DNA of 64,000 nucleotides from Candidatus Krumholzibacteriota bacterium (GCA_039714075.1 JBDLKA010000003.1:8789-72788); one strand, 5' to 3'; shown: positions 1 through 64,000, counted from the first letter of the stretch. Notes: a model not told the origin generated them from the sequence alone. Numbers and translations: made by a program.

Positions 1-513
1 ACCAAAACCCGGCAGGGAATGGAAATAGTGCGCACCCTGGAAAAAGCCGTAAAGAACCTGCAGCGATCCTCCGAGCAGCAGCAGTTTCATGGTCCACCGC
101 CAACGTTCCGTGCCGCGGGTCCACACGGCCGGCCAGAGGGCGAAAAATGCCATGATGGCCAATTGCACCAACTGCTTGCCGAACCGCCCCACCGTTTCGC
201 CGACCGGTTCGCCGACGGGAGCCGCCCACAAACCCGCCAGGGAAAGCAACACACTGAGCAGGACAGCTCCGGTTCCGAACATCCACCACCTGCGCAATGC
301 GGGCCGCAGGGAAACCGGGCAGCAGGATCGCCAGTCACCGCAACGCAGACGATCGACCGTGGCGCACAGGACAGCGGCGGCAAGCAACGCCCATGACGGC
401 TGCAGTCCGCCCCCCCAATCCCTGCCGGTAACAAGTTTCAGGACACCCGCACCGGACCAGGGCAGTGTCACCAGGGCAGCCCCGTAAAAAAAGGTGGCGC
501 AGCGGGCCGGCAT
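1..513 (-). CDS. Polytopic membrane protein, possibly O-antigen ligase/polymerase (Wzy_C-like); 3' end lies outside the window
   Basis: Not in the ORF track because it is open to the window edge. Manual translation from ATG at 513, which overlaps the TGA of the upstream gene: MPARCATFFYGAALVTLPWSGAG...GGGLQPSWALLAAAVLC...VLLSVLLSLAGLWA...KQLVQLAIMAFFALW...LLLLGGSLQVLYGFFQ. Several TM segments; the family call is an inference from the QxxYGxxQ-like segment. Confidence 0.6.
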   Translation of the reverse strand, partial: MPARCATFFYGAALVTLPWSGAGVLKLVTGRDWGGGLQPSWALLAAAVLCATVDRLRCGDWRSCCPVSLRPALRRWWMFGTGAVLLSVLLSLAGLWAAPVGEPVGETVGRFGKQLVQLAIMAFFALWPAVWTRGTERWRWTMKLLLLGGSLQVLYGFFQGAHYFHSLPGFG

Positions 514-1091
514 CACGAACCCCGCCTCTCGCCTGATTTCATGCGGGCACGCCGCAGCAGGACGATGATCAGGAGGGTCATGCCCGCCAAAAGGAGAAGT
601 CCCGACTTGGACGCCGGTAGCCCGCTCGCCGGGCGGCGATACCGGATCACGGCCCCGCGAACTTCCAGTTCACCGCCGGTCAACTGCAACTCCAGCAGGC
701 CGTCGGTCAAAACAACCGGTTCCGACACGGGAAAGATCCCATCCCGGATGACAAGACTGCCACTGGAACCCGATCCGGCCAAAAATTCGGTACAGGGAAT
801 CCCGAGGTCCCACCTGCCGAAATCCTCGGCTATGACAGGATCGAAAATGGTCAGGCGCCCTTCGTCCCAGATCAATGACCTGGTCCCGGGATCCGCACCG
901 GTATCCCACGCGAATCCGGCAGCCGAATCCCGGGCGGCTTCAATGACCAGATAACCTGGTTGCCCCAGATTGTGGGTTTGATCGGACTGGGCCGGGGAAA
1001 GACAGGGGGAACCGACCACCAGAAAAACCAATACACAACGGCGGACGGCGGCCCGGGACACGCGACCCCTCACCTGGCTGGAAGTCAACAT
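513..1091 (-). CDS. Hypothetical exported protein with N-terminal signal-like segment and C-terminal membrane anchor
   Basis: ATG at 1091 overlaps the stop of the upstream gene. Hydrophobic N-terminal stretch CVLVFLVVGSPCLSPAQS; C-terminal GLLLLAGMTLLIIVLL followed by a basic tail RRARMK. Confidence 0.65.
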   Translation of the reverse strand: MLTSSQVRGRVSRAAVRRCVLVFLVVGSPCLSPAQSDQTHNLGQPGYLVIEAARDSAAGFAWDTGADPGTRSLIWDEGRLTIFDPVIAEDFGRWDLGIPCTEFLAGSGSSGSLVIRDGIFPVSEPVVLTDGLLELQLTGGELEVRGAVIRYRRPASGLPASKSGLLLLAGMTLLIIVLLRRARMKSGERRGS

Positions 1092-1945
1092 TCGGCCAGA
1101 CCCGACATCATGGTCACGGCCAGGCGGCGCCACAGGGAATCGGGATCATCCGCCCGGGGAAAATTGGCGACCAGGTTGTCCTGTCCGGACACCGGACTTA
1201 TCCCCAGGGGGATCCCGGCGCAGACTCTTTCCACCAGGCCCGCAATGCGAGCCAGGTTTTCGGGATCGTCCCCGGGCGAGACCGCATTGCGGATTTCATC
1301 GAGCCATCCCGGCCGGCCGGCGGATGACCAGGCATCGGGGAACAAGAGGATTTCCATCCGGCCGGGTTCGATCACTTCGGCAAGACGGCCCAGGGAATAA
1401 TAGGTGCCCAACCGCTGAGCCTCCTTTTCCTGCAGACACCAGACGAGGCCGCCGGAAAGGCTCACCGCCGGCGGACCGGCCGAGGGCGCCGCCGACAAGG
1501 CCTCCAGGTGGGAAAGTTCCACCGGCCCCATGCACCCCAGGTGATTCCAGCGGATTTCCCCAACCGTCCCTGATTGGGGCGCTGCCGTTACGGCACCGGC
1601 AGATCGGGCAGGAGATTCAGTGGAAACGGTCCAGGTGTTCCGGTGTCTTGCCGGAGGATCGGCCTGGACCCGGGACATCCCCCCATTGGATCTGAAATAG
1701 GTTCCAACCGACCAGCGGACCTGGGGGTCTTCGCCGAGAGTGGCGGGTCCGGGAGAACCAAGAGCCAAACCGGCCGCCGCAAAGGCCGAGATGGCAGCGC
1801 CCCCCGGCGCGGCCACGGTGCAATGGAAATGATCCCGGCCGGATTTTCCGACAGCTTCAGGGCGACCTTCCTCAAGGAAAAGGTGGGCAATGGAGGAAAT
1901 GTGATGGGGCCGTCGGGGATCGGCCCCGGAATCGGTTCGCGCCAT
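1085..1945 (-). CDS. Hypothetical protein, possibly a degenerate MinD/FlhG-like (pseudo-ATPase) partner of the upstream ParA
   Basis: Likely start MARTDSG at 1945 within track ORF 1085..2188. N-terminal HHISSIAHLFL motif; TVAAPGGAAISAFAAAGLALG resembles an eroded deviant Walker A plus following helix. Confidence 0.6.
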   Translation of the reverse strand: MARTDSGADPRRPHHISSIAHLFLEEGRPEAVGKSGRDHFHCTVAAPGGAAISAFAAAGLALGSPGPATLGEDPQVRWSVGTYFRSNGGMSRVQADPPARHRNTWTVSTESPARSAGAVTAAPQSGTVGEIRWNHLGCMGPVELSHLEALSAAPSAGPPAVSLSGGLVWCLQEKEAQRLGTYYSLGRLAEVIEPGRMEILLFPDAWSSAGRPGWLDEIRNAVSPGDDPENLARIAGLVERVCAGIPLGISPVSGQDNLVANFPRADDPDSLWRRLAVTMMSGLAEC

Positions 1946-2033
1946 GGTGAAATATTCTCCAAGCAGTCCGCAGGCGGACTGTCCTTGCCGGCTTACGCCT
2001 GAATCAGGTTCCCGCCTCCGCGGCGAAAACTTC

Positions 2034-3107
2034 TCAGGTGACGACGACCAAACTGTTGGCACCGCCGAATTCATTGGCCACCGTCCGGCTGTTGTGGGGA
2101 TCCGGCAGCCAGCAGCCGTCGACGATGAATCGGTACTCGTGTTCCCCGCGCTCGAGATCGAGGTGACATTCCCACATGCCGTCCTCACGCTTGTTCAGGG
2201 GCAGACCCTTGGCGGACCAGTCACAGAAGGAACCCGTGATCCTTACGGTCCGGGCACTCGGGAAATCGGATTCGAACCGAACTCCGGCCTGGGATACGGC
2301 CGGCCCGTGCAGAAGGGCGGACCAGTGATCAAGGGCGACCACTTCCAGGGCGACTTCCTGGTCGAGCAGTTCCCGGGCCAGGTGCCGGAAGTCGAAGGCG
2401 GCCCGGCATTCCGGATCCAGTTTGGCGACCGAAACACCCAGGACGGCGGCTTCCTTGGTCTTCACGGTATGGTGAATGACCGAGTCCAGGAGTTCACTCT
2501 CGTAAAGCTCCTCCAACTCCGCCATGACCGAACGCACGAAGCGGGGCCGCGTATCGAAATCCGACATGAGGATACGCGGGACGACGTCATGCCCCTTCTT
2601 GTCCCGCAGGACCGCGAGGGTTTCGCGCATCTTGCGCACGGCCTGCAGTCCGTAACCGCTGGGATCCACGGGAATGATGACCTCGCCGCAGGCCAGCAGG
2701 GCATTGAAGGTCAGCAGGCTCACGCTGGGGGGACAATCGATCAGCACGTAATCGTAGGGCAGGGAACTGCGGCGCAGGTTGTTCCGCAGGCGCAATTCCT
2801 TTTCCGTTTCCCGGGCCAGGGTCATTTCCACGCCGCTGAGCTCCACACCGGCCGGCACCAGATGAAAGCCGGGACCGACTTCCAGAAAGGCGTCCTCGAC
2901 CAGGATGTCCGAGGTCAGATACAGATCGTAGGTGCTGAGGGTGAAATCGCGTTCGCGGAAGCCGCAGGCCAGGGTGGCGTGCCCCTGGGGATCGTTGTCG
3001 ATGAGCAGGACTTTTTTCTCGAGTTGGGCCAGAGTTGAGGCAAGGTTGGTGGCGGTGGTGGTTTTGCCGCATCCGCCTTTCTGGTTGGCCAGAGCAACGA
3101 CTCTCAT
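2034..3107 (-). CDS. ParA/Soj-family ATPase fused to a C-terminal CBM48/AMPK-beta-type glycogen-binding domain
   Basis: Deviant Walker A NQKGGCGKTT, LLIDNDPQG, Walker B YDYVLIDCPPS. C-terminal ~85 aa ARTVRITGSFCDW...GMWECHLDLERGEHEYRFIVDGCWLPDPHN...NEFGGANSLVVV is the CBM48/early-set signature. Confidence 0.9.
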   Translation of the reverse strand: MRVVALANQKGGCGKTTTATNLASTLAQLEKKVLLIDNDPQGHATLACGFRERDFTLSTYDLYLTSDILVEDAFLEVGPGFHLVPAGVELSGVEMTLARETEKELRLRNNLRRSSLPYDYVLIDCPPSVSLLTFNALLACGEVIIPVDPSGYGLQAVRKMRETLAVLRDKKGHDVVPRILMSDFDTRPRFVRSVMAELEELYESELLDSVIHHTVKTKEAAVLGVSVAKLDPECRAAFDFRHLARELLDQEVALEVVALDHWSALLHGPAVSQAGVRFESDFPSARTVRITGSFCDWSAKGLPLNKREDGMWECHLDLERGEHEYRFIVDGCWLPDPHNSRTVANEFGGANSLVVVT

Positions 3108-3229
3108 ATCGAATCCTTTCGATTATGAATCGTAGAGCGCAACCTCCCGGAAATGATCCGTCCGGGATATTGTGTTTTACCTCTATAGGGAAGGCCGGCG
3201 GGCCCTCCATTCCGCAGGCATCTGACCCC

Positions 3230-3257
3230 AGCATACGTCCCGGGAATGATCTGTCAA
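3230..3257 (-). promoter_or_regulatory. Sigma70-type promoter for the parA-CBM48 operon
   Basis: Minus strand reads TTGACA-16 nt-TATGCT, about 120 nt upstream of the ATG at 3107. Confidence 0.55.
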
Positions 3258-3321
3258 CATGTTTAACGGGAACAGTTTTCAGGGCGGTCCGGCAGGAGAC
3301 CGGAATGGAAACCCTCAGCGA

Positions 3322-3765
3322 CTAGGCGGCAGGCGGAATTCCCCACAACAGATAGAAGAGGACGCCGACCACCATTCCGCCGGCCACTTCGGCCCAGGTG
3401 TGGCCCACCAGTTCACGCAATCGGGAACCCGGAACCTTTTCACCGGCCAGGGCGCTGTCCATCAAATCGTTGAGAAGTTCGGCCTGCTTGCCTATTTCCT
3501 GGCGCAGGCCCGTGGCTTCGAAGATCACGAACAGGCCGAATACCAGAACCAGGCTGAACAGGGAGGAATCGAAACCCTCGGCGCGTCCGACGGCCAGGGT
3601 CAGGGTGGTCACCGTGGAGGTGTGGGAACTCGGCATGCCGCCATTGGCGAAAAACAGACCCGGGCGGAACCTCCGCTTCAGGACCAGCTCGATGACCACC
3701 TTGGCGGCCTGGGCGGTCAGGCCGCTGATCAAGGCGAGAATACCCAGGTTGATCACGGAGGCCAC
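3322..3765 (-). CDS. Divergent PAP2 family protein (DUF212/YuiD-like)
   Basis: Motifs AQAAK, GGMPSSHTS, GLRQEIGKQAELLN, LRELVGHTWAEVAGG. Confidence 0.9.
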   Translation of the reverse strand: MASVINLGILALISGLTAQAAKVVIELVLKRRFRPGLFFANGGMPSSHTSTVTTLTLAVGRAEGFDSSLFSLVLVFGLFVIFEATGLRQEIGKQAELLNDLMDSALAGEKVPGSRLRELVGHTWAEVAGGMVVGVLFYLLWGIPPAA

Positions 3766-4028
3766 CCCCCTTTCTCAATGGCCCGCCGGGAAGGGCCGCT
3801 GGAAATCCTGGACCATGACACCCTCCGGGGCGGTAAGGGGTGAAAACAAGGAGAATTCCTGTCTGAAGGCCCGCACAATAACAGAAAACAATTCCAAATC
3901 AACGTGCAACTTGAGAATTGCGCGATCTTCTACCATTTTAGGGCATTGTTCGGAGAAGCCGGGAACCTTCCGACCCATAAACGGGTCTGATGCCCAGCGA
4001 TCCTGCCACCCATCTAAGGAAGTCGAAA

Positions 4029-5840
4029 ATGTTCAAGTTTCTGCGTTCCCAGGCCAAGGTCTTCTACTGGGTGATTGCCGCCACCTTCATCCTTTTCCTG
4101 TTTCTCGGGGGGATGACCGGTCGGGGCTGTCAGGCCCCCGGGTCCAAAAAATATGAAGCCGGGGTGATCGGCACAGTGAACGGAGCCGAGATCACCGCCC
4201 AGCAGTTCGACTACACCGTAAGGCAACAGAGGGCCCAGATGAGGCAGCAGGCCCAGAACAGGGAACTCAACGCCAACCAGTTCGCCGCGGCCGACCAGCA
4301 GGCCTGGGATTCCCTGATCCAGGCCGCCATCTTCGCCGAGGCCATCGAGGAAATGGGCATCACCGTTTCCGACGAAGAGGTCCTTTCCGTCTTCGAAAAC
4401 AACCCCCCGCCCGAACTGCTGGCCCAGTACCGGGATCAGAGCGGAAACGTCGACATCAACCGCTACTACGCCGACCTGCAGAATCCCGAGGTCGACTGGT
4501 CCCAGCAGGAGGCCTACATCCGGGCCATGCTCCCCTGGCAGAAACTGACCGCTGCGGTTTCGGCCTCGGCCGCGGTCAGCGAGGAAGAGATCAGGGAAGA
4601 ATACATCCGCCAGACCGGCAAGGCCGTGGCGGAATACATCGGCATCCAGTTCGCGGAACTCGAAGGTGATTTCGAACCCACCGAAGAGGAAATCAACGAT
4701 TGGTACCAGGCCCATCCCGACGACTTCCAGGCTCCGGCCAAGGCCAGTTGCCAGGTGGTCAAATTCGCCAAGGAACCCAGCGAGGCCGACAGCCGGGAAG
4801 TCCATGATTTCATGATGGAGATCCGTGAGGAGATCCTCTCCGGGGCCAAGACGTTTGAAGCAGCCGCCGGCGAATACAGTGAAGATTCCGGCACTTCCAC
4901 CAACGGCGGGGATCTGGGCAACTTCGATCGCACCCGCATGGTGGCCAAGTTCACCGAAGCCGCCTTCGCTCTGCCCGTGGGAGAATTGAGCGAGCCCGTC
5001 CAGACCAAGTTCGGTTACCACCTGATCGAGGTCACCGGCCAGTCCATCGACGAGGATACGGGCGAGGTCTACGAAATATCCGCCCGGCACATCCTGATCA
5101 AGGTCTCTCCCGGGCCGGACACCCTGGATCTTCTGCGCGATGCCGCCGAGGACTTCCGCGGCCGTGTCGACGGTTCCAGTTTCGCCAGCACGGCCGAAGC
5201 CGAAGCCCATGACCTGATGACGCCCCCGGAATTCGTCAAAGGCCGGGACATTCCCGGGCTGGCCCTGTCGGCCGCCGGTGGCAACTGGGTCTTCGCCGCC
5301 GAACCCGGCCAGGTGAGCCGCCTGTACGAAAACCGGGAAAACATCTATGTCGTCCTGGCGGGGGAAATCACTCCCGCCGGCCTGGCACCCCTGACCGAGG
5401 TCAGCAGCCGTGTGTCCCTGGCCGTGAAGAAGGACCGCCAGCTTACCGCCGCGCGGGCCAAACTCAGCCCCGCGGTCGGCGAAATCCAGATGGGCCGGAC
5501 CCTGGCCGAAGTTGCCGAAGCCGGTGGATTCATCCACGCCGTCACGGACACCTTCACGGTCAACGGCAACGTCCAGGAGGTGGGTTACGGCACCGAATTC
5601 AACAAGGCGGCCATCAACGGCAGCGTGGGAACGCTCATTCCCGAGGTGGAGACCCTGCGGGGAGTCTATGCCCTGACCCCGTTGTGGATCGCACCTTTCG
5701 ACCAGGCCGATTTCGATGCGCGCAAGCCGGGCATCCAGGGCGCCCTGCTCTCGCAGGCCCAGAACGCGGCGGTCGAAGAGTGGTACACCGCCCGCCTGGA
5801 AGAAGCCGAAATCGTGGACCTGCGCTACTACCAGCCGTAG
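4029..5840 (+). CDS. ppiD: PpiD-like membrane-anchored periplasmic chaperone/parvulin PPIase
   Basis: N-terminal MFKFLRS plus TM anchor, SurA_N-like region (IGTVNGAEIT), rotamase motifs FEAAAGEYSED...GGDLGNF...MVAKFTEAAF...SEPVQTKFGYHLI. Confidence 0.85.
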   Translation: MFKFLRSQAKVFYWVIAATFILFLFLGGMTGRGCQAPGSKKYEAGVIGTVNGAEITAQQFDYTVRQQRAQMRQQAQNRELNANQFAAADQQAWDSLIQAAIFAEAIEEMGITVSDEEVLSVFENNPPPELLAQYRDQSGNVDINRYYADLQNPEVDWSQQEAYIRAMLPWQKLTAAVSASAAVSEEEIREEYIRQTGKAVAEYIGIQFAELEGDFEPTEEEINDWYQAHPDDFQAPAKASCQVVKFAKEPSEADSREVHDFMMEIREEILSGAKTFEAAAGEYSEDSGTSTNGGDLGNFDRTRMVAKFTEAAFALPVGELSEPVQTKFGYHLIEVTGQSIDEDTGEVYEISARHILIKVSPGPDTLDLLRDAAEDFRGRVDGSSFASTAEAEAHDLMTPPEFVKGRDIPGLALSAAGGNWVFAAEPGQVSRLYENRENIYVVLAGEITPAGLAPLTEVSSRVSLAVKKDRQLTAARAKLSPAVGEIQMGRTLAEVAEAGGFIHAVTDTFTVNGNVQEVGYGTEFNKAAINGSVGTLIPEVETLRGVYALTPLWIAPFDQADFDARKPGIQGALLSQAQNAAVEEWYTARLEEAEIVDLRYYQP

Positions 5841-5875
5841 GTCTCCTGTTTTGCGCGGACCGCGCACCTGAAACC

Positions 5876-5907
5876 AAGAGCCCGGAACCAACAGGTTCCG
5901 GGCTCTT
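5876..5907. terminator. Bidirectional intrinsic terminator between convergent genes
   Basis: Perfect 14-bp stem AAGAGCCCGGAACC-aaca-GGTTCCGGGCTCTT. Confidence 0.8.
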
Positions 5908-5935
5908 TCATTTCAATCGGGCGACACCGGGTGGA

Positions 5936-6367
5936 TCAATCATCCCCAAAGGGGTTGTGGGGTTTCTTCTTCCGGAAATCCTCCAGGTCCTCCCCCATCC
6001 GGTCCATTTTCTTTTTCTGTTGCTCCTGGTGTTCACCGGAGTCGAAAAGCTTGGACATTCTTTCGGCCTCTTCGGACTTGCGGCGGTCGAATTCCTTCAA
6101 GTCCTCGGAAATCTCGGGTCCACCTTCTTCCGGCAATTCCTCCACCACCAGATGGTCCCTGATCTCCGCATGGGTTTCAAAGGCGCTTTTCACCAGGGCG
6201 ATGGCACCCTGATCCTCCAGAAAAGCCAACTGGAGCCGGACCGCGCTGGCTGACTGCTGCAGCAGTTCGGCCAATTCCTCGGGCGTGGGCGATCTCCCGT
6301 TCAGATGACTCAGGACCCTGACCCCGGCCAGCAGCAGCTGGGCCTCGTTCCTGGTAAGATTGATCAT
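5936..6367 (-). CDS. Hypothetical winged-helix DNA-binding protein with charged C-terminal tail
   Basis: RSPTPEELAELLQQSASAVRLQLAFLEDQGAI is an HTH/wHTH pattern; ATGA overlap with the upstream gene. Confidence 0.7.
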   Translation of the reverse strand: MINLTRNEAQLLLAGVRVLSHLNGRSPTPEELAELLQQSASAVRLQLAFLEDQGAIALVKSAFETHAEIRDHLVVEELPEEGGPEISEDLKEFDRRKSEEAERMSKLFDSGEHQEQQKKKMDRMGEDLEDFRKKKPHNPFGDD

Positions 6368-7596
6368 GATCCCATCTCCGCTTCCAGCCGGCAGGACGCT
6401 TCGGTGGCCCTGCGGTCCATCATCTTTCGCAACCGGTCCACCCGGTGAACCTCGCCCGATTTCCGGGCGTGGTCAAGAGCCTTCGGCAAATCGATCAAAC
6501 GGTGTTCATACAGGATGGCTGCTTCCCGGTGAAGCCAGGCGGTATCGACGCCTGCGGCCAGACCGGCGCGGATGATCTTCTCCACCAGACCCCAATCACC
6601 CCCCCGTTTCAGGATCCGCACCGCATCGGCCACGAAGCGCGGCTCACCCAGGCCCCGGGCTTTCCCTCGTAGGGCCGCAGCCACCGCGGTTTCCAGACAG
6701 GCAAGGGACAGCTGTGTGTCACGCCGCTTTTCACAGATCCTGCCCAACGCCCATCCGTCCCGCCAATCCAGGTCCGCCGACGGTTCCGTTCCGGGAGCCA
6801 CCAAACGCGCGGCCTCGACAACCCGCAGCAACAGGTGGGCCATACCCAGCATGTCCCGCTGGTTGTGGGTCATGACTTCGGGCAACTGCCCGGGTCGGCC
6901 GGAAGCCAGGAAATCGAACCAGGCCTGGGGGATGCGGGATCCCTCCAGATCACCGGCGCCCCGCGGCAGTCCGCAGACCTCCTTCTCGAGTGTCTGTTGC
7001 CGGCAATTCTCCAGGCGGTTGCCCCACAGCCGGCGGGCGGGGAACAGAAGGTCCCACCCCGTCAGGGAAACGAAGGGATCCTCCCGGCGGTTCAACCGCG
7101 CCCGGGTTCGCAACAGGGGCAGGTCATAGGACGCCCCGTTGAAAGTCGCCACCACCCTGAATCCGGCGGCCAAGTCGGCCAGTTCCTTCAGCAGGGCGGC
7201 CTCGTGCCCCGGGTCAGGCAGAAAATACTGGCGGGTTTCAAGCCCGTCCGCAGCCCACCAGGACACCCCCACGAGGAAAGGAATCGTCCCGGTGCCTCCC
7301 GCCAGCCCGGTGGTTTCGGTGTCCATGAAAAGGATCTCCCCGGGATCGGGGGCGGGAACCGCCTGGTTGGCAAAGAACTCCCGCAATTCGGGCAGGGGAA
7401 ACGTGGGCCGGGGCAGGACATCGAACCGGGACCGCATCCAAAAGGGACCGAGGGGGCCCGTTTGCTCCTCCAGCCCGAGGTGAGTGAGGGTTTCGGCCGG
7501 ATCCCCGGATACGGCCGCACCGAAACCGGTCGGGACCGCGGCGTCGGGACGGCGGGAAAGCCGGTCCAGTTGGGCCAGTCTCTTTTTCAGGTCCAT
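6364..7596 (-). CDS. YprB/MrfB-like DEDD exonuclease (RNase_H_2) with helical C-terminus
   Basis: FMDTETTGLAGGTGTIPFLVG, VATFNGASYDLPLL, DLLFPARRLW, HNQRDM; directly downstream of a DUF1998 helicase; start taken at MDLKKRL. Confidence 0.85.
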   Translation of the reverse strand: MDLKKRLAQLDRLSRRPDAAVPTGFGAAVSGDPAETLTHLGLEEQTGPLGPFWMRSRFDVLPRPTFPLPELREFFANQAVPAPDPGEILFMDTETTGLAGGTGTIPFLVGVSWWAADGLETRQYFLPDPGHEAALLKELADLAAGFRVVATFNGASYDLPLLRTRARLNRREDPFVSLTGWDLLFPARRLWGNRLENCRQQTLEKEVCGLPRGAGDLEGSRIPQAWFDFLASGRPGQLPEVMTHNQRDMLGMAHLLLRVVEAARLVAPGTEPSADLDWRDGWALGRICEKRRDTQLSLACLETAVAAALRGKARGLGEPRFVADAVRILKRGGDWGLVEKIIRAGLAAGVDTAWLHREAAILYEHRLIDLPKALDHARKSGEVHRVDRLRKMMDRRATEASCRLEAEMGS

Positions 7597-7598
7597 GG

Positions 7599-9881
7599 TC
7601 AAGCCTCGCCGGCGGCCTGCCCGGTCTGTCCCAGCAGCCAACGGGCGCCTTCGCGGGCCGTGGTGCCGGATTCCACGGCGGGACCGACGCAGGATGGGCA
7701 GCCCTTCTGGCAGGGACACTGCGACAGGTGTTTCCGCGCGGCCAGGCAGATGTCCTCGAACTGCTCGAAGATCCGGCGGGCGTAGCCGACGCCCCCGGGA
7801 AAGGCATCGTACAGATAAAGGGTGGGTTTCCCCGTGAAGGGCGACCTGACCATGGCGGTGGCGTGAAGATCCGCGGAATCGGCCATGATGAACAGCGGCG
7901 CCACCCGCCCCAGCAGATGGGCCACGCCCTTGAGGGCGTCACCCAGGTCCAGCCCCTCGGCCGACATGGCGGCCCCCAGATCCTGCGGCAATTCCCACCA
8001 GAAACTGGTGGTGTGCATTTCCATCTCCGGCAGATGCACTCTTCCCGCGCCCACGTTTTCATGGGTCCCCAGTTTGATCTTCTTGAAAACCGTGACTTTG
8101 GAAACCAGCCCCACGTCGCCCAGGGCCAGACTCCCGTAGAAGAAATCACGTTCCGACTCGGCGGTCAGGGTCTTCAGCTCACTCTTGCGCTGGGCGTCGG
8201 TATAGTAGTCCACCGACACCGGCTGCACGTGGGCCTCCCGGCGGTCCCAGTCCAGTTTGTCCACATGGTACTGCTGGGCCCCGTGCATATAGACAGCATC
8301 GTCGTGGAGCATTTCCTGTGCGGAGAACAGGTCCATCTCGCCGATGACACGGCCGCCGGCGAGGGCCTGGTCGATGATGACGACGTTATCGGGAGCGGCG
8401 CTGCGCAGACTGACGTCTTCGGCCGGATAGGTGTCGCTCACCCAGTGGTAACGGTCGCCGCTGTGGTGGAGAACCTTCATGTCGGCCAGGTAATCGAGGA
8501 TCTCGACCACCCGGCGCCCGCCGAAGTTTTCCTCCGCGCCGAAGGGCAGTTCGAAGGCGGCGCACTTGAGGTGGCTCATGAGGATGACCAGGTTGTCCGG
8601 ATCCAGGGAAGCGTGTTCCGGGCTGCGGCCGAAGAAGTAGTCCGGATTGTTGATGATGTACTGGTCGCCGGGGCTGCTGGACGCCACGAGAACGACGGCG
8701 CTCAGGTTCTGGCGCCGGCCCGCCCGTCCGGCCTGCTGCCAGGTGCTGGCGATGGTGCCCGCGTACCCGGCCATGACACACACGTCCAGCCGGCCGATAT
8801 CGATACCCAGTTCGAGGGCGTTGGTCGACACCACCGTGGTGACGCTTCCATCGCGCAAGCCCTTTTCGATCGCCCGGCGTTCCTGCGGCAGATACCCGCC
8901 CCGGTAGCCCCGCACCTCTCCGCTCTTGATGCCCACCCGGCGGCCCGCCTTTTCCAGATAGGTCAGCAACAGCTCCACCCGCATGCGGCTGCGCGCAAAA
9001 ATGATGAGTTGGGAGCCGCTGGACATGAAGCGCTCGGCGATGGCGCGGGTGGTCTTGATGACCGATTGCCGGATGCCGAGTTCCCGGTTCACCACCGGTG
9101 GGTTGTAGAAGATGAAATGCTTCAGGCCCCGGGGCGCTCCGTTGCGGGCGATGGATTCCATCTCGAGCCCGGTCAGACCGGAGGCCAACTGCCCCGGGTT
9201 GGCGATGGTGGCGGAACAGCAGATGAACTGCGGATCGCTGCCGTAGAATTCGGCCACCCGTCGCAACCTGCGGATGACGTTGCCCACGTGGCTGCCGAAC
9301 ACCCCGCGGTAGTTGTGCACCTCGTCCACCACCACGTATTTCAGGTTCTCGAAAAGCTTCACCCACAGGGTGTGATGCGGCAGGATCCCCTGGTGGAGCA
9401 TGTCCGGATTCGTCACCACGATGTGGCCGCTGCTGCGGATGGCGCGCCGCGCGGTTTCCGGAGTGTCGCCGTCGAAGGTGAAGGTCTTGATGTCCTCGCC
9501 CAGGTCGGTGACGATCCCGTGGACCTCGTGCATCTGGTCCTGGCTGAGGGCCTTGGTGGGGAACAGGTACAGGGCGCGGGCGCGGCGGTCCCGCAGGATC
9601 GCGTCCAGGACGGGCAGGTTGTAACAGAGGGTCTTTCCGCTGGCCGTGGGCGTGGGCACCACGAACGAATGTCCCTGGCGGGCCAGTTCTACGGCCTCGG
9701 CCTGGTGGCTGTAAAGACGATCGACGCCCCGGTTCTTCAGGACGTCGATCAGGCGTGGTTCCAGGCTGTCCGGATAATCCGCGTACCGCCCGGCTTCAGG
9801 GGGGATCACTTCCCAACGGTTGACGTTGCGCAGGAATCGATCGTCGGCCTTCAGCCGGTCAAGAAGCTGGGCAAGATTCAA
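7599..9881 (-). CDS. DEAH-box helicase with DUF1998 C-terminal Cys cluster (YprA/MrfA/Hrq1 family)
   Basis: TPTASGKTLCY, LYLFPTKALSQDQ, TNPDMLH, DEVH, YRGVFGSH, STNALELGIDIG, QQAGRAGR, C-terminal LYDAFPGGVG...CPCQKGCPSC. Confidence 0.93.
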   Translation of the reverse strand: MNLAQLLDRLKADDRFLRNVNRWEVIPPEAGRYADYPDSLEPRLIDVLKNRGVDRLYSHQAEAVELARQGHSFVVPTPTASGKTLCYNLPVLDAILRDRRARALYLFPTKALSQDQMHEVHGIVTDLGEDIKTFTFDGDTPETARRAIRSSGHIVVTNPDMLHQGILPHHTLWVKLFENLKYVVVDEVHNYRGVFGSHVGNVIRRLRRVAEFYGSDPQFICCSATIANPGQLASGLTGLEMESIARNGAPRGLKHFIFYNPPVVNRELGIRQSVIKTTRAIAERFMSSGSQLIIFARSRMRVELLLTYLEKAGRRVGIKSGEVRGYRGGYLPQERRAIEKGLRDGSVTTVVSTNALELGIDIGRLDVCVMAGYAGTIASTWQQAGRAGRRQNLSAVVLVASSSPGDQYIINNPDYFFGRSPEHASLDPDNLVILMSHLKCAAFELPFGAEENFGGRRVVEILDYLADMKVLHHSGDRYHWVSDTYPAEDVSLRSAAPDNVVIIDQALAGGRVIGEMDLFSAQEMLHDDAVYMHGAQQYHVDKLDWDRREAHVQPVSVDYYTDAQRKSELKTLTAESERDFFYGSLALGDVGLVSKVTVFKKIKLGTHENVGAGRVHLPEMEMHTTSFWWELPQDLGAAMSAEGLDLGDALKGVAHLLGRVAPLFIMADSADLHATAMVRSPFTGKPTLYLYDAFPGGVGYARRIFEQFEDICLAARKHLSQCPCQKGCPSCVGPAVESGTTAREGARWLLGQTGQAAGEA

Positions 9882-9898
9882 AAGCGCCTCCCGGCCGA

Positions 9899-10180
9899 TC
9901 AGCTCGGCGTGTTGTCATCCGCCTTGCCGTTTTCCTTGCCGTCTTGGCGCGGGGCGTCGTTGTTCATCTCGCGTCCCACGTCGTCGATTTCACGCTTCAC
10001 TTCATCAGTGGCGCTCTTGGTGGCGGACTTGAACTTGCGGATGGACTTGCCCATGGCCTCGGCGATTTCCGGCAGCCGCTTGGGGCCGAAGAGAATCAGG
10101 GCCAGGGCCAGGACCAGCACGATTTCGGACCAGCCGGCCATGCCGGGTATGATGGCGACAAAGGAACTCATCAAGTGCAT
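9899..10180 (-). CDS. tatA: Twin-arginine translocase TatA/TatE subunit
   Basis: GWSEIVLVLALALILFGPKRLPEIAEAMGKSIRKFK. Confidence 0.9.
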   Translation of the reverse strand: MHLMSSFVAIIPGMAGWSEIVLVLALALILFGPKRLPEIAEAMGKSIRKFKSATKSATDEVKREIDDVGREMNNDAPRQDGKENGKADDNTPS

Positions 10181-10192
10181 CCTCCGAAGTGG

Positions 10193-10456
10193 CTAACGGT
10201 ACCATCTGAGCATCTGCGAGGCAACGAACACACCGATGACGCTCATGAGGTTGAAATGGATCTCGAAGCCGAACGTCAAATCGATGATGACCAGATTCCA
10301 GTGGGTCACCTCGGGACCAAAGGAAATGTACCGGACGAACAGCTGTTCGGCCACACTTCCCTCGTTGAGGAACAAGCCGATAACCTCACTGAAGATGGCG
10401 CCGATCAGGACACCCAGCGTCAGGGTGAGGACAATTATTCCCAAGGATTTCTGCAT
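10193..10456 (-). CDS. Small membrane protein (DUF4321-like)
   Basis: Two hydrophobic segments and NLVIIDLTFGFEIHFNLMSVIG. Confidence 0.75.
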   Translation of the reverse strand: MQKSLGIIVLTLTLGVLIGAIFSEVIGLFLNEGSVAEQLFVRYISFGPEVTHWNLVIIDLTFGFEIHFNLMSVIGVFVASQMLRWYR

Positions 10457-10569
10457 CGGTTTCGAACTTCCCGGTTTAACTCATCCCAAAACACCTTGCC
10501 CGGGACAATAATACGTGCCCCCGCCGTATGATAACAGCTCTTTTCGAGTCGGCGGAGCGGACCAGGCGC

Positions 10570-11046
10570 CTAGCGGTCCCCGGACGCCCGTCTGCCATCA
10601 AGAGCCGCCTCCAGGGCGGCGAAATCGCCGCCGAGGACCAGAACCGCATCCTCGCTGCCCCGCCCGTCCCATTCCCGTATCACACGGATGCCGCCCAACA
10701 GACGGGCCAGACCGGCGGCCTTGTCGTCGGACAGTTTCCGGTTGACCAGCAGGGACTGGTCGAACCTGCGGTGCGGCGCGTTCCCGACACTTTCGGCCAC
10801 GCAGCCGGTCCGGCCGAGCAACAGGCTGAACCTCCGGGCCAGCCCGGCCTTCCCGGTCCCGTTCAGCACCGACAGGTGGATGGGCGCCTCCCGCGGAGAC
10901 ATGGAATAGGACGCGGCCGCGACAGTGGGCGTGTCATCCTGCCCCTGGTCCCCGTTGCCGTCGGGAACCAGATCCTTGCCCAGCCACAGGGACACCGCGC
11001 ACACGGCAACCAGGAGCAGCAGCCAGGAATTCAAGCGGCCCCTCAC
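10570..11046 (-). CDS. LytR C-terminal domain protein with N-terminal membrane anchor
   Basis: LSVLNGTGKAGLARR...VGNA...DAVLVLGGDF. Confidence 0.8.
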   Translation of the reverse strand: MRGRLNSWLLLLVAVCAVSLWLGKDLVPDGNGDQGQDDTPTVAAASYSMSPREAPIHLSVLNGTGKAGLARRFSLLLGRTGCVAESVGNAPHRRFDQSLLVNRKLSDDKAAGLARLLGGIRVIREWDGRGSEDAVLVLGGDFAALEAALDGRRASGDR

Positions 11047-11540
11047 GAAGTTTCCCGCGCAAGCCTGGCGACGATCGGCAGGAGCATTTCGTAGCTCTTT
11101 TCGAGGGTCAGGGGCATCACCCTGGTCTGCCCGATGGTGCTCATGAAATTGGTGTCACCGGACCAGCGGGGCAGCATGTGGACATGGAGATGTTCGGGGA
11201 TCCCCGCACCGGCGCTGATGCCGCCGTTGTAACCGCAATTGATGCCCCCCGGCTGGAACGCCTCCATCAGCGAGCTTTCCATGACCTTCAACAGAATCCC
11301 GAGTTCCCCCAGTTCGGCGGAGGTGCAGTCCGAAAGCATGGGCTGATGGCGGTTCAGCACACACAACATGTGCCCCCCGTTGTAGGGGTAGAGATTCATG
11401 ATCAGGTACCAATGCTCGCCGCGATGCAGAACGAAATTTTCCTGGTCATCGCACTCCAGGCGATTGCAGAAAACACACCCTTCTTCCTTTTTCCGTCCAG
11501 TCACGTATTCGAACCTCCAGGGTGTGCAGAGCCGATCCAT
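11043..11540 (-). CDS. HIT-family nucleotide hydrolase/Ap4A phosphorylase
   Basis: TPWRFEYV, GCVFC, MNLYPYNGGH, AGAGIPEHLHVHMLPRWSGDTNFM. Confidence 0.92.
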   Translation of the reverse strand: MDRLCTPWRFEYVTGRKKEEGCVFCNRLECDDQENFVLHRGEHWYLIMNLYPYNGGHMLCVLNRHQPMLSDCTSAELGELGILLKVMESSLMEAFQPGGINCGYNGGISAGAGIPEHLHVHMLPRWSGDTNFMSTIGQTRVMPLTLEKSYEMLLPIVARLARETS

Positions 11541-11541
11541 G

Positions 11542-12306
11542 TCACTGCCCGCGCCGGGCCAGCAGGGATTCCGCCACGGCCAGTTCAGCGACGGTATTGA
11601 TGCCGACCACCTCGTCGGGGTCGAGGGTGGCGACCGCTTCGACCGGATGCCCGGCCTCCACCAGGTAGGCCACCGTGTCGGTCAGGTAGTACTCCCCCTG
11701 CTGGTTGTCGGTCGTCAGGTTTCCCAGGGCCTCGATCAGGCGTTCGGTCTTGAAGCAGAAGACACCGGTGTTGTATTCCCCGAGGGCCAGTTCACTCTCG
11801 CTGGCGTCACGGGCTTCGACGATCTTCAGGACGCGTCCCGCGGAGTCCTTCACGATCCGGCCATAAGCCCCCGCATCATCGACCACGCAGGTCAGAACCA
11901 CGGCCGCGGCTCCGCCGGAGACGGTCCCTTCCACGAGCCGTTCCAGGGTTTCGGCCCGCAGCAGGGGGACATCGCCCGCCAAAACCACGGTGTATCCCCC
12001 CGGCCGCAGATTGCCGGCGGCCACCTGGACGGCATGCCCGGTGCCCAATTGCGGTTCCTGCAGGACAAACTCGGTTCCATCACGCCGGCAACTTTCCTCC
12101 ACCAGGCCCGCCTGGTGCCCCACCACCACCACCGTGTGATCGATCCCCACCTTGGCCACGGTATCCAGCACGTGATCCAGCAGCGGACGATCCGCGATCC
12201 TGTGCAGGACCTTGGGCAAATCGGATTTCATCCGCGTCCCCTTGCCCGCGGCCAGAAGCACGGCATCAACCAGGGCGTTGCGGCCCTCACCATCATTCGC
12301 GTTCAT
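11542..12306 (-). CDS. GlmU-like UDP-GlcNAc pyrophosphorylase (nucleotidyltransferase domain only)
   Basis: LAAGKGTRMKSDLPKVLH, QEPQLGTGHAV, GDVPLL, YGRIV, NQQGEYYLTD. The protein ends after GINTVAELAVAE, so the hexapeptide acetyltransferase domain is absent. Confidence 0.88.
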   Translation of the reverse strand: MNANDGEGRNALVDAVLLAAGKGTRMKSDLPKVLHRIADRPLLDHVLDTVAKVGIDHTVVVVGHQAGLVEESCRRDGTEFVLQEPQLGTGHAVQVAAGNLRPGGYTVVLAGDVPLLRAETLERLVEGTVSGGAAAVVLTCVVDDAGAYGRIVKDSAGRVLKIVEARDASESELALGEYNTGVFCFKTERLIEALGNLTTDNQQGEYYLTDTVAYLVEAGHPVEAVATLDPDEVVGINTVAELAVAESLLARRGQ

Positions 12307-13216
12307 CAAACCCTCCCTGGACGGTTTGCGGCCCTGCGGGATCACCCAGCAGCACACCGTCGGTCACTCCATGTTCCGACACGTTCAAGACGAAATTGTC
12401 GATCAACCGGGCGGGCCCCACGCGCGCGGCAACCGCCAGCAGGACCCGGCCGGTCAAATGTTCCTGAACCGCCAGGTCGGGAACCCGGCGCACTTCCGCG
12501 TATTCCAAATGGTCCGCCGCGGCCAGTTTCTCCCGCATGACGGCCACCACTTTTTCCCGGTTTCTTTCACCGGAGCCCAGCAGGTCACGCCCCGCGGACA
12601 GGGCGCCGTGAAGACAGAGCGCCCTGGCCCTTTCCCCGGGATCCAGATACCGGTTGCGGGAGGACATGGCCAGCCCATCGGGTTCCCGCACGGTGGGGCC
12701 GTCCACCAGGCGGACCCCCAACCTGAGATCTTCAACCATCTGCGCGATGACCAGGCATTGCTGGGCATCCTTGCGACCGAACACGGCGATGTCCGGGCGA
12801 ACGGCCCCGAAGAGTTTGGCCACCACGGTCAAGACGCCGGAAAAATGGCCGGGACGATCGCCGCCGCAAAGTCCCTGGCCGCGGTTGCCGGGCAGGACGG
12901 TCACCTCGCCGGCGGCCCCGTACACCTGGCTGACCTCGGGCGCGAAAACGGCCGCCACCTCCAGCGGCTCGAGCAGGGTCAGGTCACCCTCCAGATCCCG
13001 GGGATAGGCTTTAAAATCCTCACCCTCCCCGAACTGGGTCGGGTTGACGAAAATGGAGACCACGACTGGTCCGAATTTCCGCCCCAGGCCGACCAGACTC
13101 AAATGCCCCCGGTGCAAGGCGCCCATGGTGGGAACCAACACCAGCGGCCGGCCGGCCTGCTTCAACGACAGGGCGGCCAACTCGGCTGAAGTGCGGCAAA
13201 CCTTCATGCCGGTCAA
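12293..13216 (-). CDS. panC: Pantoate--beta-alanine ligase
   Basis: VPTMGALHRGH, SIFVNPTQF, RPGHFSGV, FGRKDAQQ, REPDGLAMSSRN, ARLIDN. Confidence 0.97.
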   Translation of the reverse strand: MTGMKVCRTSAELAALSLKQAGRPLVLVPTMGALHRGHLSLVGLGRKFGPVVVSIFVNPTQFGEGEDFKAYPRDLEGDLTLLEPLEVAAVFAPEVSQVYGAAGEVTVLPGNRGQGLCGGDRPGHFSGVLTVVAKLFGAVRPDIAVFGRKDAQQCLVIAQMVEDLRLGVRLVDGPTVREPDGLAMSSRNRYLDPGERARALCLHGALSAGRDLLGSGERNREKVVAVMREKLAAADHLEYAEVRRVPDLAVQEHLTGRVLLAVAARVGPARLIDNFVLNVSEHGVTDGVLLGDPAGPQTVQGGFDERE

Positions 13217-14160
13217 TCCCCATCCGCTTCCGGATTGCTTTCGAGGTTTCCCAGATATCCGGACTGTCCGCTGACGTTGGCGCCCGAACCGTTTCCAGAC
13301 CCCTTGGCCTCCGCACCGGCTGAATTCTTGGGACCGCGGGAAGGTTCCGCGCCGTATTCATGTTCGGGTCCGGGGAAAGCCCCGTCCCTGACTTCGCCGG
13401 AAAATTGCTCCACCGCCTGGACCGCGGCTGTCCCGAGTTCGGCGTAACGCTTGACGAACTTCGGTTTGAGACCGGTGAACAGCCCCAACATGTCGTGGAA
13501 CACCAGCACCTGGCCGTCGCAGCCCGGACCGGCCCCGATGCCGATGGTGGGGATGCTCAGCCGCGAAGAGATTTTTTCCGCCAAGGGGGACGGCACGCAC
13601 TCCAGCACCAGGCCGAAGCATCCGATCTCCTGCAGGAACAAAGCCTCTTCGAGCAGGGCGGCGGCGGCCTTTTCGCCCCGGCCCTGGACTTTGTAGCCTC
13701 CAAAGCGGTTGACCGACTGGGGAGTGAGGCCCAGATGGCCCATCACGGGAATCTCGGCAGCCAACAGGGCCTTGATCACCTCGGCCCGATTGCGCCCGCC
13801 CTCGATCTTGACGGCGCTCGCCCCCCCTTCCTTTACCAGACGCAATCCGTGCCGCACCGTTTCGGCGGGTGAGACATGGAAACTGCCGTAGGGCATGTCG
13901 GCGATGACCGGCACGCGCGGCCGGGCCCGGCTGACGGCCTGACAGTGATGCAGCAAGTCGTCCACCGTCACCGGCAGGGTGTTTTCGTATCCCAGCACGA
14001 CCATGCCGACGGAATCACCGACCAGGATGGCATCCACGCCCCCGGCCGCAGCGATCAGGGCGCTGGTCAGGTCGTAGGCGGTCAACAGGACGATTTTCCG
14101 ACCCTGCTGCTTGCGCCGGGCGAAAACGCTCATGGTCAGGGTCTTGCCCTTCCTCTCCAT
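13213..14160 (-). CDS. panB: 3-methyl-2-oxobutanoate hydroxymethyltransferase
   Basis: LTAYD, ILVGDSVG, DMPYGS, VKIEGG, GHLGLTPQS, IGIGAG..CDGQVLV. Confidence 0.97.
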   Translation of the reverse strand: MERKGKTLTMSVFARRKQQGRKIVLLTAYDLTSALIAAAGGVDAILVGDSVGMVVLGYENTLPVTVDDLLHHCQAVSRARPRVPVIADMPYGSFHVSPAETVRHGLRLVKEGGASAVKIEGGRNRAEVIKALLAAEIPVMGHLGLTPQSVNRFGGYKVQGRGEKAAAALLEEALFLQEIGCFGLVLECVPSPLAEKISSRLSIPTIGIGAGPGCDGQVLVFHDMLGLFTGLKPKFVKRYAELGTAAVQAVEQFSGEVRDGAFPGPEHEYGAEPSRGPKNSAGAEAKGSGNGSGANVSGQSGYLGNLESNPEADGD

Positions 14161-14189
14161 GGTTGTGCCTTTCAGAAGGGGTCCCGCAA

Positions 14190-14834
14190 CTACTCGGGCC
14201 CCGAATCGGGAGCATAATACCTGGTGCCGTTGAACTTCTCGGTGATCTGCTCGAACAGCAGATCAAAATCGCCGGGGACGTTCACGAAATCCAGGTTGTC
14301 CGTATTGACCACCATCAGGGGTGAATCCTTGTAGTGATGGAAAAAATAACTATAGGCGGCGTTGAGCGCATCGAGATAGCCCTCGTCCATGTCCTGTTCG
14401 AAGGCCCGGCCCCGCCACCGGATGCGTTTCATGAGCACGGACGTTCTCGCCTGCAGATATATGACGAGATCCGGCTTGAGGACCCTTTGTTCCAGAATGG
14501 TGGCGAGTTGGTTGTAGAGAACAAGTTCGTCGTCACTCAAATTCAGGTTGGCGAAAATCCGGTCCTTGGCGAACAGGTAATCCGATATGAGGGTGGAACT
14601 GAACAGGTCGTGCTGAAACAGGTTCTGCTGCTGCCGATAGCGGCTCAGCAGAAAAAAGATCTGGGTTTGAAAGGCAAAGGCCGACCGGTCCTGATAGAAA
14701 TCGGACAGGAAGGGGTTTTCCTCCACCACCTCGAGATTGAGCCGCCCACTGGTCTTGGTGGCCAGGAGCTTTGTCAGGCTGGTCTTGCCGACGCCGATGA
14801 CTCCTTCAACGACTATGTACCGCCAGGGCAGCAC
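14190..14834 (-). CDS. Deoxynucleoside kinase (dAK/dGK family)
   Basis: YIVVEGVIGVGKTSL, ENPFLSDFY, FQTQIFFLLSR, PDLVIYLQA; GTG start at 14834 behind an AAGGAGG RBS. Confidence 0.92.
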   Translation of the reverse strand: MLPWRYIVVEGVIGVGKTSLTKLLATKTSGRLNLEVVEENPFLSDFYQDRSAFAFQTQIFFLLSRYRQQQNLFQHDLFSSTLISDYLFAKDRIFANLNLSDDELVLYNQLATILEQRVLKPDLVIYLQARTSVLMKRIRWRGRAFEQDMDEGYLDALNAAYSYFFHHYKDSPLMVVNTDNLDFVNVPGDFDLLFEQITEKFNGTRYYAPDSGPE

Positions 14835-15408
14835 GCCAACCCTCCTTGTTGTTGTCCGGCAATGCATTACTCAGGTCAAGGTCCTGCCGAACCTCGATCC
14901 AGGGTCCCGATTTACGCCTTATTTTCGCACAGGCGGAGCCTATTGTCTCCCCCGAATCCGGAAATTTTTCCCGGGCGGCCAATTCGGCCAGCGGTTCCAG
15001 AACGAAGGCCCGGTCACGGATCTGCGGGTGGGGCAGATTCAGCCCCGGTGCGGCCAGCACCTGGTCGCCGTACAGCAGAATGTCCAGGTCGATGGATCGC
15101 GGCTGCATATGGCCCCCGGGGGACCGGCCCTGCCTTTCTTCAGCACCCTTCAGCACGGCGAGCAAAACACGCGGCGCCAGGCTGGTCTCCAACTTGACGC
15201 AGGCGTTGAAGTAGGGATCCTGGGTGCCCGGCCCCACGTATTCTGTTTCATAAACCCGGCTGACGGCCTTCACTTCCATCTCCGGATGGGTGGCCAGGGC
15301 GAAAAATGCCTGCTCCAGATGCGCGGCCCGGTCCCCCAGATTGGTTCCCAGACCCAGATAGACAACTTCAGCCGGACGGGTGGCACTGCGGCCAGGGGAT
15401 CTTGTCAC
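14806..15408 (-). CDS. folK: 2-amino-4-hydroxy-6-hydroxymethyldihydropteridine diphosphokinase
   Basis: YLGLGTNLGDR, SRVYET, YFNAC, PRSIDLDIL, LPHP..RAFVLEPL; GTG start overlapping the folB stop. Confidence 0.93.
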   Translation of the reverse strand: MTRSPGRSATRPAEVVYLGLGTNLGDRAAHLEQAFFALATHPEMEVKAVSRVYETEYVGPGTQDPYFNACVKLETSLAPRVLLAVLKGAEERQGRSPGGHMQPRSIDLDILLYGDQVLAAPGLNLPHPQIRDRAFVLEPLAELAAREKFPDSGETIGSACAKIRRKSGPWIEVRQDLDLSNALPDNNKEGWRAALAVHSR

Positions 15409-15797
15409 GAGTCTTTCCCCCCGACGCCATCCAGCCAGGACCGGTCGCGCTCCAGGGAAACCGCCGCGCGGCCCAGGAAGTTGGGGATGGGCGGATTGGG
15501 TTTTTGGACCGTGACCCTGACCTTTTCCACCGGAAAACTTTCCAGCAGGACCCGGCAGAGATGGCCGGCCAAAGCCTCGATCAACTGAAAGGTCGTCCCG
15601 GCGGTGGACTCGTTGATGCAGCGGTGAACCGCCGTATAATCCAGGGCCTGGACCAGGGAGTCGCTGACCGCGGCCGGGCCGCAATCCGTCCACAGATCCA
15701 CGTCGATGACGAAACGCTGCCCCAGTTCCCGTTCCGCGGGATGGACCCCGTGATGGGCGTAGACGTCTATGCCGTGCAGGCTGACTTTGTCCATCAT
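15405..15797 (-). CDS. folB: Dihydroneopterin aldolase
   Basis: YAHHGVHPAERELGQRFVIDV, LDYTAV, LIEALA, KPNPPI. Confidence 0.95.
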   Translation of the reverse strand: MMDKVSLHGIDVYAHHGVHPAERELGQRFVIDVDLWTDCGPAAVSDSLVQALDYTAVHRCINESTAGTTFQLIEALAGHLCRVLLESFPVEKVRVTVQKPNPPIPNFLGRAAVSLERDRSWLDGVGGKDS

Positions 15798-16954
15798 CGC
15801 CAGTCCCCGATCCGGCGGGCGCCCTCGGCAATGTCTTCATCGCCGGCGGTCAAACTGATCCGGAACCAGCCCTCGCCCCCGGAACCGAATCCGTTCCCCG
15901 GGGTGACCACGACTCCGATTTCCTCCAGGGCGCGGCTGCAGAATTCCACCGAGGACTCCCCGGCCGGCACCCGGCACCAGACATAGAAGGTGGCCGCCGT
16001 TTCGAAAACCTCGAAGCCCGCCTGGCCCAGGGCGTCGACCATGGTCCGGCGCCGCCGGGGATAGGCCTCCATGACGGATGCCAGCAGTTCGTCGAACGCC
16101 GGTCCCAGGGCGTGGGCGGCGGTCGCCTGGACAGCCGTGAAAACACCGCTGTCGATGCTCTCCTTGACCCGGGCCAGATCACCAACGACGTCCGGATGCC
16201 CCACCGCGAAGGCGATGCGCCAACCGGTCATGTTGAACATCTTGGATAGGCTGTGTAGTTCGATGACCCGGTCGGTGCCCGCATCCGCGGCCGCCAGCAG
16301 ACTGGCCGGCCGGCTTCCGTCCAGAGTGACCTCCAGGTAGGCGGCGTCATTGACCAGCGTCACCTGCCGCCTGCGGCACAAGGCCACGATTTCCTTCCAG
16401 AAGGCCTGATCAAGGACGGCCCCGGTGGGATTGTTGGGATAGTTCAGAAACAAAAGCCGGGTGCGATCATCGATGAGGCGGTCCAACTCCTCCGGATCGG
16501 GCTTGAAGCCGTTGGCGGGATCCAGACTGAAAGGGCGCGGTTCCCCGCCGGCGAGAATGGTGGCCTGTCCGTATACCGGGTAGCCCAGATCCGGGACCAG
16601 TACGTTGTCCCCCTCCTGGACGCAGGTCAGGGGAAGATGCCCCAGGCCTTCCTTGCTGCCGACCAGGACCAGAATCTGGTTCGCGGGATCAACCTGTATT
16701 CCGTGCCGGCTGTCCAGCCACCGGGCGATGGCCTGCTTGAGGCCCGCATCCCCTCTTTGGGCCGGATAACAGTGGTGGGCCGGATCGGCGATGGCCCGGG
16801 CCATCACCTCGACCAGGGCTTCCGGGGTGGGGCGGTCGGGATCCCCGACACCCAGGTCGACGACGGACACGCCGGCGGCCCGCGCCTTTTCCTTGGCGGC
16901 GTCGATGGCGGAGAACAGGTACGGCGGCAATTTGTCGAGACGGCCCACGGACAA
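15794..16954 (-). CDS. Class I/II PLP aminotransferase (LL-diaminopimelate aminotransferase-like)
   Basis: RLDKLPPYLF, DLGVGDPD, GSKEGL, LNYPNNPTGA, DAAY, SLSKMFNMTGWRI. Confidence 0.88.
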   Translation of the reverse strand: MSVGRLDKLPPYLFSAIDAAKEKARAAGVSVVDLGVGDPDRPTPEALVEVMARAIADPAHHCYPAQRGDAGLKQAIARWLDSRHGIQVDPANQILVLVGSKEGLGHLPLTCVQEGDNVLVPDLGYPVYGQATILAGGEPRPFSLDPANGFKPDPEELDRLIDDRTRLLFLNYPNNPTGAVLDQAFWKEIVALCRRRQVTLVNDAAYLEVTLDGSRPASLLAAADAGTDRVIELHSLSKMFNMTGWRIAFAVGHPDVVGDLARVKESIDSGVFTAVQATAAHALGPAFDELLASVMEAYPRRRRTMVDALGQAGFEVFETAATFYVWCRVPAGESSVEFCSRALEEIGVVVTPGNGFGSGGEGWFRISLTAGDEDIAEGARRIGDWR

Positions 16955-16969
16955 AGACTCCCGGTCTTG

Positions 16970-17047
16970 GATTCAAGGACAAGATTCAGGGACCAAATTC
17001 AGGCACCAAATTCAGGGGCCAAGTTCAGGGACAAAATTGAGAGCAAA
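16970..17047. repeat. Intergenic tandem array, 6 degenerate 13-bp units (consensus RATTCAGGGACMA)
   Basis: gattcaaggacaa gattcagggacca aattcaggcacca aattcaggggcca agttcagggacaa aattgagagcaaa. Confidence 0.85.
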
Positions 17048-17082
17048 AAAATCCCGCGGATCGTCTCGGCGATCCGCGGGAC
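17045..17082 (-). terminator. Intrinsic terminator of the TPR gene
   Basis: Stem TCCCGCGGATCG/CGATCCGCGGGA followed by a T-run on the minus strand (A7 at 17045-17051 on plus). Confidence 0.8.
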
Positions 17083-17118
17083 AAATATCGCACATTGGTG
17101 GAAGATCATCCACCCCGG

Positions 17119-18297
17119 TCAGCGCCCCTGGGCCGCTTTTTTCTTTTCAGCCTCTTCGACGGCCTTCAGGCCCTCCATGCGCTCCACCTGGCGGGCGCCG
17201 TAGGGGGCGTAGCGGGCGTGCCCGCTGGCGGCACACTGCTGGAACTTGTCCCGGGCGGCGTCATATTCGCCGGTGCACTCCAGGGCCAGGCCCCAGGAGT
17301 ACATGATCGGGGCCAGGGCCTCGCGACCCTTGCCCTCGAATGCTCGGGCCGCGGAGGCGGCTTCGGTCTTGGCCAGGGAGCATTGCCCGTTTTCCACCAT
17401 GACCTGGAGCATGGCCGCGGTCGCGTTTTCATCATTGGATTTGATGGCCAGGTATTTCTTGTAGGCGTCAATGCTCGCCGAACGGTTCTTCAGCTGATCC
17501 TGGGCCCGGGCCAGGGTCAACAGCCCGCCGGTGTGATTGGGATCCTTGGCCAACATCTGGTCCAGCAGGGTGACGGCGCCCTGGTAGTCCTTCTGCTTCA
17601 TCTTCTGTTTGACCATGTCGTAGGTGGTGGACCCGCCGGCCTGCCCGCCGTACTTCTGCGCCAGTCCGGTAAAATACTGGGCGCGGTCGTTGTTACCGTT
17701 GGCCTTCTGCTGGGCAGCCGCCTTTTCCGCCGATTTGGTCAACAGCTTCAGCACCGGCTCGCTGATTTCGGGGCAGGCGTCCAGAGCGTGTTCCAGAACC
17801 TCGACGGATTGGGAATAGAACTTGGCTGCATTGTGCATGGCGCCGAGATTGTAAAGAACTCCGCAATCGTCCGGCGCCAGCTGCTGCGCCTTCATGTATT
17901 CGCCGCGCGCTTCGGTGTACATTTTCTGCTTGGCGAAGGCCTTGCCCAGATTGGCATAATCCCCGGCCTGCACGTAATCGCCCCTCAATTCGATGACCTG
18001 CTGGAAATAGGGCACCGACTCGGCAAACATGCCCTTGCCCATCATGGCGGTCCCGATTCCCCGGGTGGCGTCGACGTGCTCGGGGCAAACCTGGACAATG
18101 GACTGCAGGCGGGCGATGGCCTGGTCCCACTGGCGGTTGACCAGAAACTCCTGAGCCGATTGAAAAGCGAGATTTGCTTCCTGCATCTGTCCGGGTTGGC
18201 ATTCCGCCAGAACCGCGGGCGAGGCGAACATGCCGGCCAGGACGATGGCCAATACAATGGTTTGGAGAATTGAGCGGTTATTCCTGGTCGACAACAC
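17119..18297 (-). CDS. Secreted/periplasmic tetratricopeptide-repeat protein
   Basis: Signal peptide (IVLAIVLAGMFASPAVLA-E); multiple TPR-like units such as YANLGKAF and LYNLGAMH; GGAGG RBS. Confidence 0.85.
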   Translation of the reverse strand: MLSTRNNRSILQTIVLAIVLAGMFASPAVLAECQPGQMQEANLAFQSAQEFLVNRQWDQAIARLQSIVQVCPEHVDATRGIGTAMMGKGMFAESVPYFQQVIELRGDYVQAGDYANLGKAFAKQKMYTEARGEYMKAQQLAPDDCGVLYNLGAMHNAAKFYSQSVEVLEHALDACPEISEPVLKLLTKSAEKAAAQQKANGNNDRAQYFTGLAQKYGGQAGGSTTYDMVKQKMKQKDYQGAVTLLDQMLAKDPNHTGGLLTLARAQDQLKNRSASIDAYKKYLAIKSNDENATAAMLQVMVENGQCSLAKTEAASAARAFEGKGREALAPIMYSWGLALECTGEYDAARDKFQQCAASGHARYAPYGARQVERMEGLKAVEEAEKKKAAQGR

Positions 18298-18347
18298 GGG
18301 AGAAACCTCCGATTGGGAGCTGCGGGAAATCTGTGGCTATTCTGAAA

Positions 18348-18415
18348 CCATTCGGTAACCATTCGGCAACCATTCGGCAACGAATCGCTAACGAATCGGT
18401 AACTAGTCGGTAACC
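18348..18415. repeat. Intergenic tandem array, 6 degenerate 11-bp units (consensus CCATTCGGYAA)
   Basis: ccattcggtaa ccattcggcaa ccattcggcaa cgaatcgctaa cgaatcggtaa ctagtcggtaa cc. Confidence 0.85.
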
Positions 18416-18525
18416 GGGGGCAGGCAAAAGCCCCGAACCTGGTCCGGGACCCGACTCAAGGTAATAGCCGATCCCACTGTCTGTCAATTGCCGTCCCCGC
18501 CCGGACGGGATTCTCTTATCGCGAA

Positions 18526-19323
18526 TCACCCGGCCGGCAGGATTTTCAATCCGAGAAGGCCTTCCAGGACCCCTCCGCCCACGGCCAGGGCCTTGTCGCT
18601 GATCAGGTCCGGATCGATCTTCAGGCCCCGTGGGTCCACATCTCCAACCTTGGTTCCCGCAGAAAGTTCCGCATCCGGGTGGACAAGTCCGCGGATCCTT
18701 CCGGCCAACCCGCTGACCACCGGAATACCGGAAACATGGCCCAGGACCATGCCTTCAGCGACCATGTCACCAATTTCGAACAAAGGCGTAAAACGGCCCG
18801 CCGCAGGCGCTTTTAGAACCCTGAGGGCCGTTTGCCCGCCCACCAGGCCGGCCACGCCCGTATTGGGCGCGGCGGCCCCCTCGGAGATGACCTCTCCCAG
18901 GCGGGCTTCCCGATGGGTTTCCACGATCAGGTCGGCATCCCGGCCGCAACGGAATCCGGGGCCCAGGCCGATCAGCGGGATCCCCCGGGCCGGCAGGGGA
19001 CCAGGCGGCAGTTTGGTCATGCGGGCGTCCACGATCGCCGCCGCGCCCAAACGCTCCAACCCGGATCCGAGCGGATCCACGATCACCGACACCCGCCCCG
19101 TGGCGTAACCGCAGTCCGCGAGATCGACCAACTCCCCGCTGATGCCTTCGATCGAAATGCTACCGGAGTACACCGCCTCACTGAAAGAAACCCGGCGCCG
19201 GACGGCCAAGGGCTTGTCGGTTTCGGCGAGCACGACCCTGAACCCGGACCGCACCAGGCGGACCGCCACGCCGGAGGCGAGTTCACCGGCTCCCTGGATC
19301 CAGATGCATCCGGCGGGGCTCAC
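18526..19323 (-). CDS. yqeB: Selenium-dependent molybdenum hydroxylase system protein, YqeB/EF2563 family
   Basis: GAGELASGVAVRL, PLAVRRRVSFSEAV, IGLGPGF, PNTG, KVGDVDPRG, ISDKALAVGGGVLE. Confidence 0.92.
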   Translation of the reverse strand: MSPAGCIWIQGAGELASGVAVRLVRSGFRVVLAETDKPLAVRRRVSFSEAVYSGSISIEGISGELVDLADCGYATGRVSVIVDPLGSGLERLGAAAIVDARMTKLPPGPLPARGIPLIGLGPGFRCGRDADLIVETHREARLGEVISEGAAAPNTGVAGLVGGQTALRVLKAPAAGRFTPLFEIGDMVAEGMVLGHVSGIPVVSGLAGRIRGLVHPDAELSAGTKVGDVDPRGLKIDPDLISDKALAVGGGVLEGLLGLKILPAG

Positions 19324-20195
19324 TTTCTCCTCCGGTGCAGTCGCACGCCCAGCGGGCGGCCTTCTTCATCTTCCAACTGCGGCACTTCGCGCAGGACGGC
19401 CATGGCCTCGGCCAGAATGCTCAAGGCGATTTCTCCCGGGGTTTCCGCCCCGATATCCAGTCCGACAGGATATTGCATCCGGGCGACCCGTTCGGCGGCC
19501 CACTCCCGGTCGCCTAGTCTCTTGCGCAGAATGGCGGCCTTGGTCCGGCTGGCCAGGGCCCCCAGGAAAGCGAACTCGCGACCGGATTCGCGTTCGGCGT
19601 CCAGGACGGCCTCCAGGTAATCCCCGTCGAGTTCGTGATTGCGGCTGGCGATCAGCATGGCCCCGCGCACCGGAACTTCCAGTTGGGAAAAGAGATCCGC
19701 GGCAGCTGATTCCAGCAGACGAACACCCGACAACCCTTCCAGGCCCGAGAGCAGGCCCGGACGGTCATCGACCAGGGTGAAGCGAAAGGGAAGACTGCGT
19801 CCCAGTTCCACCACGGCCCGGCCCACATGTCCGGCCCCGATGACGACAAAACCCAGGGCGCGGGTGACGGGCTCGAGAAAGACTTCCATGTGGCCGCCGC
19901 ACACCCCCAACTCTCCGGCAAGGTTCAGGGGCAGGCAGCGGGGCCTGCCGTCCTGGAAAACCGCCTGCGCCTCTTCTATGACCCTGGCTTCGGCCGTGCC
20001 CCCGCCTATGCTGCCGAAAACCGAGCCGTCCGGCATGATGATCATCTTGCTGCCCTCGTGACGGGGCGTGGACAGGCGGGTGCGTATCACGGTGGCCAGC
20101 ACCCCGCTGTGGCCCTGCTCCACCATTTCGGTCAGGCGGCGGTAGATACCGCGCTCGTCGGCGGTCAGGCGTTGGTCGTCATTCATGAAATTCAC
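19320..20195 (-). CDS. xdhC: XdhC/CoxF-family molybdenum cofactor insertion chaperone
   Basis: STPRHEGSKM, GSIGGG..E, CGGHMEVFLEP, GAGHVG, PVGLDIGAETPGEIALSILAE. Confidence 0.92.
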   Translation of the reverse strand: MNFMNDDQRLTADERGIYRRLTEMVEQGHSGVLATVIRTRLSTPRHEGSKMIIMPDGSVFGSIGGGTAEARVIEEAQAVFQDGRPRCLPLNLAGELGVCGGHMEVFLEPVTRALGFVVIGAGHVGRAVVELGRSLPFRFTLVDDRPGLLSGLEGLSGVRLLESAAADLFSQLEVPVRGAMLIASRNHELDGDYLEAVLDAERESGREFAFLGALASRTKAAILRKRLGDREWAAERVARMQYPVGLDIGAETPGEIALSILAEAMAVLREVPQLEDEEGRPLGVRLHRRRK

Positions 20196-20850
20196 CTTTC
20201 CCGGGCCCGGGCCGGGTCGGTCCTAAATCGGCGGGCCGGTCGAAATCACGGTCGATCCCCGGATCTTCAACTTCCATTTCCACCGGTTCCGGCAGCCACC
20301 CCCGGAAAACCCCCTGGGCGATAAATTCGCGCAGCGGCCCCTGGTGGAATGATTCCCTGCGGTCCAATTCGGCCAGCACATCGTAGGGCAGGACGACAGG
20401 ATGTCCAGGAATACCATCCCGGACGGGACGAAGGATCCGGGTGGGATGTTGGCGCGAGTTTTCCCATAGCAGATCAATGGTCCCGGCGGTGACCAGGGGC
20501 AGGTCGACAGGGTGGGCCCAGAAATGGGAACAGGGAGTCCGCGTTCGGCGGCAGGACCTCCAGGCCATCAACATGGTCAGGGCCGTGTCGCCTCCCGGAG
20601 GCGAAGGCAAAACCCGACATTCCTCCTGCAAGGGAAGTTCCTTTTCATGGGCGACGCTGAGTTCGGCCAGGACCGGCACATCGACGGGAATCTTTTCCTT
20701 GAGATAGAGATCGGCAATGATCCGCACGAAAGCCGGGCCCGCGGAGGAAAACCGCAACAACCCCTTGGGCCCGCCCATGCGAACCCCCAGACCTCGTGCC
20801 ATGATGACCGCGCGGTCGGACCGGGGCGTACTCCTGCCGGCGGCTGTCAC
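20179..20850 (-). CDS. MocA/YgfJ-like molybdopterin nucleotidyltransferase (divergent)
   Basis: VIMARGLGVRMGGPKGLL, HPVDLP, GHPVVL, DFDRPAD; located between yqeC and xdhC. Confidence 0.75.
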   Translation of the reverse strand: MTAAGRSTPRSDRAVIMARGLGVRMGGPKGLLRFSSAGPAFVRIIADLYLKEKIPVDVPVLAELSVAHEKELPLQEECRVLPSPPGGDTALTMLMAWRSCRRTRTPCSHFWAHPVDLPLVTAGTIDLLWENSRQHPTRILRPVRDGIPGHPVVLPYDVLAELDRRESFHQGPLREFIAQGVFRGWLPEPVEMEVEDPGIDRDFDRPADLGPTRPGPGKGEFHE

Positions 20851-21626
20851 GACTGGCCGTCCTCCTTGGCATAGGCGGTCCGGATGACCGGTTGGTCCTG
20901 CGCGAGATCACAGAACATGACCAGGGGCAGCCGCTCATGCCCCATGGCCTTGCCGACAAATTCGAACAGGCCGATGCTGTCGGGCTGCTCGTCCATGCCT
21001 GTCAAGGCCAGCACGCACGGGATGTCGGCCGGGACCCGGGACAGGTATCCCTCAGGTTCGAGCAGCAGGGCCAGGCTGTGATCCCATTCCCAGACCGTCC
21101 ACGGCTGGAGATCATCCAGGGCCGGCCCTTCCAGACGGCCGAACCGGTGTAGGACGTCTGCGGTCTTCGCACCGACGGCGGCCGTCCCCATCACGACTAT
21201 TCCCAGGGAAGTCCGGCCGGGCCAGACCGGTTCTCCATCGCGGTGAAGCTTCAAGGGAAGTTTGGCCGCCCCGTCCACCTCGGCCAGAACGAGTCGGTCC
21301 GGCAGGGATCCGCCCAACCCGTCCACCTCAGCGGGCGACAGTCCGGCCCATTTCCCGTCAGGTAAAAGGCCGCCGTGAAGAAAAAATGCCTCCGGAAGAT
21401 CGGCCCCGTCCAGGGAAGCCAACGTCGACAATTCCACGGCCTCCAGACCGGGCAAAGGCTCACTCCTGGTGGTTGTCGTCAGAACGACAGGCACGGAAAT
21501 ACCCACGTAGAAATCCGCCAGGACACGCATGAGGGAGGTTTTGCCTCCGGAGCCCATCAGGGCGACGACATGCCCCGCTTCACGGGGAAGAAACTGATGC
21601 CAGGGATCCACGAAACCGAAGTTCAA
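20847..21626 (-). CDS. yqeC: YqeC selenium-dependent hydroxylase accessory protein
   Basis: VALMGSGGKTSL, VLTTTTR, LAEVDGAAKLPLK....EPV.P. Confidence 0.88.
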   Translation of the reverse strand: MNFGFVDPWHQFLPREAGHVVALMGSGGKTSLMRVLADFYVGISVPVVLTTTTRSEPLPGLEAVELSTLASLDGADLPEAFFLHGGLLPDGKWAGLSPAEVDGLGGSLPDRLVLAEVDGAAKLPLKLHRDGEPVWPGRTSLGIVVMGTAAVGAKTADVLHRFGRLEGPALDDLQPWTVWEWDHSLALLLEPEGYLSRVPADIPCVLALTGMDEQPDSIGLFEFVGKAMGHERLPLVMFCDLAQDQPVIRTAYAKEDGQS

Positions 21627-22768
21627 GAGGTGCCTTTCCCGTTGGCTGTCACCAGTGTTTCGTACCAGTCGAGCAACCTGTCGATCATCAGGTCGCGGGT
21701 GAATTTTTCCTGGAAGCGCAGTCGGCCGGCCGCTCCCATTTCACGGGCTCTTTCCCTGTTCTCCAGGAGACCGCCCAGGGCCCGACCCAGGGCCTGGGAA
21801 TCATTCGGCGGCACCAGCAGGCAGGTGCGGCCTGGCTCACCTACCTCCCGGACGCCGGTGGGAAGATCCGAAGCCACCACGGGTACGCCCGCGGCCATGG
21901 CTTCCAGTTGCACCAACCCGAAGGTTTCGCTGGCGTCAACGCTGGGCAGGACCAGGGCGCGGGCCCGCGCCAGGTATTCCGCGACCTCGGCGGCATCCTT
22001 GGGCCCGACAAAGTGAACCCTGCGGTCCAGCCCGGACCTGGCCACCGTTGCCTCCAGCGGAACCTGCAAAGGTCCTTCGCCGACAATGACCAGTTCAGCG
22101 CCGGGAAGATGGGACAATGCTTCCAGCAAAACTTCGAGGCCCTTGTAGGGCACCAGCCGCCCCACGAAGAGGAAGGGACCGTCGAGAGCCGGTTCCACCG
22201 CCAGCCAAGGAGCCGACTCGATACCGAAGGGAATGACGCCGACTTTATCCTGCCAGGGCGCCAGCACCGGAGAGTTCGCGCCCAGTGTCGCCGAAGAAAC
22301 CGATATCCCCGCCGCCTGTTTCAGGCAGGCATTGACGAGGGGCCGGACCAGGTAACGACCCACCCTTTGCCGGGTGATGTCGGCGTGGTACCACACCGCC
22401 AGCGGTGGCAGATCGCAGGAGCGATCGGCGCCCAGCGCCAACCAGGACGCCGCGGCCAAAGGGTTGGGCAGATGCAGGTGGACCAGGTGCGGATCCAACC
22501 GCGCGATTTCCCGCCGGATCAGCCCCGGCAGGGTGGGCGTCAGGGGCTGGGAATTGAAGTGTCCGTAAACCGAGGCCCTCACCAGACGTCCGCCCCGGCC
22601 CGTGGCTGAACCACCCACCTCTTCGATGACCTCCACGGGTCCGTCCCCGGCGCTCAGGACGGTCACCCGGCAGTCCCGGTCCAACAGCCCTTCGGTCAGA
22701 TTCCGCAGAACGGTTTCCATCCCGCCCAGGTAGGGCGGATAGTATTTCCCGATGTGGAGAATTCTCAT
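21623..22768 (-). CDS. GT4-family glycosyltransferase
   Basis: MRILHIGKYYPP..GGME, HLHLPNP, FVGRLVPYKG, ETFGLVQLEAMAAGVPVV. Confidence 0.92.
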   Translation of the reverse strand: MRILHIGKYYPPYLGGMETVLRNLTEGLLDRDCRVTVLSAGDGPVEVIEEVGGSATGRGGRLVRASVYGHFNSQPLTPTLPGLIRREIARLDPHLVHLHLPNPLAAASWLALGADRSCDLPPLAVWYHADITRQRVGRYLVRPLVNACLKQAAGISVSSATLGANSPVLAPWQDKVGVIPFGIESAPWLAVEPALDGPFLFVGRLVPYKGLEVLLEALSHLPGAELVIVGEGPLQVPLEATVARSGLDRRVHFVGPKDAAEVAEYLARARALVLPSVDASETFGLVQLEAMAAGVPVVASDLPTGVREVGEPGRTCLLVPPNDSQALGRALGGLLENRERAREMGAAGRLRFQEKFTRDLMIDRLLDWYETLVTANGKGTS

Positions 22769-22933
22769 GGGCGAAGTCTAGGGCATGGCACTGCGGCGGT
22801 CAAAGTTCCTTCCGCAGGCGGGTCTTGTTGAACATCACATTTCTATTTAACCTGATAGTGACAGGCGACCGTCTCCGTACCGGCCTGAATGGCTGCAAAT
22901 CCGGTCGCCGGGAGGATGCGAAAGGGGATCCTC

Positions 22934-23653
22934 ATGCGGCAGAACATCACTGAAATGCTGATCCAGCGCCAGATCAACCACTGGAACCGGTTCCGTGAAT
23001 TCCTCAAGGACGAGCAGGACGAGGAACCACCCAGGCCGGGCCCGGTCCTGACCGTATCGAGGATGGCCGGCAGCGGCGGGCGCACCCTGGCGGTCGGCCT
23101 GGCGGAACGTCTGAACCTCACCCTGCAGGACCAATCCCTGGTGGACCGCATCGCCCGCGACCGCAACCTGGAAAGATCGGTGGTCGCCCAGCTGGACGAA
23201 GGCGCCATCAACCAGGCGGAACTCTGGATCAAGGGCGTTCTGAATCGGCGGATCTTCATGAAGGACGAATACCACACGTCCCTGGTCAAGATCGTGACCA
23301 ACCTCGCGGCGGGCGGCGACGTGGTGTTCCTGGGCCGGGGCGCCCACCTGATCCTGGGCGACAAGGCGGCCTTGCGCATCCGGGTGGTCGCCTCCCGGGG
23401 AACGCGCCTGGCCAACATCATGAACCGGGCGGGGCTGAGCCGGCCGGAGGCCCGCGCCCTCCTGGATGAAACCGACCGCAAACGCGAGGATTTCATCCGC
23501 AAGGTTTTCAAGGTGGATCCGGACGATCCGAAAAATTTCGACCTCGTCCTCAATGCCGACCGCATCGGGCCCGAGTGCATGCTGGAAACGGTGAGCCTGG
23601 CCCTGATCGGCGCCCGCACCGGCGACCGGGCCGAAATGCCCAGCCGGGTCTAG
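22934..23653 (+). CDS. Cytidylate kinase-like family protein (Cytidylate_kin2)
   Basis: VLTVSRMAGSGG..LA..LAERL, VVFLGRGAHLIL, TDRKR..F, FDLVLN. Confidence 0.88.
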   Translation: MRQNITEMLIQRQINHWNRFREFLKDEQDEEPPRPGPVLTVSRMAGSGGRTLAVGLAERLNLTLQDQSLVDRIARDRNLERSVVAQLDEGAINQAELWIKGVLNRRIFMKDEYHTSLVKIVTNLAAGGDVVFLGRGAHLILGDKAALRIRVVASRGTRLANIMNRAGLSRPEARALLDETDRKREDFIRKVFKVDPDDPKNFDLVLNADRIGPECMLETVSLALIGARTGDRAEMPSRV

Positions 23654-23673
23654 AGCGAAAGCGGCCGCCCATG

Positions 23674-23713
23674 AAAAACCCCTCCGGTCCCTGGGGACCG
23701 GAGGGGTCGTTTT
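23674..23713. terminator. Bidirectional intrinsic terminator (groEL / cytidylate kinase-like gene)
   Basis: Stem ACCCCTCCGGTCCC/GGGACCGGAGGGGT flanked by AAAA and TTTT. Confidence 0.8.
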
Positions 23714-23757
23714 ACCGGCGCGGATGGGAGCCGGGTCGGAACAGCAGCCTTTGACGG

Positions 23758-25458
<1,701 letters not shown>

Positions 25459-25482
25459 TCATGAATTCTTCGTTTACGCCAT

Positions 25483-25530
25483 CGGGACTTGGTCCGGGAT
25501 TTGGTCCGGGACTTGGCCCGGGACTTAGCC
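25483..25530. repeat. Four tandem 12-bp units (CGGGAYTTRGYC) at the groES 3' end
   Basis: cgggacttggtc cgggatttggtc cgggacttggcc cgggacttagcc; the last unit contains the groES stop codon. Confidence 0.85.
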
Positions 25531-25815
25531 CAGGATGGCCAGCACGTCGCTCTCGCGCAGGATCAGGTAGTCCTCGCCGCTCACGTTCACTTCGGTGCCG
25601 GAATACTTTCCGTACAGAACGATGTCGCCCTTCTTCACCTCGGGGGCGACCCTCTCACCGCTGTCACTGGTGGAACCGGGGCCGACGGCCATGATTTTGC
25701 CCTGCTGGGGCTTTTCCTTGGCGGTATCGGGGATGATGATCCCGCCCTTCATGGTTTCCTGCTCCATGGGAGCCACGATGACACGGTCAGCCAGGGGCTT
25801 GATATTGAGAGCCAT
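25525..25815 (-). CDS. groES: Co-chaperonin GroES
   Basis: [35 protein letters not shown]; GGAGG RBS before ATG 25815. Confidence 0.99.
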
Positions 25816-25873
25816 CCTTAATCCTCCATTCAAGCTGGTTGAGCCAGCGTTCTATGTTGCGGCCGAAAGCGCA

Positions 25874-25900
25874 TTGGCAGTCTCGGCCTTTGAGTGCTAA
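25874..25900 (-). promoter_or_regulatory. CIRCE operator (HrcA-binding site)
   Basis: Minus strand TTAGCACTC-N9-GACTGCCAA versus consensus TTAGCACTC-N9-GAGTGCTAA (2 mismatches), upstream of groES. Confidence 0.9.
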
Positions 25901-25909
25901 TGGATGCGG

Positions 25910-25937
25910 AATATAGACCATCCACAAGGACCCGCAA
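25910..25937 (-). promoter_or_regulatory. Putative sigma70 promoter of groESL
   Basis: Minus strand TTGCGG-16 nt-TATATT immediately upstream of CIRCE. Confidence 0.5.
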
Positions 25938-26004
25938 GGATTTTAGGAGTAAAACGTGGAGAAAATGAATTAGCCTGGCAGGCCTGCCATTTTGACAGAA
26001 AAGA

Positions 26005-26781
26005 TTATCCGGCTGACAGAATCGCCCCGCCGCGGAGAGTCCAGTGGGCATCGAAATAGCTGCCGGGAATATCAAGATAAGACCCCAGGCCGCCCGTCAC
26101 GACCACCGGGATTTCCCCGTAACGCCCTTTCAAACCGGAGACAACCACCTGCACGCCGCCGCGGCCCGCGTGCCAGGCTCCTGCGCCCATGGCGGACTCC
26201 GTGTCCCGGCCGACATCCCAGGTTGCGGGACCGAAAGGCACGGGATCCAGCCGGGCGGCGACCTCCCCGATCTGCCGGGCGGCGAAGGCCATGCCCGGGG
26301 CGATCATTCCACCGACAAAAACGCCGTCCAACAGGATATCGAAAGTCGTGGCCGTACCGGCATCCACGACCAGGGCGTCGGCAAGGCCGGCGGACACGGC
26401 GGCGGCCATGTTGCACAGGCGATCCGGCCCCACCCGGGAGATATCGGCGACATCATGGGTAAACGGCAGAACGCTGTTATGATCCACCACCACCAGACCC
26501 GCCTGATCCGCCAGCAATTCCACGATCCGCGGGATGACGGAGATCAGGACCACCCGGGGAGCTCCTGCCTTGCGGTGCCGTTCCTGGAACGACTCCAGAA
26601 AGGCCGCCTCGCCCCCGGGAGCGGACGGGTGGCTGAGATCGCCCAGTTCCCGCAGCGGGACCGGTGGCGCCAGTTCGGTTCCATCGCCGGCGGACAAAAC
26701 GGGCAGTTGCCCGTCACCATCCCAGGCCACGCAGGCAATCCGGCTGTTTCCGGCATCAACTATCAGGGATTTCATCGCCAT
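26005..26781 (-). CDS. coaX: Type III pantothenate kinase
   Basis: LIVDAGNS, VGPDR, VVDAGTATTFD, GGMIAPG, VVVTGG, TLRG. Confidence 0.92.
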   Translation of the reverse strand: MAMKSLIVDAGNSRIACVAWDGDGQLPVLSAGDGTELAPPVPLRELGDLSHPSAPGGEAAFLESFQERHRKAGAPRVVLISVIPRIVELLADQAGLVVVDHNSVLPFTHDVADISRVGPDRLCNMAAAVSAGLADALVVDAGTATTFDILLDGVFVGGMIAPGMAFAARQIGEVAARLDPVPFGPATWDVGRDTESAMGAGAWHAGRGGVQVVVSGLKGRYGEIPVVVTGGLGSYLDIPGSYFDAHWTLRGGAILSAG

Positions 26782-27721
26782 TCCCGTCTTCCGCGGCCAC
26801 ATTCTCTCCCGCGGAATGCTCCCCTTTGTCCAGGACGGCCTCCAGGTGAACGTCTCCCGCACTGAAGATCGCGGTCCGCCCCTGGTCGTCCTCCAGCAGC
26901 AGGGCACCATGGTCATCGATGCCGGCGGCCCGGCCCCAGTGGTCCCGCCCCCCGGAAACGAGATGGATCTGTTGACCCAGCAGACAGTCCAGGTAGGAAA
27001 GGGCGGGACGGTATTTCGACCAGCCGCTTTCCTGGAACGAGTCCAGCTCGTGCTCCACCCTGGAGATGATCCGCCCCCCCACTTCGCCGGGCCGCAACAG
27101 GTGATCCGTTTCGATCAGGGTGCTGGTGGCCGCCCCCTGCAGGTCGGAAGGGAAACCGCTGCGCGGCGTGCTCAGGTTCAGACCCAGGCCCGCAACCACC
27201 ATTTTCTCTTGGCCGGAGCGGGTGTTTTCCAAAAGGATTCCTCCCAGCTTTCGCCCCCCTACCATGATGTCGTTGGGCCATTTCAAGCGGGCGTCAACCA
27301 GGAAGTCCTCGCGCAGGACCAGAACCGACAGCAGCCCCAACCAGACCGAAAAGCCCTGGACGAACGAGGCCCGGTGGGGCGGCACAACCACCGACAGGTG
27401 CAGACCGCCGCAATCCACCCAGGTGCGTCCCTGCCGTCCCTTGCCGGCGAATTGTCGCCGGGCCACCACGACGGTCCCGGGTTTGGGATCGGCGACAGGG
27501 TCCAGCAATGTCCGCTGCTGGGCCTGCCAACCCCATCGTTCCCACCGGCAAACCCGGCCCTGGGCAGGATCGCCGCGACCCCGCAGGAATTCGCTGGTGC
27601 TGCCCACTTCATCCAGGAGATACAGCACACCGCTGTCGCGGAGAAACCGCGGCCCCACCTGGAAGGCATCCAGCCCGAACCAGTCCCTGGCCACCGGCTT
27701 GTTACGGAACAGGCGTTTCAT
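26756..27721 (-). CDS. birA: Biotin--[acetyl-CoA-carboxylase] ligase
   Basis: EVGSTS, ARRQFAGKGRQGRTW, LKWPNDI, KLGGILLE, GLGLNL, GIDDHGALL; no clear N-terminal HTH. Confidence 0.92.
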   Translation of the reverse strand: MKRLFRNKPVARDWFGLDAFQVGPRFLRDSGVLYLLDEVGSTSEFLRGRGDPAQGRVCRWERWGWQAQQRTLLDPVADPKPGTVVVARRQFAGKGRQGRTWVDCGGLHLSVVVPPHRASFVQGFSVWLGLLSVLVLREDFLVDARLKWPNDIMVGGRKLGGILLENTRSGQEKMVVAGLGLNLSTPRSGFPSDLQGAATSTLIETDHLLRPGEVGGRIISRVEHELDSFQESGWSKYRPALSYLDCLLGQQIHLVSGGRDHWGRAAGIDDHGALLLEDDQGRTAIFSAGDVHLEAVLDKGEHSAGENVAAEDGNGDEIPDS

Positions 27722-28590
27722 CGGGACTCCAGATCAAGGCCCAGGTCCAGGGCGGTGACCGAATGGGTCAGTCGTCCCACGGAAGCGGCGTCCACACCGG
27801 CCTGCGCGTATCCGGCGATCGTAGCAAGGGAAATATTGCCCGAGGACTCCAACAGGGTATCCACTCCCGATGCGTCCCTTTGCTGCACCGCCGCGGCCGT
27901 ATCAGCCAGGTTGAAGTTGTCCAGCAGGACCCAATCCACCTGCAGGGGCAGGACCTGTTCCAACTGCTCCAGGGTGTCGACTTCGACCTCGACGGCCAGA
28001 TGGGGGAATTCGCGCCGGGCACAGGCCACGATCCCTTCCACGTGTCCTTGGCCCGCGGCCCAGTGGTTGTCCTTGACCATGACCCTGTCGTAAAGGCCCA
28101 TCCGGTGGTTGCTGCCGCCCCCACAAAGCACCGCGTATTTGGACAGGGCCCGGTAACCGGGCAGGGTTTTACGGGTGTCGAGAACCCGGCAGGACGTGCC
28201 CGCGACCGCCGCCACGTACCGGGCCGTCAAAGAGGCGATGCCGCCGAGAAACTGGAGAAAATTCAGGGCCGTGCGTTCGCCGGTCAGCAGGGAGGAAACC
28301 GGTCCTTCAAGACGAGCCACGACCGCACCCTGTTTCACCGGTGTCCCATCGGTCACGATGCGCTCCACCCCCACCGTGGGATCCAACTCCCCGTACAACA
28401 GATCCAACAGGGGCAGGCCGGCCACCACACCCTCCTGGCGGGACACCAGGCTGCCGGCGCCGGTCTCCGTCGGGCTGACCGAAACCTGCGTGGAAACGTC
28501 CCCGGTTCCCACATCCTCGGCCAGGGCCTGCCGGATGAACTCCCTGAGGTTGTCGTCGGCCGGAAAAACGCTTTCCAGATCGTGTCCCAT
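27718..28590 (-). CDS. nadC: Quinolinate phosphoribosyltransferase
   Basis: ALAEDVGTGDVST, ERTALNFLQ, LDTRKTLPG, NHRMGLYD..MVKDNH, EVEVDT, LLDN. Confidence 0.96.
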   Translation of the reverse strand: MGHDLESVFPADDNLREFIRQALAEDVGTGDVSTQVSVSPTETGAGSLVSRQEGVVAGLPLLDLLYGELDPTVGVERIVTDGTPVKQGAVVARLEGPVSSLLTGERTALNFLQFLGGIASLTARYVAAVAGTSCRVLDTRKTLPGYRALSKYAVLCGGGSNHRMGLYDRVMVKDNHWAAGQGHVEGIVACARREFPHLAVEVEVDTLEQLEQVLPLQVDWVLLDNFNLADTAAAVQQRDASGVDTLLESSGNISLATIAGYAQAGVDAASVGRLTHSVTALDLGLDLESR

Positions 28591-28616
28591 GTCAGTCCCT
28601 CGCCGTTTGTCCGCCA

Positions 28617-30626
28617 TCACTGATCCGCACCGATGCCCCACTGGGCCTTCAAGTCTTCTATCCTGTCCCGCAACGCGGCAGCCTTCTCGAATTCCAGGTC
28701 CTTGGCCGCCGTCGCCATGGCCTCTTCCAGCATGGTCACCATCTGCCGGGGAGACAAGTCCTGATCGACCACGGCCTCCCAGGGCCGCGGATCCTCGGGA
28801 GCGGTTTCCAGGCCCCGGTCGCCGGCCGCGACGGTCGACTGGAGGATTTCCTCCCGGCTTTTCGTGATGGTCCGGGGCACCAGACCGTGCTCCTGGTTCC
28901 AGGCCAACTGCCGCCGGCGCCTCCGTTCGGTTTCATCCATCGCCAGTTTCATGGAGCGGGTGATCCGGTCCGCATACATGACAACTTCGCCGTTGACGTT
29001 CCTGGCCGCACGTCCGGAAGTCTGGATGAGGCTGCGCTCGGACCTGAGGAAACCTTCGCGATCCGCATCCAGAATGGCCACCAGCGACACCTCGGGCAGA
29101 TCGAGTCCCTCGCGCAGGAGATTCACGCCGACCAGGACATCACTTTCCCCCAGGCGGAGCTTCCGCAGGATTTCGATCCGGTCCAGGGCCGAAATATCCG
29201 AATGGAGATAAGTCACCTTCACCCCGGCCTGCGCCAGATAGTCGGTGAGATCCTCCGACATCTTCTTCGTCAGGGTGGTGACCAGGACTCGTTCACCCCT
29301 GGCGGCCACGACCCGGATCCTCTCCAGAAGATCGTCGACCTGATGGCGCACCGGCAGCACCGTCACCGGCGGATCCACCAGACCCGTGGGCCTGATCACC
29401 TGCTCCACCACCACGCCCCCGCATTTTTCCAGTTCGTAGTCCGCCGGGGTGGCGGAAACGAAAACGGTCTGGGGCATGACCTCTTCGAACTCTTCGAATT
29501 TCAGGGGCCGGTTGTCCAGCGCGCTCGGCAGGCGGAAGCCGTGTTCCACCAAGCTCGCCTTGCGGGACCTGTCCCCGTGGTACATGGCCCCGATCTGGGG
29601 GATCGATGCATGGGATTCGTCGATGATCATAAAAAAATCTTCCGGGAAGTAGTCCAACAGGCAGGCGGGACGCTCGCCTTCCCGGCGATTGTCGAAGTAC
29701 CGCGAATAGTTTTCCACGCCCGCGCAATGCCCGATCTGCTGGATCATTTCCATGTCGTAGCGGGTGCGGGAGGCCAGCCTTTGCGCCTCCAGCGGCTTGC
29801 CCAACTCGTCCAATTCCCCCAGCCGGGTTTCCAGGTCCCTGCCGATGGCGTCCACCACCTTGCCGATGCCCCCCTTGTCGGTGACGAACTGCGTGGCCGG
29901 AGAAACGACGGCGTTGTCGGCTGCCCCGAGGGCCCGTCCGGTCAACGGTTCGATCCAGGTCAGGGCCTCGATCTCGTCACCGAAAAATTCAACCCGCAGG
30001 ACCCTTTCCTCGAAAGCGGAACGGATCTCCACCGTGTCCCCGCGAACCCTGAAGGTCCCGAATCCGTATTCGTGGTCGCTGCGCCCGTAACCCATCTCCA
30101 CCATGCGGCCCAGGAGTTCATCCCGGTCGATCTCCAGGCCGACCCGCAGGGCGACCATGCTGTCCTTGAAGGTTTTCGGATTGCCCACGCCGTAGATCGC
30201 CGAAACGCTGGCCACCACGATGACGTCCCGCCGGGCCAGCAGGCTGCTGGTCGCGCGCAGCCGCAGGCGCTCGATCTCGTCGTTGATGCTGGTGTCCTTC
30301 TCGATGTAGGTATTGGTGGAAGGAATGAACGCTTCGGGCTGGTAGTAGTCGTAGTAGGAGATGAAAAACTCGACGGCGTTGTCGGGAAAGAAACTCTTGA
30401 GCTCCCCGTACAGCTGGGCCGCCAGGGTCTTGTTGTGGCTGAAGACGAGAGTCGGTTTTTCCAGCTGGGCAATGGTATTGGCCATGGTGAAGGTCTTGCC
30501 CGAGCCTGTCACCCCCAGCAGGGTCTGGAACCGGGAACCCTTGCGGGCCTCGCGCACCAATTCGGCAATGGCCGCCGGCTGGTCACCGGTCGGCTGAAAA
30601 GGGGACACGAGGCGGAACAATCCCAT
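28617..30626 (-). CDS. uvrB: Excinuclease ABC subunit B
   Basis: PTGDQP, LGVTGSGKTFT, HNKTLAAQL, YYDYYQPEA, GFRLPSALDNRPL, NLLREGLD, C-terminal UVR domain; start MGLFRL at 30626. Confidence 0.98.
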   Translation of the reverse strand: MGLFRLVSPFQPTGDQPAAIAELVREARKGSRFQTLLGVTGSGKTFTMANTIAQLEKPTLVFSHNKTLAAQLYGELKSFFPDNAVEFFISYYDYYQPEAFIPSTNTYIEKDTSINDEIERLRLRATSSLLARRDVIVVASVSAIYGVGNPKTFKDSMVALRVGLEIDRDELLGRMVEMGYGRSDHEYGFGTFRVRGDTVEIRSAFEERVLRVEFFGDEIEALTWIEPLTGRALGAADNAVVSPATQFVTDKGGIGKVVDAIGRDLETRLGELDELGKPLEAQRLASRTRYDMEMIQQIGHCAGVENYSRYFDNRREGERPACLLDYFPEDFFMIIDESHASIPQIGAMYHGDRSRKASLVEHGFRLPSALDNRPLKFEEFEEVMPQTVFVSATPADYELEKCGGVVVEQVIRPTGLVDPPVTVLPVRHQVDDLLERIRVVAARGERVLVTTLTKKMSEDLTDYLAQAGVKVTYLHSDISALDRIEILRKLRLGESDVLVGVNLLREGLDLPEVSLVAILDADREGFLRSERSLIQTSGRAARNVNGEVVMYADRITRSMKLAMDETERRRRRQLAWNQEHGLVPRTITKSREEILQSTVAAGDRGLETAPEDPRPWEAVVDQDLSPRQMVTMLEEAMATAAKDLEFEKAAALRDRIEDLKAQWGIGADQ

Positions 30627-30634
30627 GGCGGCCC

Positions 30635-31963
30635 CTACCGGTCCACAGAGAAGCCGGCCGCGTGGGAATCCAGGATGAGTTCCTGGCCCGCCCTCAACTT
30701 GGAGATATCCCTGACCTGGCCGTTGACGGCCACCTCGACCCCGCGCACGCGGGCCAGAATCAGGCTGAAGTGATCCTCGGCGCCCCAGAAGACAACCAGG
30801 CGGTTCCCCTGCCGGTAGGCGCGGCCGGCCTCGAACCCGGCCGCGGGAATCTCGGGAACCGTCTCGGATTCGGCAGGCCACAGCACCTCGCTGGATTCGC
30901 GTTCGCCGTCCCGCTTGACCAGGATCCGCTGCGGAGCGTCGCAGACGACACTCAGGACCAGAGCCCAGGCGGAATCGGGAGGGTCCATCCCGGTCGACGG
31001 AACTTCCGCCTGCTCCTGGACGGTGTCTGGTGCGCTCGGGGTTTCCGCTGGGCGAATCTCAACCGAACCGGTTGTCGCTTCAGGTTCGGATTCGGGCTCG
31101 GGTTCGGGTTCAGGTTCGGATCTTGGGGTCTCGACCGGATCGATTTCAGGGGGGTCTTCCCGCGGCACATCCACGGATACGCCGGCAGCCGGCAAGCCCT
31201 CGGCCTGGCTCGCGGGGAGGGGGTTCGAAACTTCCGGCTCCATATCCGGGGCAGCCGAAACTTCCATCTCTTCCACAGGCGGGTCCGGGTTCAACTGCCA
31301 GCCCAGGGAAAGGGTGTCGGCAGGGGATTCCCTTCCTTCGGAGGCGAAATCACTTCTTTCCGGAACGGGGTCCACCACCACATCCGCCCTCTCCTTGAGT
31401 TCCGCTTCCGTCTCCGGAGGAATCAGGGATTCCCTCCGCGGGTCACCGGCGGACGCCGAATCCTGGGCGACCCCGGCCGGAAGGGTTTTCACTTCGACCG
31501 GCATTGCCGACTCACCCGCGGTCTCTTCCCTTTGCCACAGTTCATCCTCCTGGTCGCCATCGCAACCACGCATTCCGAACAGCACGGCCCCGACCAGGAC
31601 CGCCACTACCCCGGCGCCCAGAAAAATTTTCACCCAGGGAAGTCCGATGCGGCTGACTTCAACTTTTTCCTCTTCCCAGACCATGTCGGCCCCGGACGCG
31701 GTCCCCTGCTGTTCCCCGGAGATCTTGTTGTACAACCCCAGAACGGATTCCGGTTCCAGGCCGAGATCCGTCGCGCAGGTCCGCAGAAAGCTCTTGATAT
31801 AAAGGGGGCCGGATATCTTGTGGTACTCGTCGAGTTCAAGGGCAGACAGGACCGGCGGCGGGATCTTGGTCCGCTCCGACAGTTGGGCGATGGTCAGATC
31901 CTGGGCCTGGCGGGCCTCGCTGATCATCTCCCCGGGCGTTTTCAGTAGGGGCTTGTCGCTCAT
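30635..31963 (-). CDS. rodZ: RodZ-like protein (HTH_25 - TM - Pro/Glu-rich linker - C-terminal beta domain)
   Basis: GEMISEARQAQDLTIAQLSERTKI...ALE...YIKSFLRTCATDLGL, single TM, acidic low-complexity linker, C-terminal GVEVAVNGQ. Confidence 0.8.
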   Translation of the reverse strand: MSDKPLLKTPGEMISEARQAQDLTIAQLSERTKIPPPVLSALELDEYHKISGPLYIKSFLRTCATDLGLEPESVLGLYNKISGEQQGTASGADMVWEEEKVEVSRIGLPWVKIFLGAGVVAVLVGAVLFGMRGCDGDQEDELWQREETAGESAMPVEVKTLPAGVAQDSASAGDPRRESLIPPETEAELKERADVVVDPVPERSDFASEGRESPADTLSLGWQLNPDPPVEEMEVSAAPDMEPEVSNPLPASQAEGLPAAGVSVDVPREDPPEIDPVETPRSEPEPEPEPESEPEATTGSVEIRPAETPSAPDTVQEQAEVPSTGMDPPDSAWALVLSVVCDAPQRILVKRDGERESSEVLWPAESETVPEIPAAGFEAGRAYRQGNRLVVFWGAEDHFSLILARVRGVEVAVNGQVRDISKLRAGQELILDSHAAGFSVDR

Positions 31964-32032
31964 CGGGGCCTCCTTGTGACCGGAACGACCACGGAGGTCT
32001 TCCGGATCCGCTCCCGGGCCGTCGCCACGGCG

Positions 32033-34801
32033 CTAGCCCAGGGCATCCAACATCTCTCTGAGTTTGCCCGCCTTGGTCTCGTTTTCCGCCAACAGGTCCT
32101 TTTGCTTCTGCACCACGTGATCGGGTGCGTTGGCGGTGAACTTCTCGTTCGCCAACTTGGCGCGGCAACCCTTCATCCAATTTTCGATCCCGGCCAGTTC
32201 CTTGTTGAGCCGGGCTTTTTCCTTGTCCAGGTCGACCAGTCCCTCCATCGGCAGAAAAATTTCCACGGCACCGGCCACCGTCGCCCCCGCGGGTGACGGG
32301 TCGGGGCCTCCGACCACTACTTCGGCGTCTTCCATCTTGGCAAGCAGGGCAATGAGCGCCAGCCCGCCGGTGAGTTCGGCCGCGACGGCGTCACCGGGCA
32401 CCCGCAGGATGGCGCGCCCTCTTTTACCCGGCTGGACGCCGAGTTCATTGCGCAGGTTACGGATCGCCCCCACGATTTCCATGACCTGTTCAAACCCGGC
32501 ACACTCCCTTTGGAAAGGGGTTTTCCCACGAAAGCCGGGGAAAGAGGAGTTCATCAGGAAACCACGCGACGGCGGCAGCCAACTCCACAATTCCTCGGTG
32601 ATGAAGGGCATCACCGGATGCAGCAGCTTGTAACTGACCGCCAGGCCGAGAACGGCCGTCGCCAGTACGGGACCACGTTCCTGCTCATCGCGCAGGCGCG
32701 GTTTGATGGCTTCGAGGTACCAGTCGCAGAATTCATGCCGGAAGAAGTTGAACACCCCGTAGGCCGCATCGTTGAGGCGGCGTTTCTCCATGTTGGCGCC
32801 GCATCCGGAAACCGTGTCCAGGAGACGGCCCAGGATCCAGCGGTCCTCCAGCCTCAGATCGCCGTCCTGCAGTTCGACGGGCGGGGTGCCGCCAAACACG
32901 CCGGTCCACAATTCGGCAAACAGGCCGGCGGGCCGTTCGGCCCAGTCGTCGGCAGAACCAAGGGATTCGATCTCCAGGATCCGGGGCGCGGTGTCGTTGG
33001 GGTTGCCGTCCGGCAGACCGGCTTCCTCCCAGGTGCCGAGCACGAGTTTGGTGGCCTGGAAGATCTTGTTGCAGAAATTCCTACCCACTTCCAGGGTCGC
33101 CTCGGAGAAAAAGATGTCCTGGCCGGTGGGCGTGAGCATGACCAGGCTGCACCGCAGGGCATCGGAACCGTATTCATCGATGAGGAGGATCGGATCCGGA
33201 CTGTTCCCCAGCGACTTGCTCATCTTGCGGCCCTGGTCGTCCCGGACGATCCCGTGGAACAGGACTTCGGCGAAGGGCTTTTCCGCCTTGAATTCGTAAC
33301 TGGCCATGATCATCCGGGCGACCCAGAAGAAGATGATGTCCGGCGCCGTCACCAGGACCGACGTCGGGTGGAATTTTTCCTGGTCCGGGGTCTGGTCCGG
33401 CCAGCCCAGCGGAGAGAATGTCCACAGCCAGCTGCTGAACCAGGTGTCCAGGACATCCTCTTCCTGGGTCAATTTCCCGCCACCGCAGGCGGGGCAGGCG
33501 GCGGGTGCGGTCCGGGCGGCGATCTCCTCGTCGCAGCCGTCGCAATACCAGACGGGGATGCGGTGCCCCCACCAGAGCTGCCTGCTGATGCACCAGTCCC
33601 GGATGTTGTTCATCCAGTTGTCGTAGACACCGACCCAGCGTTCGGGAAACAGTTTGATCTCACCCTCGGCCACGGCCTTGACCGCCGGAGCCGCCAGCTC
33701 ATCCATCTTCAGGAACCATTGCCGCGACAGGTACGGCTCGATGACATGGCCGCACCGGTCATGGTGACCCACCTGGTGCACATGCTTCTCGGTCTTGTCC
33801 AGCAAACCGTCCTTGTCCAGGGCCTCGACCACCGCCTGGCGGCATTCGGACCGGCCCAGCCCGGCAAAGGCGCCGGCCTGCTCGTTCATGACCCCCGCGG
33901 GCGTCATGCAGATGACCTGCTCCAGATCGTGGCGGCGACCCACCTCGAAGTCGTTGGGATCGTGGGCCGGGGTGATCTTCACGAACCCGGTGCCTTTTTC
34001 CGGATCTGCGTGATGGTCGCCGATGATGGGGATTTCCCGGTCGGTCAGAGGCAGTTTGACCATCTTGCCGATCAGTTGTTTGCGCTCGGGATCGTTGGGA
34101 TGGACCGCCACGGCGGTATCACCGAACATGGTTTCGGGTCGCGTGGTGGCCACCGTCACGTGCCCGCCGCCGTCGGCCAGCGGATATTTCAGATGCCAGA
34201 GGTGTCCTTCAATCTCCTGGTACTCGACTTCATCGTCGCTGATGGCCGTCAGGTCATGGGGACACCAGTTGACCAGGTAGACGTCCCGGTAGATCAGTCC
34301 TTTTTCCTTGAGCAGGACAAAAGCCTCGGTCACCGCGCGGTTCCTGGCCTCATCCATGGTGAAGGCTTCGCGGCTCCAGTCCAGCGAGCAGCCCAGGCGC
34401 CTGATCTGCTGCGTGATCCTTCCATGGGTCTGGTCCTTCCAGTTCCAGGCACGTTCCAGAAACGCGTCCCGCCCCACTTCCCGCTTGTCTATTCCCTCGG
34501 CGGCCATCTGACGGCTGACCACCTGTTCGGTGGCGATGCTCGCGTGATCGGTCCCGGGTATCCACAGGGCCGGCTGTCCCCGCATCCGGGCCCACCGGAT
34601 CAACGTATCCTGGATGCTGTTGCCCAGACAGTGTCCCATATGAAGAATGCCGGTCACGTTCGGTGGCGGCAAGGTGATGACGAACGGGTCACCCTCGAGA
34701 TCGGGATCCGGACCGAAGAGGCCCGCCTCTTCCCACGCCGCGTACCACTTTTCCTCGATGCCGCCGGGGGCGTATTGCGACATGTTCCTGATTTCTTCCA
34801 C
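32033..34801 (-). CDS. valS: Valine--tRNA ligase
   Basis: PPPNVTGILHMGH, GTDHASIAT, DWCISRQLWWGH, KMSKS, C-terminal coiled coil; the start may be 34783. Confidence 0.98.
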   Translation of the reverse strand: MEEIRNMSQYAPGGIEEKWYAAWEEAGLFGPDPDLEGDPFVITLPPPNVTGILHMGHCLGNSIQDTLIRWARMRGQPALWIPGTDHASIATEQVVSRQMAAEGIDKREVGRDAFLERAWNWKDQTHGRITQQIRRLGCSLDWSREAFTMDEARNRAVTEAFVLLKEKGLIYRDVYLVNWCPHDLTAISDDEVEYQEIEGHLWHLKYPLADGGGHVTVATTRPETMFGDTAVAVHPNDPERKQLIGKMVKLPLTDREIPIIGDHHADPEKGTGFVKITPAHDPNDFEVGRRHDLEQVICMTPAGVMNEQAGAFAGLGRSECRQAVVEALDKDGLLDKTEKHVHQVGHHDRCGHVIEPYLSRQWFLKMDELAAPAVKAVAEGEIKLFPERWVGVYDNWMNNIRDWCISRQLWWGHRIPVWYCDGCDEEIAARTAPAACPACGGGKLTQEEDVLDTWFSSWLWTFSPLGWPDQTPDQEKFHPTSVLVTAPDIIFFWVARMIMASYEFKAEKPFAEVLFHGIVRDDQGRKMSKSLGNSPDPILLIDEYGSDALRCSLVMLTPTGQDIFFSEATLEVGRNFCNKIFQATKLVLGTWEEAGLPDGNPNDTAPRILEIESLGSADDWAERPAGLFAELWTGVFGGTPPVELQDGDLRLEDRWILGRLLDTVSGCGANMEKRRLNDAAYGVFNFFRHEFCDWYLEAIKPRLRDEQERGPVLATAVLGLAVSYKLLHPVMPFITEELWSWLPPSRGFLMNSSFPGFRGKTPFQRECAGFEQVMEIVGAIRNLRNELGVQPGKRGRAILRVPGDAVAAELTGGLALIALLAKMEDAEVVVGGPDPSPAGATVAGAVEIFLPMEGLVDLDKEKARLNKELAGIENWMKGCRAKLANEKFTANAPDHVVQKQKDLLAENETKAGKLREMLDALG

Positions 34802-35018
34802 GCGTCACTCCTGTCAATTCCCTGAATCTCTCGGGCCTGGCTCGCCGGGTGCAGGCAGGAGACGTAGACGGACCGTTCGCACCCGGGAATTCGGAAATCT
34901 AACATCTGGCCACGGTCGGAGCAATGGGCGAGAAATCCAGCGCGAAATCCTGCGTCCGAACACGTGATGTGCTACTATGCCTGCGCAACCGGCGATCCTG
35001 CAACCTCGAGGCCCCTTC

Positions 35019-37574
35019 ATGCGGAACCTGACCGTATATCCCGAGAGCATTTTTGAGCGGACCACTCGTCTGGCGGGCCTGTTTCTGCTGGCCCCCGTCC
35101 TGATGATCCTGACCCTGCCGGTCCTGTTGCACATCAATCAAAAACCCGAGTTCGGCTTTTCGGTCGTCAGGCAGGAAGTGGTCGAAATCGTCCACTCCGG
35201 TCCGGCCGACCAGGCGGGGCTGCGCAAGGGCGACACCATCATGGCCATCGACGGGCTGCCCGTCAGCGACATGCCCACCTACTTCGCGGCCCTGGCCGGC
35301 CGGTACGATTTGACGCCTCTTCCGGTAGAGTTCCGGCGGGGAATCACCAAACGGATCCTGATCATAATTCCCACGCCGCCGACGCAAGGGGTCATGATCC
35401 GCAGTTACGGGGTCTGGGTTTCCGGACTCGCCTTTTTGATGATCGGCTTCTGGGTTCTTTTGCGCCGGCGTGATCCCGTGGCCCGCAATTTCTTCTCCCT
35501 GTGTTTCATCTTCGCCTTTTTCCTGCTGGACATACCCGACCACACCAACGTCACATACATGGTGGCCAAGGAACTGATCCGGTATCTGTTCCAGCTTTTG
35601 CTGCCGGCCTACTTCCTGCGGTTTTTTCTCCAGTTCCCCAGCTCCCGCAGCAGGTCGGCCCGCGAAAAGATCCAGCTCCGGCTGCTTCTGGTTCCGGGTT
35701 GGGTGCTTTTCGGGATATTCGCCTGGTTGTTTTTCCTGAATCCGGTGCCCGGCGGCATCGTGGAATCCACCCTGGAAATCGTTTCCCTTATCTATCTGCT
35801 GGGCTACTTCCTGACCGGGCTGGCCATATTCGCCCGCAGGGTCATGCGCCGCGACCGTCCCATCCAGCAAACCAAGCTGAAGGTCATCCTGTGGGGCCTC
35901 ATCTGCGGCCTGGCTCCTTTCATTGCAGGCATGGTCCTGGGAAACCTCGGCCCGGGGGCCTCCCTCCCCCAATTGCAGTACCTGGCCTTTTCCCTCCTGC
36001 TGGTCCCGATCAGTTTCGGCATGGCCATTTTGCGCTACGGAGCCCTGGACCGGGCCTTTGTCGTCCGCGCCAGCATCATCTACGGCCTGCTCACCGTTCT
36101 GGTGCTCCTGATATATTTCGTGATCGTCCTGGGCCTGGGTGAATTCCTGGGGCGGATTTTCAAGGTCGATACCTACGGGGTCCTGCTGGTGGTCATGGCC
36201 GGCAGCAGCCTGGCCATCCTGCCTTTGCGCCGCTGGATCCAGGGCACCATCGACAACGCCTTCTATCCCGCCCGCCGCGCCAACCGCCGCACCATGACAG
36301 TCCTGGCGGACCGCCTGACCGGCCTGATCGACCCCGAAGAAGTCATTCAGACCCTGCTGACAAGTCTCGACGACCTTTTCCGGCCCGACACCATTGCCCT
36401 GTTCCTTTCACCGGGCGACGGACAGGGGCCTTTCAAGGCCCGCTTGCCCGCGGAAGATACCGGGGGTCCTCACCGGAATGTCCGGACCGCCGAGACGGAC
36501 CCCGCTCCCCCGGAGGACTATCCGCTCCTGGACCAGGGCAGCGGGCTGGCCATCCTGCTGAACCGGATCCGTCGGCCCGTGTTCACCGAGGAGTTTGAAG
36601 ATCTCCTGTTTTCCGGGGACACGGACCTGGCCTCGCTCAAGGTTTTGACCCGCATCCGGGCCGTCCTGCTGGTGCCGATGATCGGGGGCAACCGCCTGGT
36701 GGGGTTCCTGACTTTCGGCCCCAAGAGCAACGGCGCCCTCTACAGCCAGGAGGAGTTGGCCAACCTGAGGGCCCTGGGGATCCAGGCCGCCTCCCTGATC
36801 GAGAGCCGCCAACTCTATCTGGAAAGCCTCGGCCGCAAACGCCTGGAAACCGAACTCGAGGTCGCGCGTGACATCCAGGGCCGCCTGCTGCCCACCGGAC
36901 CGTTGGATACGGATTTTTTCAGCATCTGCGGCCGCAACGAACCCTGCCGCATGGTGGGTGGGGATTATTTCGACTATTTCCACCTTGAAGACGGCAGTCT
37001 GGGCTTTGCCATAGCCGACGTTTCCGGCAAGGGCATCCCCGCGGCCCTGATGATGACCTCCCTGGTTGCCGCCTTCCGCCGGGAGGCCAAGGCGGGCACG
37101 GGCCCGCGCCGCGTCATGGACCGGCTGAACCCCGTGGTGGCCTCGCTGGTGTCGGCGGGCAACTTCATCTGCCTGTTTTTCGGAATATGGAATCCGGACA
37201 CGGGAGTGGTCCACTATTGCAATGCGGGCATGGATCCCCCGATCCTGTTCCGGCCCCGGGCCTTCTACCGGCAAAAGCTCAAAAGGGGCGGTCCCGTACT
37301 CGGGGTCGAGCCCAACCGGCACTACCGGGAGGGCGCGCTGGCCCTCGAACCCGGCGACCGCCTGTTCATGTTCACCGACGGCATGACCGAAGAGCAGAAT
37401 CCCCTGGGGGATTTCTTTGACACCGAACGCCTGCTGGACCTGGTTGCCGACAACCTGGAATCTTCCCCATTGCGCCTTATCGACAAGATTTTTTCCGCCG
37501 TCAATGCGTTTGGCGGTGAAGAGAAGACGGATGACAAGACTGCAATCGTATTGGAAATAAAGAACCTACAATAA
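35019..37574 (+). CDS. Membrane sensor phosphatase: PDZ - multi-TM - GAF - SpoIIE/PP2C
   Basis: SGPADQAGLRKGDTIMAIDG (PDZ), about 9 TM segments, GAF-like LLVPMIGGNRLVGFLTFGPK, PP2C motifs VGGDYFD, IADVSGKG, CNAG, FTDGMTE, DDKT. Confidence 0.9.
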   Translation: MRNLTVYPESIFERTTRLAGLFLLAPVLMILTLPVLLHINQKPEFGFSVVRQEVVEIVHSGPADQAGLRKGDTIMAIDGLPVSDMPTYFAALAGRYDLTPLPVEFRRGITKRILIIIPTPPTQGVMIRSYGVWVSGLAFLMIGFWVLLRRRDPVARNFFSLCFIFAFFLLDIPDHTNVTYMVAKELIRYLFQLLLPAYFLRFFLQFPSSRSRSAREKIQLRLLLVPGWVLFGIFAWLFFLNPVPGGIVESTLEIVSLIYLLGYFLTGLAIFARRVMRRDRPIQQTKLKVILWGLICGLAPFIAGMVLGNLGPGASLPQLQYLAFSLLLVPISFGMAILRYGALDRAFVVRASIIYGLLTVLVLLIYFVIVLGLGEFLGRIFKVDTYGVLLVVMAGSSLAILPLRRWIQGTIDNAFYPARRANRRTMTVLADRLTGLIDPEEVIQTLLTSLDDLFRPDTIALFLSPGDGQGPFKARLPAEDTGGPHRNVRTAETDPAPPEDYPLLDQGSGLAILLNRIRRPVFTEEFEDLLFSGDTDLASLKVLTRIRAVLLVPMIGGNRLVGFLTFGPKSNGALYSQEELANLRALGIQAASLIESRQLYLESLGRKRLETELEVARDIQGRLLPTGPLDTDFFSICGRNEPCRMVGGDYFDYFHLEDGSLGFAIADVSGKGIPAALMMTSLVAAFRREAKAGTGPRRVMDRLNPVVASLVSAGNFICLFFGIWNPDTGVVHYCNAGMDPPILFRPRAFYRQKLKRGGPVLGVEPNRHYREGALALEPGDRLFMFTDGMTEEQNPLGDFFDTERLLDLVADNLESSPLRLIDKIFSAVNAFGGEEKTDDKTAIVLEIKNLQ

Positions 37575-37733
37575 TTCCCGCCCGGCGGTCCCCTTCTTGC
37601 TCAAGTAAGGATGGACCCGGCCGATGATCAGGGGTTTCGCGGGTGCGAAATTTCCCTCAAGGCCCCAGCCTTCCGGCCGATTCCCTTTTAGTCCGCATCG
37701 TTTCACATCAGTCCTGGAAAGGGGGGGATCGGC

Positions 37734-37802
37734 ATGGTGCCGGAAACTTATATCCTGGTTGGCTTGTCGTTGATCGATCTCTTTTGGTGGTTGAGAAAAT
37801 GA
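37734..37802 (+). CDS. Putative 22-aa hydrophobic small protein (type I toxin-like)
   Basis: Manual translation MVPETYILVGLSLIDLFWWLRK*; purine-rich RBS GGAAAGGGGGGG just upstream; terminator downstream; below the ORF-track length cutoff. Confidence 0.45.
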   Translation: MVPETYILVGLSLIDLFWWLRK

Positions 37803-37815
37803 CACACGCGATCTA

Positions 37816-37858
37816 GCCCCTGGCTGCCGGTTCTCGCCACGGTCAGGGGTATTTTTTT
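37816..37858 (+). terminator. Intrinsic terminator (plus strand)
   Basis: GCCCCTGGCTG...CGGTCAGGGGT stem (with G-U pairs) followed by T7. Confidence 0.65.
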
Positions 37859-37872
37859 GCCCAAAATCACGC

Positions 37873-38259
37873 TCAAACCGCCGGCCAGATCTGCCGCGCG
37901 GACATGAATCCCAACCAGACAGCCCCCAGCCCGAGAATGAGATTGGCCGAAACGTTGAGCAGGGCCAGGTGGGAAGCCCCGTCCTGCAGGTAGCGCAGGG
38001 TCTCGTAGCCGAAGGTGGAAAAGGTGGTGAAGGCCCCCAGGAAGCCCACGGCCAGCAACATGCGCAGCGGATGCGTCACCAGGGCGGTACCGCGGTCCAG
38101 TTCCAGCAGAAAGCCGAGGGCCAGACAGCCCAGCACGTTGACCATGAGGGTCCCGAAAGCAAAGTGGCTGCCCAGGGACCGTTCGGCCAGGATGCCGACT
38201 CCGTAGCGGGACACCGCTCCGGCGGCACCCGCGATTCCGACCAGAAACAGGGATTGCAA
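37873..38259 (-). CDS. crcB: Fluoride channel Fluc/CrcB
   Basis: GAAGAVSRY, FGTLMVNVLGC, GFLGAFTTFSTF; GGAGG RBS before a TTG start. Confidence 0.95.
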   Translation of the reverse strand: MQSLFLVGIAGAAGAVSRYGVGILAERSLGSHFAFGTLMVNVLGCLALGFLLELDRGTALVTHPLRMLLAVGFLGAFTTFSTFGYETLRYLQDGASHLALLNVSANLILGLGAVWLGFMSARQIWPAV

Positions 38260-38332
38260 GGCCAGTCCTCCCTAGATCATATGAAGGCGGCCGGACACCA
38301 GGCCCGGCCACCGCGCTCATCCGGATCCGAGG

Positions 38333-38917
38333 TCAGGAACCGATAACGTTCTTGACGGCCGCTTCGTAGGTTTCCTTGCCGAAGCCCCCCACCCATTTCT
38401 CCCGGATGACGCCCTCGCGGTCGATCAGGAACGTCGTGGGGATGCTCTGGATCCCGCCGAAAGCGGTGATGAGGTTGGGATCGTTGTTGAACATGACCAT
38501 TTCAAAGGTAAGCCCGTTGTTCACGGTGTAGGAGCGGACCTTGGCCTCACCTTCACGCCCCATGGCCACGCCGACAACCACCAGGTCGTCGCTGTAGGTC
38601 TCGCTGAGTTCCTGCAGATGCGGCATGGCCCTGCGGCAGGGCGGGCACCAGGTATCCCAGAAATCCAGGATGACGGCCTTGCCCTGCAGGCTGGACAGCT
38701 GGAGATTTCCGCCATTGATTTTCCTGAGGGTGAAATCCGGCGCGGGGCCCCCTTTGCGGGCCACGACCGGACGGGCGGGTTGGGTATCGGTCCCGGCATT
38801 CTCGGCGCCGGTTTCACCCTGCTCCGACCCGCAGCCGGACAGGGCCAGGGTGCCGCAGGCAAGAATGAAGATGGCGAGCACCAATCCAGGTATATTAAGA
38901 ACCGTCTTTCTGCGCAC
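38333..38917 (-). CDS. TlpA/ResA-family thiol-disulfide oxidoreductase lipoprotein
   Basis: Lipobox LSGC, APDFTL, LDFWDTWCPPC, IPTTFLID. Confidence 0.9.
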   Translation of the reverse strand: MRRKTVLNIPGLVLAIFILACGTLALSGCGSEQGETGAENAGTDTQPARPVVARKGGPAPDFTLRKINGGNLQLSSLQGKAVILDFWDTWCPPCRRAMPHLQELSETYSDDLVVVGVAMGREGEAKVRSYTVNNGLTFEMVMFNNDPNLITAFGGIQSIPTTFLIDREGVIREKWVGGFGKETYEAAVKNVIGS

Positions 38918-39194
38918 GGCAGATCCTCCCAGTTGGATGATGGTAGCGGGAACCTGTGTATGAAGTCGGTCTGGTAACCCACGGGCGGAATCCCAAACCC
39001 GGAGCAGAAGCGTTCGAACTCCGATAATTTGGGAAATATTTCCCCAATATGCAACTTTGGGCTATTTTTGGGCCCGCGGCGGGAACCATATCTTGTCTAA
39101 CCCCGTTATCTTCGTATAGTACCTTTCGTAAGGACCATTTTCGGCCCCACGGCCGAATTCACCGCGACAACCCCGTAGCGAGGTTCGCCGGAAC

Positions 39195-41042
39195 ATGAAA
39201 TCAGAACACCGAAGTCGTGCCTTGATCACCTTGGGGCTGTTTTTTGCTCTCACCTGGGCCTTGCCCCAACCGGCTTCAGCCGAAGTCCTGATCAAGGTCA
39301 CGCCCGGAAGCAAGACCGCGGAAATCGGCCAGGATATGGTCCTGGGAATTGAAGTTGTTCCCCCGGCAGGCACGGCCCTTCTGGCCGAAGGCCTGGTGAT
39401 CGAGGTTGCGCAGGAAGGTGGCTCCAATTTTTTCGGCACCCCCTACCCTCTGAAGACCCTGTCCGCAATTGATGAGCCAGCGAAGGCCTACCAGGGGACA
39501 GCCATTTTTGAATGGGCCGCTCCGGTTGGGGCCGATGTCGAGCCCCTGTCCGCCGAGCTCATTGTCACGGTGCGCGCCACCACCACTTCCGGGACCGCCG
39601 AAACCGGCCGCTGGTCGGGAACCATGGAAGTGGGCTACGGGGAAGAGTGGTCCGCCGACCGGATCAGCGATTTCATCGCGCGCAAGGGCATCGGTTTTTT
39701 CCTGGTGCTGGTGTTCGGCTTCGGCCTTCTGATGAGCCTGTCCCCCTGCATCTACCCCATGATCCCCATCACCCTGGCGGTCATCGGGGCCCAGAGTCAG
39801 GAAAAGGGGGCCATGCACGGCCTGATCATGTCCGTCACCTATGTGGTGGGCATGGCTTTCGTCTACGCCATCATGGGCGCCCTGAGCGCGACGGTTTTCA
39901 GCGGGATCACCGCCTTCATGCAAAGTCCCGTGGTGCTGGTGCCCATCGCCGTCCTGCTGCTGGTACTTTCCTTCAGCATGTTCGGCGCTTTTGAACTGCA
40001 GGCGCCCGCTTTTCTGCGGGACCGCCTACAGGGTCCCGGCGCGGGCAACCGGGGCGGACTGATCGGCGTTTTCGCCATGGGTCTGGTGGCCGGGCTGGTG
40101 GCCTCGCCCTGCGTGGGGCCCTTTCTGGCCGCTCTTCTGGTATGGGTCGCAACCACGGGCGACTGGATCCTGGGATTCCTCTCCCTGTTCACTTTCGGCA
40201 TGGGCATGGGTCTGCTGCTGATCGGAGTGGGAACCTTCCCCGCGCTGCTGGGCAGCATGCCCCAAAGCGGCGGCTGGATGGACACCGTCAAGAGGGGAAT
40301 GGGCCTGCTGCTGGTGGCCATGGCCTTCTATTTCGTGCGGCCCGGCAGCGTGCTCCCGGCCCACATCTTCTATCCCCTGGTCGGAGTCACCACCATCCTG
40401 ACCGCGGTGTTCATGGGGGCCTTCGATTCCCTGGCGCCGGAAGCCGGCTGGTGGCCCCGCACCCTCAAGGGTTTGGGCCTGGTGACCTTCGTGGCCGGGT
40501 TGTTTTTCCTGGGGGGATCATTCCTGCAGCACGGATTCCTGATGCCTTCCCCCCTGGCGGAAAATTTCGCACAACCCGTCAAGGAAGGGAAAGGCCCCGC
40601 GGCGACCACGGTGGTTTCCACCGGGAATGACGGCCCGGGCGAAACCGAGGCCGCCCCCCTGCCCGAAAAGGTCCAGTGGACCAAAATCCACACTGGCGAA
40701 AAAGTGGAATCCTTCATCGAGGCCAAAAGAGCGGAGGCCAAAGCCGCCGGTCGCCCGGTGATGATCGATTTCTGGGCCAAGTGGTGCGTCTATTGCAAGA
40801 AGCTCGACAAGCTGGTCTGGAATGTTCCCGAAGTGGTGGCCGAAGCCCAGCGGTTCGTGGCCATCAAGGTCGACGCCACGACGGCCGACGACGAGGAAAT
40901 GACGAAGATCAAAGAGGAGTTCAAGGTGTCCGGCCTGCCCCGCGTCATTTTCATCGACAGCCGGGGCGAGGTTCTCCATGGGCGGTCCGCGGGCTGGAAA
41001 CCGGCGGACGAGATGCTGGCGGTCATGAAAAGTATCCGCTGA
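39195..41042 (+). CDS. dsbD: DsbD-family disulfide reductase (N-domain, CcdA-type TM domain, thioredoxin domain)
   Basis: SLSPCIYPMIPI, VASPCVGP, FGMGMG, GGWM; C-terminal IDFWAKWCVYCK. Confidence 0.88.
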   Translation: MKSEHRSRALITLGLFFALTWALPQPASAEVLIKVTPGSKTAEIGQDMVLGIEVVPPAGTALLAEGLVIEVAQEGGSNFFGTPYPLKTLSAIDEPAKAYQGTAIFEWAAPVGADVEPLSAELIVTVRATTTSGTAETGRWSGTMEVGYGEEWSADRISDFIARKGIGFFLVLVFGFGLLMSLSPCIYPMIPITLAVIGAQSQEKGAMHGLIMSVTYVVGMAFVYAIMGALSATVFSGITAFMQSPVVLVPIAVLLLVLSFSMFGAFELQAPAFLRDRLQGPGAGNRGGLIGVFAMGLVAGLVASPCVGPFLAALLVWVATTGDWILGFLSLFTFGMGMGLLLIGVGTFPALLGSMPQSGGWMDTVKRGMGLLLVAMAFYFVRPGSVLPAHIFYPLVGVTTILTAVFMGAFDSLAPEAGWWPRTLKGLGLVTFVAGLFFLGGSFLQHGFLMPSPLAENFAQPVKEGKGPAATTVVSTGNDGPGETEAAPLPEKVQWTKIHTGEKVESFIEAKRAEAKAAGRPVMIDFWAKWCVYCKKLDKLVWNVPEVVAEAQRFVAIKVDATTADDEEMTKIKEEFKVSGLPRVIFIDSRGEVLHGRSAGWKPADEMLAVMKSIR

Positions 41043-41048
41043 CCCCGG

Positions 41049-41888
41049 CTACTGGAACCGTACTTCGGATCGATAGTCCCCGTCGAAAACCTTCAGGGGG
41101 CCGTTGCCCGGGTTTTCGGTCAGGATCTCGGGCATCCCGTCCCCGTCGATGTCCAGCAATTCTATCTTGCCGAAAAACGGCTCGTCTTCCCACTCGATAT
41201 CCCCGGAGACCGAATCGACCACCTGGCCGGAGTTCAGGACGATTTCCACCCGGCGGTCGCCGTCGATATCCCCGCACCGCACCTGGGTGGCCGAGTATTC
41301 GTTGATGCTGGTGAAGTCCTTGGTGAAATTGGCGCCGTCGACGTAGACGATGCGGTTGTCCGCCACCATGACGATTTCATTGGCTGCATCATCGTCCATG
41401 TTGGCGGTGGTGAAACAGGAGACGGTCTCGTATTCCCCCGGCAGCGATTCCCACAGCAGGACATACCCGTCCATGGCCCAGGCATACACCTTCCCGTTGC
41501 TGGTCCGGCAGAGAATGCCGTCCTCCAGGCCGTCACCATCCAGATCCGCTGTAATGACTTCGTCGGGAATGCCGCTGAGCTGGATGCTCTTCCAGACCCT
41601 GCTGACACCCTGGCCGTCCATCTTGGCCACCTGGACGGTGCCGAACCTCTCGCCGATGGCGAAGAACATTCCCTCTTCACCGTGGATGGGTTCGAACTTG
41701 GCGACATGGTTCACCCGGTCGGCCGCCCAGGACAAGGTGCGGTACTGGGAGTAGGACAATTCCCCCGCGGCACGGGCCATCCCGGGTCCGGATCCCAGCA
41801 GGGCGAGGAAGGCAAACAGGACCGTCAGGAAAACCATACGGGCGGCAGGCACACGCCACGCCGGTAAAACGCCACGAAAGATCAGCAT
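41049..41888 (-). CDS. Secreted FG-GAP/VCBS-repeat protein
   Basis: Signal peptide ending ARA-A; repeats ADLDGDGLED, NMDDDAANEIV, GDIDGDRRVEIV, DIDGDGMPEIL. Confidence 0.8.
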   Translation of the reverse strand: MLIFRGVLPAWRVPAARMVFLTVLFAFLALLGSGPGMARAAGELSYSQYRTLSWAADRVNHVAKFEPIHGEEGMFFAIGERFGTVQVAKMDGQGVSRVWKSIQLSGIPDEVITADLDGDGLEDGILCRTSNGKVYAWAMDGYVLLWESLPGEYETVSCFTTANMDDDAANEIVMVADNRIVYVDGANFTKDFTSINEYSATQVRCGDIDGDRRVEIVLNSGQVVDSVSGDIEWEDEPFFGKIELLDIDGDGMPEILTENPGNGPLKVFDGDYRSEVRFQ

Positions 41889-42273
41889 GAAACACCTCAG
41901 TGCGGAAAGCCGTGCGGGGTCCGGCAGACCCGGGGCGGCACGGCGGGTTCATCAGGGGGTGACCCGATCAATATAACCCACTCGGGCAGTCCGGTCATGT
42001 ATTTCAGTGTTGTCGAATCGATTCGGACTACGGCCAGGCGAGTCGTCGGCCCGGGGCCGGCTGGTGTCACTGAAACCCGAACCCAGACCCTGGAACAGGT
42101 TGACCTCGGTGCGGCCGGTGCCAGACAAAGTTCTTTGTTGACCAGTCAACTTGCTGCCATTAAATAATATATAAATACTGGTGACCACCCCCGGTGCAAC
42201 GGGGAAGGGAATTCGCATGGAGGGCTGAAATGATGGCTGAAAAGCGCGCACCCGGCACCGAAGCGGACCAGAC

Positions 42274-42924
42274 GTGAAAAACCCCATTCCCGACCCCGAC
42301 CTGGGCGATCCCCCCGACAGCTATCTGACCCTGGCTGAAGCCGCGGAAGTAGAGCTGAAAGTTCAACGGTCCCGCTTCGTGGCCCTGGCCGTTCCGGTCA
42401 CTTCGGCGGCGGAAGCCCGCGTCCGTCTGGAGGAAACCGCCCGGCGTTACCATGACGCCCGTCATGTCTGTTACGGATACCGGCTGGGTGTGGGCCGGGA
42501 CATGGCCACCCGCAAAAGTGACGACGGTGAACCTTCCGGCACGGCGGGCGAACCGATTCTGGCGGCCATCGGCAAGTTGGATCTGACGGACGTCCTGGTG
42601 ATGGTGGTCCGATATTTCGGAGGGATCAAGCTGGGCACAGGTGGTCTGGCCCGGGCCTACGGCCGGGCGGCCGCCGAGGCGCTCAGCCGCGGCACCATTC
42701 GTGAAGTCCCGCTGGGCCGGGAGTTTGTCCTGGATTTTTCCTACGCCCAGGAAAAGACCGTCCGCCGCCTCCTGGAAAGCTGGCGGGGCCGTCCCGTCGC
42801 TCAGGATTACGGGGAGAACGTCCGCTGGCGCATCTGGCTGCCCCACTCCGCCTGGCGGGGTTTTGCCGGATCCCTTACCGAACAAACCGCCGGTGCGGTT
42901 GTCCTGGAAGAAGCGGACTGCTGA
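42274..42924 (+). CDS. yigZ: YigZ/IMPACT family protein
   Basis: SRFVA, DARHVCYGY, SDDGEPSGTAGEPIL, VVRYFGGIKLGTGGLARAY. Confidence 0.92.
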   Translation: MKNPIPDPDLGDPPDSYLTLAEAAEVELKVQRSRFVALAVPVTSAAEARVRLEETARRYHDARHVCYGYRLGVGRDMATRKSDDGEPSGTAGEPILAAIGKLDLTDVLVMVVRYFGGIKLGTGGLARAYGRAAAEALSRGTIREVPLGREFVLDFSYAQEKTVRRLLESWRGRPVAQDYGENVRWRIWLPHSAWRGFAGSLTEQTAGAVVLEEADC

Positions 42925-42933
42925 TTTCCCAAC

Positions 42934-42966
42934 AAAAAAAGGGCCCCGGTGCCACCGGAGCCCTTT
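42934..42966. terminator. Intrinsic terminator between convergent yigZ and sigma factor genes
   Basis: A7 then stem AAAGGGCCCCGGTG/CACCGGAGCCCTTT; U-tract on the minus strand. Confidence 0.75.
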
Positions 42967-43025
42967 CCCATTCGCCCGCATCCATTTATTTGGGCCGGTG
43001 ACGGTATGCCGGCCTTGCCGTTTCG

Positions 43026-44066
43026 CTAGACGGTCGTCTCCTCGGCGTAATCCTGCATGTACCGGAAGGCCTTGCTCTGACGGATCTTCTCGAAGGCCTC
43101 TTCCTTGATCTGCCGGATCCGCTCGCGGGTCAGGCCCATGATCTGCCCGATTTCCTCGAGGGTCATTTCCTGGTCGCTGCCCAGGCCGTAATACAACCGC
43201 AGGACCTTGGCCTCGCGCTCTTTAAGATCACCCAGCATGCGGCCGATGCTCGAGTTCAGGTCATCGTCCAGAACCTTGTTGTCCGGACCGACGCTGGTGG
43301 TGTCCTCGAGGAAGTCCAGGTAGGTGCTGTCCTCGTCGTTACCCACGAAGTCATCCAGGAAGAAATTGTCCTGCATCAGGGGAAGGGTGTCCTTCACCTC
43401 GTCGATGGACAGGCCCAGAACCTTGGCGATTTCCTCGGGCTCGGGCTTGCGGCGCAGCTTCTGCTGCAGTTCGCCGCTGGCCTTCTTGATCTGGTTCAGC
43501 ACGCGGGCCCGGTTCAAGGGCATGCGCACGATCTTGCTGTGGTTGGCCAGCGCGGCCAGGATCGACTGGCGGATCCACCACACGGCGTAGCTGATGAACT
43601 TGAAGCCGCGCGTCTCGTCAAACCGCTGGGCGGCCTTCAGGAGCCCCAGGTTGCCCTCGTTGATCAGATCTTCCAGGGGTACACCGTAGTGGGCGTATTC
43701 CTTGGCGATCGAGACCACGAACCGCAGGTTGGCCTTGACCAGCTTGTGCAGGCTTTCGCTGTCGTTGGAATGGATACCGCGGGCCAGTTCGCACTCCTCG
43801 GCCCTGGTCAGCAGCGAGTAGGCCTTCACTTCCTGGAAATAGAGATCCAGGGTGCTCATCAACTGGGCGGCCGGAGCCACTTGGTCGGAGCTGACCTTGG
43901 CCGCTTTGGTTTTGGCGGCTTTGGTTTTGGCGGCCTTGGTTTTGGCGGCCTTGGTTTTTGTGGCCTTACCTTTGGCCGCTACCTTGGTCTTGGCGGCAAC
44001 CTTGGTCCTGGCGGCTTTATTGGTCCGGGCGGTGGTCTTCTTTTTTTCGGTCTTGCTAACAGCCAT
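43026..44066 (-). CDS. Sigma-70 factor, RpoD/SigA family, with Lys/Ala-rich N-terminal extension
   Basis: Region 1.2 LDLYFQEV..YSLLT, region 2 ANLRFVVSIAK...DLINEGNLGL..AAQRFDETRGFKFISYAVWWIRQ, region 4 TLEEIG..MGLTRERIRQI; start MAVSKTE after a GGAGAGG RBS. Confidence 0.93.
   Translation of the reverse strand: MAVSKTEKKKTTARTNKAARTKVAAKTKVAAKGKATKTKAAKTKAAKTKAAKTKAAKVSSDQVAPAAQLMSTLDLYFQEVKAYSLLTRAEECELARGIHSNDSESLHKLVKANLRFVVSIAKEYAHYGVPLEDLINEGNLGLLKAAQRFDETRGFKFISYAVWWIRQSILAALANHSKIVRMPLNRARVLNQIKKASGELQQKLRRKPEPEEIAKVLGLSIDEVKDTLPLMQDNFFLDDFVGNDEDSTYLDFLEDTTSVGPDNKVLDDDLNSSIGRMLGDLKEREAKVLRLYYGLGSDQEMTLEEIGQIMGLTRERIRQIKEEAFEKIRQSKAFRYMQDYAEETTV
43896..44018 (-). repeat. Coding repeats encoding (AAKTK)n and KVAAK units at the sigma N-terminus
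   Basis: 15-bp units ttggttttggcggc(t/c) plus degenerate flanking copies. Confidence 0.8.
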
Positions 44067-44293
44067 TTCAATTTCCTCTCCGGGTAATCCTGCATTTTTT
44101 TCCGGACGCGTTATCCCCCGGGTCATGCTTTGTTGTCGTTTGGGGGCAAACCCGTACCCAACCAATAACAATATCTGTACCATAATTTCGAAAAATCTAA
44201 ACTTCTCGACGAATCTCTATTGTATTACACTCCAATGCTTTACAAGATGACGAAATCTGTTTTTTCGCTAACGGGGTCCAAAATTCCCTTCTT

Positions 44294-44312
44294 TCTTGAC
44301 AATTTGTCAAGA
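44294..44312. promoter_or_regulatory. Perfect inverted repeat, candidate operator between divergent genes
   Basis: TCTTGACAA-T-TTGTCAAGA in an AT-rich intergenic region. Confidence 0.5.
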
Positions 44313-44469
44313 CCGTCCCTGCCGGGGACGTCACTTTGTCAAATTTTTTTTGGAAATAATTGATATCCGGTCCGCCTCAATAGGCAGTTGGGCAGAAGCT
44401 CCTTCATGGGATATGATGATGATTCGTCAGGCCACCCGTCAAACCCGAACATCCCCACGGGAGCGATCC

Positions 44470-46662
44470 ATGCCGGCAAATCAAGGCCCCACCGTGACGG
44501 ACTCCCAATCCGCGCCGAGGCCGTCATCCATCTGGTGGGGGGCACCCGCCCTGTTGATTCCCCTTCTAACGGGCGTTCTCCTGTCCTGGCACAGCCTCGG
44601 GGACTACGATATCTGGTTCCACCTGCGGGCCGGACGCGATCTTCTGGAAGGTCAGGGAGTGATCGCCACCAATCTGCACTCCTTCACCGAACCGGACCAC
44701 CCCTGGGTCAATCATGAATGGATGTTCCAGGCTCTGACCGCCCTGACCGGCCCACGATCCCCGGATTCAGCCTCCAGCGCGGCGCAGCCGGATGTGCTGG
44801 GCTGGCACCTGACAAGGTCCCTGCTGACACTCCTGCTGTTGTTGACCCTTATCGGGGGTGACGGCGGCTGGGCGAAGTTCCGCGGCCGGGCGGGGCCCGT
44901 CGTGGCGGCCTGGTCGGGAGTGCCGATCCTGGCCGCCCTGATGCTGATCTGGCCCCGATTGACAATCCGTCCGGAATTGTTCTCCTACCTGTTTTTCGTG
45001 GTCCTGGTCAGGGGCACCGAGAGGGTTTTTCGCGGATCCCAAACCCCATCCGGAAGTGGGTGGCCACCGGTGGTCCGCATTTTTCTGCTTACGGTGGTCT
45101 GGGCGCAATTCCACGGGTTCGCCGCCCTGGTTCCCGCCGTCCTGCTGCTGGCCTGGATCCTGACCCCCATCCAATCACGCGTGGAACATCACAGAACCTT
45201 CCCTGATACCCAAGGACCACCTCGCTGGCGTGGAGCCGCCTTGATCGGGTTGAGTCTGGTGGCCCTGACCCTGACGCCCAATGGCTGGAACGGCCTGTTG
45301 ATGCCCCTGCGGGCCCTGGGGCAGTTCTCCCAGGATCAGGTGGATCTGCGCGCCACGATCTCGGAGCTGGTTCCCCTGCAGGATTCCCCCAATTCGTTGG
45401 CCTTGACCATCACCGCCTATCGCGTCTGCCTGGTCTGGGGATTGATTTGGATCATCGGCACCTGGGGGCGGGTCAGCCTGCTGCGGATCATCATCTTTGC
45501 CCTGGCCGGATGGGCCGCCTGGAACACGCAGCGCAGCAGCGGTTTTTTCGGCCTGGCCTTCATCCTGCTTCATTCGGGAGCAGGCACCCGCCCCTGGCGC
45601 TTTTCCCTGCCGGGGCGAGTGACGACCCGGCGACCCACGGCAACCGCCGTTGTGGGGCTGGCCCTCACTTTCCTGGTTGCCGGCATTTTCTGGCCCCGGA
45701 TCGTCAATGACGACTTTTATCTGCAGGAAGGCGTGGGACGCCGCTTCGGTGCGGGGTTGGCGCCGGCACACTACCAGATCGGAGCCGCCACGGCCCTGGC
45801 CTCTCACCGGAACCCGCGGGTTTTCGCCAACCTGGACGCGGCCGGGTTTCTTTTGGCAAACACCTCCGCGCGACCGTTCATCGACGGGCGGACCGAAGCC
45901 TATTCCGCCGACCTCTGGAACGAATACCATCGCATCAGGAAAGCCGATGACCAGTCACTGCAATTGCTGGCCCAACGCTCGGTGGAATGGGTCTGCCTGG
46001 CAACAGGTGGCGGCGCCTTCATACCGTTGGCCGAAAAGCTGCTGGTCTCTCCCGCCTGGAAGCTGGCGGTGGCGGAGGGAGCCGGGCTTTTGTTCCGCCG
46101 TACTGATGAGGCCGGCGATCCCCCGGTGACATCGGCCCGGGACCAGAGCGGTTTGCTGGTCCGGGCCGCCCGGGATATTCGTTCCCCCGACGAAAAGGAA
46201 TCCCCCACCCGCAAGGCCGACCTGTGCCTGGCCGCGGGCCGCCTCTACAAATTCGCCGCGGATCCCGGACCGCGGGAGGAAGTCTATCGGCTGGGGCTGG
46301 AATTCAAAGGCAACCACCCGAACCTGAATCACAATCTGGGCAACCTGCTGCTGAACCGGAATGGGTTCAAGGAGGCCCTCCCCCTGTTCACGACCGCCCT
46401 GGAAGTGAACCCGCGGCTGGTCGGCTCCGCCCTCAACGCCGGAGTCTGCCAGATGCGGCTGGGGCGTCCTGCGGACGCCGTGGACTCATTCCGCCGGGCG
46501 GTTTCCCTGGACCCGGACCGGTTCGAGGGCTGGGTCAATCTTGCCGCCGCCTACCAGGGATCCGGAAATCGGCAGGGAGCGGTCTCGGCCTTGAAACGGG
46601 CCCTGGAAATCAGGCCGCGTGATTCACGGCTGCAGAAGCGATTGCGGGAATTGGGCGGGTGA
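44470..46662 (+). CDS. Polytopic membrane protein (possible GT-C fold glycosyltransferase) with C-terminal TPRs
   Basis: DYDIWFHLRAG...SFT...WVNHEWMFQ, IRPELFS, WAQFHG, PFIDGRTEAY, about 10 TM segments, 3-4 TPRs (NHNLGNLL, WVNLAAAY); start uncertain. Confidence 0.75.
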   Translation: MPANQGPTVTDSQSAPRPSSIWWGAPALLIPLLTGVLLSWHSLGDYDIWFHLRAGRDLLEGQGVIATNLHSFTEPDHPWVNHEWMFQALTALTGPRSPDSASSAAQPDVLGWHLTRSLLTLLLLLTLIGGDGGWAKFRGRAGPVVAAWSGVPILAALMLIWPRLTIRPELFSYLFFVVLVRGTERVFRGSQTPSGSGWPPVVRIFLLTVVWAQFHGFAALVPAVLLLAWILTPIQSRVEHHRTFPDTQGPPRWRGAALIGLSLVALTLTPNGWNGLLMPLRALGQFSQDQVDLRATISELVPLQDSPNSLALTITAYRVCLVWGLIWIIGTWGRVSLLRIIIFALAGWAAWNTQRSSGFFGLAFILLHSGAGTRPWRFSLPGRVTTRRPTATAVVGLALTFLVAGIFWPRIVNDDFYLQEGVGRRFGAGLAPAHYQIGAATALASHRNPRVFANLDAAGFLLANTSARPFIDGRTEAYSADLWNEYHRIRKADDQSLQLLAQRSVEWVCLATGGGAFIPLAEKLLVSPAWKLAVAEGAGLLFRRTDEAGDPPVTSARDQSGLLVRAARDIRSPDEKESPTRKADLCLAAGRLYKFAADPGPREEVYRLGLEFKGNHPNLNHNLGNLLLNRNGFKEALPLFTTALEVNPRLVGSALNAGVCQMRLGRPADAVDSFRRAVSLDPDRFEGWVNLAAAYQGSGNRQGAVSALKRALEIRPRDSRLQKRLRELGG

Positions 46663-46718
46663 CATGAGGCAATGGAACCACCGGGCCCGGCCATGGACCG
46701 GACCCGGTCTCAAATCAT

Positions 46719-48140
46719 TTAGAACTTAACCTGGACCGTATATTTAAGGACCGTTTCCCCGTCGGCGGGCACCGGCACGTCAAACGCCAGTTCCTGCGCG
46801 CTCACCTTCCGGTGGGGATGGGATTCCTCGACAACTTCCCAGAACCCTCCCACCGGCTCGCTAACTTCTACAACCACTGCGTCTTGGCGATGATTCCTGA
46901 TAGTGACCTCGAACGTGGTCCGGTAAAGATTGTCGGCCAGCTTCTGACTGTCGGTCCGGACTCTTTCGGCCACGATGTCGAAAGCGTTGCCCACCGTCAA
47001 ATCGATGGTCTCCTTGGTGGGCGTGTGGTCGATGCGGTCTTCGCCTAGCAGTTGCCGCGCCCCGGAGGACGACAGGCCGTAAACCCGGAACACGCCCGCG
47101 GGCAACGCCATCCCCAGCTTGTTATCCTTCGTGTTCTCGAAGCTGTAGCTGACGCTGACCTTCGATTTTTCAGCCAGGCGCCCGATGCCCCTGAAATGAT
47201 GGGGCCGGGCCCGCAGCCGGTAGTGTTTCGTAACCTTCAGACCCGACACGTCGAAAAGCGAAATCTGTTTGATCTGTTTGTCCAGCAGGTCCGTCGGCCG
47301 CTGCAGGGTGTACATGTGATAGTCGTAGAGGGTCTCTTCCTGGAAGCGCGCGCCCGCAGGGGTCGCCAGCGCCTTATCCATCGACATCATGGTGTCCATG
47401 GCGGGCCGGACCTGATTGATGTCCCCGGCCACCAGCAGCAGGTTGGCCTCCCGGTAGGAGGCCCCGGTCCGGTTTTCAACGGTGACCCAGGCCTGCAGAC
47501 CGGCCTTGGCACCCTTTTCATCCAGCTGCAGCACATAATCCGCATGCCAGGAAAATCCGCCCGTCAGGTAGGATGTCTCGACCTCCGCCGCGCCCCCCTT
47601 CGCCGCCTCGGCCAACCAGACCAGCGTGGGCCGCGCCCGCAGGTTTTCCGGCAGGTCCGACAGGGCCAGGCGACCCGGCATCTCGAAGACGATCTCCTCG
47701 TCCACCCGGTACACGGGACCGTTACTCATTCCCAGGAGGGTTCCGGTCCGGCGCGAACCGTCCTCCTGTATCCAGGACAACTGCCGGCCAACGTACTTCT
47801 GCAGGATCTTGTCGGGGGACATGAGATCGAATTCGTAATTCTGTTCGTGCAGTACGAGGCCCGTCTTTCCGGACGACGAGACCAGCAGGGTCACCGGATT
47901 GATGCGGGACGGCACGTCCCTGAATTCAAAGGAAAATTCACCCCGGGGAAGATCCACCCGCCTGATTTCGCGCACCAGGGCCAGGTCCCGGTTGTAGACC
48001 GTCACGTCGATGCTCGAGCGGTCACCTTGCCCCGAAGCCACCAGAGGCAACTCCCCCGCGGCCACGAAACCCGCCCCGCCCGTAAGCAGGGCACAGGTCA
48101 ACAAAAGGCATCCCAATAAGTTAAACGGCTTGGCCATCAT
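46719..48140 (-). CDS. DUF4139/DUF4140 domain secreted protein
   Basis: Signal peptide, VTVYNRDLALVRE.R, EQNYEFDL, YLTGGFSWHADY, YHMYTL, LPAGVFRVY, LLGEDRIDHTP. Confidence 0.88.
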   Translation of the reverse strand: MMAKPFNLLGCLLLTCALLTGGAGFVAAGELPLVASGQGDRSSIDVTVYNRDLALVREIRRVDLPRGEFSFEFRDVPSRINPVTLLVSSSGKTGLVLHEQNYEFDLMSPDKILQKYVGRQLSWIQEDGSRRTGTLLGMSNGPVYRVDEEIVFEMPGRLALSDLPENLRARPTLVWLAEAAKGGAAEVETSYLTGGFSWHADYVLQLDEKGAKAGLQAWVTVENRTGASYREANLLLVAGDINQVRPAMDTMMSMDKALATPAGARFQEETLYDYHMYTLQRPTDLLDKQIKQISLFDVSGLKVTKHYRLRARPHHFRGIGRLAEKSKVSVSYSFENTKDNKLGMALPAGVFRVYGLSSSGARQLLGEDRIDHTPTKETIDLTVGNAFDIVAERVRTDSQKLADNLYRTTFEVTIRNHRQDAVVVEVSEPVGGFWEVVEESHPHRKVSAQELAFDVPVPADGETVLKYTVQVKF

Positions 48141-48346
48141 GGCGAAAACCTCCGGTTGGGGACGAAAAAGCTGCGGCACACCGACAATTTCCCTGAAATA
48201 GGCCGTTACGGCCATTCAATCTAAAGTCAAAGACGGTTCGGACGATCATTCTGTTGACCCGGATGTTTCGGGTAAACAGAAAAAAATCACCAGGGTGCCG
48301 GAAATTTCAACCCGGCCACGACCTGTAATGTCACTTTTGGAGGTGC

Positions 48347-48727
48347 ATGTTGGGCCACACCATCCTCATCGCGGACGACGCCGAATTCATGCGGGACATG
48401 CTCCGCCAGATCATCGAGGACATGGGTTGGACCGTGGCTGGTGAAGCCGGTGACGGGACGGAGGCCATCACCCAATACCGGAAAATAAAACCCGACCTGC
48501 TGCTACTGGACATCACCATGCCCAACCTGGACGGCACCCAGGCCCTGAAGACCATTCTGGCGGACGACCCCCACGCCCAGATTGTCATGATCACGGCCCT
48601 CGGTCAGAAGGACCAGGTTCTCGACGCCATCAAGGCCGGCGCCAGGGATTTCATCATCAAGCCCTTCGATCATGACCGGGTCGCCGACACCCTCCACCGG
48701 ATCCTCGCCCCCAGTCCGGTTGCCTGA
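48347..48727 (+). CDS. Single-domain response regulator, CheY-like
   Basis: ILIADDAEFMRDML, LLDITMPNLDG, MITALGQ, GARDFIIKPF; GGAGG RBS. Confidence 0.92.
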   Translation: MLGHTILIADDAEFMRDMLRQIIEDMGWTVAGEAGDGTEAITQYRKIKPDLLLLDITMPNLDGTQALKTILADDPHAQIVMITALGQKDQVLDAIKAGARDFIIKPFDHDRVADTLHRILAPSPVA

Positions 48728-48735
48728 CGCCCTCT

Positions 48736-49539
48736 TTATCCGGACAGAATCACCAGCACCGCGACTCCCAGCAGCAGGCAGTAGATGCTGAATTTCCAGA
48801 AGTGGGCCTGCACCACGGCCAGGGCGGTCCACCGAATGGCCGCCAGTCCCACGCCGAAAGCGACCAGCCCCGCCAGGACCAGCCGGACCCATTCAGCCAT
48901 TCCATTTGAATTCCCGTCCATCAATTGCAGCGCCAGGGCGCCGCCCACCGCCGGGATGGAGAGCAGGAAACTGAACCGGGCGGCTTCGGCCCGTGGCAAC
49001 CCCGCCCACAGAGCCGCGGCAATGGTGGTCCCGGAGCGGCTGATTCCCGGCAGAATCGCGAAAACCTGGGCGAAGCCGATGAAAAAAGCGCGCCCGACAG
49101 AGGGCGCGCGGGGTTCCCAGGGATCCGCCAGGGGGTGGTCCGCGGCGGCAAAGCGTGTGGAAAAAAGGATCCCCGCGGTGAACACCAGGCCGCCGGCGGC
49201 AAACAGGGGGCTGTGAAAAAGGTCTTCGATCTGGGATCTGAACAAAAGCCCGACCACCACGGCCGGCAGGGTTCCGGCGGCCAGGCTCATCTGGTAGCGG
49301 CGGGCCTCCCGGTCGAAGGCCAACAGGCGCCGGACCTCGCGCCGGTAGACCACCAGAATGGAACCCAGGGTTCCGACATGGAGGATGATGTCGAAAAACA
49401 CATCCCCTTCCCGCGTTCCCAGGAAAGTCTGAAACAGGACCAGGTGCCCCGAACTGCTGACGGGCAGGAACTCGGTCAGCCCCTGGACGACCGCCAGCAG
49501 GATCATGTTCAGAAACTCAACCACCGTGGCAAACCTCAC
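48736..49539 (-). CDS. uppP: Undecaprenyl-diphosphate phosphatase
   Basis: VQGLTEFLPVSSSGHL, LHVGT, PGISRSGTT, ARFSFLLSIPA. Confidence 0.96.
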   Translation of the reverse strand: MRFATVVEFLNMILLAVVQGLTEFLPVSSSGHLVLFQTFLGTREGDVFFDIILHVGTLGSILVVYRREVRRLLAFDREARRYQMSLAAGTLPAVVVGLLFRSQIEDLFHSPLFAAGGLVFTAGILFSTRFAAADHPLADPWEPRAPSVGRAFFIGFAQVFAILPGISRSGTTIAAALWAGLPRAEAARFSFLLSIPAVGGALALQLMDGNSNGMAEWVRLVLAGLVAFGVGLAAIRWTALAVVQAHFWKFSIYCLLLGVAVLVILSG

Positions 49540-49592
49540 TGTCGTGCGACCCGCACCAGGGCCTCAAGTTACTTGGCTGACTGCGTATCGGC

Positions 49593-50468
49593 CTAGGGAT
49601 GACCGCCCGATTTGCGGGCTGCCCGGGCCTGACTGTAATGCAGTCGGGCCTCCTGAGGCATACCCAGGGCGTCACAGGTCAGGGCGATCTGGTAGTGGGT
49701 GCGGCCGTCCTCGGGGAAAAATTCCAGCGCGTTCTCGAGACTGGCCCGCGCTTCCTCGTATCGCTCCATCTTGTGGAGACAGGTCCCCCGGTAGTAGGGA
49801 ATGCGCGCCAGGCGGGAATCCAGTTTCCAGGCCAGGTCGAAGCGAAGGCAGGCATCCTGGTAGATACCGCTCTTCATCAGGCAAAGGGCCGCATAGTAAT
49901 GTCCCAGGGCAAAACCCGGATCACATTCAACACTCCGCTCGAAACAGTCCAGGGCCCGCACGAAATCCTCGCGGGCATAGTGGACAAGCCCCAGATTCTG
50001 GTAACCTTCGGCATCCTGCTCGAGGGCCAGGGCGGATTCGAAGGCCCGGATGGCCTCGTCGCTGCGCCCCTCCTCCGCATAAATGGCGCCCAGGTTGTGG
50101 AAGGCCACCGGACCGGCGCCCTCCTGATGGGTGGACTTCCGGTAGGCCCGAACGGCCTCGTCGCGGCGTCCCTGGCGGTCCAGACACACCCCGAGGTTTG
50201 TCAGGTAGGATGGGGTGCCCGGTTCGAGTTCCAGGGCCCTGCTGAAGCAATGCTCCGCCCGCTCGGGAAGGCCGAGTTTCATGAAAACGCAGCCCAGGCG
50301 GTAATGCCAGGGATGCTGGTCCGGCGAGGAGGCAAGGGCCATCTCGTAGGCCTGCCGTGCTTTCTCAAGCTCGCCGTCCATCTCGGCCTGACGCCCGGAC
50401 TTGAAAAGCCCGGCACTCGTCGGAGAAGCGTCATTGTGCGGTGTTGATTCCGGTGCTGGTTGACTCAT
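49593..50468 (-). CDS. Cytoplasmic all-TPR protein (about 7-8 repeats)
   Basis: Repeated YRLGCV, TNLGVC, HNLGAI, QNLGLV, YYRGTC units; no signal peptide. Confidence 0.88.
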   Translation of the reverse strand: MSQPAPESTPHNDASPTSAGLFKSGRQAEMDGELEKARQAYEMALASSPDQHPWHYRLGCVFMKLGLPERAEHCFSRALELEPGTPSYLTNLGVCLDRQGRRDEAVRAYRKSTHQEGAGPVAFHNLGAIYAEEGRSDEAIRAFESALALEQDAEGYQNLGLVHYAREDFVRALDCFERSVECDPGFALGHYYAALCLMKSGIYQDACLRFDLAWKLDSRLARIPYYRGTCLHKMERYEEARASLENALEFFPEDGRTHYQIALTCDALGMPQEARLHYSQARAARKSGGHP

Positions 50469-50540
50469 GCGGGGAATCTACCCCAGATAACACCCGGGGT
50501 CAACTTCGGGGATGATTCGGGGACGAGACTGAAGCCTCAC

Positions 50541-51389
50541 TCAAAAGGGGGAGTTGTCGTCGATTTCGACTTCCAGAAGGATATTGATCGGGCCTTCCCC
50601 GGTCAGCAACCGCCTGGGAATCTTGACGGGGACAACCACCGGCGGCCGCAATTCCTCGAAAATGGCGTCCGTCAAGGCCTTGGTGGACTCCCCTATTTCC
50701 GAACCGGGAATGGGTGGACCGTAGTCGATCCCCAAACCGCTCGCTTCGATCTTTTCGGCTTCAGGTGCGGATTTGCTCTCCGCCACAACGGGAGAGGGGA
50801 AACTTTTCCCCTTCGCGCCGGACCGGGGTTTCTGGTTGAGCTGATTGACCGTAAGACCCAGGATTGATTTCAGGGTTTCCCGGACGCCCTCGCCCTTGCC
50901 GGCATTGGCGGGAAAGGAAAGAAGTCCCCAGGGGTTGAGCAGGCTTTCCATGCGATCGACCGGAAGTATCTCCGCCTGGTCGCGGCCGTTGTACTGGATG
51001 ACGACCGGGACCTCGGTCAGGTCCAGTTCGAAGGATTCCAGGTAGCTTTTCAGGGACTCGAAAGCCGCCAGGCTCTGGTCCAGCTGTTCCAGCTTGGAAT
51101 CGATCACGAAAACGATTCCGTCGAAGGGAGCCTCATCGGGCATACCGGCGGCGTCGTGGCTTTCTTCGCCCGCGTCCACGGCCTGCACCCGAACCTGCCA
51201 GGTGCCGTCATCGCCCTGGTTGACCCGGAAAGCTATTTGACGCTCGGGATCCCCGCAGTCCTGCATCAGGACCTGCTCGGGCGGAATGGAGTGATGGATA
51301 AAGCGCAGATTGGCCCGCTTCCCCGAACCGGCGGGACCGTAGTAGAGCAGGCGGCAGGTCTTCTGCGAAGTCATCATTTCTTCAGCCAA
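50541..51389 (-). CDS. MglA-like small GTPase homolog with degenerate nucleotide-binding motifs and a C-terminal extension
   Basis: CRLLYYGPAGSGKRANL, FDGIVFVIDS, VPVVIQYNGRD, ANAGKGEGVRETLK match the MglA layout (KIVYYGPG..GKTTNL, DGVVFVADS, PYVIQYNKRD, A..G.GVFDTLK). Confidence 0.8.
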   Translation of the reverse strand: MAEEMMTSQKTCRLLYYGPAGSGKRANLRFIHHSIPPEQVLMQDCGDPERQIAFRVNQGDDGTWQVRVQAVDAGEESHDAAGMPDEAPFDGIVFVIDSKLEQLDQSLAAFESLKSYLESFELDLTEVPVVIQYNGRDQAEILPVDRMESLLNPWGLLSFPANAGKGEGVRETLKSILGLTVNQLNQKPRSGAKGKSFPSPVVAESKSAPEAEKIEASGLGIDYGPPIPGSEIGESTKALTDAIFEELRPPVVVPVKIPRRLLTGEGPINILLEVEIDDNSPF

Positions 51390-51637
51390 GGCGGTTTCCT
51401 TTGCATGTTTGCACCATGTGCGGATCTTTCCGCAGAGAGTCCATGTCCGGAATATGCAAGGCCTGTGCCACCAAACCCTGTCCCAAAACCCGGATTTTTG
51501 CCCAAATCCGCCATTTGGCTAAAGTAGGCAAGCAAATTGCATTACGATCGCGGACAGAGGGATGAATCACGCACGGTGGACCGTTTCGAGTTCCATCGGG
51601 GCATTTCAAGGAAAGATCCGCAACAGAAAGTGGCCAG

Positions 51638-52078
51638 ATGACCACCAACACCGACAAAATCCTGAAGACCATGTTCGGCCGCCTGCTTCAAATCGAGGTT
51701 GAGGAAGACATCATCAACAAGCTTTGTGCCGTCATCGACAGCGTGACCGACAGGGTCGGGGGAAATTTCGATTTGGACACCGTCCAGGGCCAGAACACTT
51801 TTCGCGCCCTCCTGTGTTCGATGGTGGTCCACGGCTGGGGCAACGGGATGCATCCGTACCACAATCCCGGAGCCAACCAGGACGGTCAAGCCGTCGAGGT
51901 CCGGGTGAGCAAGGATATCCTGATGTCCATGGAAGACCTCCAGTCTCTCCGTTACGTCAAGAAGGACAACCAGGGCCGGGTGAAACAGGCCCTGTTCGAG
52001 CCGGACCATAATGTGCGGGTCCGGCAGCAGATCGACGAGATCCTGGGTGAAATCAGCCGCAACAAGGGAAAAAGCTAA
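51638..52078 (+). CDS. Hypothetical protein
   Basis: 146-aa ORF with GC-rich third positions, divergent from the mglA-like gene and ending before a terminator; no recognisable family. Confidence 0.75.
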   Translation: MTTNTDKILKTMFGRLLQIEVEEDIINKLCAVIDSVTDRVGGNFDLDTVQGQNTFRALLCSMVVHGWGNGMHPYHNPGANQDGQAVEVRVSKDILMSMEDLQSLRYVKKDNQGRVKQALFEPDHNVRVRQQIDEILGEISRNKGKS

Positions 52079-52126
52079 CCCCTCTCGGAAAACGGCGACC
52101 GGGCGCTTCCCGACCATCGGCCCATG

Positions 52127-52172
52127 AGAAAAAGCGCGGCTCCGATAATTTCGGAGCCGCGCTTTCTTTTTT
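52127..52172. terminator. Bidirectional intrinsic terminator
   Basis: Perfect 15-bp stem AAAGCGCGGCTCCGA-taatt-TCGGAGCCGCGCTTT with A- and T-tracts. Confidence 0.85.
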
Positions 52173-52187
52173 GGTCGACCGGGGAGA

Positions 52188-52859
52188 TCAGAAGATGTTT
52201 TCCCCATCGGCCAGGATTTCGTTCAAGGCATCCCGGAAGTGGTTGTTGCTGTTGGCCACCTCGGGAGTCACCTTCTCCTTGTACAGTTCCCAGGACTTCT
52301 TGATTTCGGCGCCCAGGGCCTCCAGGAGGTTGCCGTCCGCCTTGGCCTGGTCGTAGAGATCACGGTTGTAGACCATGATGTCGGAAACCAGGGCACGGGC
52401 CAGCATTTCTTCCTTGCTGCGCCGGCGCCGGGAAGACCTTTCCACGGGACGATCCATCACCGCAACCTCGGCGGCCGGTTCGCCGGCATGGGCCGACGGC
52501 GCGGATGAAGCAGCTTGCGGTTCCACCGTCGCGGTGGCGGGACTGGTCACGGGTTCGTCTGCCGGCGGCGTTTCGCTGGCCACGGGCTCTTCGGCGACCG
52601 GCTCCTGGGCGACCGGGTCCTGGGCGACCGGCTCCTGGGCGACCGGGGTTTCGGCAGCGGCAGGTTGCGTGTACTCGTCATACCCCTCCTGAACCGCCAA
52701 GGGCTGGTCCTGGACTTCGGGGGTTTCTTTCTGGGCCTGGCTGCCGTCAAGGCTGAACACGCCGCCACAGGCAGGGCAACGGACCTTGATCATCCGCGGG
52801 GGAATTTTGGTAGCATCCAGCTGGTATCGAGCCTGACATTCGGTGCAGGTAGTGATCAT
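52188..52859 (-). CDS. MJ0042-type zinc-ribbon protein with acidic Pro-rich linker and RomX-like C-terminal domain
   Basis: MITTCTECQARY.L....I.....KVRCPACGGVF; (AQEPV)-type repeats; C-terminal LARALVSDIMVYN...GNLLEALGAEIKKSWELYKEKV...NHFRDALNEIL; AGGAGGAG RBS. Confidence 0.8.
   Translation of the reverse strand: MITTCTECQARYQLDATKIPPRMIKVRCPACGGVFSLDGSQAQKETPEVQDQPLAVQEGYDEYTQPAAAETPVAQEPVAQDPVAQEPVAEEPVASETPPADEPVTSPATATVEPQAASSAPSAHAGEPAAEVAVMDRPVERSSRRRRSKEEMLARALVSDIMVYNRDLYDQAKADGNLLEALGAEIKKSWELYKEKVTPEVANSNNHFRDALNEILADGENIF
52572..52650 (-). repeat. Coding 15-bp repeats (PVAQE/PVAQD/PVAEE) in the linker
   Basis: ggcgaccggctcctg / ggcgaccgggtcctg units. Confidence 0.75.
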
Positions 52860-52971
52860 TACCCCGCTCCTCCTAGAATTCCGGGAAAAACACAAATCCA
52901 ATCTGGATATTTCATCGGCAGCCGCTGCCGGCAATTTAGCACCGATTGCTGCTATTTTCCCGAATCCTGCT

Positions 52972-53928
52972 TCAGGGGTTGTAGATGAGGTCCATTACCA
53001 AACGTCCCACCTGGGCCAGACTCGCACCGGAACAGATAGCGGGCGTATCGGCGGTGGTGTGCCACTGGGGGAAGTCGAAATCGATCAGATCCACGGCCGG
53101 AATCCCCTGTTGCAGGAACGGCACGTGGTCGTCGAAGACCCCCGGCCCCCGTTCCGGCACGAAGGCCGCCAGGCCCAGTTTTTCCGCCCGCTCGAAGATG
53201 GCCGCCGTCCACGCCGGGGCGTTCACCATGGAGAAGCCTTCCATGGGGATCTGCAGGTTTTTCTCACCGACCATGTCCAGGATGACCACCCCCCGGGGGG
53301 TCCCGCGGGCAAGGGGATTGCCGAAATCCCGGCAGGTCTCCGCTAGGCGCCGGCTGCCCAGGCAGAACCCATCCGAACTTCCCGCGAGTCCCGAATCCTC
53401 GCCGTCCAGAAACATCAGGTCGACCCCCTGGGGCGGAGGGTTGTCGGCCAGGATTTCCATCAGGTGCAGGAGGACGGCGACCCCGCTGGCACCGTCATTG
53501 GCCCCGGCCAGCGGTGTGGACCGAAGTTCGGGATCATCATCGTGGTCGCTTATGGGCCGCGTGTCGTAGTGGGCGCCCAACCAGAGCCGCTGCCCCCCTG
53601 TCGGACCGGCGGAAACAACCACATTGCAAAGCCGGACAGCCTCACCCGACAACGGGTCGACGGCATCAAAACAGAGGGTGTTGACTTCCAGGCCGCCGCT
53701 GCGGGCCGTCTCCACGATCATTTCACGCAGCTGGCGGTTTCCCACCGACCCCGGAGTCCGGGGCCCCAGATCGCACTGGGCGATGAGCAGTTCCATGGCC
53801 CGGTCGCCGGAAAATTCCGCCGGCACCCCGCTCTCTTCACACAAGGACGCGGAATTCCCGAACAGCCCCAGCAGGCAGACGGCAACACAAAGGTGCCATC
53901 GGGATAAATTCAGCCCGCCGCCGGGCAT
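52972..53928 (-). CDS. M28-family peptidase / glutaminyl cyclase-like secreted protein
   Basis: Signal peptide, LGPRTPGS, LGAHYDTRP, GANDGASGVA, FLDGED.G, LDMVG, DDHVPF, WHT..D. Confidence 0.88.
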   Translation of the reverse strand: MPGGGLNLSRWHLCVAVCLLGLFGNSASLCEESGVPAEFSGDRAMELLIAQCDLGPRTPGSVGNRQLREMIVETARSGGLEVNTLCFDAVDPLSGEAVRLCNVVVSAGPTGGQRLWLGAHYDTRPISDHDDDPELRSTPLAGANDGASGVAVLLHLMEILADNPPPQGVDLMFLDGEDSGLAGSSDGFCLGSRRLAETCRDFGNPLARGTPRGVVILDMVGEKNLQIPMEGFSMVNAPAWTAAIFERAEKLGLAAFVPERGPGVFDDHVPFLQQGIPAVDLIDFDFPQWHTTADTPAICSGASLAQVGRLVMDLIYNP

Positions 53929-53941
53929 GTCACGCCGCAAG

Positions 53942-56900
53942 CTAGAAAACAAAGGTGGCCTCCAGTCCCAGCCCCAGGGTGGTGGTCGTCTGTCCCGAAG
54001 CGATGTTCTTGCTCTTGCTGAAAACAAACCGCACGGCTCCGCTGAGGTTCCTGGTAATCTGGTAGCTGAACCGCGGGTTCAGGCTGTACCTGTCCGTTCC
54101 GGTGGGCTTGGAAGCCCGGCCGCCCGGGTTTTCACGTTCCAGCCGGTCCTTTTGATAGGAAAGATCCACATCCATGGTAACGCTCTGACTACTGCCCGGC
54201 CGGTAGAGGCCCATTTTCGCCAGGAAGGTCTGGGCATTGAAGGAGTGACGCAACTGCAATCCCAACCTCATTTTATTATTGAGGGAGGTAACACCGTTGT
54301 TGATGGATTCGATGGTATTGAGATTGGCATTGAGGGTCGCCGTCATGCCGCTGTGGAAATTCAGGGTCCAGCGCGGAGTCAAGGAGCGCGTGACGTTGGG
54401 ATTGTAGGTACGATCGGTAATGTTGTTGACGGTCTTGCTGCGCTTGTAGCTGATGTTGAAGTTCGACGAACGGAACCAACCGGAATCCAGTTCATCCTTG
54501 TTGCCGCCGAATATCTTCCATTTTTCGATTCCCGACAGGGACAGCTGGGCATCCGGCCAGTCCTGTTTGTAGCTCCGGACCACCGACCCCACCTGGTCCC
54601 TCCGCGTGTGGCTGTCGCCGAATTTCACATCAAGGGCGATGTCCTTGGTCACCCGGGTATTGGAGGACAAGGTCAGATTCGTGCGGTGGTCCGTCGCATA
54701 GGAGGAAAAGAGCGTATCCGGAATGTCCAGTTCGTTCACCAACCCGGTTTGGTACCAGAACGGGGCCGTGTCCAGCAACCGGGCATAGGAACTCGAGTTC
54801 TGGTCCGTGTAAACGACCTTGATCGGCGTCGTGTTGCGCAGCGTGTTCAGCAAAGGCTTGAAGATCAGCAACGGATCCAGGCCACCCCCCTCGCCGGTAT
54901 CCTGGGGCTCTTCATCCTTGACCAGACCCAGATCCCTGTCCCTTTCCATCTGGGCTTCCGCCTCGGCCAACAAGCGTTCCTCATCCCGGCGCTGGATCTC
55001 CTCCGGTGTCAAATCCTCAAGGTCCTCAGGCCGTTCTCCAGAACCCGTCGGGGGTTTCCCGGCATCCGGCTGGTCCGGTGTCTGGACGGAATCTTCCTGC
55101 CGACCGGCCGCGCGTTGGTTCTGCCTTTCCAGGCTTCTCTGTTCCGAGATCATGCGGTCCCGCTCTGCCTGGGAATACTTCTTCTCCGGAATCAACGCCG
55201 TGAATGCTTCGCCTACGGGCACATCGAGACGGAACTCCCAGCGCCCCGAATTGCTGATGCTGCGGATGGAATCAGGATCACCCGGCTGGCGCTGGCCCGG
55301 GTCATGGGCGTCGGCAAAAGTCCCGTTGAACTGGATGCTGGGCCGTAATTTGGACAGACCCCTGACAGCCGTGCGCAAAGGAGCCATCAATGGCCCTTCG
55401 GGCAGGTCCTTGGCACGGGGAACCAAGACCGTCATGCGCAGGCCGTAGGACCGCCTGTTCTCCTGCCCGATATTGATGCCTCCAAGAATCTGCTCCCGCA
55501 GCAAGTCCCGGTCCGAGGCGGCCGTCACGCTCAGATCCAACAGGGATATTGGCTTGTAGTCGAAGCTGCCGGTCAGTTTCGCGGGACGTGTGCGACCCAC
55601 CGGCCGCGGGGTGACCACTCCGTTATCGTTGATGGTGACCGTCGAATTGTAGGTGCTGGTAAAACTCCCGGCGAACGCCAATTTGCTGGGCACGATGGAC
55701 AGCCCTTTGACGATGGGGATGTACTTCAGCAAGGGATAGTCACCGAGTTTGTAGTTCCCCGCAATTCTCAGATCGTAATTCAAGGCCCCCTGAAGACTCT
55801 TATCCCGGCGTCTTTCCAGAGGCCCGTCCAGGCTGCGGCGCGAGCCGCTGACCTGCAGCGACCAGGGGTCGACAAGATACCGGGGCAGGGCGCCCTTGGA
55901 AGGACCGTGGCTCAGCCGGGAGGAGAAACGTTCCTGGGTGTCGATGGTCGAAAGTGCGTTTTTGACATCTTCTTCGATGATTTCAATATCGCTGTGGGTT
56001 TCGTATTTGGGCCGGTTGATCGCCTGGCGACGGCTTCCGGTCAGAGGCAGCCGGAACCCCAACAGGGGGATGAAATCCTCCACCGCCAGGTTGGTCGCCA
56101 CGTTCCAGTCCTGGGCATCCACACCCGTCCCCGCCGTCGAGCTGAGTCCGTGAAACTCGTCGTCCGTATGTTTCCAGTCGAAATCGACCTTGATCACGTC
56201 GGCCATGTTCAGGCGCACACCGGCCCTCTGGGCCAGCCCCATGTCCCTCTTGACACCTTCGAGGAGGACGTCGTTGAGATAGAAATAGCCCGAGGCTTCC
56301 TGGCTCAGCCCGTTGTTCATGAACCCGAAATAGTACCGTTTGACCAGGCGCAGATCGGGCCGGCCGACCACGCGCACCCGGTACGCCTCTCCGCTGCGGC
56401 GGTCATGCACGGTGGAGTGGATATGACCGTTTTCGTCGATGGTCCCGTTCTTGGCGTTCGACAGTTCGGCGATGTTGATGTTCATGAAGTGCCAGCCGGT
56501 CTTGACGGCGGAATCGCTGAACCTGTGGGTCACCTCGTAGTAGTTGAGGGTGTCGGCGCCGACGCGGAAGAACAGGTCGAGGTCGGCGGTGGTGTGGCTG
56601 GGATTGTACCAGTACCAGGACAGGTCGCTGTAGCGGGTGTAGTCGTCGCCGCGGGCGGAAACCTGCTTGCTGGCCCGCACCATGTGCCCCTGCTCGATGT
56701 TCTGGAAATTCAGGACGAGGGCCTGCTCCTTTTCGGGAATGCTGTTTTCCTCGTGGACCGGGAAAGGCGAGCGGTAGTCCGGGTTCTCCTTGTTGTTCAC
56801 CTCCCCGAGGAAATACTCCTCCCCCGGCAACAGTTCGGCCGGCGTGAGAAGTTTTTCGCCGTCGGTCCGGCGGATCCCCTCCCGCTCCCAGCGGCTGCCC

Positions 56901-59900
56901 AGGAACTTGAGTTCGGAAAGCTGAAGGGTGAAGGCCGTTCTTCCGCCGGGGCTGGGATTTTCGTACCAGATCCGGACATGAGTCACGGCGCGCAGGTTGG
57001 GAGCACCGGTAACGCTGACCGAATCGACCGCCGTAATTGGTATGCGGTATTTTCGCCAGGCGATGTTGCCGTCAACGAGTTCCTGAACGTCGTCATAGTC
57101 GTAGACCACGTCCACCAGGGCTTCGGATTCCTTCAGATCGATGGTCGCCGTGAAAAAACTGTTTTCCCGGTTCAGGATATCATCACCGTTTAGATCCTCA
57201 TCGTCCTCCCGGGCATTCCTGGCCGTCCCGTTGATCCGGGGGAAGGGGCTGTCACCACCGATTTCATAGGCTGCGTCAAATCTCTGAGGACCGTTTTCGT
57301 TTCCGTCCAGTCCGACATCCTCTTCCGGTGCGTAGAAAACGAAATCACGTTCCCCGTCCACGATACCGTCTTCCCTCTCATGCTTGCCGACGATGAGATC
57401 ACCGTTTCCGTCCAGGGGCCAGAAACCGTCCTCGTTGATGCGGCCGAAATCGATGTGCAGCTTTCCGCCCCGCTGGGTGGTGTCAGCCACACCGTCGTTG
57501 ACCCAGAATTCAAGGAACTGGGCCTTGGTCAGGTCCATGCCGGTCCGGCTGACGCTGCGCATGATGCCGCCCCAGTCCTCGGGGTCCCAGGTACCGTCGT
57601 CCGCCCTCAGGAACAGATCCATGGTGGGCTGGGTTTCGTCCCGCTCCTGATTGATCAATTTCGGATTCAGGAACCGGCGCAGTGTCCGCTCCTGGGGCAA
57701 AAACCACCGCACCGTCTCGACCCGGTCCTCCGGATCAAAAACCCGTGGATCCGGATTGGCGCTCAGGTACCCGTTGCCCAGGAACGGGACGCTGGCCCAG
57801 GACCAGCCGATCCTGGTCAGGGTGATGACATCCGAGGAATCGACACCCTCGAAATCCTCAAGGTAGACCTTGCCCTTGGTATTGGGGTTGGGCAGGCTGA
57901 CGGCCGTTTCGCCGTTGAACTGGATCGTGCTTTCGCGCTCGGTGTTGCGGCGGCTGATGAAGTTGGCCACATGGGTCAGGAAATAGGGTCGGAAGGTGTG
58001 TTGCAGATTCATGTTACCGACGAGGTTCTTGCTGGGTTCTTCTCCCAGTTTGGCTTTTTCACCGACGATGTTCTCGGTCTGGTACAGCCAGGTGGTGGCC
58101 AACTTGCTGCTCTGGCCGAGATCATAACCCAGGTTCAACCCCATCAAGCTGGTATTGCCGCCGCCCATGAAGGGCGCGAACTGGTAGTTGACGGCGATCT
58201 TGCTGTCGGGAGTCAACTCGTTGGCCGCACCTCCCTTCAGCCGGACCTCTCCGAAGGTGTAGTCGATTTCATAGTCCGTGCCTCGAGTCAGGGTACGCCC
58301 GTCGAGGTTCACGGTCTCGGAACCCTCTTCGATGTTCGAGACGCCCAGGTTGAAATTGCTGGCAGCCGAGCCGTGGGTGGCGATGATACGGAAGGATGAG
58401 TACCGGGAATAATCCGACGGAGGAATATCCGGGCTGTAGATCTCCCATTTCTGGTTATCCCTGAGAAAGGAGGGATTCCAAACGAAATCGGGGGAGTTTG
58501 CATACCCGGAGTATGCCGCTTCGGCGATCTGGTCCGCCTCGTCCCCCTCCGTGAGAATCTGACCTCCGGGTGCGAAGGGTGTGGGAAAATCCAAGGGGAA
58601 GATCAACAATCCGTTAACAAGATCGAAAATATACGGATCGTGCTTGTCGACCAGCCCGTCGGGTTTGCCGCTGCCCTGGGCATCGTCAAGATCCAAGCCG
58701 AAGATCCGGATATAGTCCAGTCCGGTATCATCCTGTTGGGGCTGATTGGTCGTCTCTTCCCGTTCGATCCTCAGGTCAAAGGTCGACGCGTCGATACTGG
58801 CTCCGCCCAGGGAATAGATATTCCGCAGCACGTATTTGAACGAATGAAGTTCCTTGTTCACAACCGGGGCTTTCAGAAGCTTCATCCGGTAAAAGAGTTC
58901 ATCGCTGTTGTTGATCGGCTGCTCGGGGAAAAATCCCTGCCTGGGCAAATCCCCGACCGAGACGATGCTGCCGTCGGCAAGTTCAACATCGTAAATGACC
59001 GCCAGAGCATCCTCGTCGGCCATCCGTGTTCCCAGATCCACGGCGATTAAATTGCCGGCAGCATCTTCCATTGCCCTGAAATTTGTAATTTCACGCCATC
59101 TGCTACCGGAAAGGTGGGGAAATTCGAAATCAATTCCTTCCCAGTTGCGAAAACCGAGGGAATCAACGTAAACCGCCACATTGGTGATGTCCTCGGTGGT
59201 TGGTGTCCCTCCCGGCAACCACCTGAATATCTTGATGGACTCCCTCAGGATCTTGTCGCCCTGGAACCGTCCCCCGGGGGCCTCCTCGACCGGAAGATCC
59301 AGCTTGAAAAACCGGTGATTGAGATAGTCGGACGAGTTGATGATGTTGTCGGTCACCTGCCCGCCGGTGGCGTTGAAGGTCTTGGACGAGGTTTCCGCCT
59401 TCTGTTTCGAAGCCACCACCGTGAAATCGGCCCGGCCCACCTGGCCCGTCACCTTGATGCCGAACAGGCCCGACTTGTTGGAGCTGTAGCCGAGCAGCTG
59501 GCTGCCGGGCAGGGTCAGCCCCACGTCCCCGGTTTCGATGGTCTTGATGATCTCGTCCTCGAGACCCTGGTACATCAGCTTGATCTTGGTGGCGTCGGGC
59601 CCGATCTGGGCGCTGTTGTGGTCCACCTCGATGATTATCTTTTCGCCGATGGTACCGGACAGGCTGATCTGCAGTTCCTGCTCCATGTCCAGGGTCGGGA
59701 ACAGGGACTGGCTGGTGACACGCTCGTTCGGCGTGAACGGATCGACCACCGTGCTTTCACCGCTGATGGCGATGCGCTCGCGACCTGTGATCTTGATCCT
59801 TGTCTTCTCGCCCCGACCGATGATCTTCTCCAGGGTGCGGGGAAGCTTGATGGGGATGGTCAGGTTGATGAGACTGCCGTCCTGGTCCCCCCGGCGGCCC

Positions 59901-60625
59901 AGGCCGGCGACATCCAGGGCTTCGGTCCGGACAAAGACCTGCCCCACGGCATGCTTTCGCCTGGCGCCCGCGTTCAGGTCGTCGACAAAGAGCTTGACCA
60001 CCGGATCACCGGTGGGACGGGGCGGGTAGTACAGGAACCCGCCGGGCAAAGTTTCCGGGGAAGGGAACAGAAAGAAGAACTTGGGGTATTGGATCTCGGT
60101 CATCAGTCCCAGGGAACCGTTATATTCGACCAGGTGTTCGCGACGCTCGAGATCGACGTTGGAACGGTTCTGGAAATGGTGGCGGAACATGGCCTCCAGC
60201 CCGGGGCGGCGGTCGGGATACCGCACCGGATCCACGCCCATATCGGACAGGCGACGGCGCAGTACCAGACGGTCCACACCCAGCAGGCGGGGATCCTCCG
60301 TGGTGTTGATCACCGGGTCCAGCCCGTAAAGAAGCGGGCCGTCATAGACCGGGTCGGCCTGCGCCACCTTCGAGACGGATAGGACAAGAAAAAGGACGTA
60401 AAGGGAAAAGCATGTCCGGATCAGGGAGGGCAGCCGGTCAAGCGGGCCGGTTGGAGAACAGAAGAAGTCCGCGCCGTGGGCAAAGCGACGGACCGACCTT
60501 CCGGTGTTCCCCAGACTCGACTGCGACAATCCCTGTCTCCAAAGGTTGGATGCCCGAATTAATGCTGGCTCGATCGGCGGTCGTCCTCGAAAATGGTCAA
60601 GCTGACCCCGGGACTGGCCATACAC
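53942..60625 (-). CDS. sprA: SprA/Sov-like type IX secretion translocon (very large outer-membrane beta-barrel)
   Basis: About 2200 aa; DMEQELQISLSGTIGEK, KLMYQGLEDEIIKTIETGDVGL, GLFGIK..GQVG, LRNIYSLG, EGSETV.LDGRTL.RG.DY.IDY..G, Y.EDFEG, C-terminal aromatic beta-signal (ATFVF). The true start is uncertain, probably near the signal-like LYVLFLVLSVSKVAQA. Confidence 0.85.
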   Translation of the reverse strand: MYGQSRGQLDHFRGRPPIEPALIRASNLWRQGLSQSSLGNTGRSVRRFAHGADFFCSPTGPLDRLPSLIRTCFSLYVLFLVLSVSKVAQADPVYDGPLLYGLDPVINTTEDPRLLGVDRLVLRRRLSDMGVDPVRYPDRRPGLEAMFRHHFQNRSNVDLERREHLVEYNGSLGLMTEIQYPKFFFLFPSPETLPGGFLYYPPRPTGDPVVKLFVDDLNAGARRKHAVGQVFVRTEALDVAGLGRRGDQDGSLINLTIPIKLPRTLEKIIGRGEKTRIKITGRERIAISGESTVVDPFTPNERVTSQSLFPTLDMEQELQISLSGTIGEKIIIEVDHNSAQIGPDATKIKLMYQGLEDEIIKTIETGDVGLTLPGSQLLGYSSNKSGLFGIKVTGQVGRADFTVVASKQKAETSSKTFNATGGQVTDNIINSSDYLNHRFFKLDLPVEEAPGGRFQGDKILRESIKIFRWLPGGTPTTEDITNVAVYVDSLGFRNWEGIDFEFPHLSGSRWREITNFRAMEDAAGNLIAVDLGTRMADEDALAVIYDVELADGSIVSVGDLPRQGFFPEQPINNSDELFYRMKLLKAPVVNKELHSFKYVLRNIYSLGGASIDASTFDLRIEREETTNQPQQDDTGLDYIRIFGLDLDDAQGSGKPDGLVDKHDPYIFDLVNGLLIFPLDFPTPFAPGGQILTEGDEADQIAEAAYSGYANSPDFVWNPSFLRDNQKWEIYSPDIPPSDYSRYSSFRIIATHGSAASNFNLGVSNIEEGSETVNLDGRTLTRGTDYEIDYTFGEVRLKGGAANELTPDSKIAVNYQFAPFMGGGNTSLMGLNLGYDLGQSSKLATTWLYQTENIVGEKAKLGEEPSKNLVGNMNLQHTFRPYFLTHVANFISRRNTERESTIQFNGETAVSLPNPNTKGKVYLEDFEGVDSSDVITLTRIGWSWASVPFLGNGYLSANPDPRVFDPEDRVETVRWFLPQERTLRRFLNPKLINQERDETQPTMDLFLRADDGTWDPEDWGGIMRSVSRTGMDLTKAQFLEFWVNDGVADTTQRGGKLHIDFGRINEDGFWPLDGNGDLIVGKHEREDGIVDGERDFVFYAPEEDVGLDGNENGPQRFDAAYEIGGDSPFPRINGTARNAREDDEDLNGDDILNRENSFFTATIDLKESEALVDVVYDYDDVQELVDGNIAWRKYRIPITAVDSVSVTGAPNLRAVTHVRIWYENPSPGGRTAFTLQLSELKFLGSRWEREGIRRTDGEKLLTPAELLPGEEYFLGEVNNKENPDYRSPFPVHEENSIPEKEQALVLNFQNIEQGHMVRASKQVSARGDDYTRYSDLSWYWYNPSHTTADLDLFFRVGADTLNYYEVTHRFSDSAVKTGWHFMNINIAELSNAKNGTIDENGHIHSTVHDRRSGEAYRVRVVGRPDLRLVKRYYFGFMNNGLSQEASGYFYLNDVLLEGVKRDMGLAQRAGVRLNMADVIKVDFDWKHTDDEFHGLSSTAGTGVDAQDWNVATNLAVEDFIPLLGFRLPLTGSRRQAINRPKYETHSDIEIIEEDVKNALSTIDTQERFSSRLSHGPSKGALPRYLVDPWSLQVSGSRRSLDGPLERRRDKSLQGALNYDLRIAGNYKLGDYPLLKYIPIVKGLSIVPSKLAFAGSFTSTYNSTVTINDNGVVTPRPVGRTRPAKLTGSFDYKPISLLDLSVTAASDRDLLREQILGGINIGQENRRSYGLRMTVLVPRAKDLPEGPLMAPLRTAVRGLSKLRPSIQFNGTFADAHDPGQRQPGDPDSIRSISNSGRWEFRLDVPVGEAFTALIPEKKYSQAERDRMISEQRSLERQNQRAAGRQEDSVQTPDQPDAGKPPTGSGERPEDLEDLTPEEIQRRDEERLLAEAEAQMERDRDLGLVKDEEPQDTGEGGGLDPLLIFKPLLNTLRNTTPIKVVYTDQNSSSYARLLDTAPFWYQTGLVNELDIPDTLFSSYATDHRTNLTLSSNTRVTKDIALDVKFGDSHTRRDQVGSVVRSYKQDWPDAQLSLSGIEKWKIFGGNKDELDSGWFRSSNFNISYKRSKTVNNITDRTYNPNVTRSLTPRWTLNFHSGMTATLNANLNTIESINNGVTSLNNKMRLGLQLRHSFNAQTFLAKMGLYRPGSSQSVTMDVDLSYQKDRLERENPGGRASKPTGTDRYSLNPRFSYQITRNLSGAVRFVFSKSKNIASGQTTTTLGLGLEATFVF

Positions 60626-60788
60626 CGACCATCGTGGCGGACCGGATTAAGCTCAGCAGATCAACAATCTGGACGAAGTTCAGACGTGAAACCAGAAAAT
60701 CAATTCTCCCGGTCCCGGCTTCCACAAGCCCGGAGACCGGAATTTTGTGGGGAAAGAAAAGTTCCACGGTCAGGGACACCAAGGCTCT

Positions 60789-62204
60789 ATGTATCTGATT
60801 TACAGACACTTACTCAATACCGCCGCCGGCCCCTTCTTCTTCGGTTGGTTCGTCATCACCTTCCTGCTGATGATAGACGTGCTGTTCAGGTACGTCGATC
60901 TCTTTGTCAGTAAGGGTGTTCCTTTCCTCATGGCCACCGAGGTTCTGGCTCTCAGCCTGGGCCATACTTTTGCATTATCCGTACCAATGGCGGTCCTGAT
61001 CGCCATCCTGATGAGTGTGGGGCAACTGGCTGCCGATCATGAAATTACGGCCATGAAGGCCAGCGGGATCAGCCTGTGGTCGGTGCTGCGTCCCCTGCTG
61101 TTCGGAGCATGCATCATCGCCCTCGGCCTAACGGCCTACAACCACTACGTTTTCCCCGAGTCCAACCACACCCTGGCCAACCTCCTGTACGACATCAATC
61201 GCAAAAAACCGATGCTGGAGATCCGCGAGCAGCAGTTCACCGACATGAGCGACCGACTGACCATCTACGTCAGTCAGAAGGACGACAACACCGGCCGCAT
61301 CGAGGATGTCACCATCATCGAGAAGGAAAAACCCGGCGACCTTTCGCCCCGGATCACCACCGCGGAACGGGGCCGCATCATTCCCGATCACGAGACCGAT
61401 TCCATGCTCATCGAACTTCACGACGGGGAGATCCACGAACGCCCCGACAAGGAGGTTCCGGACAAGTACCAGGTCATCCGTTTCGGGCAGCACAACCTCT
61501 ACGTGGCCAATGTGGAGCGGGATTTCCATGCCTCCGGACGGCAGACCCGCGGCGACCGGGAAATGAACCTGAAGGATCTGTGGGCCGCGGCCGCCGAAGA
61601 GCAGGGCCGGCAGGACAAGACCCTGGACAACGTGACCGGTCTGGCCGAAACCCTGCTCGTCTGGCAGTGGAAACTTCTGGATCCCGCTCGCCGGAGTGAG
61701 GTTCTCGGCAATCGTCCGGCCCCTCCGGATTCAACGGAACGGGAAAATTTCCTGGACGGAAAATACCGGGCGACCCTGATCAAGGTGGACCGGGTGGTCG
61801 AACAATCGCGGTATCAGGAAAAGATCAGGGACAGCTACCGGGTCAAGGAGAACCGGTATCTGGTGGAATTCCACAAGAAGTTCGCCATCCCCTTCGCCTG
61901 CCTGGTCTTCGCCCTGATCGGCGTGCCCATGGCCGTGACGTCGTCCCGGAGCGGCAAGGGCATAAGCGTGAGCCTTGCCATCGGCGTTTATCTCGTATAT
62001 TACCTATTCCTGGTGGGGGGTGAAAAGTTTTCGGACCGGGGAAAGCTGGACCCCTTCCTGGCCATGTGGAGCGCGAATTTTTTCCTGCTGGCCCTGGGTA
62101 TCCCCCTGTTCATCAAGGCCGCCCGTGAATCGACGCTGTTGAGCATCACCCTGAAGCCGCCCAAGGCCGACGCGACCGACAGCGAGGCTGGAGATCCCGA
62201 CTGA
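60789..62204 (+). CDS. lptF: LPS export ABC transporter permease LptF
   Basis: IYRHLL..., ALSVPMAVLIA, GQLAADHEITAMKASGIS, EFHKKFAIPFACLVFALIGVPM, AMWSAN. Confidence 0.9.
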   Translation: MYLIYRHLLNTAAGPFFFGWFVITFLLMIDVLFRYVDLFVSKGVPFLMATEVLALSLGHTFALSVPMAVLIAILMSVGQLAADHEITAMKASGISLWSVLRPLLFGACIIALGLTAYNHYVFPESNHTLANLLYDINRKKPMLEIREQQFTDMSDRLTIYVSQKDDNTGRIEDVTIIEKEKPGDLSPRITTAERGRIIPDHETDSMLIELHDGEIHERPDKEVPDKYQVIRFGQHNLYVANVERDFHASGRQTRGDREMNLKDLWAAAAEEQGRQDKTLDNVTGLAETLLVWQWKLLDPARRSEVLGNRPAPPDSTERENFLDGKYRATLIKVDRVVEQSRYQEKIRDSYRVKENRYLVEFHKKFAIPFACLVFALIGVPMAVTSSRSGKGISVSLAIGVYLVYYLFLVGGEKFSDRGKLDPFLAMWSANFFLLALGIPLFIKAARESTLLSITLKPPKADATDSEAGDPD

Positions 62205-63277
62205 TGTCCATCATACATCGCCATCTGCTGTTCACCTTCTTCCGCAATCTCGGCTTTACCATGGCCGGCGCCCTGGTCCTGTTCACCCTCATCGACGTGC
62301 TCGACCACATGGGCAGCTTCGTCGACAACGACGCCACCGCCTGGCAGATCCTGCGCTACTACACCTTCAAGGCGGTGTGGATCGTCGACACCGTCCTGCC
62401 CATCGCCATGTTGATGGCCACCCTGTTCACGGTGGGCACCATGGCCAGGTATCTCGAACTGACCGCCCTGTTCGCGTCCGGCTGGTCGCTGATGAAGACG
62501 ACGCGCCCCCTGATTTTGCTTTCCCTGTTCGTGTGTGTGTTTTCCCTGGCCTGGCGGGAGTATGTCCTGCCCGAAGCCAACGTCCGGCGCAACCAGGTCT
62601 GGGAGGTCGAGATCCACGGCAACCCCGACCGGATCCGCCCCACCCAGCACATCGCCCTGACCGGCCGGGACGGACGCCTGTATTACGCGCGCAAGTACGA
62701 CCCCAACACCGGCATCCTGAACGGCCTGAAGATCCTCAGCCACGAGGGCGCCATCATCACCGAAAGGGTGGATGCGGCCCGGGCCGAGTGGGACGGGACC
62801 CACTGGACGCTGATCGACGGGACGCGGCGCATCTTCGACGGCGAAGAGGAAACCACCGAGGAATTCGAACGCCTGACCGCGGGCGACCTGCAGGTGGATC
62901 CCAAAAGTTTCTACCGGGAACGAATCCGCCAGGAGGACATGAACATCCGCCAGCTGCGCGACCACATCAATCTGGTCAGGTACAGCGGCGGCGATGCCAC
63001 CAGCGCCATGGTGGACGTCCAATTCAACCTGGCTTTCCCGGTCGTCAATCTGATCGTGGTCCTGATGGGCATCATCCTGGCCTCCGGCCCCCGCAAGACC
63101 ACCGTGGCCTCGGGGTTCGGATTCACACTTCTGGTGAGTTTCGTCTATTACCTTTTCATGAATTTCGGCCGCGCCCTGGGCCACAACGGCACCCTGCCGC
63201 CGGTACCAGCCGCCTGGGCAGGTAACGTTGTCTACGCGGCGGCGTTTGTGGTCATGTTCGTGCGCGCGAGGCGCTGA
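62204..63277 (+). CDS. lptG: LPS export ABC transporter permease LptG
   Basis: LPIAMLMATLFTVGTMARYLELTALFASGWS, LAFP, GRALG..GTLPPVPAAW; TGATG overlap with lptF. Confidence 0.9.
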   Translation: MSIIHRHLLFTFFRNLGFTMAGALVLFTLIDVLDHMGSFVDNDATAWQILRYYTFKAVWIVDTVLPIAMLMATLFTVGTMARYLELTALFASGWSLMKTTRPLILLSLFVCVFSLAWREYVLPEANVRRNQVWEVEIHGNPDRIRPTQHIALTGRDGRLYYARKYDPNTGILNGLKILSHEGAIITERVDAARAEWDGTHWTLIDGTRRIFDGEEETTEEFERLTAGDLQVDPKSFYRERIRQEDMNIRQLRDHINLVRYSGGDATSAMVDVQFNLAFPVVNLIVVLMGIILASGPRKTTVASGFGFTLLVSFVYYLFMNFGRALGHNGTLPPVPAAWAGNVVYAAAFVVMFVRARR

Positions 63278-63280
63278 AGC

Positions 63281-63410
63281 CCATTCGGGGCCAATTGGGG
63301 GAAATCAGGATGATTCAGGGCTATTCGGGTGGATTCTCGATGATTCCGGAGGATTCCGGAGGATTCCGGATGATTCCGGACGATTCCGGACGATTGGGGC
63401 CATATTGGAG
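63281..63410. repeat. Intergenic tandem array with 10-bp period (core NGATTCCGGA), about 12 units
   Basis: ccattcgggg ccaattgggg gaaatcagga tgattcaggg ctattcgggt ggattctcga tgattccgga ggattccgga ggattccgga tgattccgga cgattccgga cgattggggc. Confidence 0.88.
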
Positions 63411-63552
63411 CCACTGTTTTTCCTAGACTCCTTGCCCCAGCTGCCCTAGCTTCATAAATTGATGCGACCAGACAGGTAGGGTTCGGAACGGGGTTCCGGA
63501 ACCTTAGCTGCGACCAAGATTCCATGCCACCCCATTGGGAGAATTACCACAC

Positions 63553-64000
63553 ATGAAACGCGCCTGTATGCTGCTGGTCCCGGTCCTGATGATCCTGGCC
63601 GTGGTCACCGGCTGTAGTGATGACGAGTCCCTACCCACCTTCACCAGGGTGCGTGTATCCCCCAGTTGCGGGGTTGTCCCCATGGATGTCGAAGGCTACG
63701 CCATCCTGTCCGGGGGCAATGAAACCGGAGACCCTCTCGGCGGCAACAACAATCTCGAGGTCAAGTGGGCCTTCGGTGACGGCGGTACCGGTAATACCAG
63801 CATCGCCTACCACACCTACCAGGCCCCCGGTAACTATACGGTAACGGTCACCGGCAGTGACCCCGACGGACAGACCACCTCGGCCACCTATCCGGTAACC
63901 GTGCTGCCCGACAGCCTCGTCATTGAGGCCGGATCGAACTTCCCTGATGGTGCCTGCACCTGCTTGGACACGGTTCGCTTCAATATTGTCGCCGAATCCT
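63553..64000 (+). CDS. PKD-domain lipoprotein (3' end outside the window)
   Basis: Manual translation MKRACMLLVPVLMILAVVTG-C (lipobox) SDDE...KWAFGDGGTG...HTYQAPGNYTVTVT (PKD signature); open to the window end. Confidence 0.85.
   Translation, partial: MKRACMLLVPVLMILAVVTGCSDDESLPTFTRVRVSPSCGVVPMDVEGYAILSGGNETGDPLGGNNNLEVKWAFGDGGTGNTSIAYHTYQAPGNYTVTVTGSDPDGQTTSATYPVTVLPDSLVIEAGSNFPDGACTCLDTVRFNIVAES

Follow-up and report, generated by a model that had tools for sequence, protein, structure and literature searches.

Introduction

ParA-type systems serving chromosomes, plasmids, carboxysomes, chemoreceptor arrays and division sites have been described, but we know of no account of how bacteria place and inherit their glycogen. 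BcsQ, the MinD/ParA-type organiser of cellulose synthase, ties an ATPase of this kind to a polysaccharide machine and carries no CBM, and the ligands known for CBM48 modules are alpha-glucans rather than O-antigen-like polymers. Among described proteins, the nearest sequences to the one studied here are the chromosomal ParA/Soj ATPases of ParABS (8ray; Thermus Soj, 1wcv/2bek; H. pylori Soj, 6iub; E values from 5e-42 to 3e-32). The closest systems in logic are McdA-McdB, PomXYZ, ParC-ParP and MinDE, in which an orphan ATPase works with an adjacent, fast-evolving partner bearing a basic N-terminal helix; the passages of the source dealing with ParA/MinD partners describe them as acting via this positively charged helix (PMC12139897). 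In these systems, the partner is the component that binds the cargo.

Two further lines of work bear on a ParA joined to a CBM48. In AMPK, a module of this type sits on the kinase scaffold, where it serves in sensing and docking, and mutation of its residues W100, K126 and W133 abolishes or weakens glycogen binding, as given in the relevant passages of PMC6274970. Furthermore, a preprint of October 2026, based on comparative genomics only, describes a ParA with a C-terminal AMPK1_CBM and, in the passages concerned, infers a role in immunity from rapid divergence of the CBM and a sporadic distribution (bioRxiv 10.64898/2026.10.19.760177). Our literature searches for a ParA-CBM48 fusion found no other paper.

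In this work, we analysed a window of 64,000 nucleotides from a Candidatus Krumholzibacteriota bacterium (GCA_039714075.1, JBDLKA010000003.1:8789-72788), in which an earlier note had pointed out an intact ParA joined in frame to a complete CBM48 domain and suggested a system for positioning carbohydrate granules. By means of profile searches, structure models and comparison of loci within and beyond the phylum, we characterized the fusion, the gene that follows it and their surroundings, and weighed the positioning reading against three others.

Results

The fusion joins a Soj-like ATPase to an AMPK-beta-type CBM48

The features of the locus are listed in Table 1. Translation and Pfam searches showed the fusion gene to encode a ParA/MinD ATPase and an AMPK-beta-type CBM48, as the earlier note had described, and a flexible linker joins the two.

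Table 1. Features of the fusion locus, with positions counted from the first nucleotide of the window.
Feature	Position	Strand	Basis
Wzy_C (O-antigen-ligase-like) gene, start only, context	1..516	-	Wzy_C, E 3.3e-12
Third gene (next206), signal-peptide-like N-terminus and C-terminal membrane anchor	513..1133	-	hydrophobic residues 28-46 and 175-193
Partner gene, 286 aa, N-terminal peptide and P-loop-less body with predicted MinD/ParA-like (SIMIBI) fold	1085..1945	-	AF2, VIA-align
Partner N-terminal peptide, residues 10-26, PRRPHHISSIAHLFLEE, candidate ATPase-contact helix	1868..1918	-	cross-phylum conservation
Fusion ORF, 357 aa	2034..3107	-	translation, Pfam
AMPK-beta-type CBM48, residues 268-357	2037..2306	-	Pfam; stop codon 2034-2036 follows
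Linker, residues 251-267, end of long C-terminal helix, then flexible stretch	2307..2357	-	AF2 model
ParA/MinD ATPase domain, residues 1-250	2358..3107	-	AAA_31, motifs, solved relatives
Promoter-like site, TTGACA, 16 nt, TATGCT	3230..3257	-	10/12 matches; ~120 nt upstream of fusion ATG
DUF212 (divergent PAP2) gene, conserved upstream neighbour, context	3322..3765	-	Pfam, E 1e-37

The N-terminal domain matched AAA_31 over residues 1-170 (E = 2.6e-45; 155 bits against a cut-off of 27) and CbiA (E = 6.1e-18; 65.4 bits against 25.4), and all the motifs quoted previously (KGGCGKTT, D..PQG, DCPPS) were found in the translation, as NQKGGCGKTT (the deviant Walker A), DNDPQGH and IDCPPS, with the switch residues D37/D39-P-Q and the Walker B aspartate D124. 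Across 44 diverse fusion sequences, N8, K10, G11, G12, G14, K15, D37, D39, P40, Q41 and D124 were invariant, including the Walker A signature lysine K10 together with K15, and the cysteine of the KGGCGKT motif was present in at least 90% of the members. The best solved relatives of residues 2-250 were ParA/Soj proteins (8ray, E = 5.4e-42; 1wcv, 2e-35; 6iub, 2.7e-32), and the AF2 model had a pLDDT above 90 over this domain. With these proteins the fusion has in common the deviant Walker A with its signature lysine, the switch aspartates, and basic residues where Soj has its NVRL arginine (K/R at position 216 in 32/44 sequences, and at 218 in 42/44). By these features, the ATPase domain is intact and Soj-like.

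Conversely, the fusion differs from the ATPases of ParABS in its KGGCGKT sequence, its C-terminal CBM48, its different partner, and in having neither parB nor parS adjoining it; on searching NCBIfam, no equivalog cut-off was reached (ParA_partition, 123.6 bits against 180). In the 4.06 Mb assembly, the sole ParB_N match lies at C14:29100-29426, beside a canonical parA of 257 aa, which agrees with the earlier remark that parB is missing next to the fusion. Because the parAB pair of the genome sits elsewhere, on contig C14, the fusion is an extra, orphan ParA, and the idea that it is the main chromosomal ParA was rejected.

The C-terminal domain matched AMPK1_CBM over residues 285-356 (E = 4.2e-13; 49.7 bits against a cut-off of 26.8) and CBM_48 over residues 271-333 (E = 1.1e-6; 29.3 bits against 22.4). 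Its best match in the PDB was the CBM of AMPK beta-2 (4y0g, E = 6.3e-11), with an aligned set of W, R(K), W, F(L) and N; for the AMPK beta CBMs 4y0g, 2f15 and 1z0m, the E values for residues 285-356 ranged from 6e-11 to 1e-9. The residues corresponding to W100, K126 and W133 of AMPK-beta are retained, and conservation among the 44 sequences was high at W297 (44/44), K/R326 (43/44), W333 (42/44) and N351 (34/44), so the predicted glycogen-binding site of the CBM is intact. In the same genome, a secreted GH13 alpha-amylase bears three modules of the same CBM type. Unlike the AMPK module with its place on a kinase scaffold, the CBM of the fusion, for which glucan binding is predicted, is carried on a flexible linker behind the ParA domain: linker residues 256-266 had a pLDDT below 50, linker length among relatives varies between about 10 and about 370 aa, and in the AF2 model the CBM and the ATPase domain are not predicted to touch.

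The gene 3' of the fusion has the build of a ParA partner

The unknown co-oriented gene mentioned in the earlier note follows directly. Translation of this gene probably begins with the ATG at 1945, 88 nt after the fusion stop and preceded by a GGAGAA ribosome-binding site, and therefore the partner was taken as a protein of 286 aa instead of the maximal ORF of 367 aa. A co-oriented ORF starting 2-90 nt downstream of the fusion occurs in 44/50 loci of the phylum.

The partner had no match in Pfam or NCBIfam, and a lysine-bearing Walker A is absent from it. Its AF2 model (pLDDT 83.7, pTM 0.82) was aligned by VIA-align with Mrp/MinD, Cfd1, ApbC, NifH, TP228 ParA, MinD, FlhG and MipZ (Z of 9-11 over 175-203 aligned residues), while Foldseek of the same model against the PDB gave no match at E ≤ 0.001, and hhalign of the partner against the fusion gave a probability of 8.7%. 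A structure-feature search with the partner was uninformative: it returned PfkB-type matches with only 101-118 features in common, and the Atlas model of the query is poor (pTM 0.18). Profile evidence for a ParA-derived partner is weak inside this phylum, where a weak CbiA match was obtained for 1/41 members; at three loci from other phyla, the partner scored over the CbiA, ParA or AAA_31 cut-offs. The partner evolves fast, with 25-50% identity where the fusion has 72-87%.

The N-terminal peptide of the partner is basic and kept across phyla, with the body behind it variously MinD-like, P-loop-less, AAA_22, HTH+RodZ_C or single-pass membrane, and in several lineages the partner is membrane-anchored. 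Its consensus within the phylum is RxHHIxxIAHxFL; in other phyla it reads LGRGLxxVSHLFLS, PRDLGDVLHYFLPE or RNLRDISHLYLS, and it grades into the ParB-like LGRGL motif, the LGRGL form being found in several phyla (compare VLGKGLSALI in the ParB of this genome). A regular expression for the peptide matched a gene adjoining the fusion in 62/102 loci across phyla, against 69/1658 other ORFs, and helix 17-23 of the partner stands clear of the body in the AF2 model. Since an adjacent gene with a conserved N-terminal peptide matches the usual build of ParA activators, these data suggest that the gene bears the hallmarks of a ParA partner and is a candidate activator. It departs from McdA-McdB and its kin in that the partner is here degenerate and MinD-like, and the putative cargo-binding module lies on the ATPase.

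The fusion is widespread and syntenic in the phylum

All 120 of the 120 best database relatives, with identities of 65-100% and mostly of exactly 357 aa, carried PF16561 together with ParA families, and one ParA domain with one C-terminal CBM was found in 125 of the 150 best representatives of clusters at 50% identity. Because the same architecture recurs in this way, the sequence comparison indicates that it is not a product of chance or of assembly. The fusion was found in 111/151 genomes of the phylum, in all 9 families and at one syntenic site between DUF212 and the partner, and 12 or more other phylum-level groups have it as well; its relatives occur in at least 599 species-level genomes, and among the best 80 of these, whose loci all come from MAGs, 73 have the CBM. 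With this frequency, family range and single site, the fusion behaves like a housekeeping gene in this phylum.

These distributions bear on the immune reading, by which infection or polysaccharide depletion would give a carbohydrate signal perceived by the CBM, the ParA would then multimerise to block the invader, and accessory sensing would fall to the inactive second ParA and, at times, to an inactive nuclease as well. The passages of the preprint that set out this architecture give exactly the one found here, a ParA with a C-terminal AMPK1_CBM, including the variant with a second, inactive and fast-evolving ParA, and their upstream single-TM variant resembles our Omnitrophota-type loci (bioRxiv 10.64898/2026.10.19.760177). 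The rapid evolution of the partner, and its lack of the Walker A lysine, are in keeping with such a role. In this phylum, however, the CBM is not the faster-diverging domain (over 51 loci, identity to the window protein averages 63.4% for the CBM against 63.2% for the ParA domain) and is better conserved than the ATPase in distant families; instead of being sporadic, the gene is near-universal and keeps its synteny. Moreover, its neighbours are housekeeping or envelope genes and not defence genes; the only PADLOC matches of the fusion were two weak ones (E = 5.3e-5 and 0.0078) limited to some 35-45 residues of the P-loop region, and the partner, next206 and the proteins of two relatives had none; and several loci tie the fusion to alpha-glucan synthesis genes, as detailed below. 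We therefore regard immunity as an improbable function of the fusion.

The surroundings differ between lineages

DUF212 lies upstream of the fusion in 30/30 loci of family f1 and in 21 loci of a wider set. The promoter-like site between them is the only one in positions 1-4000 of the window, and it is weak evidence for a promoter because shuffled sequences give 0.7 ± 0.9 such sites. On the other side, tblastn found next206 after the partner in 20/30 f1 loci, and at one locus a next206-like tail is fused to the partner; next206 had no match in Pfam, NCBIfam or PADLOC, and neither Pfam nor PADLOC matched the gene of 114-136 aa that follows the partner in other families.

In the genome of the window, the fusion, the partner, next206, Wzy_C, GT4 and a WecA-like gene form a string on one strand, the last two lying beyond the window (Glycos_transf_1, E = 3.1e-29; Glycos_transf_4, E = 1.7e-33). 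The two junctions checked, next206/Wzy_C and Wzy_C/GT4, each show an overlap of 4 nt. Thus, in this lineage the operon runs into surface-polysaccharide genes, not glycogen genes. This arrangement would suit a BcsQ-like organiser of an envelope polysaccharide machine: the Wzy/GT apparatus would be positioned or put together by the ATPase and its partner, itself in part anchored in the membrane, and a glucan intermediate would be retained by the CBM. In 8 loci of the phylum the module is followed by a Wzy-like gene, Omnitrophota-type loci have an Alginate_exp-like porin gene near the fusion, membrane-anchored partners occur, and the fusion matches CBP_BcsQ of Pfam (E = 2.3e-13). Such a BcsQ score, however, comes from any ParA, and the fusion stays below the BcsQ cut-off of TIGR03371 (80.5 bits against 157.85), with no bcs genes seen in the locus; furthermore, the Wzy/GT neighbourhood is limited to part of the phylum, and the loci examined in Myxococcota, Planctomycetota and Desulfobacterota lack it. 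Given this restricted neighbourhood, and the affinity of CBM48 modules described above, we attach little credence to an organiser of this kind.

Links of the fusion to alpha-glucan genes

The genome of the window encodes glgA and glgC, both over their cut-offs, as well as a GH13 branching-like gene and a phosphorylase. A GT5 glycogen-synthase domain was found by PF08323 search in 99/111 fusion carriers and gave no match in the other 12. A TIGR02095 search had left 19 carriers without glgA, which was first taken as a strong argument against glycogen; that reading was softened because the more sensitive PF08323 and the G029 and G079 loci revealed divergent GT5-like genes missed earlier. In G029, the fusion is followed by a CBM-only gene, two GT4/GT5-like genes and a GH57+BE_C branching-enzyme gene; in G079, the order is fusion, partner, small gene, CBM-only gene and GT-like gene; and in 7 Omnitrophota-type loci, a GH57 gene lies 620-950 nt upstream of the fusion. 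Two carriers, G022 (96% complete) and G035 (95% complete), had none of the 8 alpha-glucan families searched for, and still retain the CBM residues and the partner peptide. Co-occurrence of the fusion with glycogen synthesis, which the earlier note proposed to test, is good but not strict. Glycogen does not require the module, because 20 genomes have GT5 without the fusion.

That the fusion is dispensable in these 20 genomes is one of the points in favour of an AMPK-like sensor of glycogen or energy reserves, in which the ParA switch would be tuned by glucan binding and would act in turn on division, on the nucleoid or on a membrane complex that the partner holds. The AMPK-beta type of the CBM is another such point, since glycogen inhibits AMPK by way of this module, as stated in the pertinent passages of PMC6274970; besides, the partners are often membrane proteins or carriers of HTH/RodZ_C, not obvious granule proteins. 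Nevertheless, no output domain or target is evident, and the lack of a predicted CBM-ATPase contact, together with a low-confidence linker of highly variable length, fits a tethering role better than allosteric control, which makes a sensor unlikely.

Discussion

Our tentative reading, to which we give slightly less than an even chance, is a two-gene positioning module of the ParA/MinD type, in which the ATPase grips its own cargo, glycogen. The elements of this reading that come from the sequences are an intact ATPase, a CBM whose predicted binding site is preserved, a conserved partner peptide, and the links to alpha-glucan genes. In such a module, the ATP-bound protein of 357 aa would form the usual sandwich dimer, which would settle on a matrix, most likely the nucleoid, where its two CBM48 modules, on their flexible linkers, could bind alpha-glucan chains at the surface of a glycogen particle. 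The basic, amphipathic N-terminal peptide of the partner would then dock on the dimer, triggering hydrolysis of ATP and, with it, release. Through many such cycles, glycogen might be tethered and distributed over the nucleoid, or else held away from the membrane or the poles, where several partners are anchored, and the reserves would be inherited by both daughter cells.

A number of observations count against the positioning module. Twelve of the 111 carriers lack GT5, and G022 and G035 lack all 8 alpha-glucan families; 20 genomes have GT5 and no fusion; surface-polysaccharide genes lie downstream in the lineage of the window; the profile evidence for a ParA-derived partner is weak; characterised ParA systems have the cargo-binding domain on the partner, not on the ATPase; and in its passages on the same architecture the preprint reads it as an immune sensor (bioRxiv 10.64898/2026.10.19.760177).

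The statement of the earlier note that no characterised example was known still stands, with the qualification that the architecture itself is already in print, under an immune reading; the passages of the preprint concerned with it make no mention of the conserved N-terminal partner peptide or of the GT5 and GH57 links (bioRxiv 10.64898/2026.10.19.760177). That reading makes the question a live one, and our conservation data argue against immunity, at least in this phylum.

The placing of a cargo-binding domain on the ATPase instead of the partner departs, to our knowledge, from every characterised ParA system, and if the positioning module holds true, the fusion would be the first ParA with a cargo-binding domain as part of the ATPase. 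It is possible, though we remain doubtful, that it represents the first dedicated bacterial machinery for active tethering and partitioning of glycogen, with a ParA gripping the polysaccharide through a fused CBM48, and an activation peptide of ParB origin attached to a range of partners, often anchored in the membrane and among them a dead MinD-like paralogue. The module is a directly testable candidate, consisting of two small genes, with a commercially available predicted ligand and a peptide of 15 residues. Taken together, the sequences suggest that this widespread pair of genes may tether or distribute the glycogen of the cell.

Architecture of the fusion and conservation of its domains

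The joining of a ParA ATPase and a CBM48 domain in one ORF, which the earlier note had read from the nucleotide sequence, was borne out by Pfam domain matches (Table). An AlphaFold2 model with an alignment of 44 homologues as input (mean pLDDT 90.6) consists of the ParA domain, a long C-terminal helix (residues 235-265) whose end displays a pLDDT below 50 (residues 256-266), and a beta-sandwich (residues 270-357). A promoter-like TTGACA-16-TATGCT is located about 120 nt upstream, being the sole such site in 4 kb (chance expectation, 0.7), and a sequence search found no terminator-like site between the fusion and the next gene. Across 44 aligned members, the most distant at 30% identity, residues N8, K10, G11, G12, G14, K15, D37, D39, P40, Q41 and D124 were invariant (44/44), and the Walker A cysteine (KGGCGKT) was present in at least 90%; at the place of the NVRL motif, whose arginine is DNA-binding in Soj, lysine or arginine occupies position 216 in 32/44 and position 218 in 42/44.

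Features of the fusion locus and its surroundings in the window
Feature	Position	Strand	Description
Third gene (next206)	513..1133	-	signal-like N-terminus, C-terminal anchor
Partner gene	1085..1945; start ATG at 1945 (likely)	-	286 aa; GGAGAA 9 nt upstream; 88 nt past fusion stop codon
Fusion ORF	2034..3107	-	357 aa
Fusion ATPase domain	residues 1-170 and beyond	-	Pfam AAA_31 E 2.6e-45, CbiA E 6.1e-18
Fusion carbohydrate-binding module, AMPK-beta type	residues 285-356	-	Pfam AMPK1_CBM E 4.2e-13, CBM_48 E 1.1e-6
DUF212 gene	3322..3765	-	
PpiD-like periplasmic chaperone	3990-5840	+	SurA_N and rotamase domains
143-aa protein	5936-6367	-	HTH matches weak, below cut-offs
RNase_H_2-superfamily protein	6364-7719	-	Pfam E 8.4e-28; overlaps end of helicase-like ORF
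Helicase-like ORF	7599-9881	-	760 aa; C-terminal Cys cluster
One-strand string		-	fusion, partner, next206, Wzy_C (491 aa), GT4 (394 aa), WecA-like Glycos_transf_4 (440 aa), methyltransferase-like gene

By sequence, the structures nearest to the ATPase are those of chromosomal ParA/Soj proteins (8ray, E 5.4e-42; 1wcv, 2e-35; 6iub, 2.7e-32), and the fusion reached none of the NCBIfam equivalog cut-offs (ParA_partition scores 123.6 bits, the cut-off being 180). The window's assembly (4.06 Mb, 92% complete, 260 contigs) contains nine AAA_31 matches, of which a canonical parA (257 aa; contig C14) ranks first. The absence of a parB next to the fusion was also confirmed, as the only ParB_N match of the assembly directly adjoins the C14 parA. 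Judged from these searches, the fusion is an extra, orphan ParA.

Among solved structures, the C-terminal 98 residues best matched the CBMs of AMPK beta-2 and beta-1 (E 6.3e-11 to 9e-9), followed by a pullulanase, SEX4 and GlgB; the alignment with the AMPK CBM pairs SFCDW/SFNNW, YRF/YKF, GCW/GQW and FGGANS/LGTINN. In PMC6274970, the beta-1 CBM is described as losing glycogen binding with W100G or K126Q, and as binding more weakly with W133 mutations. The counterparts of these residues are kept in the fusion family (W297, 44/44; K/R326, 43/44; W333, 42/44), and N351 is asparagine in 34/44 sequences, so that the module looks competent for alpha-glucan binding. That glycogen would act on the fusion by tuning it as a switch seems unlikely.

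Modules of the same type were also present elsewhere in the window's genome: three on a 1013-aa GH13 alpha-amylase (C112:2843-5884; locus L178 144..3185, -) and two on an 825-aa secreted protein in which no catalytic domain was found (C22:40270-42747; locus L179 71..2548, +), both with a signal-peptide-like N-terminus. Among the cluster representatives from other sources (see below), five large proteins (P0121, P0124, P0146, P0172 and P0231) carry 6-18 tandem CBM repeats closely like that of the fusion, without a ParA domain, and might be glucan scaffolds.

Distribution of the fusion

Fusion matches at E <= 1e-60, nearly all across residues 1-356, were identified in 111 of the 151 sampled genomes of the phylum, the carriers belonging to 9/9 families and 58/69 genera with 38-100% identity, and DUF212 was located upstream in 30/30 close loci. 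At one fusion-negative site (L180, G070:C7:1133412-1136819), DUF212 is directly followed by a partner-like ORF of 183 aa, whose N-terminus is degraded, and then by a next206 homologue, an arrangement resembling the syntenic site with nothing but the fusion gene removed.

Outside the phylum, the best 150 cluster representatives at 50% identity include 125 proteins with a single ParA domain and a single C-terminal CBM, separated by linkers of about 10 to about 370 aa; others among these 150 were ParA only (11) or multi-CBM with 3-18 repeats (13). Scanning 185,579 species genomes for the pattern yielded at least 599 relatives. The best 80 of these were all MAGs, with the CBM in the same ORF in 73/80, and were labelled Myxococcota, Planctomycetota (several orders), Omnitrophota, Desulfobacterota/Thermodesulfobacteriota, Eisenbacteria, Zixibacteria, Nitrospirae, Spirochaetaceae, Gemmatimonadales, Margulisbacteria, Rokubacteria and Thiogranum, among others. 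The ESM Atlas gave the same picture.

The candidate partner and its N-terminal peptide

The key new point is the N-terminal peptide of the candidate partner, the next co-oriented gene. Its consensus in the phylum is RxHHIxxIAHxFL (PRRPHHISSIAHLFLEE in the window), and the loci of other phyla come from a search of all GTDB with a profile built from distant fusion proteins. A related peptide, KLGRGLAEVSHIFLSG, starts the gene beside the fusion in Eisenbacteria; partner peptides were LGRGLEDVSHLFLS in Rokubacteria, Gemmatimonadales and Thermodesulfobacteriota, KRGLEEISHLFLSS in Deltaproteobacteria-labelled MAGs, PRDLGDVLHYFLPE in Myxococcota, RSIGDIGHLFLSS and PARNMADIARLFLDG in Phycisphaerae, and SSIERFSHLFLS in Margulisbacteria. 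In Omnitrophota-type loci, the gene directly preceding the fusion encodes a single-pass membrane protein of 190 aa that carries MDKKDIYEHLAKIYLD followed by poly-Lys (a cluster of 11 loci, with the N-terminus visible in 10). A regular expression for the motif matched a same-strand neighbour in 62/102 loci versus 69/1658 other ORFs; the 62 include a few evident false matches, and the expression also overlooked several genuine ones. The bodies behind the peptide vary, being MinD-like, P-loop-less, AAA_22 (L137) or HTH_17 with a membrane helix and RodZ_C (L131), and no family was found in 21 of the 27 partners tested.

The LGRGL versions of the peptide resemble the N-terminus of ParB in the window's genome, NRVLGKGLSALIQG. 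In the sections of PMC12139897 dealing with these proteins, a positively charged N-terminus is a general means of action of ParA/MinD partners, and McdB binds McdA through a helix made up of its first 20 residues, which is both necessary and sufficient. A constant short peptide on a changing carrier is as expected of an ATPase-contact motif, and we infer that the peptide contacts the fusion ATPase. One single-contig genome (G079:C1) harbors two fusion copies, L076 and L077, near 0.96 Mb and 1.79 Mb, both with a RHIRDIAHLYIS partner; one of these partners has 646 aa, compared with the usual ~263.

The partner itself had been noted as an unknown co-oriented gene, and no match was obtained in Pfam, NCBIfam or PADLOC. 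A co-oriented ORF (>=150 aa, starting -10 to +200 nt from the fusion stop codon) follows the fusion in 44/50 loci of the phylum; among the remaining six, L060 and L061 end too early to contain one. Partner identity was 25-50% where fusion identity was 72-87%, and tblastn detected no partner in distant families of the phylum; on these comparisons, the partner is fast-evolving.

The AlphaFold2 model of the partner (41 homologues as input; pLDDT 83.7, pTM 0.82) displays, at the N-terminus, a short helix set apart from the rest (residues 17-23), with an alpha/beta body starting at residue 39. Foldseek returned weak P-loop NTPase matches only, and VIA-align against 48,161 chains aligned 175-203 residues (Z 9-11) with SIMIBI proteins, including Mrp/MinD-type 3kb1, Cfd1, ApbC, HypB, NifH, TP228 ParA, CooC, Get3, MinD, ParA 8ray, FlhG, FleN and MipZ; small GTPases gave similar Z over only 146-171 residues. 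The Walker A place, VAAPGGAAISAFAAAGLA, has no lysine, and therefore, given the SIMIBI fold matches, the partner is a degenerate, probably nucleotide-free MinD/ParA-like protein. Within the phylum, profile evidence for this descent is weak (hhalign probability 8.7% between partner and fusion profiles; a CbiA match, E 0.0011, in 1/41 partner members). In other phyla, the partners of L105, L112 and L114 score above CbiA, ParA or AAA_31 cut-offs, and that of L105 keeps a GKGVRGKT loop.

Link to alpha-glucan metabolism

The window's genome contains glgA (495.7 bits; cut-off 328), glgC (468.6; cut-off 424.9), a GH13 branching-like gene below cut-off (248 bits) and a phosphorylase. With a strict glgA model (E <= 1e-60), 92 of the 151 genomes had both glgA and the fusion, 19 the fusion only, 20 glgA only and 20 neither, and families f5 and f8 were conspicuous for carrying the fusion in the absence of glgA. 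The more sensitive GT5 domain PF08323 (E <= 1e-5) changes this picture: both, 99; fusion only, 12; GT5 only, 20; neither, 20.

Five fusion-positive, glgA-negative genomes (G011, G027, G079, G022 and G035) had no glgC or GlgB above cut-offs. Phosphorylase, GH57 and GH77 genes were found in G011 and G027, together with GH13 in G011, and none of these four in the other three. None of eight families was found in G022 and G035, fragmented MAGs 95-96% complete, in which the five CBM residues and the partner peptide are kept. In G029 (f8), four genes start 680 nt past the fusion; they encode a CBM-only protein of 125 aa, two glycosyltransferases of GT4/GT5-like type (PF08323, 58 and 78 bits) and a GH57 protein whose C-terminal domain is that of a branching enzyme. 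Downstream of the second fusion copy of G079 come its partner, a small gene, a CBM-only gene (111 aa) and a GT-like gene cut by an N run. In seven Omnitrophota-type loci, the fusion is preceded, 620-950 nt upstream, by a GH57 gene.

The co-occurrence with glycogen genes, relevant to the carbohydrate-granule positioner proposed in the earlier note, thus held in part, with GT5 in 99/111 carriers and glucan genes adjoining the fusion in places, and 12 carriers without GT5. Considering the co-occurrence, the adjoining loci and the exceptions G022 and G035, the link to alpha-glucan metabolism is frequent, in places physical, and not universal.

Genomic neighborhood and alternative readings

In the window's lineage, the string from Wzy_C to the methyltransferase-like gene lies within window positions 1-516 and C3:1-9304 (L176), and the two junctions checked (next206/Wzy_C and Wzy_C/GT4) overlap by 4 nt. 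The Wzy_C, GT4 and WecA-like genes downstream on the same strand, with a Wzy-like gene after the module in eight loci of the phylum, would suit a role in organising envelope polysaccharide machinery; these surroundings are not retained in other phyla, and we regard this reading as improbable.

The start of contig C3 (L176) encodes a 957-aa Peptidase_C25 protein. In L072 (3050-4267; G100:C43), a single ORF of 406 aa joins the partner to a membrane-anchored tail like that of next206, which suggests that partner and next206 act together at the membrane. In families f3, f4, f5 and f8 (L075, L077-L079, L085-L087, L169, L172-L175), the partner is followed by a conserved 110-136-aa protein with no family match, and in eight loci the next gene encodes a ~610-aa lipoprotein with PKD and metallopeptidase matches. 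On the other side of the fusion, the RNase_H_2 protein and the helicase-like ORF resemble the MrfA/MrfB DNA-repair pair.

Sections of a bioRxiv preprint (10.64898/2026.10.19.760177; 22 October 2026) describe a sporadic 'CBM-containing system' of several phyla, with ParA and a C-terminal AMPK1_CBM, in variants with an upstream single-TM protein or with a second, rapidly evolving inactive ParA and an inactive REase; the 110-136-aa protein may be the latter. Therefore, the fusion architecture and the dead-ParA partner have already been described. The same sections propose immune sensing of carbohydrates, argued from rapid CBM divergence. The rapid evolution of the partner is compatible with an immune sensor, and equally so with the glycogen reading. 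The immune argument does not fit the data of this phylum, because CBM mean identity (63.4%) matches that of the ATPase (63.2%) over 51 loci, with the CBM better conserved in distant families; the fusion is near-universal and syntenic; the adjoining genes are housekeeping or envelope genes; and PADLOC gives weak P-loop matches, nothing beyond. An immune role has, in our judgement, a low probability.

Taken together, the most likely reading, which we hold tentatively and whose mechanistic steps are all inferred, is that of a ParA-type module in which the fusion would tether or distribute glycogen-like alpha-glucan, and the partner would serve as its dedicated activator, acting on the fusion ATPase via its N-terminal peptide.
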